Source of the DNA: Callorhinchus milii
Taxonomy: Eukaryota
Assembly (NCBI RefSeq): GCF_018977255.1
Contig: NW_024704743.1
Coordinates: 6,822,001-6,886,000, forward strand
Direction: 5' to 3'
Length of the DNA: 64,000 bases
Shown here: positions 1-64,000 of the stretch, piece by piece
How positions within the stretch are numbered: position 1 is the stretch's first letter
Layout: each line of letters begins with the position of its first letter
Notes under the pieces: model-generated
What the model was told of the DNA's origin: nothing
What the model saw: the letters and a program-made list of their open reading frames with translations, nothing else
The model's database searches: none
Program-made: the position numbers and the translations under genes

Positions 1-744
1 AGGAGGGACAAATGGTTCATAATGATTCAGAGAAAATAATATATAATACTCCTTATAATCCTTGCATTTGATTTAGCGCCTTATCACGTCGTTGAGACGT
101 CTCAAAGCGCTTCACAGAATATATTGTAAAGTAGATTGACTGTATATTTTGTGGGCAAAACACGGCAGCCAATTGATAGAGTATCAATAGATATCAAATA
201 TCAACAGAACCCTAGTGTTTAGAATTAAAGTTTATTACTGACTCTGCTGCCCATCAACTCTGCGCTGATGTTAGTCTCCACATGAGCCACCATGCCAAAT
301 CCCACTCTCCTGCACACTCCCCACACTCTGACATTCCTCTTTTTCAACCGTCTAATCTAATTCCTTTTTAAATAATTCATAGGCTTTTGCTTCAACATCA
401 GTTTGTGACAGAGAATTCCAATTCCACCCACCCTCTGTGCAAAGAATGTTTTTTTTNCTAACTTCCCCGTTTACGACCACAACCATTACAACACATTAAC
501 CACAGTCAGGCGCTTGGGTCCTCAGGTGCCGTCAACTCAAGGTTCTTGTTTCAGGTGAAACAGGGTATTTTAATTGTGGACCAAAGTTTCAGGGAGACTT
601 TACAAACAGATTTTTTTAAAAAAGTGATCTTAATTCTTCCAAGTCTTTAAAAGGTCAAATGCCCCTTGTAAAAGATTGAGTCTGAAAGATCGTCATTCTT
701 CACAAGCAGCAAACAATAGGATCCCAAAGTACAAACTCTGCGTT

Positions 745-1640
745 CAACAACAACGTGCATTTATATAACACCCTTCATATGGGTAACGTCTCAGAGCGCT
801 TAACAGTGGCGGAGCTTGACATCAAGCTGGGTGGGGGGAGAGAGGGAAGGTGAAGAGGAAGATCTTCAAGTGCAAGGTAAAGACAGGCAAGGAGGGGGCA
901 AGGTGGAGGAATTCAGGCAGAGATTTCAGAGGTTTCAGGGTGTTGTGGCTGAAAGCACAAACAAACCAGTCGATCTTCAGGATTTGAAAGCTGACAGGAA
1001 AACGTTGAGGCAGCGGGATTTCAAGAGAAAATTTCAGAAGGAAGGGTCAAAATGGCCTTCAATGGGGCAGATATGGTGGGGGGCATGAAGCTGGCTGGAA
1101 TAGGTGGAGTGGCCAGGGGAGAAACATTCAAAGTCATGGAGGCATTTGAAATTGAGAATGAAGTTGTTAACTTCATCCACTAGGGAACAGTGTGGCTGGA
1201 TGAGAATGGGGGCAACGGGAAGAGGACATGGGCTGTGGCGTTCTGTATAGCTTACAGGGTTTATGTGGGGTGGGGCTGGGGATGCTAGCAAAAGGATCTA
1301 GGATCAAGGAGTCTGGAGGCAATAAAGGGTTGAATGTCAGTTTTGGGTGTGTTTGGGGTGAGGGTTGCAAAGATGAAAAAATCAGACTTGGTGAGAGATC
1401 GGATTAAAGGTTTGAAGGAGAGTTGTGGGTTAAATAAAACACTGAAGATCCACACAGGTCCTGATTTGCGGGCAGAAAATTCATAGGAGCCAAGCAGGAT
1501 AGGTCCAGTTTGTTGACACTAAAATGACTTGATGTCACTAGGGGGAAGCAGAACCCTATGGAATGTCTCTCATGACTGTGCAGGGGCAAGAGGAGGAACC
1601 ATTAGATGAGACGAAGTGAAGATGCTGGGATGAGTACGAA
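745..1640 (-). mobile_element. Highly degraded L2-clade LINE fragment with 3' tail
   Basis: (TTG)n tail with TGAAGGGTGTTATATAAATG at about 745-800, followed by a purine-rich plus strand typical of antisense L2 ORF2. Confidence 0.6.
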
Positions 1641-1934
1641 TGAGCGCTTCTCAACGTGCTTCACAGAAGATATTGTAAAGTGAATTGACTGTATATTTTG
1701 TGGCAGCCAATTGCGCCTGGCAGTGTTCCAAAAGCAAGTGTAGATTGAGTAACCAAATTATTATTTTTTTTGAAGAGATTATTAACCCTGGAAAAGCGAT
1801 CTAACACTCCTTCCTTACTGCTGGGTAAACAGAGGTGTGTGGAATAAAGAAACTTGCCGAATGTTTCGCCCTGCCTGGAAAGCGAGCTCGGGTCGAAGCA
1901 GGCACAGGGAGCTATATAAAATAATCACGAATAT

Positions 1935-2325
1935 TATGCTTTGACCAGGGATGTCTCAGTATCATGGGCAGAGCGAAAGCCAGAGTGGAGGGACTTGGTA
2001 AAGGAAATAGTGGGAGAGTAAGTCTGTGTTCCAGTACCTAGGAGAGATGGGCAGATTAAAGAGTGATAGCTAGAGGTTTGGGAGGGGTCCAGTGTAGTTA
2101 TAGGAGTAAAAAAAAAGGGGGGGGGGGGGCGCGGGGTAGTGATGGCAGTTCTGAAAGGGAAGTTCCAGGGAGGAGTGAGAAGTTGATGACTTAGGCTGGT
2201 GGGTGGGTGAGAAGAATGGTACATGGGTAGGAGCGATATAGGAATAGGTTCAAGGAAGCAGGTGGTAGGTTTCGTGCGGGGGCTGAGGGGGAAGTGGAAA
2301 GAGGGGTAGACATTAACAGAGTCGG
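1935..2325 (-). mobile_element. L2-clade LINE RT fragment
   Basis: Translates to LDPS...SGFRSAHDTETSLVK, the QSGFRxxHSTETALxK motif of L2/CR1 RT. Confidence 0.8.
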
Positions 2326-2563
2326 TCAGGAGTTAAGGTATTTCACAAGTTTGACATTCTGCTTTCTGAGTGACCCTGACTTCATACAGACTAAATTGTA
2401 GACGTGACACAAAGCATTGACAGCTGAAAATGCAGAAATTCAGCCTTGAGACTCTTTCAGGCTTTATTTTGTCAGTCGTACTTTACGTTATCCACCCGCT
2501 CTGGTGAAGCTCAGGGAAAAGGGTTATTGAAAGAGCACTTTCACAGGTGTTACATGTCCTCAC

Positions 2564-2644
2564 CTTGAGATGGGGTTTTGACAGAAGTTTCACGAGCTCT
2601 CTGATCTCACTGTTCATTGGTGTGCTGTGCAGGTCTTCAGTGAG
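2564..2644 (-). CDS. MPP7: MPP7 coding exon, 81 nt (LTEDLHSTPMNSEIRELVKLLSKPHLK), L27 domain 2
   Basis: ttcatag|CTCACT...CTCAAG|gtgagg, phase 0/0. NSEIRELxKLLSKP matches MPP7 better than MPP3. Confidence 0.95.
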
Positions 2645-5600
2645 CTATGAAAGAGATTGAATTGACAAGAGAAAATTTCAGTGTAGTTTTTAACTCGGAG
2701 CATCAGTGACATCTGAGAATCTATCTTGTTCAAGGCTATTACTTTCCAGGGTGTTCAAACTAAGGCCAGCATGAAGAATAACAGACCATTAATCACCAGT
2801 CTTCTTTTCTGGCCCTCAGTAGACAAGCTCTGGCTAGGCCCCATCAGCTCAGTATAACTCAAGTAATCATATGTGGCAACTCTACAGCCAGATCAACCTC
2901 TGATTTATTATAAGGAATGGAGAATCCCAGCACCCATGGTAGTGAAAAAAACCTTTGCATGCAAACAAACCCGTGTTTTACAGAGGCAGGCTCTATCTCC
3001 CACACTTGCTTCATGACCTGTTTTCAGTGCGGCGTTCTAAAATTTACACTACTGCATTGCAGACTGCAGCTGTTCTCTGTGCAGATGAGAGTCGATATGG
3101 TGCCACCCACTGATCTTGATTAAACATTGCAAGTCTGGAGAAGTGGAATGTGTCCATGCTGCACAGGAACAGTAAATGCCTGTCTTCCTTCTGCACTGGT
3201 TTGAAACCACCGAAGAAACATATCTAGGTTTTGTTTTTAATAATAATAAACTTTGCATTTGATATCGCCCCTTATTACATTGCTGCAAAGTATCAAAGTG
3301 CTTCACGGAATATACTGTAAAGTGAATTGACTGTATATTGTTGTTAACTATCTACTCAAGAAATTATCAACTGATGTTAATATCTCCACACGATGAATAC
3401 CAACACTCTAGACTTCAACACTGCCTGACCTAATCCTATGGGTAAGGTGCAAATTGCAATAAGTGTAAATTGGTTAAATTATACAAAGGAAGTTGGTGCT
3501 TTTAAGAATAAGGCACATTAGCCAAAAGTTCAAGTACACCAATTATTTTAGTCACCTGGCTGTCCGAAACATGCGGAACCCATCCGAGTGCTTAAGAGTT
3601 TCCAAATCATACAGAGTTCCAACACATATGTATACCACTTGGTAGCACATGGAAATTTCTCCGTGTCTGGAATGGAATACACACTCACTCCCTGGAGAGA
3701 CACACCCTGCTTATCTATTTCTGGATAGCATTAGGCAGATTCGTAGAGCCCAGGCTTGGGAACTCCTAAATGTGCCTTTTGCATACTGCCAGAGTTTAAC
3801 CAGCTAAAATTTCCCACTGAAACCACTGTCTGGCAAGCTTCCTGTTATTTGTCCTGCTAGGACCACAATACTGGACTCCTGGATGTACAAACATGCGTTC
3901 ACAAACCAGGACTCTAGATAACGCCTTTCACAGTCTGTCGTTCCAAACCTCAGAGTTTCCTCATCAGCTATTTGACGGATATCTGCAGTCAGTATGTGGG
4001 AAGACCTTTAATGCCAATCAGTAGGCTGAAAAGGTACACTATCTTCACAAAAGGTTTTTTTTGTAACTCACTTGCCATTTTCATCATGACTATATCAAGG
4101 TACTGAATCATACATTCTACTGTGATTTATTTTATTGCATTGTGCTTTGTAAGAAATGTTTTCCAAGCATTAATTCACACAGCGTTCCTTTAAACCACAT
4201 TTACACGTTGTTGTATTCTTAGGATAGCTCTAATTCAAAACAAGTACTTATAAAATAACATTTGTAAATTTGGCAGGAAAACAAAAATTTAAAGGTGGAG
4301 TAGAGTTTCATAATACATTAAAGGGCTGGAATATTTATACAATTAGGACAAAATACTTGTCACTGTCCCAAAATCTGGCCAATGCATTATGTTTTTTTCA
4401 TTTCTTCAAACGTGCATAGGTTTCAGATTACTGTCAGTCGAACTAAACATTTCAGTGGATGTTCAATGCAATACTTCTGGCATTGGTTGATATGGCAGGA
4501 CTATCTGCAAAGACTCCTATTCTCTCTCACTCACTGCTCATATTTATTTAACCAGAGAGTAATTAGCAACTCGAACAGCTTACCAGGAAGGGTGGTTGGG
4601 TGCAGTGCAGGGCACTTAACCCATTAAAAACCATATCTAACTTTGCCAATCTTTCTTCAGAACTTAATTCTTGATGTCAGGAACATTGTTCACCTCAGTA
4701 CTCCATCAGAGACAGAACATCTCCAATAAATGGGTGACTAGTCACCACACCTAATACAGCAATAACAGCGACTTGTAATCAACTCCTGTCAAGGCTGTTC
4801 AATTCCTCATTTGCCGTCTCAGCTGCCCTTAAGTATCACACAATGCAAGCCAATTTGTCGTAGGACAGAACAAATCTTACATGGTTTATTTATAAAGCTT
4901 ATTATCCATAGAACTCCTTTGAGCTGGTGATAAAGCCTCCCCCCACCTCCCGAAAAACTAGCAAACTTCTACATCCTGGGGATATTTTCATACATCGTCA
5001 TTAGAAGGGAAACAGATCTTACCATAGAGTGCCTATGCACATCATTTCTGTTCAGAGTGCTTACCAAGTACCAATATTTTTCCTCAAGGACTTTCCAAAC
5101 ATTTGGCCATGCAAATATGAACCAGATATTCCTCGGCCTATGCTAACACGGCTCTTAAAAGGTTTCTTAGGATATGCATAAGTGTGTGGAGATTCCACAA
5201 GATTTTTCTTCCTATCCCTGTTGAAAACCTCTCCTCTTCCTCATTGTTGCCACTTAGTGTCTGCACATGTAAGACCAAATAAGTTATGCAGTTCATCATG
5301 TTGAATGCTTAGTCTTCCGTAATATGCTGTATTGATGCACAACAAACTGTGCCAGGTTGTGTGCAGAACAGTTTTCAATTACAGTAAGCAATATTTCCAC
5401 AGCAACGGGTTTAAAATTATAACCTACTATTTATTTAAGACATCAAGAACTTTTGCAAGGGAATGTTAGCAGCAAAAAAAATTACTTCTTAGCAACATAT
5501 ACGTGACCAAGCTCAAGGTTTCTATGAAACTTGGCCTCAAGTTATTTTTAAATTACTTTTAAATTAATTATTTTCTCCCAAACTTTCTTTTTGAGCTCTC

Positions 5601-5721
5601 TTGAAAAGAATAAAATCCACAGATCATCAAATCCATCTATCCTTTCCTAGCTGCCTAAAAAAACATAATGAATTATGCTGGCATGAACACAACTTTAACA
5701 AGAGACCAAGATTTAAATCAT

Positions 5722-5860
5722 GCCGATACTTTTTGTTAGGTAAGCGTATCAAGGGATATGGGGCAAGGGCGGGTAATTGGAGTTGAGGTACAGATCAGCC
5801 ATGGTCTTATAGAATGGCAGAACAGGCTTGAGGGGCTGAATGGCCTACTCCTGTTCCTGT
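5722..5860 (+). mobile_element. CR1-clade (shark HER1-like) LINE 3' end
   Basis: ATCAAGGGATATGGG...AGATCAGCCATG...GAATGGC...GAGGGGCTGAATGGCCTACTCCTGTTCCT; second copy at 62485-62597. Confidence 0.8.
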
Positions 5861-6412
5861 GTTTCTACTTGACACTTAAGAGTGCTCTGGATTGTTAAAT
5901 CAACGTAACTGGGTATAAACTAAGTTCATGCAATTTCACTAAATCATTTCTCAAACTGCAAGGGCAATTTATTAAGAAAAACAATAATAAATCAAATTGT
6001 AGAACACAGAAGTTTTACTGTAGCCATTTCTTATGCCCCATTTCTTTCACTCGTCCGTCTGTCATTTCACCCAAAGTGACGCTTTGTATTTTTATTGGGT
6101 CTTTTGCATTCCTTGTGCTTTTATATTGCCTGAAGCGTGTGTTATTTGAAAACTCCTCTCTTTTTTCTCCATTACGGGTCTAATCTGCTTTTTACATCAA
6201 AACAGCATTATTTTAGCAAGGAGAAGAAACACGGGATTGTTTTTGGAAATAAAGAAACCCAAGGAGATATTCAAAGCTTCTTTAGAAGAAAAAAATGTTT
6301 TGTTGGTGTGGGGGGGAGATGAAGGGACTCAAGCTGACTTCACCAGTTCCAAGCAAGTACTCAGGATGCATTCGCACCAAATGATCTCATCACCAGGATG
6401 AAAGAGACTTAC

Positions 6413-6490
6413 ATCATCTGCCAAAATGGCTGCGTCCTGAAGAATGGGCGCCGGGCTCTGCCTCTCGTATTGCTGAAGCTTCTCATGGAT
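6413..6490 (-). CDS. MPP7: MPP7 coding exon, 78 nt (IHEKLQQYERQSPAPILQDAAILADD)
   Basis: gttccag|ATCCAT...GATGAT|gtaagt, phase 0/0; similar to remembered human [26 protein letters not shown]. Confidence 0.95.
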
Positions 6491-6738
6491 CTGGAACACA
6501 ATCAGAGAGCTTAACGTAAATTCTTTACCCAGGAGGAAGCGAGGCAATATAATCTTACTGAACAAATAGAACTACAGCCCCTGTGACAAAAGAAAAAAAA
6601 GAATTATGGAAATCTGAAAACGTCAGAAACAAGAAAATGGCAATTCATCACAGATACTGCCAGTGGAAATTGAAGTTAAAAATACATGCATACAAACATC
6701 ACCTGGAAAATATGTGAAGTATTCAGTGTAATTGCAAA

Positions 6739-6972
6739 TCACCCTCTGGAACTCCATCCTGGAGTCCCTCTGTCTCGCGCCCCTCCTTTGCCTCCTTGAA
6801 GGCCCAACTCAAGATCTTCTTTGAGCGTGCCTTCAGTCATCCTCCCACCGCTACCCTGTTGCCCTCCACCCCTCTTGATTCCAACCCCCAGCTCGGGTGC
6901 AAATCCATGACTGTCCAGCGTCTTGGAACTCCTGAAGTGAAAGGTGCTATATAAATGAAATTTGTTCTTCCT
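6739..6972 (+). mobile_element. L2 3' end
   Basis: CTCTGGAACTCCATCC...CAAGATCTTCTTT... followed by tail GTGAAAGGTGCTATATAAATG(TTG)n, homologous to other L2 copies in the window. Confidence 0.85.
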
Positions 6973-8650
6973 GTTTTGCAAAACTAAAATTTTTTTTGCC
7001 AAATTTATTTTTCAAGCCCCCAATCTAGTAGATTACATCTGTATTATTATTTCATACACATCTGGTTTATTACTTTTTTTAATTTCCTGGGTGATGTAAG
7101 CTCAATTTCTTTTTTTCTATTGCTAATATTACAGGTCCAAAATATAAATATACTAAAAGTTTGTTTGCTTGAAGACAAAATTGAATAAAATGAAATTGCC
7201 TCACACCACAGCCTATATTTTAGCAGCTGCAGTTGCGAGACACCATGTTATAATTCAATTTAGATTTTATCATTTTTCTACTTTGTGAAGAGCTGAAGTA
7301 TTTCTTGGCACAACTTTAAGAACAGCTGATCCCTGGGAAGGTCAGACAGCAGCAACTGAAACTGCATCCCTCCATTCCATCACTGTGCATTGGCTCGTGC
7401 TTCAACCCAAGCTGTGTCCCATCTGGAGCTGCACTTCCTCTGTGACAGACTCTTTTCAGCCGCCTGACTGTGTTACTCCTTAACAGATACAGTCTATTCA
7501 TATTCAACATAAATCAGCTGCTCCTATGGAGCTTCTGACAACTGTTTGACATGCACATATGAAATAGTAACCACAGATAGCATTTCTACACATTTCAGTC
7601 AGTATTTTGGCACTAAATCTTTGATGCGCAGATAGCAGATAAACTACTTTTTTAATATAATCTTTTCAAAAAAATCTCATCTCGGGGTTGCTGTGGGTGA
7701 TACTAGCGAGGGCTTTTTTTTTGTCCGTCCTGAGAGAGTGATAATAATAATAATAATCCTTGCATTTGGTATAGCGCTTTTATATTTTTTATTTTGATAG
7801 TGGGCCTTCCTTTTAAACCGCTGCATAGCCCTAAACATTGGATAACTATGTACAGAAAACTGGAAGATGAGTAATCTGTAATGTTTCCTTCCACTGGATA
7901 AATATTAATGTCAAAACAACGTAAATAGAAAATGCTTTGTTTTTTTTAAACATGGAGGAAATGTATCTACATTGCTATAGTAGGTGTAGTTTGTATAATG
8001 GTGAATTTTAATCTAGAAAATATTTTTTGTAGTAACTACTCAGACAATAACTTCCTTTTTTCACTTAAATTTCAGTACATGTGGCATAATCTTATTCGAT
8101 TACACAAGAGGCAATATGGTTTGCGTGAACATAAAATATTATATACATTTAAACTCAATTCCATGAATAAACTAGCTTGATAACTCCTTTGTCATAAAAT
8201 CTCAAGCGAGTTATCTGGCAGACTCGGGAGTGAATTTATTTATCCCCTCTTCCCCTAAAGTACAATATTGGATTTCTGAAGTTTCAGACAAAATTCAAAA
8301 AAATTGTTCCTCGATGGAGGAACAATGAGGGCAACAGAGCACTGAGAGGAAGTGGAGAGTGAAATTACAGTGCAAGACATCCTTGATGTGGTTCCAGTTC
8401 TAGTTCTCTTCTCCTTAGTCCACTGGTGGCTCATTGCCACTGTCCTTAAGTTACTGGATGTCTGGTTTACAGTGTACAAACACTCTCAGTGGATAGATTT
8501 TAGAGGCAGAACTTAGAAACAAAATCCTGAATAGTTTGCCTCTGTTATTTTGGTCATGTATGAAGAATAAAGTTACACTTATATAACAATTGCTGCACTT
8601 CAAAATGGAGTACTTCGAGACAAGGTTTGATAAGGAACTATACCAAATAA

Positions 8651-8985
8651 ATTAATACTTGCATTTGATATAGCATCTTATCATATCATTGAGAACTTCA
8701 CAGAATATATTGTGAAGTGGATTGACTGTGTATTTTGTGGGCGAAACACAGCAGTCATTTGCGCACAGTCTTGTCCCATAAAAGATTGTGGATTGAGTGA
8801 CCAATTTTTTTTGAGGGATTATTACCCCGAGAAAGCGATCTGCCAAACGACTAACAACCGGGTTCCTACTTCCTACTTGGCAAACAGAGGTGTGTGGTGT
8901 AAGGAAACTTGTCTAAGGTTTTGCCCTGTCCGGATCCTCTTGTTTGCAAGGCGAGTACTCTAACCTATACACTACAGGACTCCAC
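8651..8985 (-). mobile_element. Older tRNA-headed SINE (long subfamily)
   Basis: GTGGAGTCCTGTAG head plus the extra core CCTCTGTTT...AAGTAGGAACCCGGTTGTTAGTCG that the young copies lack. Confidence 0.88.
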
Positions 8986-9961
8986 CAATATGCTAGTATT
9001 ACTGCTAATTTTCTTGGTGGCGCTGTGTAACTGTACCCCAACGTATATCAGTTCTTTCAGGAGGGGAAGGAAAAGAAGGGATAAAATTGGAGAAGATTTC
9101 AAACTTTCTTTTGTCAAGATGGTTAATTTCATTTCATGGCTATTTGTGGGGCACCGACAGTATTGTGCAATTGGGTTGTCACGTTCACCTACAAATAGTA
9201 AATCCACTTCACAGTAAATTACGTGAAGCGCTTTGGGATGTCCCCCCCAAAGTCGAAGGTGCTATACTAAAAGTAATGATTATAATAATAATAAATCCTT
9301 CAATCGAAAGCTTCCAAGTAGAAACAGTAGCTCAAATTAAGTGAACTTGTTCAGATAAGTCTTAAAGTAGCTAGCATGTACAACAGCTTTTTTTTTTGTT
9401 TTGCATCTTTGAAAAAGGTTTTTTGAATGAACTTATCTGCAGCGGTAATCCTTGCAGTTACATTGCGCCATCACATCATATCATCGAGATGTCTCAAAGT
9501 GCTTCACAGATTGTACTGTAAAGTGGTGACCTGAGGTGAATGCGCCAGCCAACTTGCTCACAGGAATGTCCCACAAACAGTCATGAAGTAAATGCTTTTT
9601 TGAGACAACACAATGATTTGTGCGATTGTTGGCCAGGGACCGGAAGAAACTCCCCTCTCTTTACGCTGCATTGGATTCAGCAAAGACAATATGGGCTCCA
9701 AGACCCTCAAAGGGCTTGAATCTACAAACTTCTGAGCTACCAACTGAGCTAAGCCCTTTCTCTCTACAACCACAGTGAGGAAAGGAAGGGCACCAGCACA
9801 ACTAGGTTCAGTATAAATGTAACACAAGAAACTTTCAAAAGAAGATCCCTCTGGTTTGTGGTAAGCTCACAGTTTGCCACTACTGGCTAGTAAGTTATTG
9901 ATAAAACTGTAGTAAATTATTACCACAGAATATAAAGCATAATCATTTGGAAAGATCAGCC

Positions 9962-10597
9962 GCCCTGTCTCACTCACAGGCTGCCAAAACCCTCATATAT
10001 GCTTTCATTACATCGAGGCTTGACTATGCAAACTCCTTGCTTCTCAGCCTCCCCAACTCCTCCCTCCATAGGCTGCAGATCATCCAGAACTCTGCAGCCC
10101 GTGTTCTCTCCCACACCAGGATCCGTGACCCTATCACCCCCATCCTCACCCAACTCCAATAACTTTCCATCACACAGAGGATACAGTTCAAGATCCTGTT
10201 CCTCACCTTCATGGTCTTGCTCCCCACTACCTCTGCGACCTCCTAACCCCCTACCATCCTGCTCGCTCCCTCTGCTCAGCGGGCTCCAGCCTGATTCACG
10301 TCGCCCACCTCGCTCGCCCCACTATTGGCAGGCGGGCCTTCTGCCACTCTGCCCCACTCTCTGGAACGCCATCCCGCAGTCCCTACGCCTCGTCCCCTCC
10401 CTTGCCTCCTGCAAGACCCATCTCAAGACCTTCCTCTTTGACTGTGCTTTTGATCTCCCTGCTTCCCCCCCTGCCCTCCACTCTCCCTGATCCCGACCCC
10501 CAGTTCGGGTCCAAAACTTTGTCTGTCCAGAGCTTTGGGACATCCTCTCGATGTGAAAGGTGCTATACAAATGTAATTTGACTGTTGTTGCTGTTGA
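9962..10597 (+). mobile_element. 5'-truncated L2 LINE
   Basis: AAKTLIYAFITSRLDYANSLL...LQIIQNSAARVL...; ends in the L2 tail with (TTG)n. Confidence 0.93.
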
Positions 10598-11050
10598 AAC
10601 CCACTTCTTCCAGAGACATTGCAAAACTTCCCGAATCACTGACTCGGGGGAAAGGTAAACAGGAACTGGAGATTGTTCCAGAAATGCAGACAATAACACC
10701 TCCCCCCTCTCAAAATATTCATCCATCTCTACTAAACAAACCTAACCTCCTTTTCTTCCACAGAGACCAGTCCTACCGACAAAAGCAATTTCTGTTGAAG
10801 ATTAAATATGCCCTGTGGAATATTCAATTCATGCTTCTCTTATTCCCCAGTACTGATCTCAACCAAATGCTTCTCCATTTTTTTTCAGTGGAGTTCATCA
10901 GCAATTGCATCAGCTATGGTTGCTAATTGCCTGTTGCCAGAATGACTAGACTACACTTTTAATGAGGATTTTGATCCAACAAGTTGCATTTACATAGCAC
11001 CCGTCAGTGGGTAGGGTAGCATCTCAGATCCTGCAATGTCCTGTTCAATA

Positions 11051-12175
11051 CAACAACAACAACAACAACAAGATTCCATTTATAGAGCGCCTTTCACGTT
11101 GGGAGGATGTCCCAAGGCGCTGGACAGTTGGGTCAGGACCCGAGCAGGGGGTAAAATGGTCAGGATGAGGGGAGGGAAGGGAGGGTGCGAGGAGGGGGGA
11201 AATGGTCAGGGTGAGGGGAGGGAAGGGAGGGAGCGAGGAGGGGGTAGAGTCGAGAGGGGAGCTGAAGGCTCGGTCAAAGAGAAAGGTCTTGAGACTGGCC
11301 TTGAAGGAGGAAAGGGAGGAGGCGGCGAAGGCACTGGGGGATGGAGTTCCAGAGCCTCGGGGCTGAGAGGCTGAAGGCCCGACCACCGATGGTAGAGCAG
11401 TTGGGGCGGGGGATGTGGAGCAGAACGGAGCCAGAGGAACGGAGGGTACGGGCAGGTAGGTAGGGGGATAGTAGGTTGGAGAGGTAGGAGGGAGCGAGGC
11501 CGTGAATGGCCTTGTAGGTGAGGATGAGGATCTTGAATTCGATCCTCTGGGGGATGGGGAGCCAGTGGAGGCGAGCGAGGGTGGGAGTGATGTGGTCCCG
11601 AAGCCTGGTGCGGGACAGTACACGAGCTGCAGAGTTCTGAATGACCTGCAGCTTGTGGAGGGAGGTGCCGGGAAGGCCAAAGAGGAGAGAGTTCCCATAG
11701 TCCAGCCTTGAGGTGATAAAGGCGTGGACCAGAGTTTCAGCAGCGTGAGGGGTGAGGGAGTGCCGTAGTCTGGCGATGTTTCGGAAGTGATGGAAGGCGG
11801 TGCCAGTTGTGGTGCGGATATGAGGAAGAAAGGACAGCTCAGGGTTGAACAGAACGCCGAGGTTCCTGACTGGCTTTGAGAGGTGGAGAGTGCAGCCTTG
11901 GATGCTGATGCTGTCAGCGCCTGAGGTGCGGAGGCGCTGACGTGAGCCAATCAGGAGGGCCTCAGTTTTGCGCACGTTGAGCTGAAGAAAGTTGTCTCTC
12001 GTCCAGGACTCAATGTCGGACAGGCAGCTGTCAGGACATCGGTGGTCGTGGAGTTGAGGGTAGAGGAGGAAAGGTAGAGTTGAGTTTCATCCACATACAT
12101 GTGGAAGTTAACCCCATGTCTGCGGATGATGTCACCAAGGGGGAGCATATAGAGGGTGAAGAGGAGGGGAGCCCT
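11051..12175 (-). mobile_element. 5'-truncated L2 LINE, best-preserved copy
   Basis: [32 protein letters not shown] (YADD variant)...KTEALLIG...VRNLGVLF...AFITSRLDYGNSLL...LHWLPI...APRLWNS; (TTG)n tail at 11051-11070. Confidence 0.96.
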
Positions 12176-13363
12176 GAGGGTTAGGGTTATGGGATGACAA
12201 TGCATTACAGTTCTCCTTCAGGATCCCAAGCCTCTAAATATGTGGAGAAGTTTCCTTCAGCTCATTTGGAATGTCCTGGACCAAATAGTGAGGTGGATTT
12301 GTGGTAAGCAAAGGAAGTGGCTGCAGAGAGGAAGGACACGGACCAACCGGCACCAAAGGCCCTCAAAAGGACCTGGATTAAGAGGCTGATATTGAGCAAG
12401 CCTGATACATGGCACTGGATTTGAACTTCTAGTTTATCAAGGTGGCTGGAACGTTACAACAACAACTTACATTTCTTGAAGCCAGGGGAACAATGCAAAA
12501 TAAATGCTGCGCTGTCAATGCCTGAAACAATGCTCACCTTATATTAAATAATAATAATCCTTGCATTTGATATAGCGTTTTATCACATTGTTGAGACATC
12601 TCAAAAGGCTTCACAGGATACACTGTCGGACACACAAATCAAACGCAGGACTAGACCTAACCAAATTAGGTAGCTGCACCACTTAACCAAAAGTGATCTT
12701 GGGTTATCAACACTATTTTAGCATGCGTCATTGAGAAACGCTGGATTAGAGCAATGATTTGTTTCATATCTAGCTGCCGGAAAGCCTGGAATTAGATTGT
12801 AACACCCACCTCAATCCAATTTTATAGATTTGTTAAAGCATATATCTGCGGTTAATGTTGACTTGAACCATCCAAGGTTTATGTCCTAATGTAAAACTCA
12901 ACATCTTTCCCAACGTTTCCTCCTTAGGTTTTCCTGATTAGATTTGCTGCAGGAAGATATGTGCCCACAAATAGGCCTGATTTTAGCTATTAATCAGCTT
13001 CTCACAGGTCAAAATCTTTTTACCTTGACCGTTTAACTTTGGAAACAGCGAGGCAATGCATAATGCAAAGGTTTGTTCCAACATAATGTTATAAGAAAGG
13101 CATTCTTGTGGTCGACGCAGATCTGAGAACCAGACACAAGCATAAATCAACTGCAAAATGCAATCAAGGTTCAAAACCTACTTGAGATGCAAATATATAA
13201 ATAATTTCAGTGCAGATGCTGAAACAAACAGCACTGCCAACTAAAATGTTTTCCTCATGTGAGCAGTACATTGGACAATGAAGTCAATGTTGCAAAAATG
13301 GAATCTAATATAAAGACGTGATGTGCGCTTATGTTTACATAAAGTGTTAAAAGTTCAGATATT

Positions 13364-13612
13364 GTCAACCTGGCTCAGTTGGTAGCGTTCTTGCCTTTAA
13401 GTTAGAAGATTGTGGTTCAAGTTCCAAGTTGGAGCTTTTTGAGTTCCTAGTCTGGGAATGACACCCCAAAGCAGTGCTGTGGGAATGCATTATTGTCAGA
13501 GGTGCCATCCTTCAGAAGAAATATTAAACAGAGGTCCTGTCTGCCTGTTCCAGTGGACGTTAAAGATCCCAAGGCACTAATTGAAAAAGTTTTTTCTGGT
13601 GTCCTGGCTAAT
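13364..13612 (+). mobile_element. Deu-domain SINE (SacSINE1/AmnSINE1-like), degraded
   Basis: tRNA head CCTGGCTCAGTTGGTAGC...GGTTCAAGT, then GAGGTGCCATCCTTCAGA...TTAAACAGAGG...GTGGACGTTAAAGATCCCA.GGCACTA (remembered Deu core). Confidence 0.8.
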
Positions 13613-13899
13613 AGTCTCACTCATAGCACTTCACAAGATTTATTGTAAAATGCAGTGATTGTGTATTGGTAGGCAAATGTTATTATAGCTTGTGCCTTTA
13701 ATTTGGAAATAATGGACAGTGACCTTTGTCACATCGATAACCAAGGCAGGAAATTTGTGCTAGTAATGTCCCACAAACTGAAGTCTAGATTGGAACCCTT
13801 GTCTAATGATAAGGTCAACGACAAACATCCACATCAATTTGGAAATTTTCCATGTTCCCTCTATTGCTGAAGGTCAATTTCTTCAGGTGGTTTCAATCA

Positions 13900-14297
13900 A
13901 CAACGCATACATTTAATATAGTGTCTTACGTTTAAAATTTTTAAAATCTCTTTAAATAATGGATAGTCACCGTTGCCAAGTAGGCAAACGAGGCAGCAAT
14001 TCGGAATCAGAAACTGTAATAAGGTAGTCATATTCATTCTTCTGCTTGATGTTGGATAAGAGGAATATTGGCAAACACAACACAGAGCTCTTCATATACT
14101 TCCACAGGATCCTTAAAGACTGCTTGAATGTGCAGACAGGATCTTACTTTAACATCCATTCTGAAGGACAGCACAACCAACAATGCAGCACTTTGTAAGG
14201 ACTGCACTGAAACATGAGCCTACAATAAGAGATCAAATCTCAAAACGCATGACCATCTGACCCCAAGATGAGAATTCCACAAGCTGAGCACGCTGGC
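13900..14297 (-). mobile_element. Deu-domain SINE, heavily degraded
   Basis: Reverse-complement Deu core (ggatcc.taaa...tttaacatcc..tctgaaggacagcac...caatgcagcact...actgcactg). Confidence 0.65.
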
Positions 14298-14355
14298 ATG
14301 CAGCTACCCACTCAGATCTCCACCACCTCCAGCAATAATTTTCGTCAACATTAGT

Positions 14356-14780
14356 GTCAGCCTGGCTCAGTTGGAAACATTCTCGTCTGAAGTTTTCAAG
14401 TCAAAAGTGTGAGTTCAGGTTCCAATTCAGGACTCTGAATTCATATAGTCTCAGCTGACACTCCAGTGCAGTACTGGAGATGTGCTCCAATGTTAGAGGT
14501 ACCATCCTTCAGATGAGACAAACTGAGGTCTGGTCAGCCTGGTCAAGTGGGCATTAAATATCCCATGGCACTACTTGAAAAAAAGTTTTTCCCGGTTCTG
14601 GCCAATGATGCCCCAGATAAAATTAGTTGTTTACTCCATTGCTGTTTGGAGTGCACAAATTGGCTGCGGCATACATCTACAAAATGCAGTCACTATACTT
14701 TACAACATATCCTGTCAAGGGCTTTGAGATGTCTTCCTGGCGTGTAAGGCACTCTGTCAGAAGTAAGGATTCATTTATAT
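14356..14780 (+). mobile_element. Deu-domain SINE, near full length
   Basis: GTCAGCCTGGCTCAGTTGG head, GCTGACACTCCAGTGCAGTACTG, CAGATGAGAC, ATCCCATGGCACTA and GCTGTTTG...AAATTGGCTGC. Confidence 0.85.
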
Positions 14781-15994
14781 GTTTGATTTCACCCAATGGT
14801 GTCGCTGGAAAGTAGATTAAAATGGTACAAAGAAATCAAGCTTTAAAAATGAATCCAGTGTCATATATTCCAGTCAAGAAATCAAACCCAAAACACAAAT
14901 ATAATCAGGAGAATATAAAACCAAGTCACATTCAGGTCCACGAACAATGATGAGAAGAGATACCACCATATATAATTACTAAAGATGGGTCAACTTAAAA
15001 TCGACTGCAGCATACTTCCATTCAAATTGCGCCCGAGATTTAAGTGCTATTTAAGAGCTCCAGCAAGATCATCTGAGTGCATAAGCACTGGCATCAGGCA
15101 ATGCAAGGAAAATGGGCATTAATCGTCAAAGGTTTCAATAAGTCAACATACATATGGCGAAGTGACTAATAACAGCTTATATAGTCATATTGTATTTCTG
15201 CACAAAAGAGAAACACATGAGTATGCAAAGATACTGTTTAATGTTCTGCTAGACAGATTATTTTGACCTTTTTTTTCCATTGTTTCCATCTGTGTTTGGC
15301 GAAGAATATCCAGTTTCTTTGTCGATGAGACGATTATTGTTGATCCTGAACACCTCACTATAAATAAACAGTTTGAAGATGAAATTACCATATCCATTCA
15401 TGTCACTTGCAAAATGTGGAACTCACAAATATGCTCCAATTAAAAAATGTATTTATTTTAATTTTGGATATCAAGCATTTCAATATCTAAATTGAAACAT
15501 ACTATTGCAAAAATGCCAATTTCCATTGGCCAGGCTTTCTTATACCAAATTTATATTTCTGGAAGCAATGCAACAGGGAAGCCTGATTTCTATTTCCCCT
15601 TTGATTTGCTCTCGCCAGGGGCTGTAGAAAGCTCTGCACAGCACTAACCATTTTGTTAATGTTAAAAGCCAACTGCAACACTGGCTCAAAACAGTCCTTA
15701 AAGCTGTTGGTCAGTGCAATGGACCATTCAAGAACTTTTATGAGAGCAGCTATAAGTGGAGCCTCAATCCATTTGCACTGCCTGCATTTTATACTGCGGC
15801 AAAAATATCGCCACCTCACCAGCCAGACTCCATTAAAAAAAAATCAGTTTGCAATTTCAATCAGAAAGACATAAATTTGCCACGCAAAAACTAACACATG
15901 CTATGTGACCTACAGGACAGGACTTTAACTTCTGCAGCTGAGGTGCAAAGGTGGAGTTGGGGGGCAAATATCCTTGAAGATGGTGGACTTACAA

Positions 15995-16395
15995 TCAGCC
16001 TGGCTCAGTTGTTAGCAGTTTCCTCAGAAGATTGTGGGTTCAAACCTCACAATGGGACTTTGCCCCCACAGTCGAGCTCCACACTCCAGTGTTGGGATGC
16101 ATTGCATTGTTGCCTTTTGGAATAGATAAACTGCTTGTTCAGATGGACTTTAAAGATCCCATAAAGAGGAGATTTTCCTTGTGTTTTAGCCAACAATCCC
16201 AAAATAAAATTTGTCATTCACTTCATGACCATTTGTGAGACTTTGTCAGGCACAAATTGACTTTCGTTTGCTTTCATTTTCGTTTGCCTACAAATACAGT
16301 CACTACACTTCACTTTTTCATAATAAAACCCTGTGAAATACTTTGAGATGTCTCCATGATGTGATAAGGTGCTTTACCAAAAGCAAGAATTATTA
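15995..16395 (+). mobile_element. Deu-domain SINE, internally deleted
   Basis: Same head, partial core and tail. Confidence 0.75.
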
Positions 16396-17747
16396 CATCT
16401 TCCACTCTGGAAGAAGAATGTGAAACGAGCCAAAAGAGCTTTGCCAACATCTCATAGATGGAGCGTTTTCCATGACGATTCAGTATGACCTTCTCAGAAA
16501 ATGCAGAGTGTATAAACTAGGCATGAAAGGTCACTTTTCATTTGACATTCTAGTGAGTTTGACTGAAGTATTAAGTTGCTGTATCGGTTTGCAACAGCAA
16601 TTTAAATCAACATTCTCTGAGCGGCGGCCCTTTTCATTGCTGACTAAAAGTCACAATACTGTACTTTGCAGGAATCAGCCACTGCTCGGGACGCACTACG
16701 GTGGAGCTACAGCGCTTCTCTGCTATGAAAGTTGTAGTTTAAATCAAAACCTATTTTGTTCAGTAATTAGCATGATACCTGCCCCTCAAATTTTGCTGAT
16801 ACAGTTGCCTTTATAACACTTTTTTTTCAGTTCTTTACAAGATATTTTGGAAGCTTTCAGCTTTCCAAAGTACTGTTGTGGAGTGAAATGGAATGCATTA
16901 AGAAACTGCATGGCATGATATCAGGACAACTGATATTATCGGGACTGCTGACATATTGAACAAGTCGAAAGAAATTACAGCATAACAAATCTGAATGGCA
17001 ATATTCAGGCATCAACTCTTCACCCAGTTTCTTTTGCTGATACCTAAATGACTATCAATACTGTATCTCAGAAGGAAGATATCAGGCAGCCAGTAGTCGG
17101 GGTGCAAAGCACGGCCAAACAAACATTGACTGCACACATGGTTAAAAGAGAATAAAGTTGAGGGGTAGGAGAAAAGAGTGGGATATTGAGAAAAGGGATA
17201 GGGTCTGTGATAGGTACTTGGGTGGAGTACAAACACCACCTGGAATGGATCTGCTGAATCTGAGCTCTAACATCTATGAACCTACCTCTGAAGTAAGTAC
17301 TCTGAGACAGCATCCCACGTGAAAGACTATATAAATGCAAGTTATTGTTGTTACCAGATCCACTGAGGTTCCTTCAGGGCAGTTTTTCCACAACAAAAAT
17401 CCTTTGACCTTGGCCCCAGCTCAAGTTGGGGAAATGTTTCTCATTTGCCTGGGCTTTTTAGGCTTGTGCAACTTTTATTGTTTAGTTATTTTTGTCAGGT
17501 ACAGTCAGCTTGTCACATCCAATACTTTACAGGCCCTATCTGGGTCAGATAATGGCATGTGCGGAACAGAGGCAAACATCTTGCTCAGTCAGCAGACAGC
17601 AGGGGGGCACATCTCCTCATGGTTGTTAAAAGGGCAATATTATTGTTCGAACAGAGGGGCAGGCAATAATTCTGCCTGTCTACTCTGTCTACAGAGGTTT
17701 ACAAAACAATATTTTTTTNGTCAGACAGTGTCTGACACATGCATCCT

Positions 17748-18150
17748 ACCTACACATGGAAATCCCAGAGATAGACTGTTGGAATAGAATGCACACTCTG
17801 TCTCTGGAGGGACGTATCCTACTTACCTAATTCCGGAAAATATCAGGTAAAGGTTAGCAAGAGCCAAGGCTTGGGAATCCCAGAGTGTGTGTTGTGGGTA
17901 ACTGCTGGAGTCTAACCAGTTAAAAACGCATGGCTTGCCATTGATATTGTTGCTTGTCCACCTAGGACCACCCTACCCATTAGGGCTTTGGTTTGCAGGG
18001 TTAACAGGAGCTGAGTGGGATGACTACCTGTCCCCAGTCACTTGTCTGCCCTTCCAGGTCCGGCTAATGAGCCAGACTGGCTGTGCTGTCATCAGCACTG
18101 CCCTGGATTACTGCAGAACCGACTGGCTCAGGAACCAGACTACCGCGAGC
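17748..18150 (+). repeat. Unclassified interspersed repeat (longest copy); others at about 3645-3870 (+), 38545-38892 (-), 52025-52333 (-), 52375-52525 (+)
   Basis: Shared blocks CACATGGAAAT, GGAAT.GAAT, GAGCC.AGGCTTGGG, CTG.TGGA.T.TAACCAG.TAAAA, CTAGGACCA and CT.ATGAGCCAG.CTGGCTG. Confidence 0.8.
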
Positions 18151-21139
18151 ACCAAAGCAATAATATGGAAGCTAACCACAGAGGGGAACCCATTGTTAAA
18201 AGTATATGAGTATTAAATAATGAAAAGTATGGTTTAAAACATGAAGATGTGATAAGGCACTATATCAAATCCAAGGATTATTATTATTTATTATTATAAG
18301 TACCCTAACTGACCATTTAAAAATATGCAGTGGTATGAGAAATCGAAAGCAAATAGGTTAACCTGAAAAACATGTGCATCGCCAAACAGAATTTGCTGTT
18401 TATACACTGCAGTGGCTGATCCCAAGTATTTGGCACACAAATGTTGATAACTGCCATATGCACCATTGGGTGTTTCTTTTTGTCAGATTATCATAATTTT
18501 TTTCATTACTGTTATTAAATTTTTTTATTCTGCAGTCTCATAAAGACTTCAACATTTATGAGCAGTTGTGTAATTTATAGTGTGAGTCTGATAAAAACCA
18601 ACTGAATCTTTCATTCAGAACTACTGTATTAGTCAAATGGCTACAGAACAAATCACAACTAACATACCCTTTGATGAAATGAGTGCTTCACATATGGTAA
18701 CCTATATGAATGTTTAATCCTTCAAAATAAATATATTGATATTGAACCTCAATACATCATAAATAAAACAGATATATATCTCGTAGGGAGTTACAAGGCA
18801 GTAAAGCAATCATTAGGTTTAAGTGATCAACCTCAACTGAACCAAGAAAATAGCTTGAAGGTTTCAGCTTCATTCCAGATGTTTTTACTGTGCAATTTTT
18901 CAAACGTACACACAGGACGTTCTCTTTGGTAGTTATTAATACAAGCAAGTACTCAACAAGCAAAGGAATGCTCAACTTACTAGAACAAATGCATCATTAG
19001 GGCATGACGATCATAAATTGTTCTTCGGTTTATGGATATGCAATCCTTGTTTGGATGGCAATTATTAGGTAAAGGGACAAGAAAAAAAACACAGCTGCTC
19101 TATAGTGACTGAAGTAGCAAGAAAAATTACCAGTCCAATGAGAGATTTGGGAGGTCAGCCGAGCTCACCTGGTTGCACTCTCACCTCTGAGTTTGAAGGT
19201 TCTGTGTTCAAGCCCCATGTTGGGGCTGTTTATGGAACATTTGTGCATAAATACAGTCACTACATTTCACAGTGAATCCTGCTTTTCAGACATCTTCTTG
19301 ATGCGAAAGGTGCTACGCAAATTTACATGGTAGTTTGCGAAACTCCTTTCTTATCTAGTGGTCAGGAAGGCAACAGTGGAATTTGTTCTGAGAGTTACTT
19401 AAATTTAGAGAACGTTTCAGGGGGGACAGAGGGACAGGAAAAAAAACCAAAGTATGTGTGTTTTTTAAAAAAAAGTCTTAACTGGTTTTAATATTGCAAG
19501 ATGAAGTGGAATGTAACAGATTTCACAGTTCAAAAACTTAAGTCTTTTAAGGACAAGATAGATATTTTTCAAAACAATTTTAGGTTTTCCCGAATAATTT
19601 ATAGGCAGATGGAATGCCAAATGTTAAGTGTGACTGGAGAACTCATCAAACAAACAGGAATGGTTCTCTCACATCTTCAAACTGATGATTTTCACTGATG
19701 GACATTGAAAGACTTCCTGATATCTAGGTGGTTTCACCTTGACTGGGCTTGCAGAGTGTAACTTGTTGATACTACTGTATTGCGAAAGTGGGGGATTGGT
19801 TTATTTGCGCAGTAAATGGTTACTTGACCTATAGAATATATCTATATATAGACCTATATCCTGACTACAACTACTGTGCTTAGTAGTAATCTTTGCATTT
19901 AATAAAGTGCCTTATCACATTGAAATATTTCAAAGCACTTCAGAGATTTACTGCAAAGCTTTGTTTCTATGTATCTGCAATTAGACGTAGAGGCCAATAA
20001 GCACACAACAATGTCCCACAAACAGCTATGAAGTGAATGACCATTTGGAGGATTCTTGATCAGAAGTTAAAAATGATTAACCAACTATGTACCGACAGTG
20101 AGAAGTGCCAGCAACAATCCCATAAATTCTCTCACTAATAAATCCACACAAAACTGAGAATCGGGTGGATCAGCATATACAGGCTGCCTTAGGTAGGAAG
20201 TGTACAATAATATAATAATAATCCTTGCATATGATATAGAAATATAGAACCTTATCACATCAAGATGTCTCAAAGCTCTTCACAGGAATTACTGTAAATT
20301 GTACTGACTGTGTATTTGTAGGCTAAATAAGCACAGTGCTCAGATCCCTGACAAAAGCAGAAAGTAAACTTATTAAGTAGCTTTTAAATAGGTTTATTAG
20401 TTTGCCTTTCTTGCTTTTTGTAAAGGGATAAACTCTACAGTTGACCAAAATATGTAACAGTACAATCAGCCTCAAGAGACGATTGGGATGCATGAAGTAC
20501 ATCATTGCCCACATTTGGATCTTGCCCTTTCAGCATAGAGATGAATTTGTCAAAAGTGTAAGGATGCACAGGTTACATTTATAGCAGATCATTTCCATTA
20601 TCGAGGCCTGCACGGCCTTCATGCGCCGTCTTGAAGTTCATTCCAGTTGAAACACAAACCAGTACCAACGAGATGGTTCAAATGGCCTCCTTCTCTGCTG
20701 TAAACAATTCATTTTAATGACCATAGATATGGGAATGCTTGCCCTGAACTCCAGGACTTGAAATCATTTCAGGGTCAGGGAGTCCAACGTGGTTTGACAA
20801 TTTTCTTTCTGAAACCAACAGCTGTTGGTGCAGAAACAGAAGTAGTCACCATTTTTACTGGCTAACTTTCTAACCTTGCAAGTCTCTAGTGTACACTGTA
20901 TGTTGGCAGCATTAAAAATATTCTTTCCGTCGCCAGTGACTTCGTAAGAAGGGGACATGTGGCTATGTCATTTGGAACAATTCGGCGTGAAAGAAGTTGT
21001 GGAGGGAAATAACAGGACCCTGCGGCTAGCTATGTTCCTGTGGACCATTTTTGGGGTAAGTCCAAATGGATAGCACAAAAAAAATCAACTTCAATGTAAG
21101 ACTGAAAGATTGGTTACATTTATAGCACAGTTAACCTGT

Positions 21140-22235
21140 CCCTTTTCCCCTCAAACCCACTGACATCACTTGACCTCTCCTAACCCATCCTTGATCCTTC
21201 TAACCTTGCAAATTACCAGTATATTTCAAACTTACCCTTTATTTCTGAAGTACTGAAATGTGTTGTTGCCAACCAACTTAGCTCACACCTCTCCCTCCAC
21301 TTCCTACTCAAGCCCCTCCAATCCAGCTTCCACCCTGCCCGCAGCACAGAGACAGTGCTCGTCAAAGTCCCAAATGACATCCTCTCTATCTGTGACCAGA
21401 GCTCCCTCTGCCTCCTTGTCCTCCTGGACCTCTCCATTGCCTTCGACATCATCAATCACACCATCCTCCTCCACTGCCTCTCCTCCCTCATCCACCTCAG
21501 TGGGAGCACACTCTCCTGATTCGAATCCTATTTAACAAACCACTGACATTTCATTTCTTTCCTCCCACTTACGCCAGGTCACCAATTCCATCCTTGGCCC
21601 CTTCTTTTCCTCATTTACACACTCCCTCTCGGTGATGTCATCCGGTCAACTTCTACTTGAATGGATGACATCCAAATCTACTTCTGCTCCAGCTGTGACT
21701 CCAGGTATACCAATGTTCTGTAGCTTGCTTATCATACATCAAGACATGAGCCCCAACTTCATGCAGCTAAATGTTGACAAGATGGAAGCCGTACTCCTTG
21801 GCTCCCATCAACATCTTCTCACCTACAGTGCTGACCTCCCCAGCCAAACCCTCAGACTTACTAAGCCTGTGTGTAAGCTTGGTGGCAGGTTTCATCCCCC
21901 AACTGTCCTTTCTACCCCAAATCCAGCCCGCTTTCCTCCACCTCCACCACATTGCCTGCTTCACATCCAACGCAGCCAAAACCCCTATACGCTCATTCGT
22001 TACCTCCTGCCTAAATTATTCCATTACCCTCCTTGATGATCTTCCCAGTTCCCTATCACAGACTGGATCGATTTCAAGAATCCTCACACTCGTTTCCAAA
22101 TCACTTCATACCCTGGCACCTCCCTACCTCTCCCAACTGCTTATTCCCCACTCCACTACCCACCTGAAAAACTCAGAAAAGCGCTTTGGGCATCCTTGCA
22201 ATATGAAAGGTACTATATAAGTGTAAGTTGTATTG
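21140..22235 (+). mobile_element. Degraded L2 LINE (RT to 3' tail, internally deleted)
   Basis: Remnants of YxxISNLPF.SxVLK, QSSFHPARSTETVLVKV.NDIL, LVLLDLSIAFD and LNVDKME; tail at about 22180-22235. Confidence 0.85.
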
Positions 22236-23346
22236 TTCAGTAACCCAGACATAAGCATGCATACAAACTGCAGTGTGGTAAACGAGAAAGAAATAACTCT
22301 GACTTTTATGCCCAAAACGTAGATGCTCCTATGTAATTACAGTCAAGTATAGTGTCTTATTTTGTAGGTAAGAGCAGCAACCATTTTGCACACAGCAAGG
22401 TCCTACCCACAACTATGAGATGAATGACCCATATAAACTGGAGGATTGTTGGCCAGGAGAAACCCGTCTTGTTTTAAATAGTGTCAAATGATATTTAACA
22501 TCCACTCATCACTCTTAACCCATACTGACCTAAAATAAGGAGGTGAAACTAAGCATGCCAATGAGCACATCCCCTTAAGCTAGGGGAAGAAAAAAAGATA
22601 AGTGAATTAATTGCCTGGAGGTAAAAATATGCCATTAACTGCTTGTATGATAGTAAATGACATTTAATAGCTCTATTTGCTTCTCTTCCCATGGGTACAC
22701 TCTTCAGTAACAGCTCACTGCTTCACCCATTTTCATTTTGTATCCAATGACTCTTTATAGTCCTGATGGGACTTGCTCAGCATCATATCACAGGGTCAAT
22801 TATCGTAAATCAGCAGAACGACATCTCCAGCAGACCCTCACTGAAAGGATTAAATACAAGTAGGTCCACAGGATACACTAAACCCCAATCTGCCCAATTA
22901 GGTAAGGAACAGTAGGTTGGCATTCAATGTGAATCAATGTTCTTGTTCCATATTTTACAGCACTGCTCCAAAGCAGCCACTCTCATAAGCAAATTTAATG
23001 TTTAAAGAAGTCACTGCTGTGTGCAATTGATTGCTGCTTTTCGCCAACAAATATACAGTCAATTTATTCTACAGTATATTCTGTGAAGTGCTTTGAGACG
23101 TCTAAAAGACGTGAAAAACGCTATATGAAATGCAAGGGTTATTATATCATTATGCAATATTAAGTGACTTTGCTTTAAACAATGACGTAAACCAACAATC
23201 CAGAAACTCCTTCCCATCTTTAGAAAAAGTCTGTGTTTGAGGGGGAAATTAGTCAATCCTGTGAGAATCACACCTGAAGACAAACCAATAGACAAACCTG
23301 AGGGAAAAAGTAATTTTTTGAAAATAGTTTACACAATATTCTAATA

Positions 23347-23715
23347 TCTGCCTCAGCTGGTAGCACTCTCGCCTCAGAGTCGGAAATCTGTGGGTTCACG
23401 TTAGGGTTTTGAACTCAGTTGGCACTCCAATGCAGTGCTGATGGCACCACTGCATTGTTGTCTGTCTGTCTGCCAAACAGACATTAAAGACATGAAGCTA
23501 TTCAAATAGAAATTTCTCTCGGTGTCCTGGCCAACAATAGCCCAGAGAAAATTGGTCAGTCACTCCATGTTGATTTGTGGGACACTGCTGTGCACATATT
23601 TGACTGCTGCATTCACCCACAAAACACAAAGTCTTTCCATTTTACATTATATCCTGGGGAGCACTTTGAGACATCCTTCTTATGTGAAAGTTTCTGTATC
23701 AAATGGAAGGAATAA
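23347..23715 (+). mobile_element. Deu-domain SINE, degraded
   Basis: CTCAGCTGGTAGCACTCTCGCCTCAGAGTCGG head; GGTGTCCTGGCCAAC; TTTGTGGGACACTGCTGTG. Confidence 0.78.
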
Positions 23716-24149
23716 ATTGCCTAGAAAACACAGTCACTAAACCTGACAGTAAAATCCAGTGAAGCACTATGAGACATCTCAATAATGCAACATCAAATGC
23801 TACATCAAATATGAGGATTTTTTTTCGTGCAAATTGGCTGTCAATTTCACCAACAAAATACACTTTACACTAAATCCTGTGAAGTTCTTTGAGATGACCT
23901 CTTGGCATGAAAGGTAGAATATCAAACGCAAGGATTATAAGATTATTTTGCATTTCTTTTGCATGGCAAAGTTCCATTTTAAGTAAGTTTTGTTCTTATT
24001 TATTTCATAAGATCAATATTTTCCACTTCTGAATATGTGTGCATTAATATTACTGTGGGGGAGGCTGGACATGATCTGGAGAAAAGCATCTGGTTGAAAT
24101 TTCATGCGAAGATGAAGCCAGCAGTGAGGACTGGAAGCAAGTTCAGAAG

Positions 24150-24700
24150 GACACCAACAAATGAGTAGATTGGGCAGAGATATGGTGATGAAATTTAATG
24201 CAGAAAAATGTGGGGTTGTACGTTTTGGGAGGAAGACTAAAGAGAGCAAGTCTATGCTAAATGATAAAACTATAAAATGGAAGCACAAGGACATTGAGGT
24301 TCACATAAACGATTAAAGCTGAGAAGCCAAGTGGACCCGGCTGTGAATAAACCTGATAGCAATCTTGGTTTTATAAATAGGGGCATAGAATATAAAACCA
24401 AAGAGGTAATGTAAAACCAGAGTTAGACTGCAGTTAGAGTATTGTGTCAACTTTTGGTTACCATAAGGAAATCATGGCAATAGAGAGGGTGTGAAGGAGA
24501 TTTCCCAGAACCATACAAGGGATGAATGGTCTGACCTCAGAACAGAAACTGAGGAGTTGGGTTTATTTTTGCTGAAAAAGAGAAGGTTAAAGAGGAATGG
24601 GACAAAGGCAAGTAAATTGGACTGAACGGGGGAGGGAGGGAGAGAGAGAGAACGCAGGCACAATAGATCAAATGGTCTTCAGTGCTGTAAATCTCCATTG
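24150..24700 (+). mobile_element. Degraded CR1-clade LINE C-terminal/3' fragment
   Basis: DWAEIW*MKFNAEKCGVVRFGRK, LGFINRGIEYK and LEYCV.LW-like segments; ends gatcaaatggtcttc, like CR1 3' ends. Confidence 0.85.
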
Positions 24701-24831
24701 TTTCCAATTGGTAGAAAAGTATTATGCACTTTAAATACATTTAGCAGATTAAGTGCTAAACTGGTTTACAAAGGGGATGACAGTGGCACTGAAGAATTAA
24801 TCTCTTCCTTATTCAACAAGTTTATTACAAT

Positions 24832-25161
24832 ATAATAATAATAATAATAATCCTTGCATTTTGATATAGCGCTTTTCACGTCGGGAGGACGTCCCAAAGC
24901 GCTTCACAGAAGAAACTGTAAAGTGAATTGACTGTATATTTGTGGGCAAACGCGGCAGCCAATTGCGCACAGCAATGTCCCACAAACAGTCGTAGATTGA
25001 AAATGACCAATTTATTATTGTTTTTGGTTTTTGGAGGGATTATTATTAGGCTCTGTGTGGAGTAAGGAAACTTGCCCAAGGTTTCGCCCTCTGCCTGGAA
25101 TTGAACTCAGGTCTCTCGCTTGCAAAGCGAGTGCTCTAACCACTGAGCTACAGGACTCCAC
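24832..25161 (-). mobile_element. Young tRNA-Ala-headed SINE (short subfamily), full length
   Basis: GTGGAGTCCTGTAGCTCAGTGG (A box), anticodon arm CTCGC-TTTGCAA-GCGAG (TGC), GTTCAATTCC (B box), L2-like tail and (TTA)n. Confidence 0.95.
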
Positions 25162-26384
25162 GATAGTTAGAAAGATGACCACTGAGCTTGACACATCTCT
25201 CTGAGGAATGAGGTTGGCCATGGTTGGCAAGCTCCTTAACCATAAGTCGTGTGACGCACTGTGGAGATCTACATCAAAGACATAAAAGAACAATTCTCTT
25301 TGCTATTAAAAACTCCAAATTGCTTTAATGCAAGGATGATATTTGATTGCTTCCAGCAGCATAATAGTCAAATAAGAGCCATTATTAGAGTGAGGAGGGA
25401 GAAATTGTGAATGCTTGTCAATTATGGAGAGGCAGTACGCATGGCTGATTTCACAGATCAGGTCGTGTAATTCTATCACTGAGACTTCTGTGCATTAGGG
25501 AAAGGAAAAGAAATAAAAACATAATCTAATAAACACAAGAAATAACTCATTAACTTAGTTTCCAATAACAAGATTTATGCGCATATCTGCCCACAACATC
25601 ATAGAAAATCCACATTTTCTTACTCCCCCAGATCTGCTTTCACCAAGCAATACAAAACCCTAGAGAACGAGGTTCTTCAAAATAAAGTGGTAATAATAAT
25701 AATAATGCTTGTATTTGATATAGTGCCTTTCATGTCATTGAGAAGTCTCAAAGCACTTCACAGGATATACTGTAAGCGTGTATAATTCTTAGGAGGGCAT
25801 CTCAAAGTGCTTCATAGGATTTACCATAAAGTGTAAACCGACGGTTTTGTGAGCGAAATGCGGCAGCTAGTTTGACAGAACGTGAATGGTAGACATTCAG
25901 GTTTGTTTTAAATCAGAAGAATCAATCTTAGAAAGTCAGTCCAGAAGAAGCTCCCAAAGGATCTAGAATCTGAGCTGAACAGACAGTAAAAGTGCTGACA
26001 TGACAAGTCTTCAAGTACTAAACCTACACTTCAGCAAAAAAAATGATTAGCGTAATCCTTTAGTTGTAAGAAAAATAATAGTTTCATATTTATATCCTAG
26101 AAAATATATACAAGATAAATTTACCATAAAATCTAGTTAAATCTCTGAAGCTTAAAACAAGCTGCTTCTCTGATCACCAAATTTACAAACTAACTGGTAT
26201 CAATGTCACCAACGTACAGATGACACACTAAGGACCAGGCAAAGCAACAACCAGGACTTGTACAACAATGTTCCATGAATGATGAACATCCTGAAAAGCT
26301 TCCCAATGTCAATAGTGATCACTGAGCAAGAAGTGTGGGGTGGGGTGGGGGGGAGGTGAAGGTTGGGAAGAGAATGTAAGTTCG

Positions 26385-26640
26385 CACAAACCTCTCCTTC
26401 CACTCCCAACTCGAGCCCCTCTAGTCTGGCTTCCGCCCTACCCACAGCTCCGAGAAGACGCTCCTCAACGTCACAAATGACTTCCTCTCTCTCTGTGACC
26501 ATGGCTCCCTCTGCTTCCTTGTCCTCCTGGACCTCTCCACTTCCTTCAAGCCATCCTCCTCCACCACCTCTTCTCCTTGAACCATCCTTTTGGGACCACA
26601 CTCTCCTGGTTCAAGTCCTACTTAACCAATTGCCATCACT
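26385..26640 (+). mobile_element. L2 RT fragment
   Basis: SGFRPTHSSEKTLLNVTNDFL...LLVLLDLST; homologous to 21280-21540. Confidence 0.8.
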
Positions 26641-27012
26641 TCACTCGAAGCATACACTTCCTTTAGTGGCCTTTAGTGCTGGAGGGAGCTTTAACTTGAT
26701 TGTGCATGCATCCAGCCTTTATTCCTCAGATTTTGTCATTTAGCAAAGTAGCTCAGACTCTAAAGTGAATACCACATGTTGGCAGCATTAATATACCGGA
26801 CCAGATTATTACCTCATTAAAACAATCCATTTGTGCTATTTGGGAAGTGTCATTTTTTTTTACAACTTCCACTCAAGGAATGTTCGTAATAAAAGCGAAT
26901 GGAATAAATAACCATTTGTATTTGTCTTGCAATAATGTGGTCGATGTTCGACTAACTAATACCCAAAACAGTTTTCCATATGCTCGTTCTGTTAGTTTAT
27001 ACTGTGGATTAC

Positions 27013-27131
27013 CTTCACCAGTGAATGAAGGCTTTTTTCACCAAACATATCCCGTAGGAAGGTCAGGTCCTCCTGGCTGTTCACATGTGGCTGCAGCTGG
27101 GTTGGCAAAGAGGCCAACAGTTCATACAGAC
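27013..27131 (-). CDS. MPP7: MPP7 coding exon, 119 nt ([40 protein letters not shown]), L27 domain 1
   Basis: ttcgcag|GTCTGTAT...GTGAAG|gtaatc. Phase 1 to phase 0 fits the neighbouring exons; nearly identical to remembered human [40 protein letters not shown]. Confidence 0.96.
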
Positions 27132-28026
27132 CTGCGAATAAATATGAAACACTATCAGTACAATGCGTTAGGAAACTTTCATAATTTAACCCATACCCAT
27201 TGTGTAGCTGTCAGACTGGGCCGTCCCAGTTTTAATTTAAGGAAACCTACAAGCTGTGTAAAAGAAATGCATCAGAATGAATCTATTCTAAAATCTCTGG
27301 AGATAGTCCAGGGTTACAAAAGGCGCTGCCCTCGCTTTGAGTGGCAAGCTTTCCCGACAGCCTCGGAAAGGTAGACAGTAGCACACTGTTCTACAGTAGC
27401 ATAAAGGACAGTCCATCCATCAAGTAGCAGCCAACATGAGTCAAAGTAATGTAGTTACAGTGAAAGCTGGAGCCGCCTTTAGGGAGGTAACCTGGCATCG
27501 GTTAAAGTCAAGTTGCAGCACATGTTCGATTTTCCAGGAGGATTACACAGTGTAAAAGGACAAACTGTGGCTTTCACCCCCTCTGCTGTCTCCAAACACA
27601 GGCAGGTTCTGACCACCTATAGAGAATATGCCTGTTATTCTTCGGTTTTAACAAACACCTCTCCCATCCCTTCACAAACAGATTTTCATTCTATTAAGTT
27701 AGAATACTCTATTGCAACCTCTCTTTTCCAACCTGCAATGCATGTTTCACAAATGGGATATGGAGTGGGGGGGGGGGGCAGAGTGAGAAAAAATAAATAT
27801 TTGTCACATGATGCATTAAAGTTCATATCTTGTGATTGGCTTACAAAATACCCAAACTAAATGAATCAACATAAAAATATTTCTGCTAAACGAAGTAAGC
27901 TTACTGTTTTTGAAAAGGTGAGCCCTCACCTACATTTTCCATTTACACAGTTTGTGAATATTGTTAGCAGGAATATTGTATCAGAAGCTACCCATGAAAG
28001 CATTTCGGAACGCATGACCAAAAGAG

Positions 28027-28803
28027 ACAACAATAACAACAAGATTACATTTGTATAGTGCCTTTCACGTCGGGAAGACGTCCCAGTGGGGTCTGGGGGG
28101 GGGGGGAAGAAGGGAGGGGAGGGGAGGGGAAGGAGGGTGGCCGGTGGCATTGTCGAAGAGGAGGGTCTTGAGGCGGGACTTGAAGGAGGCTAAGGAGGGG
28201 GCGAGGCGGAGTGATTGGGGGATGGAATTCCAGAGATTGGGGGCAGAGTGGATAAAGGCTCTCCTGCCAATGGTGGGGAGGGTGGGTCGGGGGACATGGA
28301 GCAGGCCGGAGCCGGCTGAGCGGAGGGAGCGGGCGGGTTGGTAGGGGGTTAGGAGGTCGCAGAGGTAGGGGGGGCGTGGCCATTGAGGGCTTTGTAGGTG
28401 AGGATCAGGATCTTGAACTGGATCCTCTGAAGGATTAGGGAACCAATGGAGTCGGGTGAGAATGGGGTAGATGGGGTCACGGAGTTTGGTGCGGGAGAGA
28501 ACACGGGCTGCAGAGTACTGGATTATCTGCAGCCTATGGAGGGAGGAGTTGGGAAGGCCGATAAGCAGGGAGTTGGCATAGTTGAGCCTGGAGGTGATGA
28601 AGGCATGAACAAGAGTTTCAGCGGCCTGAGGAGCGGTAGTGGCGGAGTCAGGCGATGTTATGTAGGTGAGGGAAGGTAGAGCGGGTCATGGCTTGGAAGT
28701 GGGGAAGAAAAGACAGTTGAGGATCAAACAAGACACCTAGGTTCCTGACTGGCTGGTGAGTTGAAGTGTGCAACCATGGAGGTTGTTGCTGCCAGAGCCT
28801 GAG
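28027..28803 (-). mobile_element. 5'-truncated L2 LINE
   Basis: Antisense NLGVLFDPQL, AFITSRLNYANSLL and FKILILTYKAL; (TTG)n tail at the left end. Confidence 0.92.
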
Positions 28804-29223
28804 ACTGCATAATTGTACTCAAACACGCACATATCCTAATTTTCCCCACACAAACATACACGTGCTTGCACAACAATATTCACTTATAAATAGTTACTGC
28901 ACTTAGCAGTATATTCTGTGAAACGTTTTGAGATTGAACGTGAAAGGCGCTATATCAAATGAAATGGTAATTATGTGTCTAGTTTCTTTTACTCAGATTT
29001 TCATCAGCATTATTACAGCAAGACACAGGACTATTGCCACAAATCAGCAGCTCAGCAACAAGATGAGGTAAACTGAGGATGATCACCAGACGAATAAAAA
29101 GAGGAGGTTGTGAGATTTGGGGCAGGTGGAATACTTACAACTTACTAATGGCTGTTCGAGCCACATTCACTCCGTGACATGAAGGGTGCTATAATAATAA
29201 TCTTTGCATTTGGTATAGCGCCT

Positions 29224-29540
29224 TAATAATAATAATAATCCTTGCATTTGATATAGCGCTTTTCACGTCAGGAGGACGTCCCAAAGGGCTTCACAGAATA
29301 GACTGTAAAGTGAATTGACTGTATATTTGTGGGCGAACGCGGCAGCCAATTGCGCACAGCAATGTCCCACAAACAGTCGTAGATTGAAAATGACCAATTT
29401 ATTATTGTTTTGTTTTGGAGGGATTATTATTAGGCGTGTGGAGTAAGGAAACTTGCCCAAGGTTTTGCGCTGCCTGGAATTGAACTCAGGTCTCTCACTT
29501 GCAAAACGAGTGCTCTAACCACTGAGCTACAGGACTCCAC
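29224..29540 (-). mobile_element. Young tRNA-Ala-headed SINE (short subfamily)
   Basis: Nearly identical to 24832-25161; inserted into the tail of an older SINE. Confidence 0.95.
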
Positions 29541-29590
29541 ATTATCAAGTCTTTGAGATATCTCAAAGCACTTCACAGAATATATTATAA

Positions 29591-30780
29591 CAACAACAAA
29601 ATTACATTTGTACAGCACCTTTCATGTCGGGAGGATGTATAAAAGTGCTGGGTAATCAGTGTTTCGGACCTGAGCTGGGGGTTGGGATCAGGGAGGATGC
29701 AGGGCGGGTGGGTGGGGGGGGGGGGGGAGAAGAAAGGAGGGTGACCGAAGGCACAACAACAACAACAAAACTACATTTATAGAGCGCCTTTCACGTTGGG
29801 AGGACGTCCCAGGGCACTGAACAGTCAGGGGTGAGGAACTGAGCATGAGGGAGGGGAGGCGTAGGGGTGAGGGAAGACAGAGAGGTGGGTGGGCGACTGA
29901 AGACATGATCGATGAGGAAGGTCTTGAGATCGTCCTTGAAGGAAGCAAGAGAGGAAGCGAGGCGAAGGGACTGTGGGATGGAGTTCCAGAGTGGGGGCAG
30001 AGAGGCTGAAAGCTCGGCCACCTATGGAAGGGCGCGAGACATGGAGCAGGCCGGAGTCCGCTGAACAGAGGGAGCGGCCAGGTTGGTAGGGAGTCAGCAG
30101 GTCAGAGAGGTAGGAGGGGACAAGGCCATGTGAGGACAAGGATCTTGAATTCAATCCTCTAAGGGATGGGGAGCCAGTGGAGTCGGGCGAGGGTGGGAGT
30201 GATGGGGTCACGGAACCTGGTGCGTGAGAGTACACGAGCTGCAGAGTTTTGGATGATCTGCAGCTTGTGAAGAGAAGAGTTGGGAAGGCCGATGAGGAAG
30301 GAGTTTCTGTAATCGAGCCTTGATGTGACGAATGCATGGGTGAGGGTTGCTGCAGCCTGAGGGTTGAGGCAGTGACGGAGTCTGGCAATGTTGCGCAGGT
30401 GGTGGTAGGCAGTGCCGGTCATTGGTGGATGTGGGGGAGAAAGGACAGTTCAGGGTCAAACAAGACACCCAGGTTCCTGACTGGCTTAGTGAGGTTGAGT
30501 GTGCAGCCGTGGAGGCTGATGCTGCCAGCGCCTGAGGTGCGGAGGCGCTGGCAAGAGCCGATCAGGAGGGCCTCGGTCTTGCTGACGTTCAGTTGGCACA
30601 GTCGAAGAGGAGGGCATTGAGGCAGGTCTTGAAGGAGGCAGGGAGGGGGTGAGGCGGAGGGACTGTGGGATGGATTTCCAGAGGGTTGGGGCAGAGTGGC
30701 AGACAGTGGGGTGAGCAAGGTGGGGGGCATGAAGCAGGCTGGAGCCCGCAGAGCAGAGGGTTAGGTTGGTTGGGGGTTAG
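29591..30780 (-). mobile_element. L2 3' fragment (outer), split by a second L2
   Basis: Flanked by ATTATAA direct repeats (29584-29590, 30781-30787); its two halves rejoin as gaccgaaggcaca|gtcgaagagg. Confidence 0.85.
29756..30594 (-). mobile_element. L2 LINE (inner), nested in another L2
   Basis: [13 protein letters not shown]...VRNLGVLFDPELSF...AFVTSRLDYRNS; flanked by GGCACA repeats (29750-29755, 30595-30600). Confidence 0.93.
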
Positions 30781-31020
30781 ATTATAAAGTTGATCGACTA
30801 TGTACTTTGTGGGTGAAACGCGGCAGTCAATTGCACACAGCAGTGTCCACAGTATTATCCAAACAGTCGTGGATTGAGTGGCTACATAGTTTATTGGAGG
30901 GATTATTAATCTCAGAAAGCAATCTGCAATCGACTAACAGCTGGGTTCCTACTTACTGCTAGGTAAGCAGAGTCGTGTGGAGTAAGTAAACTTGCCTAAG
31001 GTTTTGCCCTGCCCAGAAAT
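30781..31020 (-). mobile_element. 5' portion of a long-subfamily SINE whose 3' part lies at 29191-29590
   Basis: Continues the SINE consensus across the nested L2 insertions. Confidence 0.82.
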
Positions 31021-31979
31021 CAAAACCTTAATATATAAATACAGGTTGTTCATACTGAAGCATTTAAAAGGGAATTGGATAAATACTTGAGGGGAAAAAA
31101 ATTGTATGTGGAAAGAACAGGGAGATGAGAATAGAATAAAGAGTTCCAATAGGGAATCAAGCACTGACAGCGGTACACAAGACAGAATGCAAAATTCTGA
31201 AGGGTAATATTCTGTGATGAAACATGAACTTATACTTCATCGAACATCAAATAGAGTCCATTGTTGCACAATGTTGCTTTTGTTTTATCATTCCACTGCT
31301 CAGATATTATAGTTTTGCCCAGACAGTGCTGTTAAGCACTTTGGGACACCAGAAGAATAAAAAGAGGAGGTTGTGAGAATTTTTTTTACACATGGGGCTG
31401 GTGGAATACTTAATACTTACTACTGGCTGTTTGAGCCACAGTCACTCCGAGACGTGAAGAGCGCTATAATAATAATAATCCTTGCATTTGATATAGCGCC
31501 TTATCGAGCCTTTGAGACGTATCAAAGCATTTTACAGAATATATTATAACAAGAATAACAAAATTACATTTATATAGCGCCTTTCACATCGGGCGTAAGT
31601 CCCAAGGCGCTGGACAATCAGTGCTGGTTGTTTGTTTCATCCCTTAGTGAAAGGCATTATATATGAATGAAAATTTGTATTGTACGTTGTAATTTTAAAA
31701 AAATGTGGTCAGCTAGGTGTTCGACACACAAAGAAACCTATCACCACGCTTTGAGAGTATCCAAATAAATGGAGCCATTTAACCTCCGAAGAGACCCTGC
31801 TGATCTCCACCTACCCCCTAACTCCCATGGAAGATAAAATAATGAAAGGGATCTTGTCCTTCTGGGGTGCCCTGAAGGTCCAACACAAGGGCGCTATATA
31901 AATGCAAGTTGTTGTTCTGCGATGGTTCTCACCCCTTTTGTGTAACCCGCAAAGGTCGGTTACGCAAAGTGTACTAGGT

Positions 31980-32334
31980 ACCCTGTTTTCAGTTCTATCT
32001 CTGTAAGTGCAAATCCCTACTCTTGTGGAACTTCACTATTCAGAGCAACACAACGACAGATATTCTCAATTGGCTTACTCCCCATGCAATTGAGATGCTT
32101 TCCCCAGTGCCTTATCAGGCACTACCAGGCCACTGAGTCCAGCAACTGCATGTTTTGGGTATTTCCCTACCTCCCTCGTTAAGAATTTAAGAGACTTGAA
32201 GACACTACTTTCTTTAGCGCATTTTTAATTAATCAATTTGTCATTTGCACCTTTCCAGAACTCTCTGGGTGATATGGGATGTGCAAGTTATGTTTGATAT
32301 CCAAATTCTGGGTCACTGACTTTATAATGTCTGC
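31980..32334 (-). pseudogene. Integrase catalytic-core C-terminal fragment
   Basis: ADIIKSVTQNLDIKHNLHIPYHPESSGKVQMTN*LIKNALKK resembles the PYHPQSSGKVERxN-IK--L-K motif around the catalytic E of DDE integrases. Confidence 0.8.
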
Positions 32335-32745
32335 CTCTAATTTGTTAAGGTGTTCATTCGGACTATCGTCTGCCCAAAAAATGTCATCAACATAACAAGT
32401 TACCCTGGTATCCCAATCATGGTTTGCTGGGTGCACTCATTGAAAATAATAGCAGGGCTGTTTTTCCAGCCCTGGGACATTCTGTTCCATTCAAATTGCT
32501 GACCACAAAATGTAAATGCCGTTTTCCACCTATCCTCCTTTGCTAAAGGAACACTCCAGAACTCATTAGTTAAATCTGGGTTAGTCTTATGTTTCCCCTT
32601 CGGAAGATTATCTAAGTCTCCGCTTAAATGGGTACTTTGCCCTGCTGCCCTCTCAGTCACATTGTTTAACTGTATGAGATCGATTACCAATCGCCAAGAC
32701 CCGTTAGGTTTCCGAACCGGCAAAAGAGGTGAATTTGTTTCAGAT
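32335..32745 (-). pseudogene. Retroviral reverse transcriptase fragment (fingers/palm to YVDD)
   Basis: ORFs 32400..32723 and 32233..32436 give the RT motifs, with one frameshift between NSPA and YVDD. Confidence 0.9.
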
Positions 32746-33329
32746 TCACATTTGTAAAATTATCTGTCTTAACTTCTAATTACTTGATAATTTTTTAAAA
32801 ATCTGCAATTGAATTGCTTGGAAGAGAATAGGTTTATGTTTTTCCCTGCGTATCCTAACCTTGCACTGAATTAAACCATAATCTAATTTATGGATGGCCA
32901 TGCTGCATCTAAAACCCTGCAGCACTCTCCAGAGCGTGTCTGCATTTAATTGCGTACGAGCGACCTGCTTTTGTTTTCATCTCCATGCATGCTGCAAATG
33001 ATAACGTCATGGCGATCTGCCTTTCTCAAGAAATCACATCCTAGTATCACGTTCTCCGTGATTTCTTTTGGATTAACTGCCACTTTCATTTTTACAAATT
33101 CAGATTGCTCAACATCCTCAATCTCTGCTAAATGTTCATATATTTAGAGATGAGATCTCCCCCATCTCCCTGCACAATTAGTTTTTTCTGCTGCTCTTTA
33201 GGCTCCGCCCCCACTACACTGGTTTAAAACTGTTACCCACGTGTTATCCACTAATGCATTATACTTCTTACTGCATATAATGAAAGGAATGTGGCGACGA
33301 CTAATAAAAGTTTACACCCAACGAAGTAT

Positions 33330-35144
33330 TGCCTGTCCTAACAAGTACCAATAGGTGGCTGCTTGCGAATTGTATCGGTCCTGTTGATCAAACTCCCGGC
33401 TGAAAATAAAATCTCCTCAATAGGGTTGCCCCGCAGCAAAAAAATCCCATTTTTACTCCCTGTGCATGCAGGTGCTGAGATTACCCTTATGATCCTGCCA
33501 TCTATTGTTATCCTCAAAGAAATGTTCAGAATAATAAAAACGATAACGCTTTTCAGCGTGTTTGACAACTAATTCCCATTGCTCTGGCTGGAGGGGATTG
33601 TCGTCAACCACAACAAAATTACATGTATAGTGCGCCTTTCACGTCGGGAGGAGCAAGTACAAAACCTCTCCTCTCAGGCGGCATCACCATCACCATCAGA
33701 AACATTTCTCCCCAAAGCTCCTTAGAAAATAATTCAGTAATTTTGGAAGCAAGGACACTGGGGTGCCCCTTTGCTAACGCCCTGAACTGATCAATTTACT
33801 CCGGAAGCCCTTTCTCCCTTATGATGGTGCGTTTAATCTTGCTGAACGCCGTAACTAAATCATACCACTCAGGGTTTATTAAATCTTTCCATCTTCTATT
33901 AATTACGGATTGCAGATATATCTGCACAGCCACTTTATTAGGCAAAGTAACTAAATTCGCAAAGGAAATATTAGAAGTTAACTAATATCTATATCCTTGA
34001 TTTCAGGCAATGTGACTGTTAAAGATTTCAGCCCCAATATGCTTTCAACATGGGTATGAATGTCCACCTGCACTTCATTACCACTTGCCACATGGGTTTT
34101 TCCCCACATGCAATTAACACCCATTGTTAGACGATTTAACTGCTCAGTTATTAAAACTCTGTCCCTGAGCTCGTTTTATAACTCTTGTATTTGAGTCAGC
34201 TGCGCTGCCTCATTTATTTTTAATTGTCTTTTAATACTCCCCGCCCATGGAAGTTGATCAGTCAACCTCTTTACCTCTGCTTGAGTTTCCCTCAAGGATG
34301 ACTTAAGATTATTTACAATAGCCTCATATCTCTCAGTAATAATGAAATGTGGAGTCCTGTAGCTCAGTGGTTAGAGCACTTGCTTTGCAAGTGAGAGACC
34401 TGAGTTCAATTCCAGGCAGAGGGCGAAACCTTGGGCAAGTTTCCTTACTCCACACAGAGCCTAATAATAATCCCTCCAAAACCAAAAACAATAATAAATT
34501 GGTCATTTTCAATCTACGACTGTTTGTGGGACATTGCTGTGCGCAATTGGCTGCCGCGTTCGCCCACAAATATACAGTCAATTCACTTTACAGTCTATTC
34601 TGTGAAGCGCTTTGGGACGTCCTCCCGACGTGAAAAGCGCTATATCAAATGCAAGGATTATTATTATTATTATTATAATGTTGTGGCTCTGGCACTTTAG
34701 CTAGAGTCCTTGCTATTTCTCTGTATTTTTTGGTTAATTGTAACCCAGGTAACAGCACTGTTGCCAGAGAAAAAAATTGCTGCTCCCAATTGCCACTTTT
34801 AGAGGAAGACTGTTTAAATGCAGAATCGGATCTGCTCTTATCTTGGATCAGCCAACTATCAGTCGCTCCTCGGTTCCCTCACTCAGTCTTTCCCCAGGTC
34901 CTGAGCTGACTGAGTATTTTGAGAAATTTCCTTCCCAATTGCACTCTGTGACTTCCTCGCATTCAGTCTCCACACCGAACCCCTCACAATCCCTTTCGCT
35001 GTTGGTACGCCTAGCGTACATTGAATCAGAAATGCTCCTTGCGGCTAGTTTTAAAGTTTTTATCTCCTCAACCACCTCCATTCTGAGACTTTGAGTATCG
35101 AGATTCACATAGACAAAGTAATCTGTTTCCCCCATCGGAATCAT
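33330..35144 (-). pseudogene. gag-like remnant interrupted by a SINE (34349-34676) and a short L2 3' tail (about 33607-33653)
   Basis: Removing the SINE restores a frame ...KKYREIARTLAKVPEPQH|FIITERYEAIVNNLKSSLRETQAEVKRLTDQL...; position upstream of the protease fits gag; no CCHC knuckle seen. Confidence 0.6.
34349..34676 (+). mobile_element. Young tRNA-Ala-headed SINE inserted in the ERV gag region
   Basis: About 7 differences from the reverse complement of 24832-25161 by eye; AAT/AATGT duplication at the ends. Confidence 0.95.
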
Positions 35145-35585
35145 GTAGGTTCAATGTTTTTTTTGCACAAACTGGAACCTACATTGTCTTATTCAGGGGT
35201 TGCTATGTGTTGATTTAAATGGGCATTTCGCATTGTAGCATCGTTGCAACGCTATTTTTGTGGAAAGTCAAATTATACCCTTATACACTATTTCCTGTAC
35301 GATTAAGATGATTCTTTTAAATATTGAAATTTTGGTTTAGATATCTAGTATAGTTTAATTGTTGATGTCAAATGGAGGAGCATTGTTAGTGAGAATCACC
35401 AGTAACTGGGAATGTGTTCGATGGCTTTAAAACACTCAAGGGGTTTAGATAAGAAGAGTACAGTTTACATTATCCAAATCTAGAGAATGTGCTCGATATG
35501 AACATAATTATCTATTCATTCAAGATGGGCTTAAATTTTCGTGGTGGTTGTCAAGGGCAGGGTGTACTAGATTGCACTGGCATCA

Positions 35586-35913
35586 GTGGAGTCCTGTAGC
35601 TCAGTGGTTAGAGCACTCGCTTTGTAAGTGAGAGACCTGGGTTCAATTCCAGACAGGGCGAAACCTTGGGCAAGTTTCCTTACTCCACACGCCTAATAAT
35701 AATCCCTCCAAAACCCAAACAATAATAAATTGGTCATTTTCAATCTACGACTGTTTGTGGGACATTGCTGTGCGCAATTGGCTGCCGCGTTCGCCCACAG
35801 ATATACAGTCAATTCACTTTACAGTGTGTTCTGTGAAGCGCTTTGGGACGTCCTCCCGACGTGAAAAGCGCTATATCAAATGCAAGGATTATTATTATTA
35901 TTATTATTATTAT
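35586..35913 (+). mobile_element. Young tRNA-Ala-headed SINE (short subfamily)
   Basis: Same head, core and tail; possible ATCA target-site duplication. Confidence 0.95.
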
Positions 35914-37510
35914 CATGCTTTCTCATGCAATAACCCTTACTTTCTCCTTAGTTACAAGATTTCAGAACATTTATTCGGGTACATTGAACCACTTTTATAA
36001 ATAGACAGCACAAGAATGTTGTTCTTAGGAGGAACTGGCTTTCGGCGATTTGGAATTGTTTGCAAGTTTCCCTCTCCAGCCCCACACTCCTCCAGTACTC
36101 AAAACCATACATGTTAGCAGCTTGAAAACATGCCAGAAGTCAAATTAAGTGGAGTAAAGATTGCAGCATCCAAGGCCACATCATATTGGCCACGTACATT
36201 ATCATTGCACTGCGGCACTCACGGCTGACGTAGTACCTTCCACGTATATTGCATAATTTAATAATAATGTTGGGGACCACCGAGCAGCGAGAAGGGAGTT
36301 GGGGACGTTGACCAAAAGAATCAACGTAAAGTTTTTTTTAAAAAAAGCAGAGCGTTTTGAAGGCAGGGAGTGAGGAAGTGAAAAGTCAAGAAGTTAGTAA
36401 ATTAGTGCAGATCTCAATCCAAGGAGCAGCGTAGTGTGACTTCATGATACAGTGCAGAGAGAAATCAGTGCCAATTTTCACACATGAATTTTATTTTGGA
36501 ATGCCTGATGTAGCAGAATACAGTAAAACAGTCTAGCACTAGCAAAATTATTTACTGCAGGATGGTTTTCACCGTTCTGTCCGTGCCAGTTGCCTGCAGT
36601 ATGTAAACCACAGCACATATATTTATTAACACATTTGGTTCCAATAACTCACCTATCATAATCGCTGTCAATAAGAATCATTTTATTTAAAACTCTCTTC
36701 TGGACCCAATCAGTGGCATTTGATCACTCAACTATGCACTCCTGATTATACTGAGCAATGACAGGTCTGCCAATTTGTACAACAAGAAGCCAACAACACA
36801 AGCCAGACCACGGATCAGATAGAAAGACAAATGTATATTTAAAAAAATACAAACTGCTGGATGGATCCAGGACAGGTATTTGGATTGAAGCTTTTAATGT
36901 TTAAGGCAGAATCAGATATTCCATTTCTGCTCAGCAAAATGCACGTCTAAACAAAAAATAAAAGTGTGTATGTGTGTGGGTGTGTGTGGGGAGAGAGAGG
37001 GGCAGGCAGGGGTCTAAAGGATGGACTGTGCAGTCTATAGGATGGACAAGCCTGCGGAGTAGAGTGATGGATGCTTTTATGACTCCATAAAGAGAACATC
37101 AGTGAAAAGGAATGCTTCAGGGAACACTCTTAAAAAAATGTGACCCCAAGCTGCATCAGTGGAACGTTTCTTACCACAATATTTAAGGTTTTTCTGTGAT
37201 GTAAATTATCACCTCCCACCCCTTCCCCAAGTTGCCTGGTTTCTCTATTAGGCCAATGTACTGACAGCATTAAAAAAAAGCACAATTCTGAAGAACAGCA
37301 TCCTTTCCAAATGACGAATTTATTAAATAAACACACCGCAGCTTGGTGCACTCGGCTTTCATGTACACCCTTGATAGGAGGCACAAGACAAGAAAGAGGG
37401 AGACCACTAAGCCTGTCCCATGAGTTTATTATAGGCACATCTTTTAATTCCATTTCCCATCTTTTCGCCATATCCCTTCATACCCTTTTCTTCCAAGCAT
37501 CTAGATTGGA

Positions 37511-37792
37511 AGAGGCGTGTGGAGTTTCCTTACTCTACTCGCCTCTGTTTACCTAGCAGTAAGTAAAAACCCGGTTGTTAGTCGATTAGTGGATTGCTTT
37601 TCGGGGGTAATAATCCCTCCAAAAATAAATAAATAAAATAGGTCACTCAATCCAAGACAGTTTGTGGAAAATTGCTGCCAAGTTTTGCCTACAAAATATA
37701 CAGTCGATTCACTTAGTATATTCTGTGAAGTGTTTTGAGACGCCTCGACAATGCATAAGGCGCTATATCAAATGTAAGGATTATTATTATAT
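37511..37792 (+). mobile_element. 5'-truncated long-subfamily SINE
   Basis: GCCTCTGTTTACCTAGCAGTAAGT...GGTTGTTAGTCGATT... through to the tail. Confidence 0.85.
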
Positions 37793-39133
37793 TCCAAGCA
37801 CCTATCTGCCTTTTAAACTTCCCAATTGTTCTGAATCTTCTGGGGAAGTGGGCGTTCCATATTTTCATAATTCTCCATGTGCAGAAATTATTTCTGATCT
37901 CACTTGTAATTGGCATAGTTCTAATCTTAATACCAAGTTCCCTTGTTTTGAAACCCTCATCCAGAGGAAAGAGTTAAACCCTATCCAGCTGGTCAATTCT
38001 CATTATTATTTTAAACACTTCAATCAGATCAATGAAGCTCTAAACCAAGTTTACTCAAGTCTCTCATCACAATCTCTCTTTCCTCCCTCACATCTGGTCC
38101 CTGACTAACACTTAAGATGTCTCTTCTGCATCTTCACATTACCCGCCTCTTTCCCTGCCTATCGCATGTCAGATACTGCCCAAACCTCTTCTTCACACCT
38201 TACTCAGCCTGCCAGACTTTTCCGAGTGCCCATCATTCCCATTCTCACTAGCCTCCAAAGCTCTGTCTCACAGCAGATTGACTTCAAGATCCTCATTGTC
38301 ACCAACAAGGCCCAATCAACTCTCATCCTCCCTACCTGTGATCTTGTCACCCCCTCTTCTCAGCCAACTTGGGCCTCCAGCACATTATCTGCCCCATCCA
38401 CCCCACTACTGATGGTCTTGTCCCATCTTCAAAAGCCGTCTAAGAATGTACCTCTTTTACGTGTTTGTGGTCCAAACTGGTTCCAAGGAAACATGCTTTG
38501 CAATAGGCTGTCAGAATCAATTCAAGCCTCTGTGGCGGTCTCGATTGTCTGCTTCCTGAGGTGGTAATTGCTGATGATAGACCAGCCAATCTGGCTCATC
38601 AGTAGTACTTGGATGATCAGTTCAGTCACTGGGGCAGGGAGGGATTCTTCACAAGCAGCTCATATTAGCCCTGCAAGCCCTGCTGGGTAAGATGGTCCTA
38701 GCTGGACAAGCCCCAGGAAAGCTTGCCAAACCATGCTTTCAATGGCAAACTATGCGGTTTTAGCTGGTTAAGTTCCAGCAGTAGCCCAACACACGCCCAA
38801 GCCTGGACTCTTACCAACTTTTGCCCAACACTCTCCTGGATTAGGTAAAGTCAGCATTCCATTCCAAACACGGAAATTTTCACATGTAGGTGGCATGCAT
38901 AAAACTCTCAGTCTGGTTCAGATAATCAAGCATGGTGGGGGGTTTCTGCATGTCTCTCACAGACAAAAATCGGTCACTTCAATCCACGACTGTTTGTGGG
39001 ACGCTGCTGTGCGCAATTGGCTGCCGTGTTTCGCCCACAAATATTCAGTCAATTCACTTTACAGTAAAGCACTTTGAGACGTTTAGAAGATGTGAAAAAG
39101 CGCTATATGAAATGCGAGGTTTATTATTATTAT

Positions 39134-39356
39134 TACACATACACAGGCGTAGAGAGATACACACTCAGAAACACAGTCTCACAGACACCGAGAGACGCGC
39201 ATTCACAGAGAGAGACGCACACTCAAATAGAGACACTCACAAACACATGGAGAGACACACACAGGCACACCCACAAACACACAGAGAGGGAGACATAGAC
39301 ATGCTCACACAGACACTCACAAACAGAGAAATATACACACACACAGACAATCACAA
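39134..39356 (+). repeat. Degenerate (CA)n/(GA)n low-complexity tract
   Basis: Mosaic of cacaca and gagaga units directly after a SINE (TTA)n tail. Confidence 0.85.
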
Positions 39357-40934
39357 CAGTGGAACCTCTGAGTGAAGCCTACTTGCCGCTTGTGGCGCAC
39401 CGCGCATGTGTGTCTGGAGCCACCCCACTCACAGTGACGCCAGGTAAACAGCTAGCAGGCCCGTGGGCCAAAAGCTACGTTTATCGCGCGGAGGGTGTTT
39501 GTAGCGGATTCCGCAGGAAAGGTGCACTTTCTCACTTTTCTGTTAGCCCAGATTATCAATAAGTTTCTACTGGACTTTCTGCACACCGGCTTTCAATGAC
39601 TCCGTTTGCTCTTCTATGCCGGACTGCTGTTGTTCTACAAAATGTGCACAATATTAGCATTATTAAAAATTATATTTGATGCACTAATGAACTTCAGAAT
39701 CATATTTAAAACACAATAAACTTAGCGTTATTTGTTAATACCATTAAATAAACAGAAAAATAAAATGAGAGATTTTAGTGAAAACTGAATGATTTTGCCA
39801 CTGAGTGACTGTGCTCAGTGTAACTTCTCTTCAATTCTTCCCTGAATATTTTAAACTGTGCAGGTGAAAATGGTGAGTTTTTTTTCTCTCTCGCCAAGTT
39901 AATACTTCAGTTCTCAGATCAATCCTTTAAAATCTGTATCAATTTCCACCGTAAGCTTGTAAAATACATCAAATGCCATCACTTGACACTAAAAGCTGGT
40001 GAACTGTTTCATTTTATGAGGTAAGTTGATGTTGGTTAAAGGGATCACGGTTACCAGGAACATTCCTTGAAGAATCAGAATGGTTCATTGCCACCTCAGC
40101 ACAGACAGCTTTCCACACACACCTGTTAACACCAGCATCTCACAAAGTAACTGGTAAGCACATTGTGAACAAACCATGCCTGATATAACGTGGCTTGGTT
40201 ATGGACTTTTGAACGATGGTCATCTGACAAGTCAGATGATCATTTTCGCCAAAACATGCCACTTCCAATAAAAAACATAAATCCCTTCTGTTCAATAACT
40301 GTAACTCTACCATGAAATTCTTTGGAAATAACAAATGCACATATTTTGAGACAGCAACAGGTATATACTGTATCATCCTTTTAAGCAAAATAAATACATA
40401 TACAATATACCTGGAAGATATTTGGCGATGCTGGAGAGCTCTTAGCTTTTTAATCCAAAAAAAACCAAAGATTAAATTATTAAAAGAAAAGAATAACTCG
40501 CATTGTCTGGAGATTCAGAAACCATCTTGTAAACACTAAGCTTTTAGAAGTCTATTTTGTTAGGAACCACACCATGTACCAGAGTAACGGTGCACAGTAA
40601 ATAACAGAAGTTTATAATAAATGCTGACATTAATTTGTTTTGACAGTGCAGACTGTAGACTTTTTCGTGGTTTACAGAGTCGAGGAGTCAGCAAGTAGAT
40701 CTGTGCTGCCCAAGGATGTCAAGAAAATAACTAACTTGGAGAGAACCACCTCTCTATGTACATTTTAAACATCTATAACTACAAACAGTCCACAGCTTGA
40801 GACCTCACAGCCATGAGGTGGTGAGGCACAGGGTCTGACTCTTAATTCTCCACATAAGGAACCTCCCAGCCTGCCAGACCATATAATATGTCCTTCACAA
40901 GACAAATCACAGCAGTCCAACATAGTGAGAGGCA

Positions 40935-41240
40935 CTTGAACTCACACAGTACGATCTGACACTCAAATCCAGTGCTGGGTGGGTGGGTGGGTGGGGGTGG
41001 TGGTGGTTGCAATGTCAGATGGTGCCATCTTTCAGATGAGATGTTAAACTGAGGTCCAATCTGCCTGTTCAGCTGGACATTAAAGATTCCATGGCACTAT
41101 TCAAAAATAGAAGGGAATTTCTCCCAGTGTCCTGGCCAAAAATCCCCCAAATAAAAACAACTGCTAATTTGTCTCATGGCTGTTTGTGGGACATTGCTGC
41201 GTGCAATTGTGCTGCCACTTTTGCCTACAAATACACAGTA
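40935..41240 (+). mobile_element. Deu-domain SINE, 5'-truncated
   Basis: GGTGCCATCTTTCAGATGAGATGTTAAACTGAGG...CCATGGCACTATTC...GTGTCCTGGCC. Confidence 0.85.
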
Positions 41241-44200
41241 AAACAAGGAGGGGGCGGAGGAGAGAGGAGCCACAAATTCAGATCAAGTTTCAGATTGGTG
41301 CAATGAATTGTTACGTAATGGGCTTTGTTTCAGGAATCCTTTACAGCTCCAAAAGGAATCTGAATCAATTCGCTCCTCTGGACATTTAGACCAAGCTCCT
41401 CGGCTTTAAAACTCTACAATTGAAAGGATTGTTTCCCTCTCTGGTGTGTGACAATCATAGAATCTGGGATTTCTAATTCAGTATATTAACTTCCTAATGC
41501 TGCGGGGAACATACAATTTAATATTGTGCTCCTGCTAGTGCTGGCCCAGCTCCCTACAATTGTTTTACTACCGCTCTGTGGAAAATTGGATTCACACTTG
41601 GGAGGAGTTTGGTCTGGTGGGCAAACTCCTTTGTTAAAATTATAAAAGCTTACAACTGCGCAAGGTTTAAAAGCTTTATATTTGTACATATCATTATTAT
41701 TATTACACATCTAGGTTTCCTCAATTTCATTTCATGTTACACAACTGTGAGACATCAAGTCCACAGATTAGATTCAAGACATTAATTTCACCAGAATGAA
41801 AGAATGCTTTTAGAATTGAGCTGGCATGAAGTGCCTCTCATTCTAGACTCAAATTTTCATTAAGATAACCGAAACTGCCTGTCAATATGGAAGCTGCATT
41901 CGTTTTTAGGTTTAAAAAGGGTTTGTTTCAGTCGCATGTACCTGTCACACCACATCAACCAACATTGCTCCCAATCGTTCTGGAGCATTGCAACCATCAC
42001 ATCAGAAAATCAAAGAGCAGGTCATGTCACCTCACTGTTCTCAGATGCAAACCGATGCACAATTGCAGGAGGGAAACTTTTCAAAGATGATGAAGTATAG
42101 GGAAAGAGCAGAGATGTTGGGTTAGAGCAATTCGCTCCAGTGGACACTAGGACACTGCTGTTTCAATTGACATTTCAATGCACAATTGACTGCTGTATTT
42201 AGCCCACAAAATACACAGTCACTTCACTTTACAGTATATTCTGTGAAGCACTTTCAGACGTCACAATGATATGATAGGGCGCTATGTCAAATACAAGCAT
42301 TATTATTATTATTAACATGGGTCTCCTTCTATTCTCTAAGGTTGCATTATACCCCGTGCGACAGAACGCTAGCATGTTTAAATCAAACAAGCTTCCCTGG
42401 TTTTTTTTCTCCAAAAGATCATTTTTGTTTTGATCGTCAATCATTCATTTTGTCTGCTCGATATAAAAAGAATGTTTTTTCAAAAAAAAATGTTTTATAC
42501 ATCGACTTTCAACAAGCCAAATTTCCATTTTATTTTATTGGCACTCAGGGTACTTCAAGCAGCACAGTGTTTAGATTGACCTTTACAAAAAAATGTTACG
42601 GCGAAATAGTCTGGTTTAAAATTGCAGTATCTGTTTCCCTGCACCTTTTATAGAAGTACAACAACATTTATAGCACATAAAAGTAATGTACGTTACCCCA
42701 AGCTGGAAATGTTATTCAACACAGAGTTCCCCTTTTAAAGTTAAATAGAGTTAGTTATTCTCAGATAATCTTAAATTATTCTCAATCAAGTCAAGTAAGG
42801 TAAGTATCCCCATGTTGAGCTCAGTCTAGGCTGGCATTTCAATGCAGTGCTGGGAGAGCATGTTAATCAGTATTATTAAATGTATAGATAATTAATTTAA
42901 GGTCTTGATATACACCTATACTGCAGTGTGCATGGACAAAAGATATTATACTTTATTTAAAAGATCTTTAATAATCCTTACATTTGATATAGAGCCTTTA
43001 ACATTGGGAAGACATTTCCAAATGATTCACAGGATATACTGTGAAGTGAAGTGACTGTCTATATTGTGGCTGAACGAGCTAAAAGAGCATTGAAGGAAAG
43101 ATCTAAAACTTGTATACAAGATTCAATATTGCTGTTTGAGACAGTCAAACTGCCCTTGAATTCCATCCTAAATACTCTCTGCAACCCGGACTGTTTAAAA
43201 AAAGTTTAAACTAAAAGAAAACAAAAAATATTTCAGACACTGCAAATAATTTCCTATGTACTGAAATTTTTTAATATATATATTTAAAAAGGAAAGTACA
43301 TGTTTAATTCCATGTGCTAACAACATTAAAACTTTAACACTAACTTCTCAATGTTCAAATTCCCAGTAAAAAAAAAGTTCACATTTTTATTTGATCTTAA
43401 GTACTGTATGGAAAAAGTTTAGTAGCTAGCAAGAGAATAACAAGTAAAAAATTGATAAAAATGTTCCTGCAGCGAGCCATGCACTCATACTGCAGCTTCC
43501 AGATGTTCCAACATTTTTGACATCAGTATGGAAAAATTTACTGTTAGTCTAGAGAAATTTAATATCACCATTCTTGTCATATCCCTCATAGCTATTAGGT
43601 AAGGTCTGTGTAAGTTATAAAGCAGGGCTTATGATAAAAAAAAGTGGTCTCTGCCTTTGCTCATTGTTGAAACTTTAGACGTTACCATATGGTTCAAAAC
43701 GAGAGAATCCGTGTGGACAGGCATCAGGCAATGTTAGCTCTTTGATGGAATGAACCTGAATTCGACTTGAAAATGATTTTCATTCGCAGTACAGAAAGCA
43801 GAATCTGAACAGTAGCACGAGTTTACTGAGAGATCAAGGAAACAAGGGCAGAAGACTCCCAACACCTAAACACAGATTACCAATATTAACACTATGTACA
43901 TATATATATACACACACACACATATTTACATAAAACTCACTATCGGAATAACACTATAACATTTTATAGCCTTAATAAAAACAGGAACGCAGCAAGCTCT
44001 AAATTTTCAGCCTGTCAGGTTAAAGCAATTCACAGTGGTCTCCAAGTATGCTATGCCATTCTAACAGCAGTTACTATATAAATTCAAACATGCTACTTTT
44101 TAAAAAAAAACATTTTAAAGGGAAGTAGGGAACTGGCAACAAATGCCTGTATCAGGCAAAATTATGTGCAAGTATTGTTTCTGAACATACCAGAAACAGC

Positions 44201-44922
44201 TTTGCTTTCTTTTTTATATAAATGCTGTAAAGGGTCATAAACAACAAAACTTGCAGCTAATAAAGAGCAGCTGACCCTCGGTGGATTGAGCTGCACTGTC
44301 TTTTGACAAACAGCGCTATCAACATTTGTCATCACTGTGACCAGGCTCCATTTTTCATGGTTGTTACTTCAAAGTAGCTAACAAAGGGAATTTGTTAACT
44401 TAAATCTTTTCAACATAGCAGCAGCCTTTCAAGACATTCGGGTGAACTTAAATGTAAAGCTGAGAGAACTGGTAGCCAATTGGGAGACATTTAATTCAAT
44501 GTAAATGAGCCATCGACTTGTAATAAAAAAACACGATGACTGAAGATCGTCTCATTGTACAGTACGCTTCGGTCTTTGGACTCCAACCACAAAATATACA
44601 ATCTAAATATATAGTCGATTCACTTTACAATATATTCTGTGAAGCGCTTTGTGACGTCTCAAAGACATGATAAGGCGCTATATCAAATGCAAGGATTATT
44701 ATTATTACAAGCGCTTTGGGACGTCTTCCCGACGTGAAAGGCACTATACAAATGCAATTTTGTATTGTACTGTACCTTCATGGTGGCACGAATGCTAAGA
44801 GTTCGGAAGTTAATGTAGGTTCTGTGAATTAATTTCTAAGTAGGAAAAATGGAAGTGTGAAATAAGCTCCCAGTAGATTGCAGTCTACACTGATCCCAAC
44901 TTTTGCCCAAATCTAGTTCATT

Positions 44923-45300
44923 TGGAGTCCTGTAGCTTAGTGATTCAGGCATTTGCCTCGCAGGCGAGGGGATCTGGGTTTGATTCCCGGGCAGGGCGAA
45001 ACCTTAGTTTCATTACTCCGCATGCCTTTGTTTACCTAGCAGTAAGTAGGAACCCGGATGTTAGTCGATTGATGGATTGCTTTTCCCGGGGCAATAATCT
45101 TTTCAAAAACAAATCCCCCCCAAAAATGTGGTCACTCATTCCACGACTTTTTGTGGAACACTGCTGTGCACAATTGGCTGCCGTATTTTGCCCACAAAAT
45201 ACAGTCAATTCACTTGACAGTATAATTGTGAAGCGCTTTGAGAGGGCTCGAAGACATGATTAGGGACTATGTTAAATGCAAGGATTATTATAATTATTAT
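44923..45300 (+). mobile_element. Older tRNA-headed SINE (long subfamily)
   Basis: GGAGTCCTGTAGCTTAGTG...GTTTACCTAGCAGTAAGTAGGAACCCGG...; (TTA)n tail. Confidence 0.9.
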
Positions 45301-46629
45301 TTACCACTCACATTGTTAGCCCATGCTAATGAGTGAGATCGGGAAGCTGCAAAGGCCACATACTAGTCATAGAACAAATGTGAACATGGCTCAAACAGTT
45401 CAGATTATTACTAAATGTTATTCGCATGTGTTATAAATATTGAAATGCAATACTTCACAAACACTTCATACACAGAATTCTTACATCAATATCAAGTGGC
45501 ACAAAGGCCTGCTACCTCCCAGCAGTAGTGCAACAGTCAATTCATCTTCTGAAACTTCAAGCTAAATCGTTCGGTTTTCTAGTTTCTTAAACAAACTTTT
45601 TCTTTTGGAAAAGCACTTTCTATGCATGGTGAGGTCAGCGAGTGGCAGCACAAACCACGTGTGTGATATCAGTCACATTAGCAAAATGAACCAAATGAAA
45701 CGGGGGTTTAAGTTACACTAACAAGTGCTTCCACTGATTAATTTTATGCTCAGCAGCAACAATCCTCACAGGATTTCAGCCCCAGGACTCTGCATACTGT
45801 CTAGCAACATTAGCCAAGGTAATGACAATTATTTGTGAGTAGTTTCTGAGTCTGAAAAGGGTATTAACTACCAGGGTACTGAAGGTAAATTAAAATTGTA
45901 AAGAGCTAGGCTGGCTTGCTATTCCAGACATGCTAGCTCCTTGTTTCAGCAATATAACTAGGGCCAGGGGATATACTTTTATCAAGAAGCACGCTCCGAC
46001 TTTCAGTTTGATTAACTGTAAAACAAATGTGACTGCGACTCAGACAGTTCAGATTATTACTAGATCCTATTACTAACATTAATTTTAATGTGAAACGGTC
46101 AACCTCCACTGAAGTGGCTTTAGAAAGGCTGAGAACACAGCCTTTAAACACAATTTATGGACACGTTTCCGGAATAGTTAATTCCACTTTGGAAACCGAC
46201 AGTGGGAGGAGAAAGTCCAGGTGGGTAGTGTGTGTGGTGTGGGGGCAAAGGATTTTAAAGTTAGAAGGTGTAGTGCCTTTTACATCGGGGGAAATGTCTC
46301 AAAGTGCTTCACAGGATTTTATTGGTAAGTGCTATCACAGTGTATTTTGAAGGTAAACAGGCAGCAAATTTGACAGCAATGACCAACAATAAAACTATAT
46401 TTATATAACAACTTTCACATTGAGAGGACTTCTCAAAGCTCTTCAGAGGCAGAAGAATTGCAGGAAGTCGCAGAGTTAAGAGTAGGGCAAGGCGATGGCG
46501 AGAATTAAACATGAGGATACAAGGATCTTGAATTCGATCCACTGGGGGTGAGCAGAGCCACAAGAGGTGGATGATAGGCTCATGGAGCCCGGTGCAGAAG
46601 AGTGAACTAGCTGCAGTCCTAGATGGCAA

Positions 46630-46906
46630 TGGACCAATTTTATCTGAGGGATTATTGGCCAGGGCTGGAGGAGAAACTACCCACTTTTTTCAACTGGTGA
46701 CAAGGCATCTTGAACATTCACCTGAAACGGCAGATAGGACCTCAGTTTAAGGTCTCAGCCAAGCCAAAGCACTCCCAACAATGCAGCACTCTCTCAGCAC
46801 TGCAGTGGAGCATCAGCCTAATTTATGCGTTCCAAGTCCTGACGAGGGACTTGACACAACCTTCTGACTCAGAAGTGAGGATGCTACCAACTGAACCAGG
46901 CTGGCA
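46630..46906 (-). mobile_element. Deu-domain SINE, 5' half
   Basis: Reverse complement gives GCCAGCCTGGTTCAGTTGGTAGCATCCTCACTTCTGAGTCAGAAGGTTGTG plus the Deu core. Confidence 0.83.
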
Positions 46907-47615
46907 CCTCTTCACTTCTTCACATAGCTTTATTGGTAAAGGGGGTAGGAGAGGAAATGGAACATTTGGGCTGAGGTGGAAAAATGCACACTGCAGTGCC
47001 CAGGGTATTCTTCTGTTTATAGGTGAGCGCATTTCACATCTGTTTAAAATGAACCTTGATCACAAAAACATCTCACACAAACTGAAAGAATTGAACATTG
47101 AACTGATTTTTCTAAACAAAAAGCAAAGAACCCACAAAGGAAACCACTAAGTGCATCACATCACTTCCTCTGCAGTGGGAGCAGCTCCCTGCAGTTTATA
47201 TACTACGCTCACAGCCCAATATAATCAGGTACAGACACCTACAAGAAAGGTCTGTTAAACACATGTCAAAGTTCCATCCTAAAAAAACATATCCCAGTGT
47301 GTTTACTGTACATTGGTAATCCCTTGAAATCCAAGTAGCAAATCCTTTCTCGCAGCCTCCTCTCAGATCATGCAAGATAAAACTTTAAGTCATTGTGGTA
47401 AGTAATAATACTTGCATTTGATACAGTACCTTTCACAAAATTTAACGTAACGTGTGGCAACTGTATTTTGTAAGCGAATGTGGCAGCCAATTTGCAATTT
47501 CCAATAAACCGCCATTTATTCATGTATCTGGGGGATTGTTGGCCAGGATACCGGGAGAAACTCCCTCACAACACAAAAATATGAACAATCAAGAACACCA
47601 GCAGAGTGACTTTAC

Positions 47616-47652
47616 CTGCATCATTCGCAGAACCTGTTGATAATGCCGGCAT
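47616..47652 (-). CDS. MPP7: MPP7 first coding exon segment (MPALSTGSANDA-G, 37 nt)
   Basis: Minus strand ATG CCG GCA TTA TCA ACA GGT TCT GCG AAT GAT GCA G|gtaaag. Matches the remembered human MPP7 N-terminus MPALSTGSGSDTG. In-frame TGA 21 nt upstream of the ATG; A at -3. Confidence 0.95.
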
Positions 47653-47802
47653 GATTTCCGCTTCCAAATGTCACACAGGAACCTCAAATTCGCACTCCGC
47701 AGCCAGAAAATCTCCAACCGGATCAGTTGACGTTCTGTTCTTTGGTCAAGCCCTTCCTTTGCCAACTTGCCCTTGAAGATTTACGCCATCCGCAGCTATG
47801 CC
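47653..47802 (-). other. MPP7: 5' UTR part of the MPP7 start-codon exon
   Basis: Acceptor ttctgttcttctttcctttcatgtggttccgtctag|GG with a polypyrimidine tract (AG at 47804-47803); implies a further upstream non-coding exon that was not located. Confidence 0.7.
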
Positions 47803-49770
47803 CTAGACGGAACCACATGAAAGGAAAGAAGAACAGAACTGTCATAATATTTTTAAAAAGCAAACGACAACAACAACTTGCTCCTCACTCAGGGTAGATT
47901 CCAGAGTGCTTGGAGCAAAATATCCGGGGGCGAAATTCTTCCTGCCGCATTGTGCAGCACTTTCAATGCCTGTTTAGAATGGGGATGGGAATGGATCGGT
48001 GGGAAAGGCAGCAGGATGCGAGCTGGGATTTGAGTATTTTAATGTCAAACAGAGAGGCATGTTTCCTATATCTCACACTCAAAACACCGGTATGCTTCTC
48101 TTGCAGTGCTCAAACGGACCACTAGGCGGAGCATAACAAGAAAAGTGAAGTGCCTTCACCTGGCGAGGTGAAGAGAGAATTAACCTCAAGCTATTTGCTC
48201 TGTGGAAAGCGCACCATTTGGCAGCAGGTCACTGACTGCGGTTGTAAACATGTCTATTGCCCAGAGGCGAAAAACACACTAGAAGATAAATTAATAGGAA
48301 ACAGAAAATTTAAAAAAAGGCTAAAAATACACAAATGGTAAATATGAGCGAGAAATGAAAACAAACCATGGTATTTATGCACCAACAAGTTTTCCAGGCA
48401 GTCCAAAACAGCTTTCCCAACTTGCTGGGACTTCAAATGAATACATTTATAATTAATACCGCAATGCTAGGTTGTGGTTAACACAGGGTCCTTCAAGTCA
48501 AGATCTGTTTTCAAATGCATTTTACACACCTGGCAAACGTCCACTGAATGCCAACAAATGCTGTTTCCCAGCACAAATAAATACCTCTGGTTAAACCAAC
48601 AACAGCCTCAAGTACTAATTCTGATGTTAAAAAAAAGTGAACCCCTCTTAAAAAGTAGTGGGAGGGGGGTGCATGGATCCCAACCAGCACTTATAAGGGG
48701 TACAATCTGGTTTCCCGTAAACTGTGCACGTGCTCAAAAAGAGAGCCGGCACTATCGATGCTTCAAATGCTGGCCAGCACATGTGCCGGCTCAGGAACAC
48801 CTGACACCTGGACATTTTGGATTAAATCTTCTGGTGCACAATTTGGATTTTTCAGGATAACGAAATGTTAGGGTCCATGATCAAAGTGGATCTGAATTAG
48901 AATGAAGCACAATACATACAACACGCTTCTAGGAGTTTATTGCAAGGAAAAAGTCATTTTGCAACACAAAGGAAACATTCATTCTAAAGGCACAATTTAA
49001 TAAAGTCATAAAATTACAGTAATGTTACAAGGCAACACGATAGTCGCATGTGGAAAACAAATGGAAACCTAGCATGGCACAAAAGGCCTGGGGTATTTGG
49101 CAATAGACATGCCGGCACTTTATGAGGACAATCAATCATGTTTGTAATTGAGGTATTCAAACCTTACATGTTCTCCAATATCATTAACCAAAGGGAAATC
49201 TGCCTGCAGCTGTTCCCATACACCAAATCATTAAGTGCTACGTAATCAACTCTGTGAGCTCATTCATGATTTTACGAAGATGGAAAAAGGCGCAGCTAAG
49301 CAAATCTGCTTGCTGGGAAGGTTCTGAACAATAATAATTCTTGCATCTGTTTTGCACCTTTCACGTCAGGAGGACATTTCAAGGCCCTCACAGAATTTTA
49401 CTGTAAAGCGTAGTGAAAGTACTATCAACTGATCCTAACCATCCCACTTTGTAGCAGGGAATGAAATACGTCTCCCCGAACACTCTGATCCCAATTCATT
49501 CAAGATTGCTCTTCAGCCTATTTCATCATATTCAACCTGCCTTCATCATGCAGAAGCTGTTTGAGTCACTGTATTGGTTTCATCTTCTCTTCCTCAATAC
49601 TCATAGCAGCTTTTGATAATCCTCCCTACTTATCTATGTGCAAACCTAGCCCCACACAATCCTGAAGCTGTGAGTTCTAGCCCTGCTGCATTGCTGTATC
49701 TGAGAGTATTCTATTGGTTCAACTTTTTCAAGCTTCATTTAGAATTCAATAATAATCTTTACATTTGATG

Positions 49771-50549
49771 CACACTCCACCTTGCTAAGCCAGTCCAGAA
49801 CCTTGGCGTCTCGTTTGACCCTCAACTATCCTTTCTACCCTACATCTGTGCCATGACCCACTCTACCTTCACCCACCTCGGCAACATCGCCCGGCTCCGC
49901 CACTGTCTCACACCGCAGGCTGCCAAAACCCTCATATATCAATTCATAACATCGAGGCTTGACTATGCAAACTCCTTGCTTGTCGGCCTCCTTAACTATC
50001 CCTCCAAAGGCTGCAGATCATCCAGAACTCGGCAGCCCGTGTCCTCTCCCACACCAGGCTCCGTGACCCTATCACCCCCATTCTCGCCCGACTCCACTGG
50101 CTTCCCATCACTCAGAGGATACAGTTCAAGATCCTGGTCCTCACCTTCAAAGCTTTCCATGGTCTTAGTCCCCCCTACCTCTGCAAACCTCCTAACCCTC
50201 TACCATCCTGCCTGCTTCCTCCACTCAGCGGGCTCAGGCCTGCATCACTTATAAAGGGTACATCACGTCCACCGCCTCACCCCCCCCACCATTGGTCTTC
50301 TGCCACTCTGCCCCTACCCTCTGGAACTCCATCCTGCAGTCCCTCCACCATGTGCCCTCCTTTGCCTCCTTTGAAGACCCATTTCAAGACCCTCCTCTTC
50401 GCCCGTGCTTTCGATCACCCTGCTTCCCCCCTGCCCCCACCCTCCCCAATCCCGACCCCCAGCTCGGGTCCAAAACACTGATTATCCAGCTCCTTGGAAT
50501 GTCCTCCCGACGTGAAAGGCGCTTTACAAATGTAATTTTTTTGTTGTTG
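49771..50549 (+). mobile_element. 5'-truncated L2 LINE
   Basis: NIARLRHCLTPQAAKTLIYQFITSRLDYANSLL; tail CCTCCCGACGTGAAAGGCGCT...(TTG)n. Confidence 0.93.
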
Positions 50550-50830
50550 ATATAGTGCCATATCACATGGTCAGGTCATGTCAAAGCGTTCACAGGATTT
50601 ACTGTGTATTGACTGGTGTATTTGTAGGCTCACATGACAGCTAATTTCTGCCTGCCCACAAACAGCCATGAAGTGGATGACCAATTTTACCCAGGGATTA
50701 AAATCCATTTGTTTTTTTTATTGATTTACAATCATTCAGATTTGCTAGATACCGTAGCAAATCTTCGGGTAGAGAAAGCTAACGGGGCTTGCCTTGAGCC
50801 CCAGGTTCAGGATTCTTGGTTTAACTCAAG

Positions 50831-51156
50831 ATAATAATAATAATAATATTCCTTGCATTTTTGATACAGCGCTTTTCACGTCGGGAGGACGTCCCAAAGC
50901 ACTTCACAGAATATACTGTAAAGTGAATTGACTGTATATTTGTGGGCGAACGCGGCAGCCAATTGCGTACAGCAATGTCCCACAAACAGTCGTAGATTGA
51001 AAATGACCAATTTATTATTGTTTTGGGTTTTTGGAGGGAATATTATTAGGCGTGTGGAGTAAGGAAACTTGCCCAAGGTTTCGCCCGGCCTGGAATTGAA
51101 CTCAGGTCTCTTGCTTGTGAAGCGAGTGGTCTAACCACTGAGCTACAGGACTCCAC
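50831..51156 (-). mobile_element. Young tRNA-Ala-headed SINE (short subfamily)
   Basis: Same head, core and tail. Confidence 0.95.
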
Positions 51157-54100
51157 TCTCTGTCCTCTCTGAGAAATCGATTTATGAGGCTGAAGAGCTT
51201 ATCGAATTGTTCTTCATAGCTCATCCCTCTAATGTCGAGGAAAAGACCCATTGCTCTCCTCTCACTAACTCCAGGTCAATCTCCAATCAGGCTGACCCAT
51301 AAAAACATGGTTTATGACTGTAAACTCATACCATGTCCAGGCAAATGTTTTTTTAAAACACTGTCACTGATGAGTACTGAGTTGTCAGGTGATTGCTGAC
51401 CTCACTTCCAATAAGCTGCATATTCGCCCTCTCATTCGTGACTGCATTATAAGTGGACTAACGATACAGCGGTCTCAATGTTGTCTCTATATTGTGGTGG
51501 TGCCGAGTATCTATCGAGTTCTCTAACTGCAGTATTTCAAAAGGACAAAATCTAAAGCAACCGGTGTGAATAACCTGAAACACTGACGATTCCCAGCTGT
51601 TCTCCACAGAGCTCTGAACCAGGTTGATCACTGAGACAGCACTTCCTGGCACCAAATAACTGATATGAATCATAGGCATGTGAAAGTTAATGAACCATAC
51701 CGAGGGAGATCTCCAGCACATGGCTCTATTGCCCTTTTGGATCCAATACCATTTTACGATTTTCTTAATGCCGGCCCCAAAACAGTAGTACAGCAAAAGC
51801 AGTGGGCCGCTGAACTACTCAAATTACTTTTGGCTGCTCAAATGACGTAATAACTTTTTACGTTTAGCCCTTACACTCACTGGGTATTGCTGCAGTTTAT
51901 GCTGCTCCTGCACTTCCATTCCTTTTTTTTACTGAAAAGTCAGAGCATAGTGATATAGCAAAGTCAGCAGGACATGCAGTCAAAATGTGCATTCATGAGT
52001 TTCATCATCACTCTGCAAGGGTTCATCCGGTTCCAGAGCCAAGCTGGTCCACACTGGTGATGACAATCTGGCTTGGACAGGACATGGAAGGCAGACCTAC
52101 ACTGGGGCAGGGATTCTTCCCACTCAGCTTCTGTTCACCCTACAAGCCAAAGGCCTAATGGGTAGGGTGATCCCAGCTGGTCAAGAAGCAGAAAGCTTGC
52201 CAGACGATGTTCACAATGGCAAACCATGTGTAGTTTTAACTGTTTGAACTCCAGCAGTAGCACACATATACTGTGGGATCTCCAAACTTTGGCTCTTGCC
52301 AACCTGCACCAAATATTTTCCCAAGTGAGGTACATAGGGTACATCTCTTCAGCTAGAACTACCCTATGTGTTACGCCTTTGGCTTGCAGGATTAACAAGA
52401 GCGGAGTAGGAAGAATCCCTGCCTCAGTGATCAGTCTGCCCCTTCACATCCTGCTGATGAGCCAGGCTGGCTGGTCCTTCATAAACACTGCCCTGAAGTA
52501 CTGTGGATCCACCTGGTCTGGACTACCAAGAACGCCAACGAGGAATGACTCAATCCTGACATTCCATTGCCAGGTACGTTTTGAGAATAAAATATTTTTA
52601 AAAAGAATATTTTAGTAACAATAATGGAGGAGGAAAGAATATTCTTCCAGGTCTGTGCCACTTTAAAAGTTAAGACTCATTTGGAAGGAAGTGGGGACTC
52701 CTAATGCACAAAGATGACACTTTCACCTATCACTCTTTAGCCCTGGTGTGCAACAAGCACAAATTACAGCAACAGCAACGTATATAGTACCCTTTACACA
52801 GGGTAGGGTCTCGGAGCCCATGACTGTTTAGCTCTTATTTATTCAATGTGAATCCTAAGGGATCTACCTCAACATCATAAAACACCCACTTACAGCACTG
52901 TAAAGATACAAAGACAACTCAACATCAGAAGCATTCAGATGGCTGTGCAGTGGATACTCCACATATGAATCATTGTGCACTTGAATCAAACAGCTATAGT
53001 GCACCTGTGTTCAATTCTTCAATGCCTTGAAATTTATCTGTTTTGGGCTCAGTGTCTGGGGCTGAACGGAAACGGTGTCCTGCAGTGTGGATCCTGGGAT
53101 AATCTATTTTGTAATATTTAACAGTGTAAAAGATTAAGTAGACTCAATTTGCCATCGTTCTGTACTTGATACAGAATACAGCACACACACACGGGCATTG
53201 GTCAACCCACCTTTGTGGATCTTTACCCTTAGGAAAGCGGGTAGGTCCACAGAGATGTCTGCCTCAATGTGTCGAACCATCCTATGTATTTTAGCTCGCA
53301 CTGATGCTGCAAATAAGATTGTAAAGCTGATCAAACATCAAGATATCCATATTGCGCATAACCAATTACATAAATTTTTAACTAAAATAATTTGTTCTTC
53401 TAGTCAAATATCTTCTCTTCCCTTTTCTCCTTTTCCTTATTGAGAAAAGGCACAATGGGAGTGAGCTCTGTGAAAACTAAGTATTAATCTGTGCTAAAGC
53501 ACACTGCACACTGGTGCAATATACAGAGCAGTGGCAGCAGCATCCCAGTATTGTACTGTATTCAATCATTCATAAATGTTAAGATACTCCCAGACTTAAC
53601 GTGCTGAACAAGACTTAACAGTTTGTTACAACCCAAAAACAATTTAATCTGCTAGTAAGTGGGAAATCTAAAAATTCTAAAGGAACTTGACGGATATTTA
53701 GAATCAAAAAGGCAATGTCTTCATGATGCTTCAGATCCCCTGCTAATCCTTGCATTTGATATAATAAAGATCCTTGCATTTGACATAGCGTCTTATCACG
53801 TCTTTGCGACATCGCAAAGCACTTCACAGAATATATTGTAAAGTGAATTGGCTGTATATTTTATGGGCGAAACATTGCACCTTTCATGTCAGAAGGACAT
53901 CTGAAATGCTTTACAGGATTTTACTGTTATGTGTAAGGACTGTATTTTGAAAGTGAATGCAGCAGGCAATTTGCAAACAACAATGTCCCACAAACAGCCA
54001 TAAAGTGAATGATCAATTTTTTATTTTGGGTTATTAGCCAGTACACCGAGAAGCACCAGGAAGGCACCTGAAAATCAATCTCTCTCTCATCTGGAGAATG

Positions 54101-56747
54101 GTTTCTGATAACGCTACCCTGCCATCCAACAACACATTGCATTCATATAGCGCTTCTCGTGTCAGAGGACGTCCCAAGGATCTGGACAGTTGAGGTTTTG
54201 CACCCGAGCTGGAGGTTGGATTTCGGATGGATGGGGCCCAATAGGGATGGTGGGGGGAGAGAAAGATGACCGAAGATCACAGGGGTAAGGTGGGGCAAGA
54301 CCATAGAGCATTATAAAAGTGAAGCCGAGGCAATAACTGATCCCAACAAAGATAAATTCCGCAAAGGCAACTAACAATATTCATTCTCAGAGATTCATAT
54401 TAAAATACTTTTATGTACAATGCACTTCACAATACGAGAACAATTTCTTGCAGAATTGCATACACCATGGAAAAAATTCAGACATTAATATTTCACTCTT
54501 TCTTTAAAAGATCATTGCATTTGCAGGTAACATTTTACTTCCTCACTGATGTAATAACTACAGTTGAGTGGCTCCAAGGGTTCTGCCGATGCTTCTTACA
54601 GTTGTCCACAAGGGGCCTGCGAAGAAGACTGTCCTCCCTCTTGGTGTATATCAGCCTGGCCTCCAACTCCACACTTATCCTTGCTTTCAATGTGTAGCAA
54701 GCACCTGGCCTCTGACTCTAAACCCAACGCTGCTCTTGGTGCAGAAATGCTTGGCCTGTAACTCAGCATATCCTCCAAGGCAAGCAAAACTATGGATCCA
54801 CCACTTTGAGCCAGTATTTCCCTCAACTCCACGCACAACAACACAATGTTCAAAAACACACGCCATTTCAGCGCCAGTCAGTTAATGTTAAACCATTGCT
54901 GCAATCCACCAAACCACAGCAGCAGATGTTGCACAACACACTACACAAAAGGTTACTGTGCGATTTGGACTGTAAGCTTGGGAGGTGTCCAACCTACCAT
55001 AAATATTTTGCTGAAAGGGTTAGAAACACTTCACTCAAAACGGAATAATTTTAGCTGCAAATAGAAATAAATCCAAGAGAGTATGCGATACAAATTGCGC
55101 TTTTCCCTTTTTATTCACTTCAGTATGAGAATTCTTTCCTATTCAAGCAGTTCAAAATGCGTCATCGCATTTGAATGCTTCAGGAATAATCAGAATTTTT
55201 CTAACGTGACTTTATTTTAACATTTTGGTGTGAGAAACCTAAGCAGCGGACTGGGAGTAGCCACTAAACACTTTAAAAATACACAAGCACGAATGCAAGG
55301 AAGCGACTGAAATTCTAGCGACTCCAAGCTTGCTCACTGGGGCTCGATTACTACAGGGAAGGGAGAGACTCCAAACACAGCAACCCGAAGGCCGAAGCCC
55401 AAATTCCAATCAGATAATTGCCGGCCAGAAGACTGCAAACTCAGCTGGAGATGAAACCAGAACAGAACTGCATGTTCCAAAAGGAGGTCTGGGAGCACTG
55501 AAATCTACATTAGGAAGCAGCAAGCCAACTCAACATTCACATTATATTGACCATTATAAAGAATGGAAATTAACAGTCCTGCCGTGAAGTGACAGCACAA
55601 ACCAATCGCATTTACAGTTCAGTGCAATAAGCTCACCTCAGCAGAGAACACAGCAAATTATGCAGTCATAACTCTAACGATTCACACATGGGGCCAAACA
55701 AAATGGTTAAAAATAATGATCTTGCAAGATACTGTGAAAAAATATTCGGACCACTTCCAGAAGCACTGCATTTTTATTTGCGGTTTCATTGTCAGCTCCT
55801 CGACTTACAACACAGGAACACAAAAGGATCCATGTGTAAAAGTACATTAGAAAGGTGCAAGGTTTAGCCACATATTCAAAAAGGAAGTGGAACATTAAGA
55901 AAGATTTTTTGTTGAGAAACATTCCCCACGTTAGGATGTAATGTGGTAATAAACAAAATGACTGCATTGGCTATTGATTTTCTATTGTTTAAAAGCAAAT
56001 TAAAAATTTGTTAAAACAGATTGGAAAGTTTACATTGAAGGCAAAGGGAATAAGTCTTCAGTTGAAAAAACATCATGACAGACATTCTGACTGCACGGCC
56101 ATTGCAGGACAGACCATTTGAAACAGGTTAAACCCCAATGAGCCTGGCTAAAACCACCCCACTGGGACAAAAAACCCTCCTTTTAATACTGAGACAGCAT
56201 TTTAAAGAAAACCTAAAGCAGGCCAACAAGCACCAGTTATCGCCAGCTCAGTGCTGAAATTGCTGAAATTGAAAATAGCCAGATGCTCCATCCAGTCACT
56301 CCCACTGCATTGACCTCACAATGTAATTCGTTACACCTTAAGCCAAAATGTTATATGTTCTTAGTCTTAAAACCATCTTAAGTTTTAATATCGTACATTT
56401 TTGGGGGTAAATTCTGAAATTTTGTTTCAATTTAGAATTTTTTATATTTTTAATAACCAAAGAAAACTGGCTCCCAAATTAAAACTAAATGTAATTTTAT
56501 ATGTTTAAGAGAATTGTCTCAAGTTAAAGCCATGATGAGCTTCAGCCTTTGGCTATGTATGTATTTTTGGCCAACTCTGTATTGTATATTGCTAAGGACA
56601 TTGCATCGTGAGCGCAGATTACAAATAGAATAGTTCATGAATATCTATATACATACAAGAACCTCAGGAAAAGCTTTAAATAAGTTGAAATGGGTTTCAC
56701 TAAACCACCACGGAGAATAAAACAGTCACTTCACTAGAGGTCATCTA

Positions 56748-56805
56748 CAGGGTGACCACAAAAATGTGATATCTACCGTGATATCACGACTTTTTGGTGA
56801 CCCTG
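56748..56805. mobile_element. 58-bp TA-flanked inverted-repeat element, Tc1/mariner-type MITE candidate
   Basis: TA|CAGGGTGACCACAAAAATGTGATATC-TACCGT-GATATCACGACTTTTTGGTGACCCTG|TA; 26-nt arms complementary at 21 of 26 positions. Confidence 0.7.
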
Positions 56806-57414
56806 TAACTGTAATGTAAGTGTTTCTTTTGCAGGTCAGATGATAATGAGCATCAGGCAAACAATTACAAACTGTAACCTAATAGAAGGATTCAGAGGAC
56901 ATTATAAAATACTGTATGTAAGCCAAGTTTGAATTGTTAACTCCCAAGTTACCAAAGATTATTTCAATCAATGACATTTTACAACAATTCACACTTATAT
57001 AGTGACAGATCGAATTGTTAATTCATTCCATGGTTGTTTGTTGAACATGGTTGTGTTCAAATACACAGTCACTACTCGTCAAAGTAAAATCCTGTTGGAA
57101 AAGGATTTGGCCGAGGAGTAGGCGAGACAGTTGGTTTTAGTGTGGCCTAGCCAGACCTGACTTGCAGTGGATCGCAAGGCCAGATGTGAGCTACAGTTTT
57201 GTGAGTTTGTGTTTCTTGCAGTATTCATGGGCTTAATCTCTTCTTGTCACTGCCGTGTCCAATAATAATAATAATGTTTCCGTCATGTCAAGTGCAGCAG
57301 TTTTACAAGAGAAAATTAAGTTGAAAGAACGCAAGGCATTTTTTGCACAGTATGTGTTGTAGCTGTCAGTGCACATCGATAATGCCTTCTAAGTAAAATA
57401 CAGTAATAAATAAA

Positions 57415-57700
57415 ACTTCTTGCAATTGATACATCGCCTTTCATGTCGGGATGTCGACTCAAAGCGCTTCACAGGATTTAGTATAAAGTGTAGTCACTGT
57501 ATTTTGCAGGTGAAAGAGGCAGTAATTTGCATACAGCAACGTCCCATCAAGCCACAGAGTGATCAATTTTATATGGGGATTTGCAAGCCAGGGAACCGGG
57601 AAAAATTTCCTTCTCTTTTCGAATGGAGCCATGGGATCTTTAAAGTCCACCTCAACAGGCAGATTGGACCTCTGTTTAATATCTCACCCGAATGACGGCA
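57415..57700 (-). mobile_element. Deu-domain SINE, 3' half
   Basis: Reverse complement gives TGCCGTCATTCGGGTGAGATATTAAACAGAGG...GGTGGACTTTAAAGATCCCATGGC. Confidence 0.82.
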
Positions 57701-60700
57701 TCACAACACAATATAGAAGGGTGTGCAGAACAAGTAAAGCCCATCGCAGACCATCTGGCCAGCGGTCCCAGTGTAAATATAATATGGCACATCATATATT
57801 TAAAAACAGGCATCTCACAAGTTTTCATTTGACTTATTCAAATTGGTATCTAATTCTTTCTTGAATTTACTGAAAGTCTGCTTGAAAATGGGGCAGGGGG
57901 TGGGGGGCTAAAACCTGTAGTGGGTAAATCTCTACTTTTGACAGATACAATTCTCTCTCCATCCTTTCAAATGCACAAGGGAAATATTAATCTGTTTGTT
58001 TTGTACGGGTGAATTCAACACCAAGACTTGTAGGCACTCAGTTACGAACAGATGGAAGCAATACATCGCCTTCAGCAAGAATCTATGCACAAACACACTT
58101 CTTTACTGCAAGGCAATATGCTTTTTCTAACTCACTCAGATACAAAAATGAATCAAAGCATATTTTGGATTAGTCATGTGTTTAGCATAACAAACTGAGC
58201 TGATGACAAAATCAGTGTATGTGCACAGTGTATAAGTCTTGTATATTCTTGAATATCTAACGAATAGCTACTGAGTCAAGTCTACCTGTGACATTTACAG
58301 CCCCCAATGGCCCTATTGTAACTGCCTGTGAAAACAAAAAGATCTGCTGAAAAATTACATCTTAATCGCGTTCTTCTTTGTCACACAGCAACAGATTTAT
58401 TTCATCTTCCATGTGTGGAAAAATGTAAAATCAACGTGACGAGAGGTCTGATTTCCAACAGGCCCTTAGTCACCTCACAGTCTCCTGTGCCACTACCACC
58501 ATCTACTGGATATCAGGAGCATTACAAGTCTGGTGCACGCTTCAGTCCTTTGCATTGACCATCTTGAATATGGTCCAGTAACACCTCACTTCAACCTTCT
58601 GACATCCCCATCTTCTTGCCACAGTATTCAGCTGAAGAAGTCGTTTAGCCGGACTCCTGCTGCACCTAATTTTCCAATGATTTTTTTATAAAAATCAAAT
58701 TTCCTTATTGCAGTCTGATCTCAGAACCTAGAAATGTTATGTATTTGGCTTCATACACTACATGGTTTTTCAAGCTTACAGCATTTCTCTTGGCTTGATT
58801 TCACTCACACGATGTGATCAGCAGCAAACTAGGCTAACTGCCTCCAGGACAGCCTCCCCCAGTCCTCACTTAAGACCTTGAATGCCGATCCTCAGACCAC
58901 CTCCCAGACCACTGTCTCTGACTTGCAGCCATTCTGCAACGCACTGGATTTTTTTAAAATATAAAACTACTTTAATGGGGCTGTTTCTTGAACAATGTGG
59001 GCATTTTTGATTAAAAAAATACTTAGTTCCAGTTTATGCCCAGAAACAGGGTGCAGGGACAAAGACAAAATGTTCCCATCCAAAGAGAATTTTAAGATGT
59101 GCATAAGACTATAAATGCTTTACAACAATTTACATTTATATAGTGCCATTCATATTGCAAAGATGTATGTATCAAAGCGCTTCAAAGAACTGACTTGAAT
59201 GCCTGAGCTGGGGAGGGTCGGTGGATGTGGTGCAAAAGCACAGTTGAAAAAAAGATCTTAAAACATTTTAAATGTGGGGGACAGAGATGAGGCAGAGGGA
59301 CTCCGAGATGGAGGTCTAGAGTGGGCGGGAAAGAATAATGCAACTTTGTTTAATGTGCACAAGAGGAAAGATATCAGGGATTAATCTGGAATAATGAAGG
59401 ATTGCAGGGTTTGATGGGTGCATTCACCTCAATATTTCTCCAAATATCTTTAAATTGTGCAAAACATTTTCCGGTTAACACTGCAAACAGCAGCTGTCTG
59501 CTACTGTTGCACTGCACAACTGCACATGAAGAGATCACAGTGGGAAGCAAGAGTTTGAATTCCCAGAGGTTCAAAAACACCTGAAATACTAAGTTCAGGG
59601 GGTGGGGACTTATGCCCATCATTATTATCCTCAGTTCCAAGGAATTTTACGCTTGAAGATAGTTGAAATGTTTCAGCTCACACTGGGCTGGGCGTTGGTC
59701 ACCGAGAGGAAAGCTGCTGCTGAAACTGCATTACTGGTGATTTATCAAAAAAAACAGAAAAGGAATTCTTAAGTTGGACTTCCATCGCCTGATGGATAGA
59801 ACTTGAATACTTTAACTTTTGGAACTAGTTTGCTCATGTGTCCCCCATATTATTTTTCATATGCACGCCTGAGCTTCAGGATTTTACATTTGTTTCACCA
59901 CAACCGAATGCCTGCTGGGCCACAATATTGGCTACTTTTGCACCAGCGATTTTGTTCCCAAATCAGCAGCAAAACACCTTGTTTTAATCAGTCAGTGGCT
60001 GTGAACTGTCAGAACAGTGCCAATGCCAAACTATGCCAGCTGTGAAACTACAGCTATGTCAGAAACTTCACAATTGCACTCATGGCTGATCTGTACCTCA
60101 ACTTTGATTAGCTCCACTCAAATAGATAACGTAATATATAGAATAAATCTGTGGTGCAATTCAAATAAGAAATTGGAGATTTGGTCTTCTAAGACTTTAA
60201 TCTGTAATCAGAACTCTCGAGTTGTGTAACAGCATTGATGTGTAAACCAGAAATCAGTTGTCCTGATGTGTGATCGAGTGCTTTGTGCTCTTATGCTACT
60301 TATGCATGGGGTGCCAGATTTACAGGTTTCTTTTTTCTCTGCCAAGTTTTTCTCCTCTTGAAGCCGTTTTGACTTTTATTTTCTCCCAAGGCATCGTTTT
60401 CACAGGTGCCCTCTCTTAACGTGCCCAAAAGGTCATTATTTATGTGTAAGCCTTGATAATGAGCGTCGGGCAAGCTGTGCAACCCAGAGTTGGGGTGGGA
60501 GGGGGGGAAAAGAGATGGAAGGTATTATAGGCGAGCCTATTCTGTATTCTGAATTCTGTTCTTCAGCAATTTCACTCACACACACAAGCAGGAATCCCTA
60601 CACACCATGATCTTTCTATTCTCAACCAAGTCCAATAGCAGCGTGCAACAGAGTAGCCAACTCAGCATACAAACCTACCACGTTCTGGTTTATATGGCCC

Positions 60701-61476
60701 AGAAGCTCAATCATACACAGCGCAAGGTCTCTTTCAAAGCCAGTGGCAGCATTCCCTTAGAATATAGTTCTGTCTGAGGAAAATACAACTTCTCCTGAAT
60801 GCGCCTGCCAACATTTTTGATGCACTTAGCTTAAAATGTAACAAAACCCACTGACCAAAGTTACACATGTGGAGCTCATGTGGACTCTTGTACCAGAGAG
60901 AGAGCATCAGATTCAAAATTCCATGCCCACCAATCCCTTAAATGACGAAAGTGTCAGAGCTCCTCGTTGGAGCACTACACACGTATCCACTATCCAACCT
61001 GATCACATATGGTTGCAATGAAGGTAACTGCAGTTAGTGGCTCACTCCATTAGCTGAGCAAGCATAAATGATAGCAACTTCAAGATAGTGAATTGTGAAG
61101 TTAAAGAAACACCTTTTGTGACCTTAGTTATGGATGAACTTAGCTTGTACACTTGATTTTAGAAAGCTTTAGCATTGATGTGAACTTTATGCGTACAGCG
61201 GATTCCTAATTGAACCTTAAATTCACATTCGGTAACAAACAAAACAATCAAAATTGCTGTTGAAAAACCGTCAGAAGAGCACATTGAATGTGAGCTGATT
61301 GCCATCTTTTAGGTTACTTTTAATGCAGCTAATCTTCCATTTTTTCTTTCTGCTATATAGTGGACACTGAATGAGTGTGAAAGTGAATTATAATACAGGC
61401 AATGAATGAAAAGAAGTGTGAATCATCTAAGTCACACATCTTCAAGAACTCAATCTAGTGCAGTATTCTTTCTTTG

Positions 61477-61950
61477 TGTCTCAGCATTGCTCAGTGGTAG
61501 TACTCTCGCATATGAGTCTGAAGGCTGTGGGTTCAAGTCCCATGTCAGGACTTCAACTCACAGTCAAAGCTGACACTTCAATGCAGTGCTGGAGATGTGC
61601 TACATTGTCGGAGGTGCCTTCCTTTGGACGAGATGTTAAATCCATGTCTGTTAAAAGATGTTAAAAACAGTCTGCCTGTTCAGGTGGATGTTAAAGATAC
61701 CTGGCACTATTCGAAGAGAGAAGGGAGTTTCTCCCAGTGACCTGGTCAACAATCCCCCAAATAAATTTGGTCATTTGTTTTATGGCTGTTTGTGGGACAT
61801 TACCGTATGGAAATTGTGCTGCCGCATTTGCCTAGAAATATAGTCACTCCATTTCACAGTAACTGTTGTGAAGCTCTTTGAGACGTCCTTCCAACATGAT
61901 AAGCTGCTATACCAAATGAAAGGATTATTATCATTACTATTATTATTATT
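61477..61950 (+). mobile_element. Deu-domain SINE, full length
   Basis: GCTCAGTGGTAGTACTCTCGC...GGTTCAAGTCCC head, complete Deu core and (TTA)n tail. Confidence 0.88.
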
Positions 61951-62484
61951 TGGTGCCACTACTGCCTGTCTGGGTCACATAAATCAGAAAGACATGACAA
62001 AAAAGACCAATGCTACTTTAGAACACGAAGAAATTCACTTAGCTACAAAGTCATGTTCTCCACTTCTTGGAAAATATGTTTCAGCAATACTCTAGCAATA
62101 ACCAGCATGGTTTCTGGATTTGCAAAGGAGCTGGAAGCTGATGAATTGAAAGTAATGTTCAAGTTACAGCCTTTTTCAAAAAATTTTTTTAATGAATTCT
62201 CGAAAGGTATTTTATACACCAGTCACCAAACTTGTAAGAAGGAATCAAAATCAGGAAAATGTCACAAATTCATAAAGTTATGATCAAACCAAGTAATGTT
62301 TCCTAAATCTATTCCCGGATTCCCATTCCTATACTATTCCCTGAATTAGATTTGATCCAATACCCCTACTGAATCCTTCAAATCAGAATTGCACTGTACT
62401 TGAAAAGAGAAGGAAGTTCCTCCTAGATTACATGGTAAAATGTTTCACAAGTCTGCCCTTGGCACTGTGCTTCACGAGTCTGCA

Positions 62485-62597
62485 CTAGAGTATCAAGGGA
62501 TATGAGGCTAAGGCGGGTTGAGGTATAGATTAGCCATGATCTAACAGAATGGTGGAACAGGCTCAAGGAGATGAATGGTCTACTCCTGTTCCTATGC
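62485..62597 (+). mobile_element. CR1-clade (HER1-like) LINE 3' end
   Basis: Homologous to 5740-5860. Confidence 0.8.
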
Positions 62598-62619
62598 TTC
62601 ACTAGTCCATAATTCATGG

Positions 62620-63276
62620 TACTGCGCTCCACCCTGTACCAAATTACGCACTCCCATCACCCCATTCCTTGCCAGGCTCCACTGACTTCCTATCGGGTTA
62701 CTGAAACACACTCCTTGCCAGTCTCCCCAGCTCCACTATTCAAAAGATTCAGCTCATTCAGAACTTCGCCGCCCGCATACTGACCAAACTCCATACCCAC
62801 ATCTCACCAGTTCTGGCCAGGCTCCACTGGCTCCCCATCATCGAACGGATCGACTTCAAGATCTTCACGCTCGTGTTCAAATCCTTTCACTCCCTGGCAC
62901 CTCCCTACCTTTCCGACCTCCTCACTCTCCAATCCACCACCTGGCTCCTCCATTCAACTGGCATCGGTCTCCTGCTCATCCCTTGCACCCTCCACCCCAC
63001 CATCGGAGGTCGCGCTTTCAGCCACTATGCCCCGAAACTCTTGAACACTCTCCCTCAATCCCTCCGCCTTGCCCCCTCTCTCCCATTTTTCAAGTCCTCT
63101 TCGACCGTGCTTACGGCCATCTCCCCCCACCCTCTACCCCAGCTTGGAGTCTTCAGAAGATCTTACTCTTTAACCTTTCTCTCTCCTCAGCTCGGTGTCA
63201 CTATTAAAAGCTCCAAGATGCTAACTGTGTGAAGAGCTCTGTATAAATGCAAGTAGTAGTAGTTGTTGTTGTTGTA
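62620..63276 (+). mobile_element. L2 3' fragment
   Basis: LQLIQNFAARIL...LARLHWLPIIERIDFKIFTLVFKSFHSLAPPYLSDLL...GGRAFSHYAPKL; (TAG/TTG)n tail. Confidence 0.9.
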
Positions 63277-64000
63277 GTCAACAGTACATAGCACTGAGCT
63301 CCAAAAGAAATGAAATTGTTATTAAGCTTAGCTCATTGACCTACATATAAAACATTCTGGACTTGAAGTGAAACACAGTCCAGTTTTTGGCTGCAAGAAG
63401 TGACAAACTTGATGCTTATGTACATTTAAACAAATGTTGCTCCAAAATAAAAACAGAACATCCCTTCATAAACAAAATCTCAACCATTCAGACCCCATTA
63501 CCCTGGAAACTCTCATTAATAATCATCGTCCATCAAGAGTCTCCTTCTCCTCTAGATCAGCTTGCATTTGGATGGGTTCCAGTCAAGAACCCAAACAGCC
63601 CATCACTTCTTGAACTGAAGTCCTTGAGTTTCAACAGTTACTGTATTTATTTGTGACTTCTGCTTTCCTAACCAATTACTGATTGGAGTTAAAGCAAGGG
63701 AACCACACAAACACCCACGTTCCTCCTGCTTGCTAGACAACCACCAGAAAAGACACATTTTTAGATTCACTACAGCATCTATCTATGTGACATTCAAGTG
63801 TTCCAGGCTTAAGTAATCAACAGCATTGTTCAAAGTCCAATATCCAAGAACTTTTGAAACTTACCACAATCAAATTCTCCAGGCTCTGAATTAACCAAAT
63901 CCTACAATATTTTCATTTGGCAATTTCCAATGAGAAGGAGCCTCAGCTAATCCTTCATGCACAGTCTACTGAGAGTCATGAGAGTTTTGTCCAGTTCACC

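Follow-up and report, generated by a model that had tools for sequence, protein, structure and literature searches.

A decayed retroviral remnant occupies positions 31918 to approximately 35010 on the minus strand of the DNA analysed here, a stretch of 64,000 nucleotides from Callorhinchus milii that we call the window (Table 1). MPP7-like exons, recognized by motifs of human MPP7, lie on the same strand on both sides of the element (at 47652, ~27130–27015, 6490 and ~2600). The element is therefore intronic and in sense orientation to MPP7, as originally predicted, and its host is indeed a cartilaginous fish, the elephant shark. A run of a second organism contained only repeat pieces among the contigs listed, and says nothing on an orthologous insertion.

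Table 1. Features of the element and its surroundings (positions within the window)
Feature	Position	Strand	Remarks
MPP7-like first coding exon, upstream of the element	47616..47652	-	host context
Later insertion adjoining the element	35145..35927	.	437 nt 98% identical to G000:C5:34041630-34042066, plus SINE
gag-position gene remnant	33341..35008	-	5'-truncated; stops and frameshifts numerous; SINE within; 62–68% nt to sister copies, primer site to protease
tRNA-derived host SINE inserted in gag	34345..34680	+	97–99% to other SINE copies in the window
TAG at gag-protease junction, candidate readthrough stop	33338..33340	-	TAG in 10/13 copies; closes ORF 33338-33568
Aspartic protease remnant	32990..33337	-	catalytic Asp codon 33246-33248, degraded in window copy; DTG in sisters
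Reverse transcriptase, fingers/palm to just past YVDD, frameshifted	32332..32900	-	ORFs, Pfam, structure matches, trees
Integrase core fragment (HIPYHPESSG), deletion-joined to RT	32210..32331	-	89% nt to L051 copy
Last ~290 nt of 3' LTR, ending ...CATCGCA, deletion-joined to integrase	31918..32209	-	LTR matches
MPP7-like coding exon, downstream of the element	27013..27131	-	host context

Extent and decay of the window copy

The gag-like, protease and reverse transcriptase (RT) remnants that had been read from the sequence are real, but the integrase (IN) is reduced to some 40 codons of its core (32331–32210). One deletion in this copy brings the integrase core up against RT, and a second attaches the core to what is left of the 3' LTR, its last ~290 nt. 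The deletions removed the RT thumb, the remainder of IN and the two RNase H domains. Two independent public runs each supply one contig that bridges the deletion junctions (32086/7-32744/7), which are therefore not assembly errors.

The 3' end of the element had been placed at 31704, and is actually at 31918. Comparison with sister copies and LTR loci identifies 32209–31918 as the 3' end of an LTR, and we reject its reading as an unrelated repeat. This piece was matched in 32 of the 42 rows of one search, at 79–87% to 12/12 fetched LTR loci and at 64% to the end of the LTR of one sister copy (L035). At the other boundary, likeness to sister copies ends at ~35008 and not at the 35150 given earlier; 35008–35144 found no match at any of the other loci compared. 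The insertion that adjoins the element is skipped by one contig of one public run. Neither a 5' LTR nor a primer site was found in the intron that holds the window copy, which is dead, 5'-truncated and twice internally deleted: an inert fossil with no present function.

Layout of the family in sister copies

The original prediction had proposed searching the host genome for copies with LTRs, primer binding sites and env. LTRs and primer sites are present in sister copies, but no env was found. Four copies carry two LTRs (L035, L053, L043 and L046), which have TG..CA termini. The primer site matches host tRNA-Lys(CTT) in L031, L032, L035, L053, L096, L097 and L034. Target duplications of 4 nt are perfect at two of six solo-type LTR loci and agree in 3/4 positions at one more and at L035; the other three solo-type loci show no match. 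An RNase_H match (26.1 bits) lies ~170 aa past the RT thumb in L035, giving a dual RNase H with a spacer of tether length that aligns to the RT_RNaseH-like region of P0002. The border between polypurine tract (PPT) and LTR reads AAATG in L035, L053 and L043 and ATATG in L033, not GGGTG, which is the motif of Spumaretrovirinae (PMC5210030). Many independent deletions are scattered among the copies. Judged jointly with the readthrough and germ-line spread discussed below, it seems somewhat probable that the family layout was LTR, tRNA-Lys primer site, gag, TAG, protease/RT/tether/RNase H/integrase, 0.5–0.7 kb, PPT and LTR, a genome of ~7 kb without env.

The expectation that the protease would not be of foamy type held: two of three in-frame pieces from sister copies match Pfam RVP, the orthoretroviral (A2) type, above its cut-off of 20.7 bits (27.1 bits in L042, 21.1 bits in L036), and none match Spuma_A9, a profile also unmatched in the teleost relatives P0145 and P0086. 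The protease of the window copy itself stays below the RVP cut-off. The family integrase falls with non-foamy sequences (92/93, not starred), outside the foamy integrases, in a tree from which 4 of 37 rows, including the window copy with its 45 residues, had been dropped.

Gag was correctly expected to be free of a Cys-His box: there is none at its end, in the natural C-terminal ORF of L097, and the same ORF contains no GR box, which foamy Gag has in addition to its capsid domain. Pfam, ESM Atlas and HHalign against foamy and other Gags detected no likeness to any of the Gags compared. The profile and structure checks that had also been proposed for Gag gave no profile or fold match to foamy Gag; the single-sequence AlphaFold model (pLDDT 49.5) and its best fold match (Z 5.3, to death-fold domains) are uninformative. 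With searches of this kind, the missing capsid match carries no weight, and the gene in this place is a putative gag by position only.

Gag-Pol junction and apparent lack of env

A stop codon is conserved between gag and protease: among the 13 copies that cover the site, 10 have TAG and one has TAA. One Gag landmark upstream shares the TAG frame in 4/5 copies and one downstream does so in 7/10; in L041, L097 and the window copy, the 200+ nt before the TAG contain no stop in this frame. A landmark farther upstream is in frame in only 2/7 copies, and the protease NALV landmark in 4/11; copy-specific gaps explain several off-frame landmarks, not demonstrably all. Codon-position diversity across the junction was uninformative upstream. 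Given a modal spacing that is in frame on both sides, if noisy, we are fairly confident that pol lies in the gag frame behind the TAG and is not separately expressed. Gag-Pol was probably made by readthrough of this codon.

Foamy viruses splice pol, and Pol of this family could have been made otherwise, from a spliced message with TAG|G as acceptor or by frameshifting out of an overlapping gag frame whose end lies ~27 nt past the TAG. We regard this alternative as unlikely. TAG|G fits the acceptor consensus, yet no pyrimidine tract precedes the AG. In L097 the second frame continues through the junction, with no stop over 460 nt, and it closes at a shared stop ~27 nt past the TAG in three copies, but the overlap contains no canonical slippery heptamer. 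Salamander and teleost foamy-like endogenous retroviruses (ERVs) do carry pol in a separate frame (PMC5512871 supplement). Single-copy folding of nine copies found no significant RNA structure after the TAG (z -2.6 to +0.4), leaving a readthrough stem or pseudoknot unsupported. Two further observations speak against the alternative: in L036, L041, L097 and L051 the conserved protein frame leads directly to the TAG, and the sole nearby ATG, ~5 codons before the catalytic Asp, is missing from several copies.

The distance from the end of IN to the LTR is ~490, 550, 510, 710 and 590 nt in L035, L053, L031, L043 and L033, with sense frames of less than 85 aa, and is estimated at ~570 nt in L045 and ~1170 nt in L046. 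No room for env is left in 7/7 measurable copies (7 of 26 loci; L037, with its integrase end missing, was not counted). Six foamy Env ORFs and one other Env found no match in the 26 loci. A genome-wide search with PF03408 produced a single match, below threshold and outside the family; PF00523 gave none, with controls likewise silent. As we picture it, the LTR transcript would have yielded Gag and, via TAG readthrough, a minor Gag-Pol product; tRNA-Lys-primed reverse transcription would have led to integration with a 4-nt duplication, and LTR recombination to many solo LTRs. Most likely the family spread inside germ-line cells in the manner of a retrotransposon, env having presumably been lost from an infectious ancestor.

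Less probable than a spliced or frameshifted Pol is the view of the family as a normal infectious, env-bearing virus of foamy-like kind, whose surviving copies are env-deleted derivatives helped by a complete virus that was not found or not fixed. Only 7 of the 26 loci could be measured, and the Env of fish foamy-like elements often escapes similarity searches (PMC5210030), so that a helper virus with env may have existed. Complete genomes of other foamy-like ERVs carry env (PMC5210030, PMC5512871), the deletions among the copies are numerous and independent, and ~1.2 kb of L046 is unexplained. However, the gap is short across three LTR types (L035/L053/L031, L043/L033 and L046), and L035, L053, L031, L039 and L041 have a homologous 3' untranslated stretch in common (79–84%); the lone PF03408 match, below threshold, lies outside the family.

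Placement among foamy-like elements

The RT text quoted in the original prediction corresponds to ORF 32400-32759(-), which matches Pfam RVT_1 (E 1.2e-12); YVDDIFWADD comes after this ORF in a different frame. Protein searches with the 119-aa piece and with longer lengths returned no matches. Among the best 60 of 206 solved-structure matches, foamy PR-RT leads with 87–89 bits; HIV-1 follows at 37 bits. Trees were built with IQ-TREE from 50 and 32 of 85 rows, with redundant, short and long-branch rows dropped. They bear out a foamy-like and not a Ty3/Gypsy RT, with support for the foamy-like clade of 99.3/100 (50 rows) and 100/99 (LG+C20, 32 rows); union with Gypsy is rejected (p-AU 0.028), as is union with Gypsy plus the most basal dual-RNase H group (p-AU 0.018). 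The suggested lokiretrovirus alternative is unsupported because, in trees without a verified loki sequence, the RT falls among the foamy(-like) viruses of mammals, salamanders and teleosts. The family RT forms a group at 99/97 and joins C. milii XP_007889123 (equal to L046, 100%) and L040 at 94.6/98 and 92/83. In the best C20 tree the chondrichthyan branch is the earliest to split, with the other two branches together at 86/78; two alternative positions inside the clade are not rejected (p-AU 0.29 and 0.16).

On balance, and again jointly with the env-less layout, germ-line spread and TAG readthrough, we lean towards seeing the window copy as a member of an ancient ERV family with multiple subfamilies that belongs to the chimaera branch (CmiFLERV) of the foamy-like clade. 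It is very improbable that the family is an LTR retrotransposon of Ty3/Gypsy, Odin-like or loki-like kind whose RT only looks foamy: the missing env, the A2-type protease and the non-foamy company of the integrase would fit, and Odin elements also combine dual RNase H with absence of env (PMC9040795), but the RT nesting and rejected Gypsy unions oppose it, as does a primer site of the same kind as that of AciFLERV.

Separate Pol expression and strict Env dependence are textbook traits that set foamy viruses apart. An env-less family with Gag-Pol readthrough would suggest that separate Pol expression arose later, and a deep branch with an in-frame stop, an ordinary protease and no env would date those foamy traits after the foamy-type RT. 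Only tentatively do we extend this to a chondrichthyan branch that is the earliest foamy-like split and keeps the ancestral state (A2 protease and Gag-Pol readthrough alongside a foamy-type RT, primer and integration footprint), separate Pol and the A9 protease coming later; it would have lived as an env-less germ-line retrotransposon, with insertions possibly 140–380 My old at the slow shark rate.

Among known systems, Metaviridae (Ty3/Gypsy) have a single RNase H, in contrast to the dual one here. Odin elements share gag-pol, dual RNase H and lack of env (PMC9040795), but RT of Odin and loki elements lies outside all canonical retroviruses (PMC9040795, PMC7947760), whereas the family lies inside the foamy-like clade in a tree without verified loki or Odin sequences. 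Lokiretroviruses carry an F-like Env; in the family no env was found. Class III ERV-L is env-less, and XtERV-S resembles the family in having gag and pol in one frame with a suppressible stop (PMC8278194); class III nevertheless forms a separate RT clade (a bird class III-like group in our trees), and XtERV-S uses a different primer tRNA (PMC8278194). Spumaretrovirinae (PFV, SFV, FFV, BFV, EFV) share the RT clade, tRNA-Lys primer, 4-nt duplication, absence of a Cys-His box and dual RNase H, but differ in their A9 protease, own foamy integrase clade, separately expressed pol (apparently in the gag frame here), env and accessory genes, and GGGTG border. Late reverse transcription and budding that depends on Env, also spumaretroviral traits, belong to a replicating virus. 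The teleost and salamander elements AciFLERV, AliFLERV and NviFLERV share the RT clade and lack of a Cys-His box and, in most, the Lys primer and 4-nt duplications; unlike the family, they carry env and in many cases accessory genes (up to 17 kb), with pol annotated off the gag frame (PMC5512871, PMC5210030).

The closest comparison is CmiFLERV, the C. milii foamy-like ERVs described from five sequences in which only pol was detected (Aiewsakun & Katzourakis 2017, PMC5512871). The RT sits beside one of these published elements, so the lineage, once thought possibly novel, is most likely already known. From accession pairing we infer that XM_007890932.1 of that study is the mRNA of XP_007889123.1 and hence L046, which has the same host and RT clade and is sister to the family of the window copy. 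Its integrase is related (92.8/98), it too carries two LTRs and a Lys primer site, and in RT the window copy is only 61% nt and 42–45% aa identical to it. The match lengths of L031 and L040 (534 and 441 nt) equal two lengths listed in PMC5512871; on this circumstantial ground, members of the family are probably among the five sequences. That study describes neither the LTRs and primer site nor the gag region, the TAG junction and the lack of env (PMC5512871), and we did not find the architecture of the sister copies (foamy-like LTR ends, primer site, duplications, dual RNase H and absence of a Cys-His box, but an A2 protease, a non-foamy integrase, no room for env and a TAG junction) in print. 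The value lies less in the window copy than in the family to which it leads, which would complete a lineage so far known from pol alone.

Anatomy and position of the window copy

The RT announced by the original prediction is present on the minus strand and matches Pfam RVT_1 (E 1.2e-12). The protease and integrase remnants, which had been placed in retroviral order, were recovered as well: protease-like text lies 5' of the RT, and integrase-core text follows right after YVDD, in other frames. In comparisons with solved structures, foamy PR-RT gave 87-89 bits for the RT segment and HIV-1 gave 37 bits. The copy is flanked on both sides by minus-strand exons that we take, from their motifs, to be MPP7-like, and it is therefore intronic and sense to the host gene, as predicted.

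Up to the end of the RT, the copy resembles L035, a C. milii locus with two LTRs. Relative to L035, about 1.5 kb is then skipped before the integrase core, and a second skip leads to the end of an LTR. This LTR piece was the source of 32 of 42 rows in a genome search and is 79-87% identical to all 12 LTR loci fetched. No 5' LTR or primer site of the copy was found within the intron. A SINE splits the gag region, and both deletion junctions are spanned by contigs from two public sequencing runs. The later insertion at 35145-35927 possibly has an ATCATG duplication at its flanks; it may be polymorphic, since one contig from run X1 lacks it, and may bring extra 5' sequence.

Features of the window (plain positions) and of other C. 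milii loci (G000, host genome; C, contig)
Feature	Location	Strand	Remark
Presumed MPP7-like exons	47652, ~27130, 6490, ~2600	minus	
Gag region, protease, RT	~35000 to 32331	minus	63-66% nt to L035
RT open reading frame	32400-32759	minus	
Integrase core	32331-32210	minus	
LTR piece	ends 31918	minus	final ~290 nt of LTR
Later insertion	35145-35927		437 nt 98% identical to G000:C5:34041630-34042066, plus SINE
Ordinary host repeats	28065-28685, 29825-30776, others		many tRNA-derived SINE copies; tail common to LINE ends (presumably CR1/L2-type)
L046 region	G000:C5:60468010-60477013	minus	locus behind XP_007889123.1
L040 region	G000:C12:~8784000-8786000	minus	
Lys primer sites unlinked to family genes	G000:C8:18199002 (L089), C4:60791943 (L091), C493:23341 (L093)		L093 is part of another ERV with 100% identical internal repeat

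The family: copies, age and relationships

Genome-wide, the RT piece scored 150 matches among 501 candidates. About 15 showed 53-82% amino acid identity, all with stops or short frames bar one fragment. The comparison covered 25 assembled loci plus the window copy; four loci (L035, L053, L043 and L046) keep two LTRs. The LTR of L035 (~850 nt, TG..CA ends) has on its 3' side a primer site that pairs with host tRNA-Lys(CTT), and a purine tract lies 5' of the 3' LTR. A genome search with this LTR gave 46 rows from 40 scored among 282 candidates. For target duplications, 10 LTR loci were fetched and both ends parsed in 8, two of them 5' LTRs with a primer site; at the remaining 6, a 4-nt duplication was perfect in two, matched at 3/4 nt in one and absent from three. 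The LTR pairs differ by K2P distances of 0.062, 0.093, 0.155 and 0.169, corresponding to 141-384 My at a rate of 2.2e-10 or 14-38 My at a mammalian rate. The former is assumed in PMC4422223, which dates ERVs with distances of 0.024 and 0.033; the family insertions are older at either rate.

RT trees were built from 261 columns with 50 rows, or with 32 rows under LG+C20, and contain no verified loki or Odin sequence. The family forms a single clade (98.3/100 and 99/97), joined by XP_007889123 and L040 (94.6/98 and 92/83). A clade uniting it with foamy viruses of mammals and with sequences of Pleurodeles and teleosts received 99.3/100 (50 rows) and 100/99 (32 rows), and a forced union with Gypsy was rejected (p-AU 0.028). 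This confirms that the RT is foamy-like rather than Ty3/Gypsy. The C. milii protein XP_007889123.1 is 100% identical to L046. The L046 region keeps both LTRs (79%) and a Lys primer site; its gag-position remnant is rich in coiled coil, and it has no env-sized frame. The L040 region represents another foamy-like lineage, sister to the family; its gag region holds a Cys-x3-Cys-x4-His-x4-Cys-like string, in contrast to the window family.

In the integrase tree, five family copies group with L046 (92.8/98), apart from mammalian foamy and teleost integrases. The wider placement suggested by these sequences is weak, which agrees with the recurrent IN replacement that PMC7947760 reports. Pfam RVP exceeded its cut-off in the protease of L042 and L036, neither of which matched Spuma_A9. 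A second RNase H is present after a tether-length spacer.

Two other RT sources were noted. P0263, a predicted Scyliorhinus torazame protein (scyTo_0007882), fuses an RT piece to a PR/SET domain; this piece is 52% identical to feline foamy virus and falls among mammalian foamy viruses. P0263 may point to a second foamy lineage in sharks, or may reflect contamination or an artefact of gene modelling. A young element present in multiple copies on small contigs (L050 and L081-L083 on C466, C909, C771 and C548; also C364, C556 and C1182) carries dual RNase H and long open gag-pol frames reaching 2200 aa. Its protease and RT are separated by a ~250-aa insert, and env-like frames lie 3' of pol. No F-protein match was obtained for it, controls being equally silent in the PF00523 genome search. 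Its RT and an eel protein fall together, apart from every other retrovirus sampled (97/92 for the rest), as is the case for lokiretroviruses; the portion of the literature covered lists none of these in cartilaginous fish. The element could instead belong to a ZFERV/SSSV-like lineage.

Env space, gag and the gag-pol junction

From integrase end to 3' LTR there are about 490 (L035), 550 (L053), 510 (L031), 710 (L043) and 590 nt (L033), with sense frames below 85 aa. We estimate ~570 nt for L045 and ~1170 nt for L046; the remaining 19 of 26 loci lack one of the landmarks. The 26 loci gave no match to Env, queried as six foamy ORFs plus one further sequence, and the PF03408 profile gave a single sub-threshold match in the genome, unrelated to the family. 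Since such similarity and profile searches are weak for fish elements, the case against env is one of space, seen in three LTR types. Gag was assigned by position; homology and fold tests gave no informative match, and the one natural C-terminal gag ORF examined showed no Cys-His box.

Eighteen loci were aligned at the junction, and 13 copies cover the codon ~30 codons 5' of the catalytic Asp: TAG in 10, and TAA, GAG and TGG in one each. The nearest 5' landmark is in the TAG frame in 4/5 copies and the nearest 3' landmark in 7/10, farther ones in only 2/7 and 4/11, with copy-specific gaps intervening. From these sequences, gag and pol probably share one frame across the TAG. Against this arrangement, in L097 another frame stays open through the junction and ends at a shared stop shortly 3'; the TAG has no stable structure 3' of it; and TAG|G is compatible with a splice acceptor too. 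A one-frame arrangement would be the one seen in gamma-, epsilon- and XtERV-S-type elements. Spumaviruses, in contrast, have a separate pol start in another frame (PMC8278194), and the annotated pol coordinates of salamander and cichlid foamy-like ERVs, in the supplement of PMC5512871, also differ in frame from gag.

Novelty, history and comparison with known elements

The lineage is not new: PMC5512871 describes five C. milii foamy-like RTs (CmiFLERV), with pol alone detected. Judged by accession pairing, one is L046, and hit lengths suggest, circumstantially, that the others include family members. In a full-text search, the name CmiFLERV occurred in PMC5512871 only. No description of LTRs, missing env or readthrough in shark foamy-like ERVs was found in the literature searched; subscription journals, Repbase and Dfam lie outside this scope, and the family may be named there. 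The window copy is real and inert, a fragment of an ERV from a known foamy-like lineage, and the family architecture (env-less, A2 protease, probable readthrough) is apparently an undescribed variant.

These analyses establish the layout and relationships of the family. An infectious foamy-like ancestor may have founded it and then lost env; the family would have spread inside germ-line cells, producing Gag-Pol by readthrough, before decaying into solo LTRs and fragments, the window copy among them. Functionally, the family is comparable to env-less class III elements; foamy viruses are its relatives by RT, but it lacks several defining traits of Spumaretrovirinae proper.
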